From NCBI GenBank assembly GCA_951406725.2, contig OX597829.1:36332001-36396000 (forward strand): DNA of 64,000 nucleotides, in the 5' to 3' direction. The stretch comes from Octopus vulgaris (taxonomy: Eukaryota). Every line of letters begins with the position of its first letter. Positions within the stretch are counted from its first letter, which is position 1. Shown in pieces: positions 1 to 64,000 of the stretch. The notes under the pieces were generated by a model. That model was given only the letters and a program-made list of their open reading frames with translations, searched no databases and was not told the DNA's origin. Made by a program: the position numbers and the translations under genes.

Positions 1-416
1 TTTTCGGTTTGAACGGCAGTTTTTTCTAGCGGTGTCATATGAAATTGTCACCCATAATTATGACCCTAGAATCGATCTATTGCATTTCAATCTCTTTTAG
101 GGTTAGGGTTAGGGTTAGGGGTGGGGAGAAGGGCATCTTTTTTCCTTCTCAAATGTAAATAAACCCAATCTGTTTCTTAAACGAGGGACATATTCATACG
201 GCACAGAATGCTTTTTAACTCAATAGACGTCACTGATTGGTTGAACTTGCAGAAATTGAAGAAAAAAACAACAAATATCTTACCAACTATAGAATTTTCT
301 CTATAAAGCCAAGAGAAAAAGATGTTTTATAAACACATTCTACCAGTATACGAAGTTTAAAATTTTTTAATTACCTAGAAATTGTGTTAAAAACTGCCGT
401 TCAAACCGAAAAGATT
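1..416. mobile_element. MITE-like non-autonomous DNA element with ~24-bp terminal inverted repeats and internal (TTAGGG)4
   Basis: ttttcggtttgaacggcagttttt (1-24) is the reverse complement of aaaaactgccgttcaaaccgaaaa (389-412). TTAGGG x4 at 97-120. No ORF. The left end may extend beyond the window. Confidence 0.75.
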
Positions 417-897
417 CGATTTTTCATTTACTACGAAATTCCTGTTCTTTGTGTGAGATAGCGAGATTATGGCTAGTTGGAGTAAGTATTGGCGTGTAAA
501 TGAGAAAGTATCGAATCTTGAACACTCTCTCACATTGCTTGCTATAATACTATATTCTTTACCGTGCTTATCAAGCCTTTTTTTCACGACAATAAAGTAT
601 GATTCGAGTGGTTTTAAATAAAAATGTTAACACTTTGGTGTCTTTACTGAACAAAACGGTGTAATAAGAAGGCCACTTATTTCTTAAACAATCTTTTCTA
701 GATTATTTCCATTTTAAAACTAGAAAATTCACTGTCACTCTCTTGACCAATATGAAATACATTCTCGGTTCGTGTGGGTGTGTGTGCATGCGCGCCGCGT
801 GTCTGAGTGTGTTTGCGTATGTGTGTGGGTGCGCGCGCGCGCGTGTGTGTGTGTGTGTGTGATTGTGTCTGTGCGTGTTTGTGTCTGTGCGTGTGTC

Positions 898-928
<31 letters not shown>

Positions 929-955
929 TTGTATTTGTGCGTGTGTGTTTGTGTG

Positions 956-986
<31 letters not shown>

Positions 987-1638
987 ATGCATGAGTGCAT
1001 GTGTATGTATATGTGTGTATATGTGTGTATGTGTATGTATGAATATATATATGCATGTACGTATCCATGAATGAATGCGAGTTTCGACGTGTATGTGATT
1101 TTTTTCTAAAGTTAAATCTTTAATTTTCATAATTGATATTTTTGTTCAAAATACTTGAATAATTTTGACTTTCTGATCCATCGTATCTTTCTGGAAATTC
1201 TCATCACCCACTATGCACCGAGTTTTTCTCACAGGAATATCTGATTCTTTAATTGTATTTCGCCACTATAAAACAGTTCCAAAATCAACAATTGATCCTC
1301 CGTAGTTTCCTGACATCTGTTTTCAGTTGCTCTTTTTCTTATAATTCTACCATATTTAACGTATTGTTATGATGGACAAGATAAGTGTTTCCTTTATCTA
1401 TTTATTATTTATATTCTTCTGTATTCTTGTATTCTGATATTCTTCTACTTGACTACTTTTTACCCATTTTCCCCGGCACTCGTTCAGCTTTCCATTTTTT
1501 TTTCTTTTACCTCTTTTTTCTCTAATTTTCCATTTTGTGTTTGTTTCATTTCTATTCGATACGCGAAGTATCACACATACATATACACGTATGCGCAGTC
1601 TATCTCTGCATTTCTCTCTTTTCTATAGCCAATCACTT

Positions 1639-1682
<44 letters not shown>

Positions 1683-2628
1683 CTCTTTCTCATTTTCTCT
1701 CATTTTTCCCCATTTCACTATCTCTCTCTATCTCGCTTACACACTCTCTTCCTCGCTCACACTCTCAGCCAATTTACAAAAGCTATTAGCCAGGGGCCCG
1801 TTTCATGCTTTTTGATTACCGCATCATGTGCGTTCCGTTTTATTGCCAAGACCGCAATTTGATTCACCCCAAGGGAATTAGTAGTCTCTTTATATACTGT
1901 CTCATCTGTAGCAGAACAGAATGCTAACTTGACCTTTCGGAGAGTTGCAAATTGTAGAACGTGCGTCTGGAATCTTTCAGTATGTCATTGGAATACGATG
2001 GAACGAAATTCTGAACGTTTTGGGAATTTTGCCATCGATCAAATGAAAGCCTAGTGGGGGTGACGGCGTTGGTGTCTACATTGGTAGTGATGTTAGGTGA
2101 AGTGTTACTGCTAATCGTAGTTGGGGAGATGTGGTAATTGCGATAATGCTGTTGATGATGGTGGGGGACAGTTCATTTCAGCTTCTCATTCGATGTTTTC
2201 GTTGTAGCTCTTCTCCAGAGCTGCTGGTGGTCCCCAAGGAGAGAAAATTACGCGCTTGTTCCTCGTTCGTCCTATCGCAGAGTATATACGCGAAATGGTG
2301 CGTTTCCTACATTCAGATCTATGTTGATAGGCGTCCGCTTATTTAAAAACGTGAAAGAGATATACATAGTGATAAAAAAAGAAATATTAATAATGGAACA
2401 AGAGCAAGCTACGAGAAAATTGCTAAAAGTATAAATAGATACATAAAATAGAAACAACAAATCCCCTTAGACATTCTAAAAAAGAAACACACGTATAGAC
2501 ATAAAGACATAAACATATAAATATGTTTTCTTTCTTTCTTTCTTTCTTTTTTTTTTTTTTGAGAAACATGCATACAAGAGAACATAAGCAAGTACACACG
2601 CCGGTACGCACATATCTGCATATGCGAT

Positions 2629-2694
<66 letters not shown>

Positions 2695-2804
2695 TGCATA
2701 TATTAATAACATAAATACGCAAATACATGCGGTGCTCCAGTGTGGCCACAGCCTTTGGACTGAAACGCATGAAAGTATATTCATGTGAATGTATGTATAT
2801 ATAT

Positions 2805-2997
2805 GTATGTATGTAAGCATGTATGTATGTATGTATGTATGTATGTATGTATGTATGTATGTATGTATGTATGTATGTATGTATGTATGTATGCATGTAT
2901 GTATGTACGTACGTATGTATGTATGTATGTATGTATGTATGTATGTATGTATGTATGTATGTATGTATGTAGGTAGGTATGTATGTATGTGTGTATG

Positions 2998-3031
<34 letters not shown>

Positions 3032-3076
3032 TGTCTATATATATGAGTATTTTTGTGCATGTATTCATGTACAAAC

Positions 3077-3134
<58 letters not shown>

Positions 3135-3240
3135 GTAGGTAGGTAGGTAGGTAGGTAGGTAGGTAGGTAGGTAGGTAGGTTGGTAAGTAGGTAGAGAGGT
3201 AGGGAGGGAGGGGGGGGAGAAAGGGAGGGAGGGAGGGAGG
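2805..3240. repeat. Compound microsatellite (TATG)n-(GATA)n-(GGTA)n-(GGGA)n
   Basis: Directly visible tandem tetranucleotide arrays. Confidence 0.95.
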
Positions 3241-3653
3241 GTGATTATTCTTTAGTCTTCTCAGCGTTTAAAACAGGCATGGAATTTTATTGATAAATAT
3301 GAAGATTAAAATTAAGTTATCATATCATGTCTTAATAGGAATAATGAATAAACACATTTATGATAACGTTACGAAATGTGTACACATAAATACATAGATA
3401 TATGGATAGATTAATAGATTAACTGATTGATAGATGTACATATACACACCATTTTTATACATGCACAATTTGTGTGTATGTGTAAGGACATGCATACATA
3501 CATACATATATATATATATGTGTGTGTGTATGTATGCATGTATTTATGTATATATATATATATGCATGTATGTGTGTATATATATGTATGTTTCTATATG
3601 TATATATACATATACATATGTATATATACATATACATGTTATATATATATATG

Positions 3654-3687
<34 letters not shown>

Positions 3688-3768
3688 AGTGAGAGAGAGT
3701 GTGTGTGTGTGTGGGGGGTGTATATATGGATATATAAACAGCTAGGGGGGGGGAGACAGAAACGGGGA

Positions 3769-3814
<46 letters not shown>

Positions 3815-3906
3815 ATTTGATTTGCAAACAAACAGGTAAGTAAACATATAAAGACATACAAAGATATCATACGCACATACATACATTCTTATATGTATGC
3901 ATGTCA

Positions 3907-4737
3907 TTGTTTGGTTTTATTTCATGATTTCTGGGCAATAGAGAAAGTGTCGGTTTTCAACCTAGATTAAAGGCTACTTCATTGAAATTTCAACATCAAC
4001 AACAGGGTATTTTTTTTATGCATGTATGTATGTATGTATGTATGTATGTATGTATGTATGTATATGTGTATGTATGTGTGTGTATGTATGCATGTATGTA
4101 TGTGTGTATGTATGTATGTATGTATGTATGTATGTATGTATGTATGTATGTATGTATGTATGTATGTATGTATGTATGTATGTATGTATGTATGTATGTA
4201 TGTTTGTATGTATGTATGTATGTATGTATGTGTGTATGTATGTATGTATGTATGTTTTTGTATGTATGTATGTATGTATGTATGTATGTGTGTATGTATG
4301 TGTGTATGTATGTATGTGTGTATGTATGTATGTATGTATGTATTTATGTATGTATGTATGTATGTATGTATGTATTTATGTATGTATGTAATGTATGTAT
4401 GTATGTATGTATGTATGTATGTATGTATGTATGTATGTATGTATGTATGTATGTATGTATGTATGTATGTATGTATGAATGTATGTATGTATGTATGTAT
4501 GCATGTATGTATACACGTATGTCAGTGTGCAGATATGTATGTTTTGCTTTATGTATGTATTCTCATGCATATAATTACATATTTAGACATGCTCATATAT
4601 ACTTAAATGATAAACTTCTGGAAAGTTTTACAGATTTTTGCTTTTCCAGTAATGGATTAGATCTGTAGTCTTCGAATTAGCTGTCTCCTTTCTGGTTTTG
4701 AGAAGCCTAATTTCTCAGGATTGGTATTTAGGCAGTA
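3907..4737 (-). mobile_element. 3' end of an RLE-type (R4/Dong-like) non-LTR retrotransposon with (CATA)n inside its 3' region
   Basis: Minus strand 4735-4606 reads CLNTNPEKLGFSKPERRQLIRRLQI*SITGKAKICKTFQKFII*. It is followed by a short UTR, (CATA)n, and a 110-bp segment (3907-4017) homologous to 24803-24900, which abuts the zinc-knuckle LINE fragment. Confidence 0.55.
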
Positions 4738-4754
4738 TGTACGTATGCATGTAC

Positions 4755-4785
<31 letters not shown>

Positions 4786-4903
4786 TGTATGTATGTATGT
4801 ATGTATGTATGTATGTATGTATGTATGTATGTATGTATGTATGTATGTATGTATGTATGTATGTATGTATGTATGTGTGTAAGTATTTATATGTATGTAT
4901 GTA

Positions 4904-4973
<70 letters not shown>

Positions 4974-5789
4974 CATGTGCGAATGTTCTTAAATTACATA
5001 TAACTACGTATGTCTTCATTCTTTTGCATTTTGCATTTCAAGACAGGTTTCTAACTCAGAAATCAAACCTGTTTACTAGAATTTAGACCAGAGAAACTCT
5101 CTTCTACTTATAGTCTGAAACATACAGACAATAGATTTAGATTACTTATTTCTTGTGGGCATATAACTGTAGATTTCGAAGCAATTGTCTCTAACTTTTT
5201 TTATTTTACACTATTTTTTAATGAAATGTTAAATTCCTCTACGTAATTGATTACCATAACTCTACTTAGCCAACGTTTTCCGTCCCCAGTAATTCTATTC
5301 TGAGTGTATTATCTGATTTTAATGGAATTTTAGACAAAGATATTTGTTGCCGGAATATATGAAGAGATATACTGAAAAGCACAGCATAATTATAATTATT
5401 CTCTTTATCCAAGCTCTAATGCTTTATGGATATAGCATTGTCGATTGTTCCAGGAAAATCATCATACCTCATAGAAAAGTACTAGTATTTTAGGAAGTGC
5501 CTGATTATATAGTAACATAATCAAGATTGTTGACTACGTGTAAGGAGCAAATGGATTTCACTTAATTTTACTGTTTCCCAAGCGTCTTGTATTTGAAGTT
5601 GTTATTTGCTAGTAACATTTTTTTTTTTATCTAAAAACCCGCAGCTTTCGAAACACCATTCAGACATTGACTACTAAAGCATCTGCAATAATTACTGGTA
5701 TATATGTGAATTCTAGATGAGATAACTCTAGTATAAATGGGATCTGCAAATAATCCCTTTCATATTGTTTTCCAAAAAAATTATTCATC

Positions 5790-6190
5790 AGGAGTGGCTG
5801 TGTGGTAAGTAGCTTGCCTACCAACCACATGGTTCTGGGTTCAGTCCCAGTGCGTGGCATCTTGGGCAAGTGTCTTCTGCTATAGCCCCGGGCCGACCAA
5901 TGCCTTGTGAGTGGAATTGGTAGACGGAAACTGAAAGAAGCCTGTCGTATATATGTATATATATATGCGTGTGTGTGTTTGTGTGAGTGTGTTTGTCCCC
6001 CTAGCATTGCTTGACAACCGATGCTGGTGTGTTTACGTCCCCGTCACTTAGCGGTTCGGCAAAAGAGACCGATAGAATAAGTACTGGGCTTACAAAAGAA
6101 TAAGTCCCGGCGTCGATTTGCTCGACAAAAGGCGGTGCTCCAGCATGGCCACAGTCAAATGACTGAAACAAGTAAAAGAGTAAAAGAGTA
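5790..6190 (+). mobile_element. tRNA-derived SINE, family A
   Basis: Head with A box (gtggctgtgtggtaag) and B box (gggttcagtccc), CORE-like ttgggcaagtgtcttc, tail ...gactgaaacaagtaaaagag. Near-identical copies at 37414, 37844, 44942 and 46767. Confidence 0.9.
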
Positions 6191-6455
6191 ACTGCAGAGC
6201 ATAATTTTCTATTGTATCTAAAAAATCTACATCAAACTATTACGTTGAACTTGATAAAAGATTCGATGGGAATGGTCCAATAATATTCATTATGTTGAAA
6301 TACATATATGTATTCCTGGGTTCAGTAGTAGTTCCCTATCGTTATCAAGAGCAGGCATCATAACATACTAAAAGTCACCGCCTTAATGTAATTTTTAGGG
6401 CCAGTACTGATCACGTATCTTATATTTTCCCTAGAAATGCGATATAATCAATATA

Positions 6456-6673
6456 TATTTCTTTACTGCCCACAAGAGGCTAAACATAGAGCGGATAGAT
6501 AAGGACAAACGGATAAAGTCGATTACATCGATCCCAGTGCGAAACTGGTACTTTATTTATCGACCCCGAAAGGATGAAAGGTAAAGTCGACCTCGGCGGA
6601 ATTTGAACTCAGACCGTAACGACAGACGAAATACGGCTACGCATTTCGCCCGGCGTGCTAACGTTTCTGCCAG
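6456..6673 (-). mobile_element. tRNA-derived SINE, family B
   Basis: Reverse complement matches 53869-54097 (ctggcagaaacgttagcacgccgggcgaaatgc...gagttcaaattccgccgaggtcgac). Confidence 0.85.
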
Positions 6674-7043
6674 TCCGGGTTTGTATGTGTGCCTGTGTAC
6701 GTCTGTGTGTGTGAGTATGTGTATCTGTATGTGTGTGTGTGCGTTTGTGTGTGTATGTGTGTAAGTGCGCACGCGCATGTATCTATATGCGTGTTTCTTC
6801 GGGTCATTTCAACATGTTGAACCGTTAATCTCTACACATTCTTTTTTTCTCTCTCCGGTTTTTTTTTTCTTTATCCGTTCCCTCTCCATTTTCTCCCACT
6901 CAATCCTTTCTGTCGAAGAGCATAGGCTAGAAACGTTACAAACTTTTCCATTCTTCCCGAGCGTCAAACACCTGCTTGTTTTTCCCCCTCACCGATCTTT
7001 GTTTTGTTTTTCTGTAAATCTGAACTATATGTGTATGTGTATG

Positions 7044-7142
<99 letters not shown>

Positions 7143-7147
7143 ATAGG

Positions 7148-7539
7148 TTGATTGATTGAAGCACTCCGTCGGTTACGACGACGAGGGTTCCGGTTGATCC
7201 GAATCAACAGAACAGCCTGCTCGTGAAATTAACGTGTAAGTGGCCGAGCACTCCACAGACACGCGTACCCTTAACGTAGTTCTCGGGGATATTCAGCGTG
7301 ACACAGAGAGTGACAAGGCCGGCCCTTTGTAATACAGGTACAACAGAAACAGGAAGTAAGAGTGAGAGAAAGTTGTGGTGAAAGAGTACAGCAGGGATCA
7401 CCACCATCCCCTGCCGGAGCCTCGTGGAGCTTTAGGTGTTTTCGCTCAATAAACACTCACAACGCCCGGTCTGGGAATCGAAACCGCGATCCTATGACCG
7501 CGAGTCCGCTGCCCTAACCACTGGGCCATTGCGCCTCCG
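7148..7539 (-). mobile_element. tRNA-derived SINE, family C
   Basis: Minus strand begins ggaggcgcaatggcccagtggttagggcagcggactcgcggtcataggatcgcggtttcgattccc (A and B boxes), then a ~300-bp body and a (tcaa)n tail. Confidence 0.8.
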
Positions 7540-8228
7540 TATGTATAGGTATACACACACACACACACATACGCAAACATGCTTTCTCATAGTGCCTGTA
7601 TCTGAAACCTGGTCACTTGCTAACGACTTGCTTTACCTTAAATTCGAGCTTTCAGAAAGATAATTCAGCTCGCCAATGGTATGTCGTTCTCATGCGAAAT
7701 ATTTTAAAACAGCATTTAGAAACTAAATGCTGCTTAAACCAAAAGTATGGTTAAGGACAAACACAGTAGTTACGGTACTTCATGGAACATTTAAAGCTGA
7801 CGGGAAAATTTCGAAGTTAGTCCCTTTGCAATATTACCGCGTATTTAGCTTTCAGAGCAAAATTAAATTATGCAGATTTGATGACATTTCAAAATAAGCT
7901 AGTTTTTAGACTTCAACAAGGAAACATATTTTAGACTTGATTATAGCAAAAGTTGGACAGGCTAAGTATTTGCACTTATGTGAAAATAGCTTCTCTTTAT
8001 TCAATTGGTTAAATGATGTAGACAATAAATAAGGCTGAAAATTTCATAACAAAATCTTTTTCGTTCCATTTCCAATTTTTTTCTCCTTAATGTTCTTGAA
8101 CGTTGTTAGAAATTAATTTACCTAACATACACACACACGTGTGTGCGCGCGCACATACACTCATACAATCTTATAGCCGTGTATATATATATATATATGT
8201 ATACACATGCATATATATATGTATATGT

Positions 8229-8304
<76 letters not shown>

Positions 8305-9964
8305 TTATATATATGTGTGTGTATATGTGTGTGTGTGTATAGTATTGACTTAAGTGCCTTTAATATATTTGGTAGAATTTTATAGTTGCATAGCGAAATG
8401 CAGTGTACCTATATATATATATATACATAAAATTTTGTGTCAGTATATATGTCCATCTGTTTATCTCTTACAATCGCTTTTATTTTACGACGTGTATACG
8501 CAAATGCCGTGTTGGATTTGCTCTATTTTGTACATTTTTTTTAACGTGTATTAACTGAGGAACGGTAGTTGCTATCGTTACCATACGGCCATCCAAACTG
8601 CTGAGATTTAAGAGGACGTAGCTCAGTCTCCTCATCCGTAAACAAATATCCAAAGAAACTAATGATGATGAATATGGATACCCGGTTGGAAATGTCAGTA
8701 ACGAAAACGCTAACGATTCGAATCCTTTCCTTTCGTACAATCATCGGCGCCAAAGCTGACACTTTCTTATCTCTCTCTCACTTTTCTCTCTTTCTCTCAC
8801 TTTCTCTCTCACTCTTTCTTTCGTTCTTTCTCTCCCTCTCTTTCCTCTTTGACGAATGACAAATTTCAACTTATGAAATATACTCTCCCATATACTGGTG
8901 ATTACCTGTTTCCTCTAGATTTGATTCCAGATTTGTTACCCTACAAAAAACACCCAAGGAACAGGTAGTGTTAGACAGAGGAGATTGTAGGCCAGTTATC
9001 TAATATTGAGTTTCAGGAAGAGTTTTAGTATAGCCATAATTGTGCCACTACTTTCACAACTTTCTGGCAATTATAATTTAGACTGTATTAGATTGCTATA
9101 ATAATCAAAGTTGGCAATTAAATTTTCTGGCATTATCGTCCTTTGTGTTATAGAAATATGCTTTTACATTAGGGTCTCACAATTCCATAAAGGTCAGAAA
9201 TGTTATCGGGATTTAGGGCTCATGACTGAAGGTCAACATTAAATTAAGGCAATAAGAAAGCACAGGCAATCAACAAACCTAGTCACCTCTTCCTCCATTC
9301 ACACAAACGTGCACACTTGCATGTAAACTATAACATCTACTGAATAACAGTCATATGGGGCTTCGTATATTACGGCAACGATGATATTCGATATGTTAAT
9401 TATATTGTTATATTATAGAAACAAGCTTTGTCTTTTGTCTTTCTCATTCATTGTTTGTTCCAGGAAAATCACAGTTCTTTGTCTTTCGATTTCATACTAT
9501 TCATATAGCCTCTTTATCAGTCAGTCTTAAATCGACCAAGGTTCACTAAGCTAAACACAGTATATACACGTAACTTGAAACCAATAGCATGCTTATAATT
9601 CCACGGCCATTTCTACTTATATCAACAGGTCATACATACGTTTGCATTTTGCATAAAATTTTCAAATCACAATTAAAATACTCTAACCACTCTTCCGACT
9701 AATAACCTCAACATACATTATTTAATAATTTCAAGACGAGAACTGGTTCTATATTTGCTGACCAAACACATTTTACTTGACCCATATACTTATTGTTTCA
9801 TATCATTATGACTTGATTAATTCCAGAAGCTTTCAGGTTATTTTTGTTTCCTTATTGCTCATCTGGCCCCCAAAGAAAATACTAAAGTTACAGAAAAATA
9901 GATTCCCCACCAACCAAGATAATAATTCTGTAGAATATGTAGTAACACAAATAAAGAACAATTA

Positions 9965-11320
9965 AGTTAGAGGTAACAATAAGTCTTCTATTCCTCCTTT
10001 ATTCAACGGACCTGAGGTCATGACAACATCTAATGATAAAGCAGAGCTCTTTGCTCAACTGTTTAGTTCTTACTCTATTCTCGATGACTCTGGTCATCCA
10101 CTTCCTGATGTTTTTCTCAAAACTGATAAACTGTTAGGCAGTTGTCATATTACTTCTGCTAAGGTTGCGGCCATTGTGACATGGTTGGATCCATGTAAAG
10201 CAACTGGACCTGATGGTATTCCAGTCGTTGTCCCTCAGAAGTGCTCTCCTGAGTTGTCTTCTGTCTCATCTAGGTTCTTCCGAAAGTGTATATCAGAATT
10301 TTATTTTCCTTCTTTATGGATATTCCGTACTGTTGTTCCTGTCTTTAAGAACTGTGGTGATCGATCTAATCCTCGTAATTATAGACCAATTAGTCTACTA
10401 CCAATCATCAGTAATGTTTTTGAGTACCTGATTAATGACTCTCTTGTGAAATATCTTGACTCAAATCGTTTATTATCCGACTCTCAATATGGTTTCCGTG
10501 CTGGACAGTCTACTGCTGATCTTCTCACTGTTATATCCAAGCGTGTTTATCGTGCCTTGAATATATCTGGTCAAGCTAGGGCAGTTGCTATTGATATCTC
10601 TAAGGCATTTGATAGGATTTGGCACGCTGGACTTCTATGGACGCTCCAATCCTTTGGTGTCAGGTTTCATGCTGAACATCATCTCTTCTTTCGTTTATGA
10701 CCGTAGAATCAAGGTTTTTCTTGATGGTCAATCTTCATCTAGTCACTCTATTAATGCTGGGGTTCCTCGAGGATCTGTCCTGGGCCCAACATTCTTCTTT
10801 TTTTCAATGATCTGCCTGATCATATCATCTGTCAGTTAGTAATCTATGCTGATAACTCTACTTTGTACTCTTGTTTGGAAAAATCTGAAGACTTGTCTGA
10901 TGAGGTTGAGATGGCTGCTAAACTTGAGAATGATCTTCGATCTATTGTTGAGTGGAGTAGGAAATGACTTGTAACGTTCAAATCCATCGAAAACTAAACA
11001 TCTTTCAATTAATCGCTTCAGAACATCCTTTCTTGCAATCGGTTTCGCCGGATGGGATTGACTTAACTGAGAGTCGTTCTCTCCGTTTCTTAGGAGCGAC
11101 TTTCAGTAATGATTTTTCTTGGAGGACTTACAATGAATCTATTGCCAAATCGGCTCCAATGAAGGTAGGCTCACGCCTTCGTTTGAGGAGTTATCTCACT
11201 CCTGAAACTATTATTTATCTTTAGAAGTCCACCACTCGCCCCTGCAATGTTATTGGCACTGATCTATCTTCTAAACTGGATTCACTGTCTTATCGTCGTC
11301 GTAAATTCCCGTGTACATAT
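9965..11320 (+). mobile_element. Decayed CR1/Jockey-group LINE reverse transcriptase fragment
   Basis: ORF 10020-10700 contains KATGPDGIP, NYRPISLLPIISNVFE, QYGFRAGQSTADLL and DISKAFDRIWH. It continues through frameshifts with GVPRGSVLGP and IYADN. Confidence 0.92.
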
Positions 11321-11345
11321 GCTTGTGTCAGCATATGTGACACAT

Positions 11346-11566
<221 letters not shown>

Positions 11567-11981
11567 AGAGAAATAGTCAGAGAGAGAGAGAGAGAGAGAA
11601 AGAAAGAGAGACGTTGCATGTGCGTTTTTTGTATATGTGCCTCTGTATTCTGTATTATTATTATGTGATTGTGAAATTGTTAAGATTGGTTGCATTGTTT
11701 CCTATACATGTGCACAGAAACAACTGAAAAATTGGAATCAAAGTACATACAACTGAAATTTTAAAAATATATTTACCTAAACGTTGCGTTTCGAAACGTT
11801 ATTCTCAAGCTGAAAATGCTGTGTACATGAATGCGTGTATACACACACACACACATACACACACACACGCACACACATACACACACACATACACACACAC
11901 ACACATACACACACACACACACATACACACACACACACACACATTCACACACACACACACACATACACACACACACACATT

Positions 11982-12019
<38 letters not shown>

Positions 12020-12114
12020 CGTATGTACGTATGTATGTATGTATGTATACATACATATATACACACATACACACACACACACATATATATATAGAAGCTC
12101 CTTCTATAAAATAA

Positions 12115-12162
<48 letters not shown>

Positions 12163-12384
12163 TAAAAGAAAAATATAGAAAATTATACAAATTTATCTCT
12201 TTTCATCATTGCAACAACGACAACAGAAACTGATAGAGTAGAGATTTAAGTCTTTATAGTATCTTTTCCCAACACTTAAATGATTGATAGAAATGAGATG
12301 TTTGTTAACTTTTAAAAAATATATTTATAATTGTCAATCGAGTCTTACATGAAGCATAATAGAATAATAAAACTGCATAACAAC

Positions 12385-12458
12385 AATGACGATGACGATG
12401 AGGATAATAATTATGATGGTGGTGATGATGATGGTGGTGGTGGTGGTGGTGGTGGTGG

Positions 12459-12489
<31 letters not shown>

Positions 12490-12512
12490 GGTGGTGGTGG
12501 TGGTGGTGGTGG

Positions 12513-12555
<43 letters not shown>

Positions 12556-12729
12556 AATGATGATGATGATGGTGATGATGATGATGGTGGATGATGATGA
12601 TGATGATGATGATGTGATGATGATGATGGTGATGATGGTGGTGGTGGTGGTGGTGGTGGTGACGATGATGATGACGATGATGACGATGATGATGACGATG
12701 ATGATGACGACGATGATGACGACGACGAC

Positions 12730-12785
<56 letters not shown>

Positions 12786-12789
12786 CGAC

Positions 12790-12847
<58 letters not shown>
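12385..12847. repeat. (GAT)n/(GGT)n/(GAC)n trinucleotide array
   Basis: Directly visible. Source of the spurious poly-M/D/S/P ORFs. Confidence 0.95.
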
Positions 12848-12991
12848 GCAACAACATTCTATTTCATTATTTTGTTCGTTGCTTAAAATTTTCTTTTGTG
12901 TCCATACATGTACAGTTTATGTACAAAATTGTCGGAAACAAAGAACTGCAAAGAATACTTAAGTCATGACTTAAGTAACTTCCGAAATGCT

Positions 12992-13038
<47 letters not shown>

Positions 13039-13373
13039 TGCCCATGTACAGGAATATTTTGGAAGCTACTGGAAGCTTCTTTGCGATGCAAACTCAGAGA
13101 AACACACACACACATATGTATATACATATATGTGTGTGTGTGTGCATGTATGTATGTTTATGTATATATGTGCATGAATGTATATATGTATGTATGTATA
13201 TATGTATGTATGCATGTATGTATGTATGTATGTATGTATGTATGTATGTATGTATGTATGTATGTATGTATGTATGTATGTATGTATGTATATGTATATG
13301 TATATATATATAACGGGAAGCTTTATGAAAATAGACAAAAGACGAAGGCAGGTGGAAAACAAACAAACAATTG

Positions 13374-13410
<37 letters not shown>

Positions 13411-13466
13411 ATGTGTGTATATATGTATGTATACATACATACATACATACATACATACGTACATAC

Positions 13467-13523
<57 letters not shown>

Positions 13524-14645
13524 ATTTGCAATTCTTTAAAATGAACGGGAATTAAAATTTTACTGTAAACAACATTAACATCACTTTGAAATTCTGGAAT
13601 TTACCTGCATATCAAGTGTTTAAGGTCGGAAATAATTAAATCTCGGATTTATTATTGTGTCAGCTGAGTTTGTCATGGAATTGTTAAAGCGTGTTTACAG
13701 ATTCCAGATTCGTAATTTACTGACGTTTCTACTAAAGTCTTGATAGGAACTTCTCTAGTGCGGCATTTTAAAGTTGCTTTTATACTGATGATGCTGATAT
13801 ATTTATATGTTTTAATATACATTTCTAAAGTGGCACATTTTATTCCTTATATTTGTTTATTATATTTTATTTTATGTGTATAGAATTTTTTATTTTCTTT
13901 TTTTTTGGGGGGGGGGGGCAGCATTTCAGGTCGGGGAGTTCTCTCCAGTATCTATATATTAAGGGGCTTGCTAGATAAGCAAGTTTTTATATGAGCTGCC
14001 CAACAGAGGCATTATAAGTTTTGCCTTTCCCTATGCAAAGTAAAAGAAAAAGAACAAGCTTAACCCAGATTTAGATATTCCAAGAAGGATCAGTCGAATA
14101 GATTTCGATCATTTCGTTCGGGTCCCTTTAGAGACTAGATTTTCGTTTTAACCGACGACAAAACCCTGGTTTATAAAGTCACTATTAATAAGAACATCAG
14201 ATAATCGGATGAACTGATTTGCATAAATTAGCGTGTACTTGTTCGGCTGAAAACGGCCCGGGAGATTCCTCTTTTTCTGTCTACGAAGATATTGTATAAC
14301 ATGACAAATTGTTTACATCTGTTCAATATACATAAAAAAATCTATAAATTTATTCTTCAGGAAATTGTAGCATCCTAACGGAATAGTGTTAAAGTAACCA
14401 GCAATATATATTCGAAGTAGCTGCCACGAATTCGTTAAATACTTTATCTGACTCTCTAAAGCAGTTAAGAATGGGCATATTAAATACAATGTTTCCCCGA
14501 TCAGTTAAAGCGGATTGTCACTTGTTGATAATATTCCAATACTAAAAGAACTGAAACTGATTCCACTGATCCCTATTTTTCCATCCACAAAATTATTGTT
14601 TCCGCATGTCATATACAAACACACACTCATATATTTATACGTATA

Positions 14646-14682
<37 letters not shown>

Positions 14683-15213
14683 CCCTCTGCTTCTGTTACT
14701 CACACGTGATTACAGGCCATTTCTTTATTTCTTTTGCCCCTGCCTTTTCTGGACTAGACGTTCCTCAGTTTGGACGTCATTTTTCTCGGCTCCCGACATT
14801 TTTCTTCTAATATTTTCTTCTCTTCTAATTATTATATTTCTGTGAAAAAATTTCTCGCAGGTGTTACTTATTACAATTCTTCTTGGCCTAACGGCCCTTA
14901 ATGTTTGTCTTCGTCAATTGTTTTCTCTGTACGTCCACTCCGCATTGTTTGTTCGTTCGAAGCTCTAACTCGCCATTAATTTTATATATTTAAAATTTCT
15001 GGATGCTGCTGCCTTATGAAGTTTCCCTATATTGTCGCCAAAAGCCCGAAATAGGAGCAATAAACAGTCCGTCAACTGATCAGGGGTTATCTTCTTTTGG
15101 TATTTTGTCCTGTATTTTTCACTCGTTGGTGATGTCCCGTACACAATGTGTATTTTTCATTTAATATATATATATATACCAGAGCAAGCACACACACACA
15201 CACACACACACAT

Positions 15214-15246
<33 letters not shown>

Positions 15247-15849
15247 CAAAAGTCCTTCAGGACCATAGGGAGACGATCACTTAAGCAATTTTGGTCAAGC
15301 TGGAAAAGAATGGCGCAATGAAAACAAAATTGGAAGCGCATTGTGACTAGCGGTGTATATCATCATCTGGTGGACTAGTTGATGCTGTGATACTGTTTTG
15401 CTAAATTTTCATATTAACCCTAGTTCATAATTGTTGTATAATCGTGTATTGTTCAGATGTATATATGAAACTGATGGAATTTTTATTCGCAGTATTTAGT
15501 TATCTTCTATACAGTTTTAGTTCATGTTCATATACTTCTGTTGTGCTTCATTGTGGAATGGTAACGCCCATACGAAAATCTAGGAAAAACCAATTTTTTC
15601 TTATACCTACTTTCCCCTTCTACAAATATAGCTAACCTATTGACATTTTTGTTGAAACTGTACTTCGTAATTTGCTGTTTCATACCCAAAGCTTTTTGTC
15701 ATCCTCCTCTGTGAAAAATTTGGTTCACTATTTCGAAGTCTATAACTTTTTGTTTACTTGAGTCTGTATGTCCAAGCCTGAGTGTGCATATGTATGCGTG
15801 TGTCGTGAGTTTGTAACCCTATACAGAAACCCAAAGTGGAGCTTCCACT

Positions 15850-16300
15850 GACCACATTGCCCGACTAGGAGTGGGCTGCGAGTGCCTGGCAACTCTCTAA
15901 GGAATTGGCACCCTCCCTCAGTTTGCGCTTGTCAAAGAAAAGAGGTGAAGAAAAGAGAGTCAAACAAAGAGGTACCATATTTGCTCACTGTCAGGCAAGC
16001 GATGAAAATATCGGTCTTATTACATGTCTGCGCATTATAAGCCACGACATGCCTAGTTAGTCAGTCAGTAGGTTTTAACAGCAAGTGGAGCACCTAACAT
16101 ATGAAAGCAAAAAGTCAAACTCTCCGGTCCGGTAAGACGTGATATAGGGCAAGGCAGAACGATCAGGTGGTAATAGATAATGGAGGCGATGTAAGCATTT
16201 GTTACCTCTGTCTGATCTTTCAATAGTACCTTGCTCTCGGTGCATTTCTGAGTGAGACAGGCCATCATGCTAATCAAATAGACCTAATTCTTCTCCCCGC
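15850..16300 (-). mobile_element. Decayed L1/Tx1-like LINE ORF2 fragment (post-RT region)
   Basis: LLKDQTEVTNAYIASIIYYHLIVLPCPISRLTGPESLTFCF resembles the Tx1-type motif LSLxGRxxVxNxxIxSxxxYxLxVLPxP...F.FLW. Recognised by eye only. Confidence 0.5.
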
Positions 16301-16578
16301 TTGGCTGTTGGGATTAACCTAGATCCCAACAGGATTTATCACCACTACTTTATTATCCCCCCTTCTTCCTAACTCTCCTGTGTGACCCCTCTGTCTGGCA
16401 TTCGCTATGATAGATCGCTAGCCACTAAACCTTTTCCTATTTTCTCTCCCTTTTTATTTCTGTGTTCCTTTCTGTCGAAACATAAAAGTCTTTCTCACTT
16501 CCCGAGCGTTAAACTAATACATCTGTTTGTTGTTTACACACCAGTCATCGTCTTTTTTTTTGTAAATTCTTACTATAT

Positions 16579-17273
<695 letters not shown>

Positions 17274-17307
17274 CATATATATATATATATATGTATGTAT
17301 GTATATA

Positions 17308-17374
<67 letters not shown>

Positions 17375-18176
17375 TCAAAATGTGACCGCGTGTGTACCGT
17401 TGGCGATTTTTTCCTGTGTCTTCCCTTCTCCGGATCTTTCCTTCTCCTACGTTTCCGACGAAGGGCTCCGCTCGAAACGTTAAAATAATACTATATTTGT
17501 TCCACATCCCCGCGTTGTTGTGTTTTTTTTTTTGTGCTTTCTTGTTTGGATTAACTATATATATATATATATCATGAAAGATCTGTGGACTGTCTGCAAC
17601 TGTCTGAAATACCAAATATGTACTTTTCTTATTGGTTTGAAGTAGCGGAGGTGCCGATTGAGTCTGATTCGATTAACGTTTTCCATGAATATTTGCTAAT
17701 CGATGACGGCAGATTAATCATTTACAAGAGTATCTCGACGATCTGGGACGAAATGATCATCGCGGGGATGGCGAGTTATTGCATAGCTTAAGATTTGTGC
17801 AGAGCATGGGTGGCAATTGAGAGAGAAAAAAAAGAGTGAGCTGGCAGTGACTTTCTGAAGTGGCATAAAGACCAACGAGCAGAGTTCATTATGCTAATCC
17901 ATCGAGTAGTCTTTCCTTGAATGCTAAGTTCTCTATGTGTATTGCAACAACGTTGTTACAGATATGGAAGTAGATATATTAAAGACGTTCTTTCATCAGG
18001 AGATAAGCTACCATTCGGAAGCTAGAAGCTCACTTGCAATTTAGCATTTCAATCATTTGAAGCATTTGAATCATTTGAATCTTAAGTTTCTAATGATCGA
18101 TTGGATCGTAGTATCGAGCTGTTCATCATTATAGAAGAGTGAATGATACAATAATGGTCTTGTGATAGTGCTGTAA

Positions 18177-18506
18177 AGGTGCATGACTCAGAGGTTAGAG
18201 CGTCGAGCTTACGATCGCGAGGTTGTGAGTTCGAATCCTTGACCGGGCTGCGTGTTGTGTTCTTGAGCAAGACACTTTATTTCATGTTACTCCAGTTCAC
18301 TCAGCTGTAGAAACGAGTTGTGACGTCACTGGTGCCAAGCTGTATTGGTCTTTGCCTTTCCCTTGGATAACATCGGTGGTGTGGAGAGGGGAGATGGTAT
18401 GCATGGGCAACTGCTGGTCTTCCATAAACAACCTTACCCAGACTTGTGCCTCGGAGGGTAACTTTCTAGGTGCAATCCCATGGTCAGTCATGACCGAAGG
18501 GGGGTC
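18177..18506 (+). mobile_element. tRNA-derived SINE, family D
   Basis: Head tgactcagaggttagagcg...gagttcgaatcc, then ttgagcaagacactt...cactcagctgtagaaa. Second copy at 44499-44830. Confidence 0.85.
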
Positions 18507-18709
18507 TCGGTGATACGTACTGTAATTTACTCTCTCTCTCTCTTTCTCTCTCTCTCTCTATTTCTCTCTCTCCCTCATTCTCTTTCTCCCTCTCCCTTTC
18601 TCTCTCTCTTTCTCTCCCTTTCCCTCTCTCTTCTCTCTCTATCTGCTGAAAGAAACATAGACATCAGATGGTTCATACGAACACATGCTTAAATATCTGC
18701 GTTCAAGTA

Positions 18710-18747
<38 letters not shown>

Positions 18748-20258
18748 AACACACACACACACACCAACACACACACACACACACCAACACACACACACAC
18801 ACACACCAACACACACACACACCAACACACACACACACACACCAACACACACACAAACGCACACACCAACACACACACACACACTGAGTTATAAAGGCAT
18901 TAAATCAGGTTATTGTGCAAAATATGTGGACATCTTATGTGATTTAAATTCATAGTACAAGTGAAGCATACTTATTCACATTCACATACACAGCCCCACC
19001 TTCATACACACATAATTGCCTTATATTTGTTAATCAGGAGTATTGTTTTACGCAGGGTCAAATTTCAAAACCATAAGAGTTTAGATTTCACGGTTTCACC
19101 CTTCTACATCATTTGCCTTGAAGATAGACTTTCCACATAATCCGAAAATAAAATAAGCACAAATCAAAGAAATGTACATACACGTGCATATATACACACA
19201 TATATGCCTGTGTAGGTATGTAAATAACGTATACATACATATATATATATATATATATACAGACATAATGAATACACACTCACACATACACACATATGCA
19301 CACACGCACATATCTGTTCTGGCAAAAATTTTTAAAATTGTATCAGATATGAAAGAAAAAGAAGCAAAGAATGGATGAAAAATCAGACAGGAAGCAGCTA
19401 TATGAAGAAATAACATGAATGTTCTATGAATATCTAAAGTTCAGTTGGGATTTGGACAGCTAACGGCAAAATCTTTATCTTAACACCGTATCATTGTGAA
19501 AAAGCTAGTGTATGTCTGAGCTAGCTTTACTCGATTTTGATCTGTCGCCAAAAATATAGTTGTCACGTCATCGTAGATACAAGAATTTTTGCACATACAT
19601 GTTTAAGAGAACTTGTTTAAGAGAATTTGCTACCGTTTCTTTCTTTCTTCTATTCTTTATACTTTTTCAATTTTTTTTTTTTTGTTGCCGGTTTTAACGT
19701 TTTTGTTTTATTTTCTATTTTTATTTCACTATTTCGCTTTTATCAACCCATTCCCTATGCTTTCAAGTTTGCTTCTCGCCTCTCTCTTACTTTCTCCTCT
19801 CTCTCCCTTCCTGCCTCTCCCCCTTTCTCTCTTTCTCTTTATTGTTTTCTTTTCTCTTCTCTGTATATGCTTCCCTCGCTCTCACTTCCTCTTTCTCTAC
19901 TTGGCAACTTTTTAAAATATCTTTAAGCATCGTCACCAATATCACGATATGTTTCCAATATCTTCGGCTACGTTTCGTTGCAACCTAAGTTTACTTCTTA
20001 TATTTTTTTCAAATGTTGTCTTAAAGAAATATAGGTCCTATAATTGATAAAATATTGGTGGCTGTTCCAAGGTCTTCTAACAAATAATTTCACTAGATTA
20101 ATGTCTACTACAACAACAATTAGGAAAATAAACAGTAACAATCAGAAAGTTTCACCTCTTTACACACATATGTAAAATATGTATATACATATATACACAC
20201 AAATGTGTAGTTAGATACATACTTATATATGTGTTGGTGTGTGCATGCACATATATAT

Positions 20259-20259
<1 letters not shown>

Positions 20260-20319
<60 letters not shown>

Positions 20320-20323
20320 TAAC

Positions 20324-20395
<72 letters not shown>

Positions 20396-20415
20396 TAATA
20401 ATAATAATAATAAAT
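20260..20415. repeat. (TAA)n microsatellite
   Basis: Directly visible. Confidence 0.95.
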
Positions 20416-20845
20416 AAAAAGTTTTGAATGGTCCAACAATGCACTATGATACAGACAATGGGCTATATACCTGTTGTAATTTAGTCATCCATAGTATGAT
20501 AATATTTCGGAATAAAATTCTTTTTCAGATAGTCTTAGATGGAGTCGCTGCTATAATCAGTTTTCCAACGACTTTTCTTTTTCTTTTTTTTTTCTTTTTT
20601 TTTTTTTTTTGGAAGCGTCTCAGCAGTGGTCTCACAAAGCTTCTTCCGGAATGAGAAGTGCGTGAGGTCGGCCATGTCTCAATCTCATGTGTGCTGGTAC
20701 ATCCGTAGCGCTGCTTCAAAGTTACGTATTATATGCGCGGCTTCCTTTTTTTTTACCCTTCTTTTTTTTTCTCTTTTTTTGTTGTTATAAATAATAGATG
20801 AGCATATTATCAAAAATGAACCTACACGCATCTAGATGTATCTAA

Positions 20846-22150
20846 ATAATGTATTGATTACCAACCTCCAGCCTGTTGTTAATTTGGGGTCCTAGTCTTA
20901 AATTCTTAAATTACCCCAATTTCTTTCATTGGCCTCAATTGTGACTGTTATGATTTTGTCGGTGTTCCGGTATCTGTCTAGATGTTTTCTGAAGGAGGAG
21001 GCTCGCGCGTTCTTTGATGCGGACGTGTAATGGCCTTGTTGTGCTACCCACATAGAACTTATTGCATATGTTACATTGTACTCTATACAGAACATTTACC
21101 CATTGGCATAAATCTGGGTAACGGATGGGACAGTTTGTTAATGTACTTTGATTGTTGTCCCTTGTTCGTTTCTTTGCGAGGTGTCTTCTCAGAGAGGGGC
21201 CGGAGTGGGCTAGTTGTATGTCTAGCCCTTCTTATGGCTTTTTAGATGGCTGTAGTTCTTCTCTCGCTAAAATGGGGTATTTTAAGGAAGCATGTGTTGC
21301 TGGGTTTTCTATGTGTTCGGCGTATTGGTCGTCTTAGATACTTAAGCCAATTTAGAAGGAATCTAGGATACCCGTGGATTTTCAATATATCTAGGAAGCG
21401 TGTAGTGTGGTTCACCTTGTCCTCTGTTCTGCTGCACTTGCCTCGGATGCGTGTAAGTTCATTTCTGGCGTATCCTATTTTGGCACCGACTGAAGTGCTG
21501 AACTGTACTGGATAAGCATATTTCTACTGGCTGCTTTCCTGTAGAATTCGGTGTGGATCTCCCCTTCTTCGGTTATATTTAGTTTGAAGTCAAGCAATGA
21601 TAGCGATCCAGCGATGTCGGGATGTTCTATAGTGAACTTATTGAACATTGTGAATATTCTGTCAACCTCTTCACGGGATGTTGTGAATATGAGGATGTCA
21701 TCTACGTACCTGGTGAAGAAGGCGTATAAGCGGCAGATGTTGAGTGCTCGACGTTCCTAATGGTTCATATAAGTGATGGCTAGTAGGCCCGAGAGACAGG
21801 ATCCCATGGGGAAACCTGTTGTCTGTTTGTATATGTGGTCCTGGAAAGAGAAGTCGGGGTTGTCCACGAGGATGGACAAAAGTTGATGTATATCAGCTGA
21901 GGTAAGTCCGAAGCATTGGATGTCGGATGCTATTACGCAGTCAGTCAATAAAGAAAAGTAACAACAAAAGAATGAGACCTCGATATTAGATAAACAGAGG
22001 AAATTTATATATGTTATAATTTAGAACAAATAGTAGTCGGAGTTTCGAATGTCGGAGCGATGAGCTACAATATATTCTCGTCGGCTATTATTAGCAACAG
22101 ACGCTATGAAAAACCGTTGAATAAAAAGGAAGTTACTCTAATAAGTAGAA
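20846..22150 (-). mobile_element. Decayed Penelope-like retroelement (RT + GIY-YIG endonuclease) with an adjacent pLTR-like segment
   Basis: Minus strand: YKQTTGFPMGSCLSGLLA and FFTRYVDDILIF (RT), then VLYRVQCNICNKFYVGSTTRPLHVRIKE (GIY-YIG) near 21100-21010. Non-coding 21950-22150 carries a hammerhead-like motif in the same orientation. Confidence 0.88.
22029..22089 (-). ncRNA. Degenerate type I hammerhead ribozyme
   Basis: AAUAG-CCGACGA-GAAU...AUUC-GAAA-CUCCGAC-UA-CUAUU. Stem I (AAUAG/CUAUU) and the stem II base are intact. U4>C and a stem III substitution are present. Confidence 0.6.
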
Positions 22151-22209
22151 AAAGAAAAATTTTGCGCGTGCACGCTGCAAAAAATAACATAATTCGTATA
22201 GAAGTTTTA

Positions 22210-22300
<91 letters not shown>

Positions 22301-24059
22301 TGTGTGTGTGTGTGCGTGTGTGTATGTGTTTGCGCGTGCGCGCCAAAGGAAGTTGTTCGATGGCATTCTTTCATTTGAAGCAGCAAATTTGCCAGTTCAA
22401 TCATATGGGAGTCATACGATTGCTCTTTAATTTCCGAAAATTTTTATTTTGAAGAGAGCAGAAATTGAAAGAGAGGAGAAGCTGAAAAGGTGATATTTGC
22501 TATGAAATGAAGAGAAAGAGAAATAGAGGAGAAAGCGAAGGATATATGTAGGTGTATATGAAATGGACGTGTGTTTGTATGTATGTATGTGTTTGCGTGT
22601 GTGTGTGTGCTTGTGCGTAATTAAGTGAAGGTGTGTGTTGTCATGTATGTATCTTTTGCATGCATGCGTAAGTGGCATTCTCTCTCTCTCACTCACACAC
22701 ACACACACATTATTTTTCCTATGCATGCACACATAAATACATATGCATATATCCTTTTGTATGTATGTGGGTGAGAGAGAGAGAGTGTGTGTGTGTATGT
22801 GTAATTGTATTTCCTCATAACATTGAGAAATGGATACCTTTTAATGGATCTTTTTGGTTGTGGCTTATTTTAATACAATATTCGTGTGTACATTTTCCTA
22901 AATGTTTGTCTGAGTAGAATTATACGCATGCGGGACGAAAGTGAAACATTAGAAGCAAATCGAAGTATTGCCCGAAAATGACCTCAAATTTGTGCGACCC
23001 GACTTCGTTTCGGAGGTTAGTTTCGTTGTAAAAAGGAGTTGTGTAAAAAAGGAGTTGTGTGAAAAGGAGTTGTTCAAAAAGGATTTGTGCCAAAAACATA
23101 GTTTATTTGATAGTCTTGATATATATAGATAGATAATAAGTAACTTTATTATAGTACAGATGTGACTAATTTGGAGAAACATTACTTTCATTATTCACAC
23201 ATCGTCACTCTCGTAATGCAACAATTGTTAATTTTGGTTCAATTTGAAAGTGTAAAACTGTTTCCGCTTTCTGATGAAACCTTGTCATTGTAGAGCAGTG
23301 TCCTTCAAATAACTATAGCTTGTTGTTGAGATAACATATAAAATATGTAAATGAAAAATAAAGTTTATTTGGTAGTCGAAAGATTACTGAATCTTTTGAT
23401 ACCCCATACGTCAAAATTGGCAACTCAGTTTTCGATTGCATAAGGAATATACGCACGCATAATCACACATAGAAAATGTATGTATAAATATATATATGTA
23501 TGCTTTCATGTATGTATTATGTATGTGCGTGTGTTTCTACGAGTAGCTGAAAAAAGACGTGTGGTCAAGCAGATCGATTCACGTAATTCGTAAACCACAA
23601 ACATAACACTAAAAAGTACACAACAACAAACAATTTAAATAACAAAACTCGTCTAAAACACCGACAGAATGTTACCAAAAATGTAACTAGAGCACTACAT
23701 AAAAGTTAATCTAAACATTTACGAATAGATTCAAAATGAGAATCCAATGCATGACAATCTAGAGGTGATAATGATTAAAGAATTTGAATCAAGAGAAAAT
23801 ATTCCTATAGACTAACGTGAGACACTTCTAAAGATAAAATTCAGTGATGAAATAGCAGTTAGTATATCCATACCAAGCCATTGCATATTACTAAAGAATA
23901 CACGAATATCTAAATCATCAGGATAAACGAAATAATACAAGTACCAATCATAGTAATTACAGATGGAAGTAGATACTCCTTTGGTTCTACTAATTTAGGA
24001 ATCTCAAAATTTAAGCAGACATGACATTTATGAGCATGATTTCAATTGCTTACCAGACT

Positions 24060-24910
24060 TTTGATAACTTCTCCCACACGCAGTACTTGAGGATTCTAGC
24101 CATCAGTAAAACGTAACTGATAACAAACAGATACAAGAATTCTACAAAGTATAAATGGTTAACAATTCTACAAATTTATACAAAAGAGGTACTATCAACA
24201 CCAGCGGTGTTTCTGTTTCAAGAGGAAATTCTGTTTGTAATTAACATCTTTAGCCAATATGTTAAACCATTACGTTGTGACGATCAACAATGTATATGAA
24301 CCACAGGTGATAACTAAAAACACTGTTTCAGGATTTACGTGAAATAAGTTAAGAGATATTCAAATGATAAAAATACTTTACATTTAATTTTTTATAATTT
24401 TGAATTTTTATCACTTCTTATTTTGAACTTGACAAAGGACAAACTTTCTGTCGAAATACTATAGAGTGTTCTGACTATAATATCATGTCTCATCGGTAAA
24501 TAATACCGTGATGACATTTTCGGACAACTGCTTATGAAGTGGGGTGATATCTTCAGTGTTAACTCCACAAAGTCTGCATTGGTTGTCACATCTTACTGCT
24601 TTTAGTACACCTCTGTCCCGTTTGTGCCCCAGGTAGTTGGTTGATATTTCCTGTTCCTGGATTGCAAATGCATACTCTTCAAAGTAGGAGGTAGTAATCC
24701 GGTTATTCATCCATGATAGACTGCTTTGATGATCAATGTTACTATCATCTCGAAGCTTTCAACTAATATATCCATGAATGTATGTATATATATCATTGTA
24801 CACTTTTATTTCAAGATTTCTTGCCAATAAAGTACCAGTTTCTAACCTAGATCCAAGGCTCCTTCATTGGAATTTCAACATCAACAATAGGGTATTTTTT
24901 TATATGTATT

Positions 24911-24944
<34 letters not shown>

Positions 24945-25657
24945 TGTATGTATGTATGTATGTATGTATGTATGTATGTACGTATGTAATGTATGTATGT
25001 ATATATGCATGTATGTATGTATGTATGTATGTATGTATGTACGTACGTACGTATGTATGTATGTATGTATGTATGTATGTATGTATGTATGTACGTATGT
25101 AATGTATGTATGTATGTATGTATGTATGTATGTATGTATGTATGTATGTATGTATGTATGAATGTATGTATGTATGTATGAATGTATGTATGTATGTATG
25201 TGTGTATGTATGTATGTATGTATGTGTGTGTGTGTGTATGTATGTATGTACGTACGTATGTATGTATGTATGTATGTGTGTGTGTATGTATGTATGTACT
25301 ATGTATGTATGTAAGTATGTATGTATATATGTGTATGTATGTATGTATGTATGTATGTATGTATGTATGTATGTATGTATGTATGTATGTATGTATGTAT
25401 GTATGTATGTATGTATGTACGTACGTATGTATGTATGTATGTATGTATGTATGTATGTATGTATGTATGTATGTACGTACGTATGTATGTATGTATGTAT
25501 GTTGTATGTATGTATGTATGTATGTACGTATGTAATGTATGCATGTATGTATGTACGTATGTATGTATGTATGTATGTATGTATGTATGTATGTATGAAT
25601 GTATGTATGTATGTATGAATGTATGTATGTATGTATGTGTGTATGTATGTATGTGTA

Positions 25658-25689
<32 letters not shown>

Positions 25690-25920
25690 CGTACGTATGT
25701 ATGTATGTATGTGTGTGTGTATGTATGTATGTACTATGTATGTATGTAAGTATGTATGTATATATGTGTATGTATGTATGTATGTATGTATGTATGTATG
25801 TATGTATGTATGTATGCATACAATGAGATTTGTATGTTTCGTTTTGTGTTTGTTTTCTCATTTGATGTGGATGATATCTTCGGTGTTAACACCAAAAAGT
25901 TAGCGTCAATTGTCACGTAA
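24060..25920 (-). mobile_element. Fragments of an RLE-type (R4/Dong-like) LINE interleaved with a ~900-bp (CATA)n array
   Basis: AFAIQEQEISTNY...CRLCGVNTEDIT, then a frameshift to ISSCPKMSSRYYLPMRHD (CCHC knuckle typical of R2/R4-type ORFs). A second GVNTEDIIHI piece at ~25865-25900 is joined to the same UTR seen at 4520-4570. Confidence 0.7.
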
Positions 25921-26301
25921 GTATGTATATTTGCATGTGTGTGTATGTATGTATGTTTGTATATATCTATGTATGAATGTATGCCTTCATGTATGTATGC
26001 ATATATCTGTATATATAATTTCAAACTACAAATATAGATATACAATTCACACACACACACACATATATATATAAAGGGAAAATATATTGTAAATACACAA
26101 ACGACAAGTAAGAATATTTAAACGTATACTGGGTGGATGAATGGACAGAAGACAGATACAGAAGGTCCCCAATTCTTCCGTGCCACTCTATTTCTAGCCT
26201 TTCCTGTTTCTCCCCTTTCTTCTTCGTCTCTCTTTTCTCTCTCTTTCCCTCCTTAACCCTAACCCTCTTGCTCCTTTTTCTCTTCCCTTGTTTTCTCCTT
26301 G

Positions 26302-26340
<39 letters not shown>

Positions 26341-26345
<5 letters not shown>

Positions 26346-26574
26346 CTTTACAACCCACAAGGGGCTAAACACAGAGGGGACAAACAAGGACAGACAAACG
26401 GATTAAGTCGATTATAGCGACTCCAGTGCGTAACTGGTACTTATTTAATCGACTCCGATTAAAGGATAAAAAGCAAAGTCGACCTCGGCGGAATTTGAAC
26501 TCAGAACGTAGCGGCAGACGAAATACCGCTAAGCATTTCGCCCGGCGTGCCAACGCTTCTGCCAGCTCGCCGCC
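26341..26574 (-). mobile_element. tRNA-derived SINE, family B (full length)
   Basis: Reverse complement of the 53869-54097 sequence at high identity. Confidence 0.9.
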
Positions 26575-26692
26575 TCTCTCCCTCTCTCTTGTCGTTTTTT
26601 TTTATTTACAATACATTTTTCATTTCTTAAGTAACGGAACGCAACGCACCCTGGCTTTTATTGACAGTTATGTGTGTGTATGTATATGTATG

Positions 26693-26753
<61 letters not shown>

Positions 26754-27399
26754 ATTATTAAGTTATATAATTTATATAACTTGAACTGTTTGGGTTCCCA
26801 AAAATATTTTTAAAAAAGATTTTAAGATAATTAAAATTTTTATATACATTTGACAATGCTTCATGAAAATTAGTCGTGTGTGTGTATGTGTGTGTGCGCG
26901 TGCGCGCGTGTGTGTGAGTAGTAATAAAAGAGATTCAGGGAATCAAACAGGTCTCACGTTTAGTTCTCGCCAAGTGCATGGCTAACAAAAGTGACAGTGA
27001 TTGAGTTCTAGCAATCCAGGAGATGCGATTATGAAGAGATTGTATGTGAATAGGACAGATAAGAGAAATAAGGTAAGGCAAAAGTTGTTTGTTCCATTTG
27101 TTTACAGCTGTTTCATAATATTGTTAGTTATATAATGGACATTGCGTCAATAAACTAACAAAATTATGAAACAACAGTAAACGAATGATATAAACATCTT
27201 CCTCCCACACCACTTCTCCGTTGTGTGTGTGTGCTTATGTGTGCTTGTGTGTGTGTGTGTGTGTGTGTATGTGCAGGCGTGTTTGTGTGTGCATGAGCGT
27301 TTGTGTAGCATATGTATATTCTATTATTCTAACACAAGTAGATTATTTGTTAAGAAATGGTTAAATATGTTCATATATAAATAAAGTTCCAGTTATTGA

Positions 27400-27735
<336 letters not shown>

Positions 27736-28490
27736 TAAGCTCTGTTTCACAAGGGCCAGCAAGTGTGCGGCCTCTCTAATCCAAATCTCAACATCCAGAC
27801 ACTGGAAAATAGATTAATTCACTCGGATGTCCAACTCTGGAGCAAATTTCTCCAGACTCTCACACGAGCCATCTCGGCCGACAAAACAATCCAATTACCG
27901 AGTGAACAAATATTTCGTGTCTTAGATATAGTGTCTAACAGATTTTAGACTAAAATACAAATCACAGCCCAAATGAATATACCCCTCCTACCCACCCCAG
28001 GCGAATTGTAATTGCCACAATCCATCTCCCTACACGATCAAGTCATCATCTCGATTACATGTGAGGCACCGAAGCACTCTGTTGGTAGTGAAGGAAATTA
28101 TACACACATGCTCATATACGTGTTCATGTATATACGTATAAGTACATTCATATAAATACCCGTACACACACACACATATAAATATGTATTATCATGTCAA
28201 ACAGACTAACAACATGGAAACTGTGGGAAAATGTGTGAAAGTACAAAAGTACAAGTGGTTGAGCACACATTAACCATTAGTTTATAGCAAAGTGGTAAAT
28301 TAAGAAAATAATGATCTACTGTAAGACTTATTGATTAGCCACACGCATATTTGGTTATACTTCCATTTGGTCTTCACTGATGTTAATCTATCCATACACC
28401 TGTCACTTAAATAATGCCCGATCTCTCCAGCCTTCTGTAGACATTATAGACTAGATGTATGGGGTATATCCGTCTACCATTCATCTATCT

Positions 28491-28542
<52 letters not shown>

Positions 28543-28686
28543 AATATAAGAGAGTGGTCACTATATTGCTCACTCTAGCACCAGTTAATCCAAAAGGTTT
28601 CAACCACGAAAATACATGCTTACCATGAAAGTCAGTACGATTGTTAGCTCACACGGACAGGGCAAATAAAAAATAACAAAAATACA

Positions 28687-28778
28687 GATTATTTTGGGAC
28701 AATTGTTTCGCTATTAATGAATTAAATGTAATTTTACTTACAAAAAAATCCATTTGTAGCTCGTCAGCCAAGACTATC
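28687..28778 (-). ncRNA. Type I hammerhead ribozyme, intact core (copy 1)
   Basis: GAUAGUCUUGG-CUGACGA-GCUA[long hairpin]UAGC-GAAA-CAAUUG-UC^CCAAAAUAAUC. All core nucleotides present, GUC cleavage triplet (cut between 28698 and 28697), palindromic stem III ACAAUUGU. Confidence 0.88.
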
Positions 28779-29221
28779 TGGATGAAATCCACTCAATCAC
28801 ACGCCAGATTTTACCATAACGATAAATACGCGTGTGGTTCAATTGATTACATCCGACGTTATAATTCAAATGCCCCAACCAACAGCGCGCCAAACTTTCA
28901 CGGAAAACAAATACAGCATTTAGAAATAAATGCAGCATAATTATAATTAATTAATAAGGGTGAGAGAATTAGATACTAATTTAATAGTATATTTATTCAA
29001 CACCAAGTGGCCTAGTGCTTCGAGAAACCTGGATTATTATAATATTTTATAACATATTATAATATTTTTACAAAATAAATATAAGAGAGTGGTCACTATA
29101 TTGCTCACTCTAGCACCAGTTAATCCAAAAGGTTTCAACCACGAAAATACATGCTTACCATGAAAGTCAGTACGATTGTTAGCTCACACGGACAGGGCAA
29201 ATAAAAAATAACAAAAATACA

Positions 29222-29314
29222 GATTATTTTGGGACAATTGTTTCGCTATTAATGAATTAAATGTAATTTTACTTACAAAAAAAATCCATTTGTAGCTCGT
29301 CAGCCAAGACTATC
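29222..29314 (-). ncRNA. Type I hammerhead ribozyme, intact core (copy 2)
   Basis: Identical to copy 1 except one extra U in stem II. Predicted cut between 29233 and 29232. Confidence 0.88.
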
Positions 29315-29391
29315 TGGATGAAATCAATATACTATTAAATTAGTATCTAATTCTCTCACCCTTATTAATTAATTATATATATATATATATA

Positions 29392-30086
29392 TATATACTA
29401 TTAAAAGTGAAGTTCAATCTTGCTTGCTTGCTTGTAATGCTACACAACCAAACCGGCACATAATTGGGAAGTACTTTGAAAGTAAAGTGTCCCTGAAATG
29501 TGAATAGAAACGAAATAAAACAAGTTTCGCGTAAATCGAACTAGTAGTTACTGAGATATTCGGGGTTTTGGGGTATAAATACCCAAATCGGTGTATAATG
29601 GGAAAATACTCCGAAAATAACTTCACGCCGAAAGGGAAAAAAAATCTCTAAACTTTCCTCTAGACACTTTATGATGGGCAAAGTAGTTTTAAGTGAAAAT
29701 GACTTTTTAAAATACAATAAATATTTCGTAAAAGACCCGTTCGTAATCTCGGTGTGAAATAGTTTTTTTTCGATAGGTTTCTTTCGAATGCATTCAGCGT
29801 ATCTCACCTCCAAAGATTTGACTGCTATTTCTAGCACGCCCTGCCACCACGTAACAGCTATTTTCGATAGAAGATCCGAAATACCTGTTACGTGGTAGCA
29901 GGGCGTGCAAGAAATAGCAGCCAAATCTTTCCTTTCTGGAGAAAGGAGCCGTTTATGCGTGATTTCGATGTCACATTTGTTGAAAGCATGCGCAATAACA
30001 TGGAAAACAAAAAAAAAATACGAAAGAAAATTCCGTTGCGAGAAACTCAGACTTCCCGGTAACCCAACGGGTCACGGATAATCTAG
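29392..30086 (+). mobile_element. Non-autonomous Helitron-like element
   Basis: 5' tatatactattaaaagtgaag...(gctt)n. 3' hairpin ccggtaacccaacgggtcacgg followed by ataatCTAG|t. Internal 115-bp palindrome at 29814-29928. Confidence 0.65.
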
Positions 30087-30102
30087 TGTGTGTATATATA
30101 TA

Positions 30103-30889
30103 CAGGTTGCGGTGAATGAATTGTCGTCTAAATTACGCAAAAATGAAAATAACACTGATATCTCATCTTAACAGATATATTTACCAAAATTACATACAAA
30201 TATCTTGAAATACTAAAGAGTAAATTTATTCAATAAAATCACCATTTGGCTTCAAGCGTGGCCTCCAGAAGACTTCAGAATCTCCTGCAACTCTTCTGGA
30301 CGGTCTTCTTGTTTAAGTTAGTGAATGCTGCCATAATCCTTGCCTTCGTTCAACTTCCCACATTCATCTTCCCAAACAGCCTCAGACTCAACACAGAGGC
30401 CTACATTAAGGGCCTGGAGAAGGTAGTGCTACCCTGGGTTAAGAGGGTGGCTGCTGGAAGACCCTATGTCTAGCAACAGGACTGCATCATGCCACACAAG
30501 CAGGAGAACCCAGTCATGACTGTCAGACAATTTCTGTGACCGCATCACCCCAAACATCTGGCCAACTAACTCCTCAGGCTGCAAATGGATGGGGTACAGT
30601 TGAGCGAAAGACCAACAAAACTCCTTGTAACACCAAAGATGAAATGAAGGCAAGGATTATGGCAGTATTCACCACCTTAAACAAGGAGACCGTCCAGAAG
30701 AGTTGCAGGAGATACCGAAGTCGTCTGGAGGCCGTGGTTGAAGCCAATGGCGATTTTATTGAATAAAATTATACTTTAGTATTTCAAGATATTCTTGTGT
30801 AATTTTGGTAAATATATCTGTTAAAATGAGATGTCAATGTTATTTTCATTTTTGCGTAATTTAGACGACAATTTATTCACCGCAACCTG
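30103..30889 (+). mobile_element. Tc1/mariner-superfamily deletion derivative with ~245-bp inverted repeats
   Basis: ta|caggttgcggtgaat ... attcaccgcaacctg|tg. Transposase C-terminus YIKGLEKVVLPWVKRVAAGRPYV*QQD...WGTVERKTNKTPCNTKDEMKARIM...SRLEAVVEANGDFIE. Confidence 0.88.
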
Positions 30890-33236
30890 TGTATATATAT
30901 CACTATATATATCATACATATCTCTATATATATTATATATATATATATAATACACACACACATGCACACATATATATATGCGTTGAATATTTTTACCAAT
31001 TACGTTTTTCAGATGAAATTGATTTGGGCACTTCGAATCCAAATATACTACAACAATTTCTTTATTTGATAGTGAAAACTGATCTACCACAAGTGATTTT
31101 TTTTCTTGCCAAATACGCATTTTTGATGACAATCTGTGTGCAGATTATAGTTTGTTAGGTATAAATTCAGATGTATAAATAATCGGTGTTAGTTTTCCTG
31201 TTTTTATTACTGTAGCTTTCTCTTGTGCCGTCCTTGTTTTAATGTTTATCATCCAAGGAGAAGTATTTGATATTGCATCACCCTACATAGCCAATGCAAT
31301 GTAAGTTGGATGCGTTCGCATGAACCGTTTAATACTGTTGATATGTTACCACAATGAAGCTTAAGAAAATATGAGTAAGTTGTGCATTTTTCGAGCAATC
31401 ATAGTTTATACAGACAAAGATCTACTTTGCTCTAGAAGGAAACTTTTCCAAAACAGACGGCTTGAATGATGAGTTTCTTTTTAAATTCATAATTAATTGT
31501 AATTGAAGTTAGTATAAATCTCTGGTGGGACGAAACACCGATAAACTGATATAACCAATCATATAAAAGAGATGGAACAGGTTTAGATGAAACGACTATC
31601 TAAGGGTATATTGAGAGGGAGAGTGAGAGAGAGGCGAGGAGAGAGGGGAAGGAGAGAAGGTGAGGGGAGGCGAGAGGGAGACGAGAGGGTTAGAGAGAGA
31701 GAGAGGAAGAGAGAGAGAGAGAGAGAGAGAGAGTAGGGAGAATGAGAGAAATCGTTAAACTTTCCACCCTATATTGATTGCTGATAACACTTGACTGATT
31801 ACAAGTATAATTCATGTAGGATATGGTAAGATATATTTATTTCAAAGGTCACAAATTATAACAGAACACAATCGGCATGCATTTAGAAATAGTGAAATAG
31901 TCTTTTTGAGTTAATGGCGGGTAAGATGGCGGCCTACCGCGATTATATATTGTACGGTGTCAAAGGCCGATCACTCAATTGTATAGGACTGTAATATAAT
32001 AACATGACACAGGGGAAAGCCATATATGATTGAATCGAATCAATAAATTATAGGTATTTATTTTTATCGAATCCGATAAAAATGAAAAAAAAAGACCTAG
32101 TCGCTATAGATATGGTATAAATTAGAAAGTAAGAGGCCGGAACAAAATACGGGTCTAGTCCTTTGTGAACTCGCAGCCCTTACTTAGCAGAACAATAATT
32201 TCCTTTGACAAGTTCTTTCTTTTTTTTTTTTTTTTAGGACGAACACAATATATAGAATGAATACAATTGATCCTAGCGTATGAGTGATATGAATTTTATA
32301 CGAAATATAAAGCATCATTCAATCTGATTTGAATTTCAATATTTGAATAGGGGTGAGGTACACTTGAGAGCTATGTTTCTTTATTTTTCAGCCCACAGGG
32401 CGGACTTATAACATCTACCCTTCTCCGTTCATCGTTTTTAGTCCCCAGTTCTGAAAGCCATTTCCATGCTGTATTTGAACTCGTAGCACGGCAGCTCAGA
32501 ATTAAATAACCTAATTCATATCTGACGTTCTATTATTTCTACTGGATCACAAGTCCTGCCATAATATTCGCATTTCAACTATACCGATAAATTCTAAATA
32601 TTCTCTGAACTGCTATAAAAATTAATTTCAGCAAAATGCGTCAATATAGTATAAGCCAAATATTTTTTTCACATCCTAAATACGTTCTCTCCTTGTATTG
32701 TATATTGAAGATAGCTTAATTATTTCTTAAACACCTTCAAAGAAATCTAAATTGATATTAAGATAGACAGAAGATATGTATTCGAAGGATTAAAGTATAA
32801 TTCAATTAATTACATTTAATAAACTTAATTAAATTATTTCTTAATTTGACTTTATGAAATCTTAAATATATATTGTCGATGTTTCACGCTCTGATAAAAC
32901 TGTAAAATGAATACATGTCGGTGGGTCGTGAAAGCGTGGAAAGAGATATAGTAATAACGTATTGAAAACAGCGACTGAGGTAAACGACAGGAAAAAAAAA
33001 AAAAAAAACGGCAAATAAGACAAACAAGAGAAATCAAAATGAAAAGAAATATAAGAGTAGATAAGTTGAAATTCATTTGTCTCCTCTTGGAGACAATGGA
33101 ATGATGAACAAAATTTCTGGTGGTTATAATGATGATGATGATTAAAAAGCCCGATCATGATAATGATGATGAAGAGCTGGACGAAGACGAAGACGAAAAT
33201 GATGACGACGACGACAACAGTATTGACTAACACAGC

Positions 33237-33237
<1 letters not shown>

Positions 33238-33285
<48 letters not shown>

Positions 33286-33308
33286 GATGATAATGATGAT
33301 GATGGTGG

Positions 33309-33407
<99 letters not shown>

Positions 33408-33408
33408 C

Positions 33409-33449
<41 letters not shown>

Positions 33450-33462
33450 CGATGACGACGAC

Positions 33463-33497
<35 letters not shown>

Positions 33498-33511
33498 CGA
33501 TGATGATGATA

Positions 33512-33557
<46 letters not shown>

Positions 33558-33573
33558 CGATGACGACGATGAC

Positions 33574-33622
<49 letters not shown>

Positions 33623-33640
33623 GGTGATGATGGGTGATGA
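33238..33640. repeat. (GAT)n microsatellite
   Basis: Directly visible. Confidence 0.95.
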
Positions 33641-33716
33641 TAGCATAGTTTAGTTAAGATATTCTCAAATTATCTTCCTTTGAAAATGTCTCGCTTTTAT
33701 GATATCGAATTGACAC

Positions 33717-33854
<138 letters not shown>

Positions 33855-34191
33855 TTTTATACGATACTGAATTTGGAAATTTGAATCATTGTTTGGCATA
33901 GCAGTCAGAAGATATACGAAGAAGACGGCTACATTCAGAATAGTGTTTAACTAGCTTACTATAGTCCCTACGTCTTATTGTCAGATGGAAATGGAAAACA
34001 ATAAGGCAATAAGAGACTAACAATAAAATGTTTATCCGCATATACACAGGAATAGAAGAATATGTAGACCGAACAATGTAGATTGTGCGTGCGTGAGTGT
34101 GTGTGGGGTGGTATATATGTGTGTATGTGTGTGTAATATATACATATCATATATGTATGTATGTATGTATGTATTTATATATGTATGCATG

Positions 34192-34222
<31 letters not shown>

Positions 34223-34430
34223 TTATGTATGTATGTATGTATGTATGTATGTATGTATGTATGTATGTATGTATGTATGTATGTATGTATGTATGTATGT
34301 ATAGAGATAGTGATGCAAATAAACGCACTTGGGCATCATATATAAACTATACATGCGTAATTATACACAAATATATACAAATATATATAGAGAGAGAAAA
34401 ACAAGAACTGACAGTATTCTGATGAAAATG

Positions 34431-34467
<37 letters not shown>

Positions 34468-34678
34468 ATACATATCAATGAGATCAATGAAGTAGTTGTA
34501 CTGACAAGTAATATTCTGTCTCTTCGAGCAGACTAAATGTGACTGGAGTGTTAGGAAACATCTTCATTGCTAGAAATAAGTGAAAAACCACTCCATTGAT
34601 GTAATTAACGCACATAAATGAAGACATACATACTAACAGGAACATAATCGTCCGAAAATATCTGTGTGTGTGTATAAG

Positions 34679-34744
<66 letters not shown>

Positions 34745-34751
<7 letters not shown>

Positions 34752-35050
34752 GTTAAAGAGGACAACAGACATTAAGGCAAGGCAAGCATCTCAAGTCATA
34801 TACAACATTATTATCGGGAAAAATTCAGTCTTTGAATTTTTTCCAATAACAATATTGTATACGACTTGAGATGTTTGCTTTGCCTTAATGTTTCTTGTTC
34901 TCTTTCAATTATAAATCTGCTGCAGCGGAAGTCAGCAATGGCTCCATCACAACCGCCCCGGCTATAACCTCGGAACTCCAGCAATCCGTTACAGCACTTA
35001 CCTAGCGTACCTAATCGTTTAGATCACCTGTGAATTAAACCCCTATACTT
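34745..35050. repeat. Insert between (TA)n arrays with an ~80-bp-arm fold-back at the left end
   Basis: 34745-34827 and 34833-34913 are imperfect reverse complements. Unique sequence continues to ~35050. Confidence 0.8.
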
Positions 35051-35072
35051 TGTATATATATATATATATACT

Positions 35073-35117
<45 letters not shown>

Positions 35118-35123
<6 letters not shown>

Positions 35124-35567
35124 ACAAAGTGTACGTACGCCGCTAAATATATGTATATATATAAAATACAAAATGGGACAAGAACGCAAAACATCCGGAC
35201 AACCACGTGATACAAAAAAGGACAACAAAACATCCATATAGATGATACAAAGAAAACAAGGACGGGTCATTTGAAGTTTTCTATCTTCATCAGTCAAGCA
35301 CTAGATTATCCTCGCAATTTCGACTGATTATTCTTGAGATTTGAGCAATCTCAAGAATAATCAGTCGAAATTGCGAGGATAATCCGGTGCTTGACCGAAG
35401 ATAGAAAACTTCAAATGACCCATCTTTGTTTTCTTTGTATCATCTATATGGATGTTTTGTTGTCCCTTTTTGTATCACGTGGTTGTCCGGATGTTTTGCG
35501 TTCTTGTCCCATTTTGTATTTTATATATATACATATATTTAGCGGCGTACGTACACTTTGTTCTCAT
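35118..35567. repeat. 450-bp near-perfect palindrome (two ~222-bp arms, 5-nt spacer) between microsatellites
   Basis: atgagaacaaagtgtacgtacgccgc...cttgagatt-tgagc-aatctcaag...gcggcgtacgtacactttgttctcat. Confidence 0.95.
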
Positions 35568-35579
35568 ACATACATACAT

Positions 35580-35635
<56 letters not shown>

Positions 35636-35701
35636 ATAGAAATGGAAATGGAAAGACAACAAAAGAATGAAAGACCTCGATATTATGCAAGAAGAGGAAT
35701 T

Positions 35702-35996
35702 TATCTGTAAATATAATATGTAACAACTATTCGGAAGCCATGATAGAACTCCGAGTTCCGGATGTCGGGGCGAAAACCCACGCCGCCATTTCTTCAGTTA
35801 TCGGGCCATCCAAACAATGCTATGAAAATGACCGTTAAGCAATGGGAAATTCCTTTTTCTTTAGTGATCATTTTCGTAGCATTTTTTTCATGGCTCGATA
35901 ACTGAAGAGATGCCGGCGTGGGTTTCCGCCCGACATCTGAAACTCGGAGTTTTATCATAGCTACCAAATAATTGCCACATACTACATTTACAGATA
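35702..35996. repeat. Imperfect palindrome whose arms each contain a degenerate hammerhead; related to 21950-22150
   Basis: Right arm (+, 35891-35963): GAUAA-CUGAAGA-GAUG...CAUCU-GAAA-CUCGGAG-UU-UUAUC. Left arm is the diverged inverse. Flank acaacaaaagaatgaaagacctcgatatta matches 21961-21988. Confidence 0.75.
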
Positions 35997-36018
35997 TATA
36001 TATATGTGTATATATGTT

Positions 36019-36104
<86 letters not shown>

Positions 36105-36120
36105 CATACATACACGCATA

Positions 36121-36160
<40 letters not shown>

Positions 36161-36163
36161 TAT

Positions 36164-36215
<52 letters not shown>

Positions 36216-36305
36216 ATGATAAGTAAATAATTTCTATAAAGGCTTTTAAAAAAAACCCAATTATTTACTGGTAGAATTCGGTATGTAAATATAGCCGGTA
36301 ATCGG

Positions 36306-36349
<44 letters not shown>

Positions 36350-36710
36350 CTTTATTCTTTTACTTGTTTCAGTCATTTGACTGTGGCTATGGTACACCAC
36401 CATCTATTAGCCGAAGAAATCGACCCCTGGACTTTTTCTTTATAAGACTCACATTGACGCTGAATATTCGAAATAAGCAGTAGATAGTAGACAACTGATG
36501 AATGGTCGTTCTCTGTGTTTACTTGCCCTGTTTTCCCTTTCTCTCTCGTTGTTTACGCATTTAACTCGTTTGTTTTCGTATTTCATGCTGATTACACAAT
36601 ATTATTATTTCTAAATCTCTCTAAAGAATATATGTATATATACACACACACACACATATATGTATGTATATATATATATATATAAATCAGAAATATTAAA
36701 TTTCTAAATT

Positions 36711-36749
<39 letters not shown>

Positions 36750-37380
36750 AAATTAAGTTGAAAAGGGAGAAAATTTTTGATCAAGAAACAAATTGACAAC
36801 CATCGATTATTAGAGCTTGAAGACGATGAGCAAATGAATAAATTAGAAAAAATAATTGCTGGGTTGATATTTCTGTAGGGGCACCAGTGTGTATAAATAA
36901 TAAGAAAATAAAACTAGTACTTTAGTATAAGTGGATTCGCCAACACCCTGGTACCCCTAAAGAGAGATTAACCTACTAATTATTTTCCTAGCTTTGCGCT
37001 GCAAAATGGTATGATTCTAATTTATTTAGCTCTCTTTCCTCATCTCGAGGCCGTTCTTCCCGCTTTCCTCTTCTCTTCTTTTGTTATGTATTTGTCTTCA
37101 CTCTCATAAAGCTCTGTGTACCAGATCGGATATGCTATAAAATATGACGAATTGATAGCAGAAACGGCTGTTAGCAATGTTAAAGTTTTGTATTAAAAAA
37201 AAATAAAAACCAATGGTAGTCAATTTTCTGCTTAATTTAAATTTGATTCCTGATAAACTCTGTTTCCTCTGAGCATAGTATGCTTGCATATCCATGCCCA
37301 GAGTTAACGTAGGTAATTTATACCGATAGTAATAATTCTTATACCTTAGCTGATTAGTCCAACCGCTAATTCTACTTACC

Positions 37381-37412
<32 letters not shown>

Positions 37413-37413
37413 C

Positions 37414-38233
37414 AGGAGTGGCTGTGTAGTAAGTAGCTTGCTTAGCAAAGCACATGGTTCCGGGTTCAGTCCCACTGCGTTACATCTTGGGCAAGCGTCT
37501 TCTATTATAGCCTCGGGCCGACCTAAGCCTTGTGAGTGGATTTGGTAGACGGAAACTGAAAGAAGCCCGTCGTATATATGTAAATGTGTATATGTGTGTG
37601 TGTGTGTGTTTGTGTGTCTGTGTTTGTCCCCGCCAACATTACTTAACAACCGATGCTGACAACCGATAGAATAAGTACTAGGCTTCCAAAGAATAAATCC
37701 TGGGGTCGATTTGCTTGACTAAAGCTGCTGTTCCAGCGTGGCCGCAGACAAATGACTGAAACAAGTAAAAGAGAGTAAAAGGGAGTATATGTTTGTCTGT
37801 ATATACATATATGTATAGATAGATAAATATATATATACATATCGGCGCAGGAGTGGCTGTGTGGTAAGTAGCTTGTTTACCAACCACATGGTTCCGGGTT
37901 CAATCCCACTGCATGGCACCTTGGGAAAGTGTCTTCTACTATAGCCTCGGGCCGACCAAAGCCTTGTGAGTGGATTTGGTAGACGGAAACTGAAAAGAAG
38001 CCCGTCATATATATGTATATATACATATATATGCGTGTGTGTGTTTGTTCCCCTAGCATTGCTTGACAACCGATGCTGGTGTGTTTATTTCCCATTACTT
38101 AGCGGTTCGGGAAAAAGAGATCGATAGGATAAAAACTGGGCTTAGAAAAAAAAAAGTCCCGGGCTCGAGTTGCTCGATTAAAGGCGGTGCTCCAGCATGG
38201 CCGCAGTCAAATGACTGAAACAAGTAAAAGAGT
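37414..38233 (+). mobile_element. Two tandem family A SINEs (37414-37780 with an internal deletion; 37844-38233)
   Basis: Same head, body and tail as 5790-6190. Confidence 0.9.
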
Positions 38234-38297
38234 ATACATATATGTGTATATATATATATATGTATACATATGTATATATATATATATATATATATAC

Positions 38298-38393
<96 letters not shown>

Positions 38394-38711
38394 GCAATAT
38401 GCTTATGTATATTTGTATGATAGTTGGTAAATGTAAGGAGAAACGGTGAGTGATATATTGTAGGAATCTAGAAATAAAATCATTTTTTAAAATCAATTAT
38501 GTAAGAAAAGACGTGTAAAATAGTAAATTCTGATACTGATTTCGGACAAAGTCACTTTTTTGTGAGAAGAAGTATAATTGATTAAATTAACGCCTATACT
38601 TGACCGGATCATGACAGCTGAAATCTAAACCAGCGGGATTTGAACTCAGTAAGTAAAGCGACATGTTAGACTGCAAACCTTAGATATAATATTGATTATT
38701 ATCTCTTCAAG

Positions 38712-38991
38712 GTATGGTTCCAGAACAGACGTGCGAAATTTAGAAAAATGGAACGCGCAAAACAGCAACAGCAACAACAGCAGCAACAGAGCCAACAACA
38801 ACAGCAGCAACCACCCCAACAGAATCAACAGCAATCCCAGCAGAGTCAGCAGCAGCAACAGCAGCAGCAACAACAAAACACCAATAACACCAACAGCAAC
38901 AATGGGGTGAAAAGAGATATGAGTTCGCCTAACAACACCACCAACCACAGCAGTAATAAAGATAAAGCTAAAGCACTTGACGATGGGACCG
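38712..38991 (+). CDS. Phox2: Phox2 exon encoding the rest of homeodomain helix 3 plus a polyQ/N-rich region
   Basis: ttcaag|GTATGGTTCCAGAACAGACGTGCGAAATTTAGAAAA = VWFQNRRAKFRKMERAK, in phase with the upstream exon. Followed by 32 Q in 38 residues. Ends at a consensus donor g|gtaagt (phase 1). Read-through would stop at 39020. Confidence 0.93.
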
Positions 38992-39183
38992 GTAAGTATA
39001 TTTGGTGGTTGATCACCTGAAAACTATTTGAAATCAAAACAGGAAAACGCACGCACACATACACATATATGCACAAACATAAACAGTTACAAACATATAC
39101 ACGCACTTATATTTAAGCATATAAATTTACAAAATGCACATGCACACAAAAGCAGTACACATGTATGTATGTATAGATAGATG

Positions 39184-39237
<54 letters not shown>

Positions 39238-39250
39238 CAGATAGACAGAC

Positions 39251-39309
<59 letters not shown>

Positions 39310-39336
39310 AAGACAGACAGATAGATAGATAGATAT

Positions 39337-39393
<57 letters not shown>

Positions 39394-39403
39394 CAGAGAT
39401 AGT

Positions 39404-39447
<44 letters not shown>

Positions 39448-40859
39448 CAGATAGATAGATAGATACACAGACAGGCTGAAAGACAGACAGACAGACTGAC
39501 AGATACATACGTACATACATACGCACACACATACATACACACATACATACATATAAGTGAGCATATTTCAATAAAACATTAAGTTATCCACGGTTCTAAA
39601 AAGATTGAATGCCTATAAAAAACGGACAGTAAAATTAACATTTATTTAAAATAATAATTGTTGTCTTATGTCATGTTGTGCTACTTGAAGGCAGTTCATC
39701 ATCAACTTTGATGATAAAGTATCTGCAAGCAGTGAAAGGTGTCATAATAAGTAAGATATCGTCTTAAATGACATATATGCATATAATATATGTAATATAT
39801 ATGTGTACGAGAGAAAGAGGTAGGAAAAGAGATTTGTACGCGCACACGCACATGTGTTCAAATAGGCCTTGAGCTTTATGAGTTAAGTTATATACTGAAA
39901 AATAATTACGCAAAAATTGGTTAAGGTAATGTTGCTCTTACATAATATCGGATTTCTGATAAGGCACAACATCAGCAATCCTAAGGGGGAGAGATGAATT
40001 GATACCATCGATCCCAGTACTTGGCCGGTACTTTATTTTCTCACCCTCAGGGCTGAAAGTTATATGTAAGGTCGGTGATTTCAACTCAGAATGTAAAAAA
40101 AGAACAAACGTCCAAAAACATTTTTTTTTTTTGCACACTCTAACGAGAGTAACATGCTTGTGGAGTTCACAAAGTTAGTGTATCGTGAGAAGCTAGGGTA
40201 AAAACAGTGAGAGATCTTTAGATAGGATTCACACACACACACACACACACGCCCGAAACCAAAGGAGAAGACACAAGTTAAAGTTTACTTTTGGTTAAAT
40301 TTCTGCTAGGATACAACTAACCTATGACTAACAAAAATATATGACAATATGAAATAGCACATAAGATAATGTAGTCTTCAATCTCTATGTATGAACATGA
40401 CTGGGTTATGTTAGCTGGAATACGTTAGACCATACGTTTTCTACAAAGAGGTTTTGAAGTGTTGTAGGGGCATTCACTACTTCATTTCATTAAGAGAAAG
40501 AAAGTGTTGCAAGTTCGATACCCGAATGTCTATATCTTTGGTACAATTAAGCTGAGATGAATACACGCCTGACTAACTTCAGAGAGATCTCAGTGCCAGA
40601 GTGTGACATAGTCTACCTTCATACCTTCCCTCAGCAACTACAAGATGATATGCCCATCGGTGGAACTTTTATTCCTTGGCGAAAATGGAACGCCGATCAC
40701 AAAGAACCGGGACCGAAGTGTGAAGCATCAAGTCAGATTGTGTATATGAATGTGCATGTTTAGGGGGTGTGATTAGAAACGTAAATAAGCATATATATGT
40801 GTGTATGTGTATATACACGCATGTGAGCGTGTATCAAATAGCAAACGCGATTAAAGGAA

Positions 40860-41585
40860 TTCGTCTAACTGTTTCGGAAGGTATGGCAAAGACCTGAATC
40901 CTGCTGCCGCGCATACAGCTTTCCAGCAGCAATCCTCTCCAAGGTTTGATCCAAGTTTCCAGCAGCTTCACATAACCGTTTGAATCGAGCCTAAGGTCCT
41001 ATTCAAAGATGAGGGACAGCATAACGTCAATGACCACCACAGTTTAGAGAAACTTGCTTTTCATGATACGTGGGGGTGTCACATAGATTGTAAGTAATTT
41101 AGTTGTTGTTCTGGTTGTTGTGCAACTGGTCCTGACCGAAGTTCTTTGCGTCTCAGAAGAATCAGATCTACCTCGGTTTAACAGGATGTCTCAGCTTGTT
41201 CAGGAGATTCTTTGCTATCATCAAGCAATTCTCCTTGATTCTTGGCTGTCAGAATTTGTCCATGGTGCCTCTTGTAGGAATGGTAGCGAACGCTCTCATT
41301 CAATGCAAGTTTCATGGTGACACCCGTCATACAGTCATTACAGTATTCAGAGAGTGTTGAGTAGCAATCATGATGCGGCATTTTGATACTCAGCGTGAAT
41401 CAATATGATACAGAAAACTATTTTCCAGTATTCAATTGACTTCCAGGACTCTATATTAGCAATTTTTTTCTTAACTGCCACTTCAATATTTCTACTGACC
41501 AAAGTCATTAACTGTTCACCGTAACAACAAGTTGTTCCTGAAAAAGATAAGACGTAAAAATCGTGAAATTTAACCGGAACAGTAT
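40860..41585 (-). mobile_element. Decayed Tc1/mariner-superfamily transposase remnant
   Basis: Minus strand FF*DAKNFGQDQLHNNQNN (first catalytic D region) and LRLDSNGYVKLLETW, similar to LRLNTEAYIKGLEKV in the 30.1-30.9 kb element. Confidence 0.65.
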
Positions 41586-41957
41586 GCATGTATATCTCTT
41601 TTGTCATATAATTTCATAGATCTTCAGAGTTTAGCAGTTTTCTTTTTAAATTTACTATATGTAAATTGTGCTATATGTATCTACGTTTGTGTAAATCATA
41701 CTTACTTTGCACACACGCGTAGTTACTCGTATATGCATTTCTATATGCATATAACAATATATGTGTGTATATGTACATAGACATATATATATATATATGC
41801 GCATGTGTGTGTTTGTGTGTATATATATACAAATACAAACATGAATATGTATGTGTGTATAAATATATATAAATGTATGTATATATACATTATATATATT
41901 ATATACACATATATATAACATACATAACATACATACATACATACATACATACATACA

Positions 41958-41989
<32 letters not shown>

Positions 41990-42381
41990 AATACGAACTC
42001 AGGCACATACCTACATACATAAACACATACATACATGAACTACAATGTGCGTAAATACATATACGCCTTCTCTCCACACTTGAAATAAAGCTTAAAAAAC
42101 GGATTAACTGCGGATATCTAAGAAATATGAGACAATTGCTACCTCGAACGGTATTAAGGATTTGAAATCAGGAACCAAGGGAAATAACTCATTTATGTAA
42201 ATGGAGAGTGATTTCGGTAGAATAAAACATAGGAGTGGAACGCTATACAAATTCATGGCTACAACAGACAGGTTTTGACACCATCAGCTCTGTGTGTGTG
42301 TGTGTGCGTATATGTGTGTGTGTGTATGTGGATATTATAACTAATTGCGAGGTATAATACACACACACACACACATACATG

Positions 42382-42429
<48 letters not shown>

Positions 42430-42598
42430 TATTATTTAATAGACACAATACGTTATTATGTGCTACTAATAGTCTATATACTAATATATATACATATACT
42501 GTGGGTCTGTCTATATATCTATATATCTATATATGTATATGTGAATATATATATATATGTATGTATGTATATATGTATATATATGCATATATACATAC

Positions 42599-42731
<133 letters not shown>

Positions 42732-42964
42732 TAAAAACGGTAAGATATATATATATCTCATAAGAGAAAAAAATTCACCAATGTTTTCACTTAAATATTT
42801 TTATTTATATTATATAGAGGGCATTACTACACATAAATGCCACACGCTAGGAGGGACTCTTAAAGTCAAAACTACTAAAATAAAGAAATACACACACACA
42901 CACGTATATATATATATATATATATATATACATACATACATACATACATACATACATACATACA

Positions 42965-42997
<33 letters not shown>

Positions 42998-43131
42998 GAT
43001 CTAGGGATCGAGGTGTAGGAAAAAAGTTAACTTCAACCAATCTGTAGTAAATAGCAAAAACAACTTTCAGGGACAATTGTGGTTTATTGAGACGGAAGGT
43101 TGTAGATTTTTTTCGTGAGCTTTATATGTTT

Positions 43132-43255
<124 letters not shown>

Positions 43256-43489
43256 GGCTTACAAGAAGCATCTGAAGGGGCAAAAGGTTCTCATTGAATT
43301 CAAATGATGCTTTTTAAGATGCTTCTTAACTGGAAAAAAATTAAATTACTAAGGGAGGTAAATCTGAAAGAATTGCTAGAACAACGTAGCGTTTACAGTT
43401 ATATGAATGTATTTGAGTACTAAACAATGGATATCAAATGAAAGTATGCCGATTATCACAGCCGATATAAACATAGTAGAATACATACA

Positions 43490-43540
<51 letters not shown>

Positions 43541-43544
<4 letters not shown>

Positions 43545-43593
43545 TGCATAGTTTAGGACAAACAGTAAGTCGTCATTATAGTAAACATATATG

Positions 43594-43630
<37 letters not shown>

Positions 43631-43641
43631 ATGTATATATG

Positions 43642-43691
<50 letters not shown>

Positions 43692-43752
43692 CATGCATAG
43701 TTTAGGACAAACAGTAAGTCGTCATTATAGTAAACATATATGTATGTATATG

Positions 43753-43796
<44 letters not shown>

Positions 43797-43874
43797 ATAT
43801 GTATGTATATATATATATATATGCATGCATAGTTTAGGACAAACAGTAAGTCGTCATTATAGTAAACATATATG

Positions 43875-43880
<6 letters not shown>
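43541..43880. repeat. Three copies of a ~55-bp unit separated by (TA)n
   Basis: tgcatgcatagtttaggacaaacagtaagtcgtcattatagtaaacatatatg at 43541, 43690 and 43822. Confidence 0.92.
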
Positions 43881-43913
<33 letters not shown>

Positions 43914-43921
<8 letters not shown>

Positions 43922-44343
43922 ATTGGTGAATTGAAGAAATGGAGCTGAACGCAGATTGAACAGAAATCGCCATGGGCTCTTAGGAGCATAGTTCGATTTG
44001 TTTTTGCTCCGCCTCTGTTCTGTTTTTGTTTTTCCAACGGATTTCCTATTTTCTTCCTGAAGAGAAAGACACAATATGGTCCCATTATTCAATCGGATTT
44101 TGGTAATTTGTGCCTTTCGAAACACGTGTAGAATGAAATAAAACGATTTCTGTTCAATCTGCGTTCAGCTCCATTTCTTCAATTCACCAATAATGTTTTA
44201 ATTTCAATTATCCGCACCAACGCACGGTTGCAACACCATATGGTTGTACCTCCAACCGTGCTGTTTACTGCTGTGATTTTTGCTACTAAGGTATCGGTTA
44301 AACTTTTGATTAATCTACTACAAGATTATTCATCTTTCTATTT

Positions 44344-44347
<4 letters not shown>
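43914..44347 (+). mobile_element. Hammerhead-containing non-coding insert with an inverted 5' segment, between (TA)n arrays
   Basis: 43914-43970 is the exact reverse complement of 44144-44200. The hammerhead lies between the two arms. Confidence 0.78.
44047..44140 (+). ncRNA. Type I hammerhead ribozyme, intact core
   Basis: UAUUUUCUUC-CUGAAGA-GAAAGACACAA...UUGUGCCUUUC-GAAA-CACGUG-UA^GAAUGAAAUA. Stem I 9/10 paired, stem II GAAAG/CUUUC plus CACAA/UUGUG, palindromic stem III ACACGUGU, GUA triplet with cut after 44130. Confidence 0.88.
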
Positions 44348-44378
<31 letters not shown>

Positions 44379-44498
44379 TATATATATGTATGTATATATG
44401 TATGTATATATGTATATATGTATATATATATATATACATACACACATATATATATATGCATAGATACATACATACATACAGACAGACAGACAGACGTG

Positions 44499-44830
44499 AA
44501 GGTGAATTGCTCAATGGTTAGAGTCTCAGGCTCACAACCATGAAGTGAGTTCGATACGCGAGCTGTGTGTTGTGTTCTCGAGCAAGACACTTCATTTCAC
44601 GTTACTTCATTTCACTCACCTCTAGAAATGAGTTGTGATGTCACTGGGGTCAAGCTGTATTAGACTTCGCCATTCCTTTGGATAACATCGGCGTCATAGC
44701 GAAGGGAGGCTGGTATTCATCGATGATTCTTGTCTTCCATAAAATAACCTTGCCCGGACTTGTGTGACTTGGAGGGTAACGTCCTACGTGTAATTACGTG
44801 GACATTCGTGATCAAAGGCAGCTCTTTTCG
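44499..44830 (+). mobile_element. tRNA-derived SINE, family D
   Basis: Colinear with 18177-18506. Confidence 0.8.
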
Positions 44831-44941
44831 CTTTACCCTCTTTTTTACACTTTATATACATAATTATATCTTTACATATATATCTACATATGTATATATA
44901 TATGCATATGTATACACATACATGTATATAAATATATGTGT

Positions 44942-45349
44942 AGGAGTGGCTGTGTGGTAAGGAGCTTGTTTACCAACCACATGGTTCCGGGTTCAGTCCC
45001 ACTGCGTGGCACCTTGGGCAAGTGTCTTCTACTATAGCCCCGGGCCGACCAAAGCCTTGTGAGTGGATTTGGTAGACGGAAACTGAAAAGAAGCCCGTCG
45101 TATACATGTATATATATATGTGTGTATGCGTGTATATTTGTGTGTCTGTGTTTGTCCCCCAAGCATTGCTTGACAACCGATGCTGGTTTGTTTATGTCCC
45201 CGTAACTTAGCGGTTCGGCAAAAGAGACCGATAGAATAAGTACTGGGCTTACAAAGAATAAGTCCTGGGGTCGAGTTGATCGATTAAAGGCGGTGCACCA
45301 GCATGGCCGCAGTCAAATGACTGAAACAAGTAAAAGAGTGAAAAGAGTG
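44942..45349 (+). mobile_element. tRNA-derived SINE, family A
   Basis: Colinear with 5790-6190. Confidence 0.9.
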
Positions 45350-45674
45350 AAATATGTGTGTTTTTGTGTATGTGTGTCTGTGTGTGTGTGTATCTGTGTA
45401 TGTGTATACAAGGAGCCCAAAAGTAGGTTTACAGTTATTCAACAATCTCTTTCGCATTCATATATTAACAGTTTAGATCTTAATTATAAAAAACTATATA
45501 TGAAACCATTATTCTTTGCTAATTTAGTTTATTGCAAGAGAGAAATTTAAATGTAATAAAATGTTTTAAAAGAAACTTAAAGTGCCTTCATGATAACTGT
45601 AAACCTACTTTTGGGCCATCCTCTGTGTGTATATCTATATCTATATCTATCTATTTATTTATCTATCTATCTAT

Positions 45675-45716
<42 letters not shown>

Positions 45717-45736
45717 ATAGATAGATATATATATAC

Positions 45737-45787
<51 letters not shown>

Positions 45788-46354
45788 TATACATATATAT
45801 ACATATATATATATATATGTATATAAAAACACACACATAATATATACACACATATATATACATACATATATACATATTCATATATATATATATATATGTG
45901 TGTATATTGGCAGGGCAAGACTGCTAGGTAGTTGGCCGTATATACATATATATACATATATATTCATACATACATACATACATACATACATACATACGTA
46001 CATACATACATACATACATGCATTTATACATACATACATACATACATACATACATACATACATACATACATACATACATACATACATACATACATACATA
46101 CATACGTACATACATACATACATACATACATGCATTTATACATACATACTACGTACGTACATATATGGATATAGATATATAGATATATGCACACTGCAAA
46201 ACTTTCGACGAACCTGAAATGAAAACTGAAGCTGGACTTTTGTTTCACAAGACGAGTTTAATTCGTGACACCCGAATCACAACAAACTCTCACCTTCATT
46301 CTTAGTAAAGAGAAAGTATTCACATGTGTAGTGGGGATGCGTGTGTGGCTGTCT

Positions 46355-46690
46355 GTCAATCTGACCACTTCCTGTACCTAGCACCATCATGTCATCTGAT
46401 GTGGATTTTTAAACCAGACAATGTTCTGAAAAGTCACCTACACAGATTGAATATCCGATTTGGCCCACCAAGATCTGCAAATAAGTTCTGATCTTTGTGG
46501 ATCTTAACATGTCTTTTAAGGCCTCCTCTAAACTTGCAAACCTTCTGGCATACATTCCATTGAAAGGTGTACATAGACATATAGACAGAATAGTTGGTGG
46601 AGGTTCGCTTTCCATGGGTTCGCAAATGAGATTTAAGCCCTGCCCAAAAAAGGTATGATCTGCCACAAACTGTACACAGAAAATGATCAT
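46355..46690 (-). pseudogene. Decayed triple C2H2 zinc-finger coding fragment, probably the C-terminus of a LINE ORF
   Basis: One frame reads CTVCGRSYLFWAGLKSHLRTH...FQWNVCQKVCKFRGGLKRHVKIH...FNLCR*LFRTLSGLKIHIR*H. Non-TGEKP linkers and in-frame stops. Confidence 0.7.
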
Positions 46691-46717
46691 ATATATATAT
46701 ATATATATATGATCATT

Positions 46718-46766
<49 letters not shown>

Positions 46767-46767
<1 letters not shown>

Positions 46768-47166
46768 CGCAGGAGTAGGTGTGTGGCAAGTAGCTTGCTT
46801 ACCATGGTTCCGGGGTCATTCCCACTGCGTAGCACCTCGCGCAAATATCTTCTGCTATAGCCTAGGGCTGACCAAAGCCTTGTGAGTGGATTTGGTAGAC
46901 GGAAACTGAAAGAAGCCCGTCGTATATATGTATATACATGTATATATGTATGTGTGTGTATATGTTTGTGTGTCTGTGTATGTCTCCCTAACATCACTTG
47001 ACAACCGATGCTGGTGTGTTTACGTCCCCATAATTTAGCGATTCGGCAAAAGAACCGATAGACTAAGTACTAGGCTTACAAAGTATAAGTCCTGGGGTCG
47101 ATTTGCTCGACTAAAGGCGGTGCTCCAACATGGCTGCAGTCAAATGACTGAAATAAGTAAAAGAGT
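46767..47166 (+). mobile_element. tRNA-derived SINE, family A
   Basis: Colinear with 5790-6190. Confidence 0.9.
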
Positions 47167-47323
47167 ATATATATATATATATATATACAGATGTACTCAT
47201 ATAACTCATATTCTCAGTTCAACTGTAAATGCATATCCATATATATATTTATATGCATATATATATATGCACACATTTGATCTCATATACATATATACAT
47301 GCATGTACATATATATATATGTA

Positions 47324-47378
<55 letters not shown>

Positions 47379-47413
47379 AACATTTATATGTGTGTCTGCA
47401 TGTATATATATTA

Positions 47414-47499
47414 TGCTCTCCTCTGATGATTGTCTTTTATAATGATGTAATGTACTCATTCTTCATTAAAAGTTACTTACGAAACAGGTGTAATGAGCC
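47414..47499 (+). ncRNA. Degenerate type I hammerhead ribozyme
   Basis: CUGAUGA (47423-47429), long hairpin CUUUUAUAAUGA/UCAUUAAAAG, then C-GAAA-CAGGUG-UA. The core is retained, but the stem II base and stem I are eroded. Confidence 0.55.
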
Positions 47500-47769
47500 A
47501 ACTCCTATCCATCGTGCATATATATATACATACATACACAAATACATATATACAGAAATATATATTTATACTAGCAGAAATACCCGGCGTTGCCAGAGTT
47601 AGAGAAAATAATGAAATTTAAAAACGCCGTCTAGATTACGCCAGTATCAACTGCTAGTACATGAGACACCCACTTTCTACATTAATTACTCTCCAGCCTG
47701 TACCAGCATGGAACATGTTAAAAGAAAGTTTTCAGCTAATATATGTATATAGTAAATACACTTAATTCA

Positions 47770-48398
47770 AAAATTGGAGTCATCGGCGAATATTTTCAGT
47801 TTGCTGTGTTTGATGACGCTTGAAATGTCGTTAATATAGACTATAAACAGAAGTGGGCCCAAGATAGTCCCTTGAAGGACACCACTTTTGCTGGGCTTGA
47901 GTGGATTCCACCGATCACAACATGTGTTCTGTTCTCCAGGAAATACTCAATCCAGTGTAGTTGTTTTCCACGGATTCCAATATTTGACAATTTTTGACAG
48001 TAGGATATTGTGACCAGCTCTCTATCCAACGCTTTACTGAAGACAAGATATATGATATCAGATTTCGGACCTGATCCCAAGACTTTAAGGACATCATCGA
48101 TGGAATGTAAGAGCTGTGTTAGACAGTCTGCCGCAGAGAAAGCCATGCTAGTTTGAATTTAGGAAATTGTGGCTCTCCAGGAAGGGAGCTATCCTTGATC
48201 TCACCACCCTTTCAAACACTTTAGTGATATAGTAGGTGAGTGAGATTGCGCGATAGTTGACCGCGAGGGATCTGTTTCCCCGTTTGAAAACAAGGAGGAC
48301 AGACGGGGATAATAGCTGTTTCGGTATATGACCTGAGTTTAGAGTATTTCTCCAGAGATTGGTTAGAGGGACTGCATTCCTTCAGAGCACTAGCGGGG
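47770..48398 (-). mobile_element. Decayed CR1/Jockey-group LINE RT fragment
   Basis: NYRAISL, DCLTQLL, DIIYLVFSKALDR, IGIRGKQLHWIEYFLENR and KIFADDS motifs across frames. Confidence 0.85.
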
Positions 48399-48414
48399 AA
48401 TCTATCTATCTGCG

Positions 48415-48493
<79 letters not shown>

Positions 48494-48562
48494 TTATCTA
48501 TCTACCTGTCTATCTATACCTATGTATATTTATATATATATTATATATATATATATACATAC

Positions 48563-48612
<50 letters not shown>

Positions 48613-48697
48613 GGCACTCAACACGTTTAGTGAGAGTTAAATCTATGGATCAATTTTGAATCAAAATTTCCCCTGCCTGACGAAACTGTTTTGAACC

Positions 48698-48761
<64 letters not shown>

Positions 48762-48936
48762 ATAAATATTAGGGAATAAATCCAAATTTACAGGGAAAAA
48801 ATCAGATTTAAGATTAAATCCAATTTTATAGTAAAATATTATAAAATATTATTAGAGACAAAACCACTATTTTGCAAAACAAACAAGGAAAGACTTAATC
48901 AATACATAAAATTTTAATAAATAGTCAAAATATATA

Positions 48937-48972
<36 letters not shown>

Positions 48973-49123
48973 TGTATGTATGTATGTATGTATGTATGTA
49001 TGTATGTATGTATGTATGTATGTATGTATGTATAAAATTAAATAAGGGCAGAAACTGATATTAATCAATTAAAACCAGTGGTCTAGCATATTTTTAAAAA
49101 ATCCGAAGATCAAAATTTTTTAC

Positions 49124-49239
49124 ATACAAAATTTAGAGTACTGACCACTAAAAGTCGACACCCTGTATGCTAGATATAGACGTCTATATCTAGCATACAC
49201 GCTGTCGACTTTTAGTGGTCAGTCCTCTAAATTTTGTAT
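49124..49239. repeat. 116-bp spacerless palindrome in a (TATG)n/(TA)n-flanked insert
   Basis: Centre gac|gtc at 49181/49182, 58-bp arms with few mismatches. Confidence 0.9.
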
Positions 49240-49259
49240 ATATATATATATATATGAAA

Positions 49260-51336
49260 CACTAGGGAACATGAAAATTGGTGCCCGTGATATTAGACTC
49301 TTATTAAGTAAGTTTTGGTCTCTGATTCTAAATATGCCTTTAGTTTTTCTCCATTACCTCTGGATACTGAGATGTGATATACCCCAATTTTTTATGCATA
49401 CCAACAGTCGGACACTAGCACTGATGTCTACAAATTATTATTTTTGTCTTCTGGATTAATAAAACGAATTCATACATGTAGATTTTTTTTATTTATGAAT
49501 AATTTACATCAGAGAAGATAATAATGAAACAAGCGTAGAAAGTTGACATTGATACACTGTTCATTTACTCTGGTATCTCATAAAAGCGACGATTCCTTGT
49601 GGTGAGCTGCGCCAGGGCAACCACTTTGAATAGACCAGCAGTAATCCAATATCATGTAATCCACGTTCATCCTGCTCTACACTTGGATCACCAAGATTTT
49701 CTCGGAAATGATCCAAGTGGCTGTGGAGATAATACGCCTTGATACTCATTGTACAGCCAAGTTAACGGAAAGAAAATAGCATTCTCTGAACTAGCTCAGT
49801 GTAATTATCTGCTTTATATTCCTAAGCAAATTGTGTACAGTCATAGTGAAAGAAGACCATGCATCTGCTTCAGTATTGTGCATTGAATGTTTGGATCTTG
49901 CATGAGTTCTCTGATTTGCGGACCGTCAAAAATACCTGCCCTTAACTTCTTCACGCTCAGCGCTGCAATTTTCTGCAGATGTAGCCAAAGCATCTCCCCT
50001 CTTAGTTCAGAGCCTTTACAAAGCACTTCATTAAACTTAATTTGATGTACAATGGTGGTAAAATGATATTATTCTAGTCAACCAATGGTTCTGAAATTAC
50101 GTTCTTTTCTCCCACTATCATATTTTCTCTCAGAGACCATTGTATTCTCACCCAGTGCTCATCCTTAAGTCTACAATCCCAGAGGCTTATAAAGCAAGGG
50201 CACTTAGTGTATCTGCTCTGCTGGTCCAGGAGAAAATTCATCATCTTTAGATCCACACAGATTAACCACTTGTGATTATGGTATGATATTTTTCGTAGGA
50301 CCAGGGCAACTGTTTTTTTGCTCTTCAGTAATCTTAGTTGAGTGACCAATTGAGTTCGACCAATATTAGTTTCCATTGTATAGAAGCATACATTTTAAGC
50401 TCCGCTTAGAACTGTCTATAAACAGCCACCATTCACTAGGTAGATATTGTGATATAGCTATTTTCATCAGCAAGCCTTGCACATTGTTGCAAAAAGCAAA
50501 ATCACTTTCCTCATAGAAGAACGGCAGCAAATCTCATTCTCTACTGCGATAGTATGTGATTTTAATTTCCGGATACAATAAATTCTTTTCTGCTAGTCTA
50601 GACGCCAGCAATTCTATTGATTTCTTTGAGAGATTTAGTTGCCTAACGAGGTCATTGAGCTCCGGCTGATTAAAAACATGTGCCACTGATAAGGTCCCTT
50701 CAACATCACTGGCATTGTGACTGCTATTTACAGGTGAATAACAGGATTCATCTTCCTCGGGGAGCTCTTGTAGATTAATGAATGATGGGATGGATATTTC
50801 ATCTGAGCGTACAACAGATTGTTTTGCCGAGTCTAAATCAGGGTACATCCATTTACACCGATTACGTCCATTAACGCACTTTATGTTAACTAGACAGAAG
50901 TAACAATCTTCACTGTGATTCTTCACTTCTGAACACTCCATAGGTATACCAAATTTCAGACATTTTCTCGTACTATTTGTTCACTGCCGAAGGGGCTTAA
51001 TACAAGTTTTATAGACAATGTGTGGAGCCCATGTCTCATCTTGGTCCCCTAGTTTTATTTCGAAATAGCTTAAGTAGGCCTTTTCCACAAAATCAGAAAT
51101 AGATTTTCTCTGTTCCCTGATTGTATATTCAAGTATTTGTCAAATACTTTACAGACTATCTCTGATTCTATAATAACCCTGTTGGCAGACTATACCAGAT
51201 CCATGTGTGGGCAGCTGTACATTATCTCAAAAAGTAGAGCTGCTAAAAAGAAATGAAGGGCATGTTCTCATTCGGAGGCTAAAACCTAAGGTCTAAGACC
51301 TAAGGAACCCAAAATATATTTTATCTGTTGCCAGTG
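49260..51336 (-). mobile_element. Chapaev3-like (CMC superfamily) DNA transposon, full length but decayed
   Basis: Ends cactagggaaca / tgttgccagtg with flanks aaa / taa. Transposase motifs GDQDETWAPH, NHSEDCYFC, NQPELNDLVRQLNLSK, FIDSSKRSLK, ICVDLKM, YTKCPCF, GIFDGPQIRELM, HSHLDHFRENLGDPSVEQDER. Confidence 0.8.
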
Positions 51337-51553
51337 TAATCATTTCGGTGAATACTGGCTAACGGGCAGAATTTTTGTACCTGATTTATCTTCAATAAGA
51401 TATCTATCCATAAAAAAACTGAGTATCAATAAATTTTGTTACAGCGTGGAATTTACGATATTATATTTATGGTATACTAAGTAATTATATATCATATATT
51501 AGTATATACTAAAATATATCATAAATTCTAGACTTCGTCTGTTTATGTGTGTG

Positions 51554-51678
<125 letters not shown>

Positions 51679-51769
51679 GTATGTATGTATGCTATATGTA
51701 TGTGTATATATCTACACACACAGACATATATATATATAAGGTAAATGTAAGATAGATAGATGGGTGTCT

Positions 51770-51996
51770 GTCTGTCTTTGTGTCTGTGTTTGCCCCCCCC
51801 CCCCAGCACCGCTTGACAACTGGTGTTGGTGTGCTTACATCCTCGTAACTCAGCGGTTCGGCTAAAGAGAACGGTAGGATAAGTACTAGGCTCTAGCAAA
51901 ATAAACCCTGGAGTTGACTTATTTGACCAAAATCCTTCAAGGCGGTGCTCCAGTATGGCCGCAGTCAAATGAGTGAAACACGTAAGAGCTAAAAGA
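51770..51996 (+). mobile_element. 3' half of a family A SINE
   Basis: gcttgacaac...gcggttcggc...ggcggtgctccagtatggccgcagtcaaatgagtgaaac. Confidence 0.8.
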
Positions 51997-52059
51997 TACG
52001 CATCGTATTAATGTACATATGCAAGTCACAGCTAAAAGAGAAATATTTATATAAAACAA

Positions 52060-52571
52060 CTAGCAGTATTGCCCGGCGTTGCTCGGGTTTGTAAGGGAAA
52101 TAACTATATAAGCATTTTTAGAGAGTTACTTCCCTTATAGATGCCAATTCGGGCTTTCTTAGCCATTTCTGTTTTGGTGTCTTCAAGCCATGAAGTCGTT
52201 GTTCTAAAAGAACGCTGGTCTCCTTGACAACGCTTTACGACGTTGATTTCCTTACACTCCCTTTCCCACAGCTTCACGAGGGAGGGAAGAAGGGGAGAAG
52301 CAAACAAGTGCAGGTGTGACCATGGACGCCAACTCCGCCGCCATCGACACACGAAAAATTATGCATTAAAATGGAATAAAAAATGATGTTAAATTATTTT
52401 TAAAATCGTAGACTCATCGTAGACGCGCGCTAATACCCAGAAGGGCTCGATATGAATCACGACTATAAGATACCCGAATTTGGTTAAACAGCACCACAAA
52501 ATGTGGGAGTAGATAGGAATCTAAATCGAAGGGGACAGACACTCACACAACTACAGTTTTATATATATAGA
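52060..52571 (-). mobile_element. Non-autonomous Helitron
   Basis: Minus strand a|TCTATATATATAAAACTGTAG... ...CCCGAGCAACGCCGGG-CAATACTG-CTAG|t: 5' TC, 3' hairpin plus CTAG, inserted in an AT target. A similar 3' end occurs at 47571-47610. Confidence 0.82.
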
Positions 52572-53236
52572 TAATAGGTTGACGAAGCAATGAATTCGCT
52601 GACATCTTCATATATATATAAGATGATTTTTATATATTGTAGGTTGTTATTTCTGTTAATATCAATATTTTTGATGTTTTCTAGCTCAAGGTCAGCCTTG
52701 ATTGAGTAGATGTACGATAAAAGTTTCCCTCCGTGATAATTAGTATTTTCTTCGAAGTCTATACGATGCAGTTTCCGTTTTTTTTTTTTTTTTCCAGTAG
52801 ATTAGGATACAATCTGAGGATGATTTGACTGCTATTACTTAGAGGTTAATTGACCATATACTTCATTTCATTGTGACGTGTAATTAGAGTAACTTTGTTC
52901 AAAAATAAAACAGATGTAACTAATACGGCGTCACAGTTTAGATACCGTTGTCATCATCATCATCATCATCACCATCATCATCATCTTCATTATCATCAAT
53001 CACCGTTATTGTCATCATCATGAACAACAATTACTGAAACATCATCTCCATGTACATAATAAATCAAACCGTTTTATTAGAGTTAGATAAATAAAACCCA
53101 AAAGACGCAAGTTTATGATGAGAATGGTTATTATAACGTAAAATAAAATGCTTTATTCCGCAAAATTTCGAATCACCAACAGCAGGTCTGATCATGGACC
53201 TGTGTGAATTTAACACATAGGCTCAAAGTACGCATA

Positions 53237-53310
<74 letters not shown>

Positions 53311-53868
53311 ATTATCCCTCCATTCTTCTCTCCTTCTCATATGTGTATGTGTATGATGTAATACACCTGTAAACATATATTGTATATATTATATATATAT
53401 TTATATACACCCATGCATTTTACATGACCCTTACGTTTGATTAATATAATCTTGTGTGTGTATATGCATACTTACACATATTATGCACATATCTATAGTT
53501 ACACATGCACAAACATGTCTTTGCTAGATAATCATTAGTTACATTACTAGTATTAGTTTTACAATTTTCTTATTAAGCTACTCCTTCCTAATCTACCTAT
53601 GTAGTATACTAAAATGCAAATGAATAAGTAGCTAATACCTGTTTATGTTATTACAATGACTGTGTTCTTTTAGGCTCATGTTTAAACAATTTTGTTTTTA
53701 ATAATGTGCTTTTAAACTATTTACTGTGTACATGTATTCAACTATAGATTAGAGCATATCTTCGAAAGGTTCAACGTCTCTTTTTTAATACCTCTCTGAG
53801 ATTAGTGCCGTATTTAGGAATAATCTAAATAAGCTACACCCCTCAATCCAATGGTATTCAAAATTATA

Positions 53869-54097
53869 GGCGGCGAGCTGGCAGAAACGTTAGCACACCG
53901 GGCGAAATGCTCAGCAGTATTTCGTCTGCCGCTACGTTCTGAGTTCAAATTCCGCCGAGGTCGACTTTGCCTTTCATCCTTTCGGAGTCGATTAAATAAG
54001 TACCAGTTACGCACTGGGGTCGATGTAATCGACTTAATCCGTCTGTCCTTGTTTGTCCCCTCTGTGTTTAGCCCCTTGTGGGTAGTAAAGAAATAGG
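53869..54097 (+). mobile_element. tRNA-derived SINE, family B (full length)
   Basis: ggcggcgagctggcagaaacgttagc (A box region), gagttcaaattcc (B box). Other copies at 6456 and 26341, remnants at 63.4-64.0 kb. Confidence 0.9.
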
Positions 54098-56627
54098 TAT
54101 TCAAAATAACCATATGTTTTTTAATTTTTGCTAGACGTTCTGGTATATTTTCTTAATAATGGGTTTCAAAATTTTATACAGCTTCAGTATCGCATCAAAC
54201 TTCAATCCAGTGCAACAGTGCGTGCCTATTTAGTCATATACTCAGCCTATCTCCATGTCTGCTTGGATTGAGAGCTCATGATGGCTAAGCACTTTTATTC
54301 GAGAAGGAAGGTAACACCACAACGTACATAATTTTATGTATATATAAAAGAAAATGTAAAGCCAAATTTACAAAATAAAATGTAAATTGAAACTGAAAGA
54401 AACTATGTCAAATTACTGTTAGATTTACCCTGCAGTTGCTGTGTAAAAACTTATAAATCTTGAGGACGTTCCTAATTATATTCTGCCCGAAAAAAAGTAT
54501 AGTAGGGGAAAATAAAGAATGCCAATTGGTATGAAAATGGGAAAAAAATATTTATGTATTTACCCTTCCTATTAGCCAATTGTTAATTACTAACATTAAT
54601 AAATAGTTATTTTCATGGCACAAAGTTATGCATTCTGTATATCTACTTAATACTGAGTAAACTTTCAAAGGTGCAGAGAATACATAGACTATATTTGCTG
54701 GTCTATAACTTGGCGTACTGTCTAAAAATCGCCATCTGAAGTACATCATAACGTATATTATTATTGTGCAGAACCATATATATGTTATGAGTTTTGTGTT
54801 CCAGTCTTTAGTAATTTTATAAAAGTACGTTGATGAAGCCAAAAATTGTGGCTTAAAAAATAGTCATTCTGTACGTTTTCTTCCAATAGTTTGTGCACAA
54901 TTCATATTTAATAGTTCCTTTAAAACTATTAGATTCACGTCCACCATCTTATGTATTCGCTACTGCGTTAAAAAAGTCTTGTGGTCATATAACATTGTAT
55001 AGATTCGGTATAAGCGTCCATGTTTTTAGTATTATTAATATGAAAACATGATTGGATAATAAATTTTCCTCCATCTTGTAAGAATTCACTGTCTTTGGAA
55101 CATGAGTACAGTAAAAATTTTTTATAGAAATTTTCTTGAAATAAGCCGTATTTTGCTAGTGCCGTAGCATCCTTGCATAACAAGAAAACGTTGATGAATT
55201 CAGATAGCAAGAGCACAGATAACAATTCTAACTCTTTCAAAAGATTGGGCCTATTCAATGAAAAGAGCTTGGAAATATCAGTTGTTTTTGTAGCCACTGT
55301 TTCACTTCATTATCCAAAACATCATCAATTAAACTACGAAGAAATTTGATATCAGGTTTCATGGACATAATTCTACTCTTAAATTATTACAAACATAGTA
55401 ACTCATATACGAAGAATTTTAGTATATCTTACATCACCGAATACTAAATTTTAGACATAGCAAGGTATAAACACTCAAATTATCTTTGTTCAACTTTGAA
55501 AAGCTACTGATTTTCAACCGCCAAAACAAAATATTAAAAAGATACAAAAAAGAGCTCTTTTGTATAAGCGAAGGTACCGATTTACAATCATAATTACTCA
55601 ACAATAGGGTTAACGTAAACTACAAATAAGATAAACGGCTCACTATTATAATAATTATCATTATTATTTATTTTGTTGTACTGAACTTGGCCGCAATGAA
55701 CTCCTATTTCAGTTAAAGTAGATATCTAGATTTGTATAGTTTTATATCTTCAGAAACAAAGACACAAACACATTCATAAACATATATACTAATCCGTTCA
55801 AATATATACGCTGACGTTTAGATGGATGCATTGCATGTAGCAAATGGCTTCAAACACTACACTAACACACAAACACGAAAATATACACGCGTTGACATTT
55901 AAGCATTCATGAGAAGACGGACACATACATAGTAACACAAATATAAGAAGCAATGGTAATTTTATTCAAATCAAAATCGGTGGAAATTATTTATTTTCAT
56001 CTATATATTAAGGAAAGAAAACAAATAGCGGGTTTGCAAGACACAAAATGACGGTGAAGCTAGTAATAACAATATATTGAACGATTAACCAAGTACGTAT
56101 ATATATATATATATATATGCGTGTCTCTGTGCGTATACATGTATATAAATATAGACATAGGTATACACATACATACACACAAACATACACACACACACAC
56201 ACACACACGCATATTAGGGTGAAAAGTCATAAAATGAGCGACGATATATATTTATATATCAGAATGACGATATATGTTTATATATCAGAGATGACAGAGG
56301 AATAACCCATTATATTATGAATTTCATTAGCATACAGTGATAGAGAAGGTTTGATGAAACTGAAAGGTGTTACTCAGGCACTCAGTTATGAGCTCGCCGC
56401 ATTTTACAGGGGAAACAGTCGTAAACTAATGAAGTTCATACGATAATCGGTTATTCTTTTGTTATCATTTTTCTTCTTATTGATGTGTACCCGAGTAACG
56501 TTTCTTTTGGAAGCATACTTTAATTGAGTTCTATACCAGGCTATAAGTATTTATATACCTAAGGGAAACATATACACACACAAACACACACAGATATATA
56601 CATACATAAATACATACTTATACACAC

Positions 56628-56689
<62 letters not shown>

Positions 56690-56738
56690 GAAATAAGCAC
56701 ATATATGTGAAACAAGGTGGAAAACGAGTGCTCAAATA

Positions 56739-56820
<82 letters not shown>

Positions 56821-57119
56821 CTATATATATGTATGTATATATGTATACACACACACACACATATATATATACACGCATACATACGCACACACACATGTAT
56901 TTGTATATATATTGTACTCAACGATTTTTTTTAGATTTCTTCTCTTTAATTTTCTTTAGATTCTTATGTAAGCAAGTGCGTACGTATGGATATGTATATT
57001 TATATATATATACATATAAACACACACAGACATAAGTGTCTGTGCGTGTGTGTATATATATGTATATATATGTAGATATATATATTTATGCAATCATACA
57101 TACAGGCATACATACATAC

Positions 57120-57150
<31 letters not shown>

Positions 57151-57532
57151 CATACATACATACATACATACATACATACATACTTACATACATACATACA
57201 TACATACTTACATAGATACATACATACATACATACATACATACATACATACATACATACATACATACATACATACATACATCAATAAATACTACGTACGT
57301 ACGCACATATATTCAATAGGTTTATCTATGTGATTATTTGTTTCCGCATGCATACATATTTGTATGCATGCAGTTTGTAAATATGTACCTACATGAAGTT
57401 AGTAAAATGTATTCATTTTTATTTATAATTGTTAATTTTCAAAATAATTGTTAATTTGATTAGGAAATTCTGATGTTTTCATGCATATATCACAGCTTGT
57501 ATGTATATATGTGTATATATATATAATCACAA

Positions 57533-57572
<40 letters not shown>

Positions 57573-57598
57573 GAATAAACACATAAATACATACATAG

Positions 57599-57686
<88 letters not shown>

Positions 57687-57842
57687 ATATACATATTCAC
57701 ACACAGGCATATATACAAACCTATGCACACAGATATACATATGTACACAGAAAAACATCCATATTTAGGGTATGTGTGTTCGTGAGCGTCAGTGTATCTA
57801 TATATGAGCACCAATACTTACGTATATGTGTGTATATATATA

Positions 57843-57890
<48 letters not shown>

Positions 57891-58192
57891 CATAATAATA
57901 TATGAATATGTATATGTGTTTGTGTTCGTGTGTATAGATAGATGTATATAAGTAAGCACATACCTGATTACATACACACACATGCACACGAAAACAGACA
58001 CACATTCTCACACATAGATGTATAAACATGGATATATGATTTTGTATTACATTTTGTGAAAACTTTTAACAAAAATATGATATAAATGATTCAAATATAT
58101 GAATTTTTAATTAAGATGTTGTTTTATTAAAACAAAAATAGAGATTCTGCAATTACTATTTTATTACCTCCTACATGTAAATATTGAATAGA

Positions 58193-58334
<142 letters not shown>

Positions 58335-58335
58335 C

Positions 58336-58366
<31 letters not shown>

Positions 58367-58841
58367 CGTATGTATGTATGTGTGTATGTTTGTATGTATG
58401 TATGTATGTGCGTGTGTCTGTCTGTTTGTCTGTGTGTTTTTATGTACGTGTATACACACATTCATGTACGAATATACACTCCGATATTCGGAGTTTGCAA
58501 TAAATACACAAACACATACAAAAATACGCATACACAAACACACATATACACATGCAAGAGAGATAGACACCAATTATATATATATCCACTCCCAGTAACA
58601 ATCACTACATCGATAGTGACTCATTCTTTACGTACACATGAACACAATATATGATATATTTCCATATAATTGTATAGAACAGTTCCAATATACCCAAAAG
58701 CGCACATGCACATAAACACACAAGCACCTACATCACAAGAATACAAAACATCTACACGTACATATGCGGACACACCACACATACACAAGCTACGCGCGAG
58801 TGCACATATCTATCAAAAACCTACCGTATGTATTTTTGATT

Positions 58842-58901
<60 letters not shown>

Positions 58902-58910
58902 ATATATATG

Positions 58911-58962
<52 letters not shown>

Positions 58963-59016
58963 CATGTATGTATATATACATATACATGTATATATATATA
59001 CATATATACATATATG

Positions 59017-59079
<63 letters not shown>

Positions 59080-59828
59080 ATAGGTATGTATGTATCTGAT
59101 GTATATATATATATACATATATACATAACTGCTTACATATTCACATACGCGCTCACTCACACGTGCATACATACAAGCATATAAATATATATATATATAT
59201 ATACACAAAATTATTAATTGAATCATGCACTAGTCCGTTCACTGACATATACACATTTGTATTTTTCAGCTTTGCTGAACCATCCATGGAGAACTATTGT
59301 TCTGAAAAGGTGACAAAAATTTGTCCACTATTGATACACAAATAGTAAATATATTAGACGGGAGGGTATTCTTACACCAGCACACTGTACCTATCAGATG
59401 CTTTTTTTTTTTTCCTTTTGTTTCAGTTTGCTTGTGTGTCACTGAATACCTCTCTTTTGTCTAACATATATTTCTTCTTCTCACACCTTTTATCATCGCA
59501 CTTATCATTTCTTATCGTTTATTAGCATTTGTTTGCAGTCGTTATACGCATATATTGTGTTTATGTGTTGATATATGTATGTGTGTGTGTGCGTTTGTTT
59601 ATATATGTGCGTGCGTGTGTGTGAGTAAGCACACACACACACACACACACACACAGCACAGCTCACGCATACATACACACACTCAGAGGCACACACAGAC
59701 GTAAGCACGCACACACACACACACACATATATATATCATGTATTTGTGAGCGTATATGTATTTATATATATATATGTACACTAATATATACTTATATATA
59801 TATATATATATATACAAATATACATATG

Positions 59829-59869
<41 letters not shown>

Positions 59870-59870
59870 G

Positions 59871-60060
59871 TTTACTTGTCTCAGTCATTTGACTGCGGCC
59901 ATACTGGAGCACCGCCTATAGTCGAGCAAATCGACGCCAGGTCTTATTCTTTGTAAGCCTAGTACTTATTTCATCGGGCTATTTTTGCCGAACCGGTAAG
60001 TTACGGGGACGTAAACACACCAACATCGGTTGTAAAGCGAGGGTGTGTGTGGGGAGAAAA
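59871..60060 (-). mobile_element. 3' half of a family A SINE
   Basis: Reverse complement of the family A tail (cagtcatttgactgcggccatactggagcaccgcc). Confidence 0.8.
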
Positions 60061-60076
60061 ACACAGACACAAATAA

Positions 60077-60193
<117 letters not shown>

Positions 60194-60263
60194 GACAGAA
60201 ACAAACAGAGATACATAGATAGATAGATAGATAGATACATACATACATACATACATACATACA

Positions 60264-60297
<34 letters not shown>

Positions 60298-60323
60298 CAT
60301 ACATACATACATAGGTAGATTGG

Positions 60324-60403
<80 letters not shown>

Positions 60404-60791
60404 AACAAAGTAGACGCATAACTTGGTATGTTATTTGTGCAAAACAAACTGAATATGTATTTTCTACAGTGTATTTTATATAAGTAATTTTCTATTTAGA
60501 GAAAAATTTTACTATTGCGAAGTGTCTTGATGAAGTCACCTTGTTTGACATACAATTTTGGAATAGCAGCCATGTTGAATAAACGATTTTTTGTTTGGTA
60601 AATGGAGATACCAACTTATACATGATTAGAATTTGACAAACGGACAATTAGCGGCAGTGACACACATATGCCCCCCCCCATACACCTTTCTTAAAACTGA
60701 AAACAGGCATCCATAAAGGCACTCATGTCCACACATTCACACATATACATTTTTACATACATATATGTATGTGTCTATGTATGTGTGTAAA

Positions 60792-60881
<90 letters not shown>

Positions 60882-60925
60882 CACATACAGATAGATAGAT
60901 AGATACATACATAGATAGATAGATT

Positions 60926-61050
<125 letters not shown>

Positions 61051-61178
61051 TGAAACCTTCGTTGAAGACAATGCATAGAATATATATTTTTATGGGATAA
61101 AATATACATACATACATATATATATATATATGTGTGTATATATATGTATATATATATATGTATGTGTATATATATACA

Positions 61179-61211
<33 letters not shown>

Positions 61212-61440
61212 GTATATATATGCTTACATATACATATATATTTTTTTATTTTCGCTTGTTTCAATACTGGGTCACCGCCTTGGAACATTTGTGGTCCAAT
61301 GAATCGACCCTAATCTTTTTTTCGTTTTTTCAAGCCTGGTACTTATTCCATCGGTAGCTTTTGGCGAATGGGGCACGTAAACACAGACACATACAAACAC
61401 ACAAACACATACACAGACACTCACATACACGCACACACAT

Positions 61441-61546
<106 letters not shown>

Positions 61547-61631
61547 TAAATTATTAATTATATTAACGGGTTCAGGAAAGAATCTTCTCCGACATGCTAA
61601 CGGGATTTTCTCCTAAATTCTATTAAGAATA

Positions 61632-61725
<94 letters not shown>

Positions 61726-62242
61726 TATGTATGTATGTATGTATTTATATGTATATATGCACGCCTACGCACACAAACATGCATATGCATTGATCCTCAT
61801 ATATTACATTTATACCAGCCACCAGGAAGCTTTAATGTCATCTAAAATTCGTTGCCAAATATCTCAGCAGAGATTCTAACATTTTAATTCAAGGGAAAGA
61901 GACAATGTATAATATAGCCCATGTTAAGCTATGACGACAAGAGAAACGTGTTGGTGACAAATGAAAAGTCTGATAATAGGTCTAATCAAACAAAATAAAC
62001 TTGGAGCTAATCAACAATTAAAATACGCGCCTTTCCTTGGACATGCATACTCTCACATACACACATGCAACAAGACACATTTATATAGGTATATTGATTC
62101 ATTTACCTTTCTACTGCACCCTGTGTACATAGGCAATATTTTGTCTTTTAGCCAGACTCATACACAATCCAACTCCCTGTTACAACTGGTGTATCATATA
62201 GAAGGTACAATACATACATACATACATACATACATACATACA

Positions 62243-62334
<92 letters not shown>

Positions 62335-63359
62335 GATGTTGAAACAGTCGAGAAAACACGTAATAAATGATCCACAAGCACTCAACACTCGAGCAAACCG
62401 AGCCCTCAGCTTGTTCCAGGCCTAAAGAGATACATGCTTTTTTTTTTTTTTTTTACTGAACCCTCATTTGTCATTCACGACGAGAGAACCCATAATATGA
62501 TGGATTCCCTCATCAGGAATGACAAATGCATGGAAAGCTGTTCGCTTCCATTTACGTGGACAGTTTTCATTAATCGAAGTTTTTTCAGTCCATGTTCTAT
62601 ATATGTGTAAGTCTGTTGTCTGTCAATGAAGTAAACAATCCTTGTAATTGGAAGACAATAACTCCCACCGTGGTATTTAATATAGAAGAAAAAGTCAGTG
62701 AAGAAGGGAATAACTGCAATAATGTCTGCTGATCTAGATCTTTAAAGGACTGAGACATTGCATTTAAGTGTTGATGTTGCCATTAAAGCCGATGGACATG
62801 CTTCGATCATGTAGGATCTCCTCAGTGATGAATATTCATTTGTGTGTCTTAAGCGTAATCAATAATATGAAAGTCAGTATTTCACTGATACATATTTCAT
62901 CTAATTCGGAGTAATTGGAAGCTTCCCAGAGGTTATTTTCTTCACCATTTACATATTCTCCAATCTACTGCCCTAATATTAATAATAATTTCTTTTAATC
63001 AAAATTGAAAACAAATTCTCATGCACACGCATACCATGCATACATATTTGCAAAGTTCCCAAACATACGCGAATATACATATGGCTAGTAAGTACACAGA
63101 CACCCATGCACATACGTACAAAAATCACATTCTCTTATACAGGCACTGCTTCGTCTTGCACCGCAAAGTGGATGAGTTTTGCTACTTATTTTCATTATTA
63201 AACTTTTCTTTTTGCACCTTAAATTTCTTCACACTGATGCCATTGCCTTGTCAATATTATTGTTATCATCGTCATCATCATCATCAGCAGCAGCAGCAGC
63301 AGCATTATCATCATCATCGTCGTTGTCGTCGTCGTCGTTGTCATCATTTCAAGGAATCA

Positions 63360-64000
63360 GTAAAAGATCCTAGCTGCATTTCTTCCGACTCATTATCTTC
63401 CGAGTTCACTTCCTCTGGTATCAACCTTACCTTTCATCTTTTCGAGGTCGATAAAATAAAGTAACCCTTCACCTCAAAACTGCTGGGTGTGTGCCTAAAT
63501 TAGAAGACATTATCATCGCTGAGCTGACAGAATCTTTAGTACCCCGGGCAAATTCCTTAGAGACATTTCGACTAGTCTCATTCCCTCAAATGTGCCTTTA
63601 GTACAAAGATCCGAACAAAATGCTTAGCAGCATTTCATCCGTCTTCACATTCTGCATTCAAATTCCTCCCAAGTCGATTTTGCCTTTCATCCTTTCGGGG
63701 TCGATAAATTAAATACCAGTTACGTACTGGAGTCAATCTAATCGACTGGCCCCTCCCCCAAATATTTCAAGCCTTGTGCCTATAGTAGAAAGGACTTCTA
63801 CAGCAACTACTACTACTACTACTGCTGCTGTTGCTGCTTCTACTACTACTACTACTACTGCTGTTGCTGCTTCTACTACTACTACTACTAATAATAATAA
63901 TAATAACAACAACAACAACTACTACTACAACAACAACAACAACTACTACTACAACAACAACAGCAATAATAATACGAAGGCGGCGAACCGGTAGAATCGC
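63360..64000 (+). mobile_element. Cluster of decayed family B SINE pieces
   Basis: Repeated ctttcatc(c/t)tttcg(a/g)ggtcgataaa and gagctgacagaatc segments. A new head ggcggcgaaccggtagaatc begins at the window end. Confidence 0.65.

Follow-up and report, generated by a model that had tools for sequence, protein, structure and literature searches.

A young non-LTR retrozyme variant in the genome of Octopus vulgaris, recognised by its anatomy, with the insertion footprint of Penelope-like elements

The DNA analysed (the window) was a stretch of 64,000 nucleotides from Octopus vulgaris (contig OX597829.1, positions 36,332,001 to 36,396,000 of the forward strand). The insertion described here lies antisense in an intron with GT at 27643 and AG at 38710-38711; the homeodomain of the host gene has PHOX2B as its best match (E 3.9e-23). 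Unit positions were numbered U1-535, with U1 as the base after the predicted cut; site A is near unit position 161 and site B near unit position 291. Features are listed below in window coordinates (PLE, Penelope-like element).

27496..27642, plus strand: part of a Phox2-like homeobox exon upstream of the host intron (context only)
28493..28536, no strand: left (TA)n target
28537..29325, minus strand: main arm, 1.47 units, 3' end at site A (U161), into (TA)n (anatomy of locus L070)
28687..28777, minus strand: type I hammerhead copy 1, long stem II, predicted cut 28698/28697 (40.2 bits, E 2e-6, PLE-only model)
28698..29232, minus strand: monomer of 535 nt bounded by the predicted cleavage sites, ORF-less and, when folded as a circle, strongly self-paired
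28942..29071, minus strand: 130-nt 'tail' between both family-wide 3' end sites, U162-291 (insertion anatomy)
29222..29313, minus strand: type I hammerhead copy 2, predicted cut 29233/29232 (39.7 bits, E 3e-6, PLE-only model)
29326..29377, plus strand: second, inverted arm (U240-291), 3' end at site B, into (TA)n (repeat comparison)
29378..29397, no strand: right (TA)n target
38712..38760, plus strand: remainder of the homeodomain beyond the 11-kb intron (context only)

The insertion consists of 1.47 units of a 535-nt repeat and a 52-nt inverted arm, flanked on both sides by (TA)n, the setting already given by the first-pass annotation. That annotation had also described a 253-bp direct repeat at 535-bp spacing, which was found at 28537-28789 (253 bp) and 29072-29325 (254 bp); the sole difference between the copies is one A in a homopolymer. 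Its claim that the unit has no ORF held, the longest ATG ORF on either strand of the concatenated unit being 54 aa; the GC content is 32%. The terminal inversion, put at 51 bp, is a perfect copy of 28942-28993 with a length of 52 nt. What had been missed was its meaning: it is a second reverse-transcribed arm, with its end at a second fixed site. The window insertion was thus described as a 789-nt A arm (5' end at U444, 3' end at U161) and a 52-nt B arm. Elsewhere in the window, 29812-29930 holds a 57-bp inverted repeat (89%) with a 5-nt spacer, and two plus-strand stretches were noted, a 244-aa fragment at 9966-10700 that we take to be of a LINE-like RT and a presumably transposase-like fragment at 30443-30766.

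On the minus strand each repeat carries stem I (UUGG/CCAA, with extension), CUGACGA, stem II (GCUA/UAGC), GAA, ACAAUUGU and GUC, so that the complete type I hammerhead layout proposed for each copy was recovered in both. Cleavage was predicted at 29233/29232 and 28698/28697, the same positions as proposed before, with 535 nt between them. The GCUA/UAGC pairing of stem II stood; its size, put at ~55 nt, was corrected to 51-52 nt. A search with Rfam hammerhead models, which had been suggested as a check, matched neither copy: no hammerhead was reported in the window at the gathering score, nor at E<=10, and the long stem II is the likely cause. Both window copies scored ~40 bits with a covariance model made from 12 PLE hammerheads of the genome (next match, 22 bits), in agreement with the suggested PLE-type ribozyme. 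Stems I, II and III were 100% paired across 10 aligned sequences, and 6 of 11 pairs had changed on both sides; these sequences are related, and shuffle counts are therefore not probabilities. The palindrome pair is among those that covary, so the palindromic stem III, as had been claimed, is kept through compensatory change. The motif was classed as a type I hammerhead on its core (CUGANGA, GAAA, UH) and its three covariation-supported stems, and 0 of 43 locus-level variants fall within the catalytic core. Minimal stem III was calculated at +2.4 kcal/mol as a hairpin and -6.4 kcal/mol as an 8-bp duplex; since the hairpin is weak and the duplex stable, cleavage as a dimer is the mode expected from the model.

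The exact hammerhead pattern gave 1,036 matches genome-wide and the reversed control 0, so the window motif is not a chance occurrence. A pattern for long-stem-II hammerheads gave 4,260 matches (control 0), spread over several PLE subfamilies and the retrozyme. As Rfam does not detect these ribozymes, they have probably been undercounted.

Copies of the 535-nt unit were searched for in the genome. At least 235 matches were obtained from the 40 places scored out of 1,014 candidates, and the number of insertions genome-wide is estimated at roughly 260. In the 40 scored places the full-length matches are 98-100% identical, except one at 96%, and lie on many contigs, often in tandem; the identity is in line with the young insertion that had been proposed. 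By eye, 96 of the first 100 pattern matches listed belong to this retrozyme, in 25 places. A dispersed, multi-copy family of ORF-less 535-nt tandem units, each with a hammerhead, supports the retrozyme identity put forward earlier, on sequence grounds. The genome search that had been proposed for copy number, tandem arrays and Penelope ORFs yielded the first two; an RT-GIY-YIG ORF joined to the repeat was not found. The phage collection gave no match to the element.

The family bears on how the Phox2 position is to be read. The antisense position in the intron was verified; the link to Phox2 looks incidental, as the family is estimated to have a few hundred insertions in (TA)n, of which the window copy is one. 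Selection of this copy as an antisense regulator of Phox2, which its orientation in a Phox2-like intron and its two ribozymes might suggest, is extremely improbable: the copy has counterparts of 100% identity on four other contigs, its site is a normal (TA)n target of the family, it has no Pol III boxes, and the host transcript bears the non-catalytic strand. The intron position is probably incidental, and the window copy by itself is ordinary.

Sixty insertions were dissected, made up of the 40 best-scoring places and 20 taken by position on contig C1, not chosen by similarity (20 of the 25 places on C1, three others being already in the first set). Arm counts were made without the second fragment of L219 (5.4 kb away, same strand, next to Ns), and L144 and L170 were excluded from validation counts. 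Two arms were found in 42/60 insertions and one arm in 18/60; none of the 60 has a third arm. In all 42 two-armed insertions the 3' ends lie outward and the 5' ends meet; most of these junctions show an overlap of 0-6 nt or a short filler. Thirty-eight of these have one end at site A and the other at site B (27/30 in the first set, 11/12 in the second) and four have one off-site end; A+A or B+B was seen in 0/42. The 3' ends run into (TA)4 in 97/102 cases. The B arm is the longer in 25/42; that either arm can be longer speaks against an origin of one arm by folding back of the other. Read along either target strand, the sequence enters a cDNA-sense copy that starts at one site, and from this strand geometry we infer two target-primed events. 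Two independent primings, one per DNA strand, are considered likely with good confidence.

The 5' ends of the arms were also inspected. None of 102 arms starts at U1-2. An excess of 5' ends after the cut, considered as a sign of a cleaved linear template, was seen in the first set (12/70 in U1-31, p 7e-4; scan test 18/300), in an interval picked after inspection of that set; it was not replicated in the second set (2/33 against 1.9 expected; pooled 14/102) and was discarded. Seven 5' ends fall in the 8-nt stretch U91-98, just before the long central helix; this cluster was noticed post hoc and is possibly a reverse transcriptase stop.

Insertions span 1.0-16.4 units, and the longest single arm has 12.7 perfect units (60 insertions). 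Of the variants in the first 40 insertions, 46 are fixed across every covered unit of an insertion, whereas 9 are partial and 76 are single. Arrays like these might instead have grown after insertion by satellite-like duplication of DNA, or be assembly artefacts, which we consider improbable. Duplication is favoured by a four-unit variant pattern that repeats once in the long arm of L060 (G000:C1:158284900-158294899; two variants there occur in both arms) and by single variants that recur three units apart in L036, L051 and L058. However, variants within arrays are mostly singletons (the 76 single against 9 partial), and the dispersal over many contigs, the fixed 3' ends and the (TA)n targets require retrotransposition; growth at the DNA level may lengthen arrays but leaves the two-site rule unexplained. 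An assembly artefact is opposed by the presence of the repeat stretch in 20 sequencing runs of 12 studies, with four organism codes; no RNA run is on record among them, which is neutral as evidence.

PLEs of the same genome were then compared. A related ribozyme lies beside a GIY-YIG match, behind decayed RT and C-terminal GIY-YIG-like ORFs; its pattern has 608 genome matches (control 0). Among 140 scored of 11,494 RT candidates were intact ORFs of 970-984 aa and ~1,090 aa whose pLTRs also carry the long-stem-II hammerhead. In Pfam the ~980-aa protein had no match of its own; PF26215 was present in 20 of 31 homologues, alignment to a resident RVT_1/GIY-YIG protein was weak (over the RT motifs, 20% identity, E 0.018), and an 842-aa relative scored 0.96-0.98 with HTH_animal/GIY-YIG clusters. 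This resident family is, we presume, Nematis-like. The ends of these PLE insertions fall either about 37 nt or 125 to 160 nt beyond the cut. Nine of 10 two-armed PLE insertions combine a short end with a long one, and L208 adds another: its PLE insertion (804-2163), 580 nt from a retrozyme copy, has two arms that meet in a near-perfect palindrome.

The intact ~980-1,090-aa ORFs (L181-L192) have long asparagine-rich stretches between RT and endonuclease; such stretches have been described for rotifer Penelope elements, according to the available text of PMC3846280. A further young, TA-flanked PLE family (L101-L118, e.g. L104:768-4468) has an intact 781-aa RT-GIY-YIG ORF, preceded by another ORF that reaches 479 aa, and a minimal hammerhead-like motif with a UUGAUAA core.

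The retrozyme family shows the PLE insertion footprint, namely an inverted 5' arm, a one-sided tail and a (TA)n target. With the end rule of the resident PLEs, these support the earlier proposal of mobilisation by a Penelope RT/GIY-YIG protein, as far as sequence can tell, and we consider it very probable that the retrozyme is PLE-mobilised. The clade of the partner is thereby indicated, its subfamily not. Outside the ribozyme and ~30 nt after it, no likeness of the unit to PLE pLTRs was found (blastn; local alignment, 5 families), nor, in the 140 of 11,494 candidates scored, a 3' or tail sequence shared with a partner PLE, and site A lies 161 nt after the cut in the retrozyme against ~37 nt in resident PLEs. 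No PLE-retrozyme chimera was present in the loci screened. Two candidate partners were set aside: the unit resembles neither the 781-aa family, whose minimal ribozyme is a different one, nor the 842-aa family. L079 and L208, considered as physical links to PLEs, are independent neighbours, L208 being two separate insertions.

It had been proposed as an alternative that the repeat is two overlapping solo pLTRs, that is, an ordinary 5'-truncated end of an autonomous PLE in tandem-plus-inverted form. The tandem-plus-inverted build, the one-sided tail and the TA bias are typical of PLEs (PMC8557442 and PMC3846280, in the text available). Yet the unit has neither an ORF nor pLTR likeness outside the ribozyme, single arms reach 12.7 perfect 535-nt units, and in 0 of 60 insertions is an arm joined to any of five PLE reference families. 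This alternative was rejected as very improbable and is already largely refuted. By anatomy, the insertion at 28537-29377 is a real, young non-LTR retrozyme variant with a PLE insertion footprint.

Two forms of template were weighed for this PLE-mobilised retrozyme. Folded as a circle, the unit has an MFE of -142.2 kcal/mol, against -106.6 +/- 4.9 for 40 shuffles (z -7.3), and stems I and II are present in this fold; for three PLE pLTR segments of matching length, z was -0.3, 1.5 and 0.8. The 246 cleavage junctions crossed by the arms and the absence of arms that start at U1-2 also count in favour of a circle, as does the absence of third arms and of repeated junction pairs. Family variants do not significantly spare the circle fold (14 broken pairs against 17.4 expected, P 0.13; 0 compensatory). 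The 46 fixed, 9 partial and 76 single variants fit a monomer bottleneck followed by multi-round copying. Unit variants are mixed across both arms in L034, L037 and L060, for which a multimer or several templates are needed and a single monomer circle is insufficient. A circle as the main template is rated at somewhat better than an even chance.

The same family and PLE enzyme could also be combined with a linear, largely uncleaved multimer from existing arrays as template; the hammerhead would then be an inherited pLTR relic or a protein-assisted switch, with circles absent or a by-product. The variants common to both arms in the three insertions just named agree with this, as do the 246 cleavage junctions that the arms cross, the cost of the minimal stem III hairpin and the unprocessed RNA used by an anole PLE (PMC11167929, available text). 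Copying through a source junction, however, predicts a third arm or a repeated junction, and no junction pair is repeated and no third arm present in the 60 insertions. New haplotypes fixed over 10-16 units in both arms (L051, L060, L061) point to amplification after a monomer bottleneck, the folding of the unit is much stronger than that of PLE pLTRs, and the catalytic core is free of locus-level variants. A linear multimer as template is held to be rather unlikely.

The unit is covered by contigs from three runs that are presumably RNA. Neither reads that join 28698 to 29232 nor divergent RT-PCR, both earlier put forward as checks, would be diagnostic of a circle, because tandem genomic copies give the same junction. 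In one run (X11), 20 A>G and 31 T>C places were counted on window 28545-29325, the corresponding counts being 2 and 5 for a DNA run listed under a different organism code; the clusters, on both strands, are as dsRNA hyper-editing of two-armed insertions would give, the DNA control being unmatched.

The following course is proposed. Tandem arrays would be transcribed, and the transcript would be cleaved at GUC as a double hammerhead, with pairing of the 8-bp palindrome as modelled. A host ligase would join the monomer ends into an RNA circle, the probable template. A co-resident PLE RT/GIY-YIG protein, acting as a dimer, would nick both strands of the (TA)n target, and one cDNA would be primed per target strand, one at U161 and one at U291. 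Multi-round reverse transcription would give multi-unit arms, and the two cDNA ends would be joined by short microhomology or filler. Taken as a whole, the account (a PLE-copied retrozyme, two fixed primings, a probably circular template) is judged probable. Its most specific form, in which a Penelope dimer works on one ribozyme-made circle at two sites 130 nt apart and makes one rolling cDNA per strand, is put forward tentatively, at a little under even chances. If true, every insertion would be a twin, asymmetric, rolling-circle TPRT event; the PLE inverted arm, the one-sided tail and the tandem pLTR would be explained in one step, and the mobiliser of one animal retrozyme would be identified.

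The retrozyme class, the inverted build of PLEs and the one-sided tail are already known. PLE mobilisation of animal retrozymes and circular templates have been proposed from co-occurrence and ribozyme likeness (PMC7229834, PMC4209133, bioRxiv 10.64898/2026.07.22.740005, each in its available part); the last of these supports a PLE origin of retrozymes by co-occurrence and phylogeny, and its text contains neither 'octopus' nor 'tail'. No octopus or cephalopod retrozyme was found in the open-access literature, where the supplements of PMC7229834 and PMC4209133 may list octopus motifs, nor a hammerhead stem II of such length, a point on which supplementary lists may bear, nor a count showing one site per arm. 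Here a young family itself bears the PLE insertion footprint, and its genome also encodes intact candidate enzymes that share both the ribozyme and the end rule; for a single reconstitution one can therefore name the template, the start sites, the target and the enzyme. With a near-strict rule of one site per arm, the PLE tail described as often one-sided becomes a prediction about mechanism, as two primings, one per strand, would explain a one-sided tail. Whether PLEs mobilise retrozymes, and how the PLE tail arises, can thus be tested directly; the system is not of a new kind.

Four known systems were compared, from the available parts of the papers cited. Metazoan non-LTR retrozymes, with circles in coral, mussel and axolotl and PLEs named as candidate mobilisers (PMC7229834), are alike in the ORF-less tandem unit with one type I hammerhead, low GC, a self-paired monomer with the ribozyme left open, multi-copy arrays and co-resident PLEs. 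Their size of 150-450 bp, a descriptive range and not a mechanistic criterion, compares with 535 nt in octopus. Stem II has 4-8 bp in metazoan retrozymes, whereas that of the octopus unit is branched and has 51-52 nt, and the octopus ribozyme is of the resident PLE type in place of the canonical loop-loop type. The two-armed insertions with two fixed 3' ends are a feature absent from the available metazoan retrozyme accounts. Circles have been shown for those retrozymes and are proposed for the octopus unit.

EN+ PLEs with a C-terminal GIY-YIG (PMC8557442, PMC3846280, PMC4209133) are alike in the partial tandem and inverted 5' copy, the one-end tail, the (TA)n bias and the palindromic stem III; their hammerheads have been described with a helix II of 6-8 bp, and dimers and circles were proposed for them (PMC4209133). 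The octopus unit differs in having no ORF. Its tail is 130 nt and that of resident PLEs about 100-120 nt, against the 30-40 bp described for PLEs, and the one-sided tail, found often in PLEs (PMC8557442, PMC3846280), is a near-strict rule in the octopus retrozyme. Non-autonomous Chlamys PLEs such as MRC1 (PMC8557442) are likewise non-autonomous, multicopy, head-to-tail PLE derivatives. The MRC1 type resembles its partner at the 3' end and most Chlamys have no hammerheads, as far as the available text goes, whereas the octopus unit clearly shares the ribozyme only. Poseidon PAc of Anolis (PMC11167929) is alike in its predicted dimer, its AT-rich target and its two internal RT start sites, which bound the tail, with both strands extended; its ribozyme is dispensable in vitro and its RNA is used uncleaved. 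The start sites of PAc are the same between strands in vitro, whereas octopus insertions use each site once.
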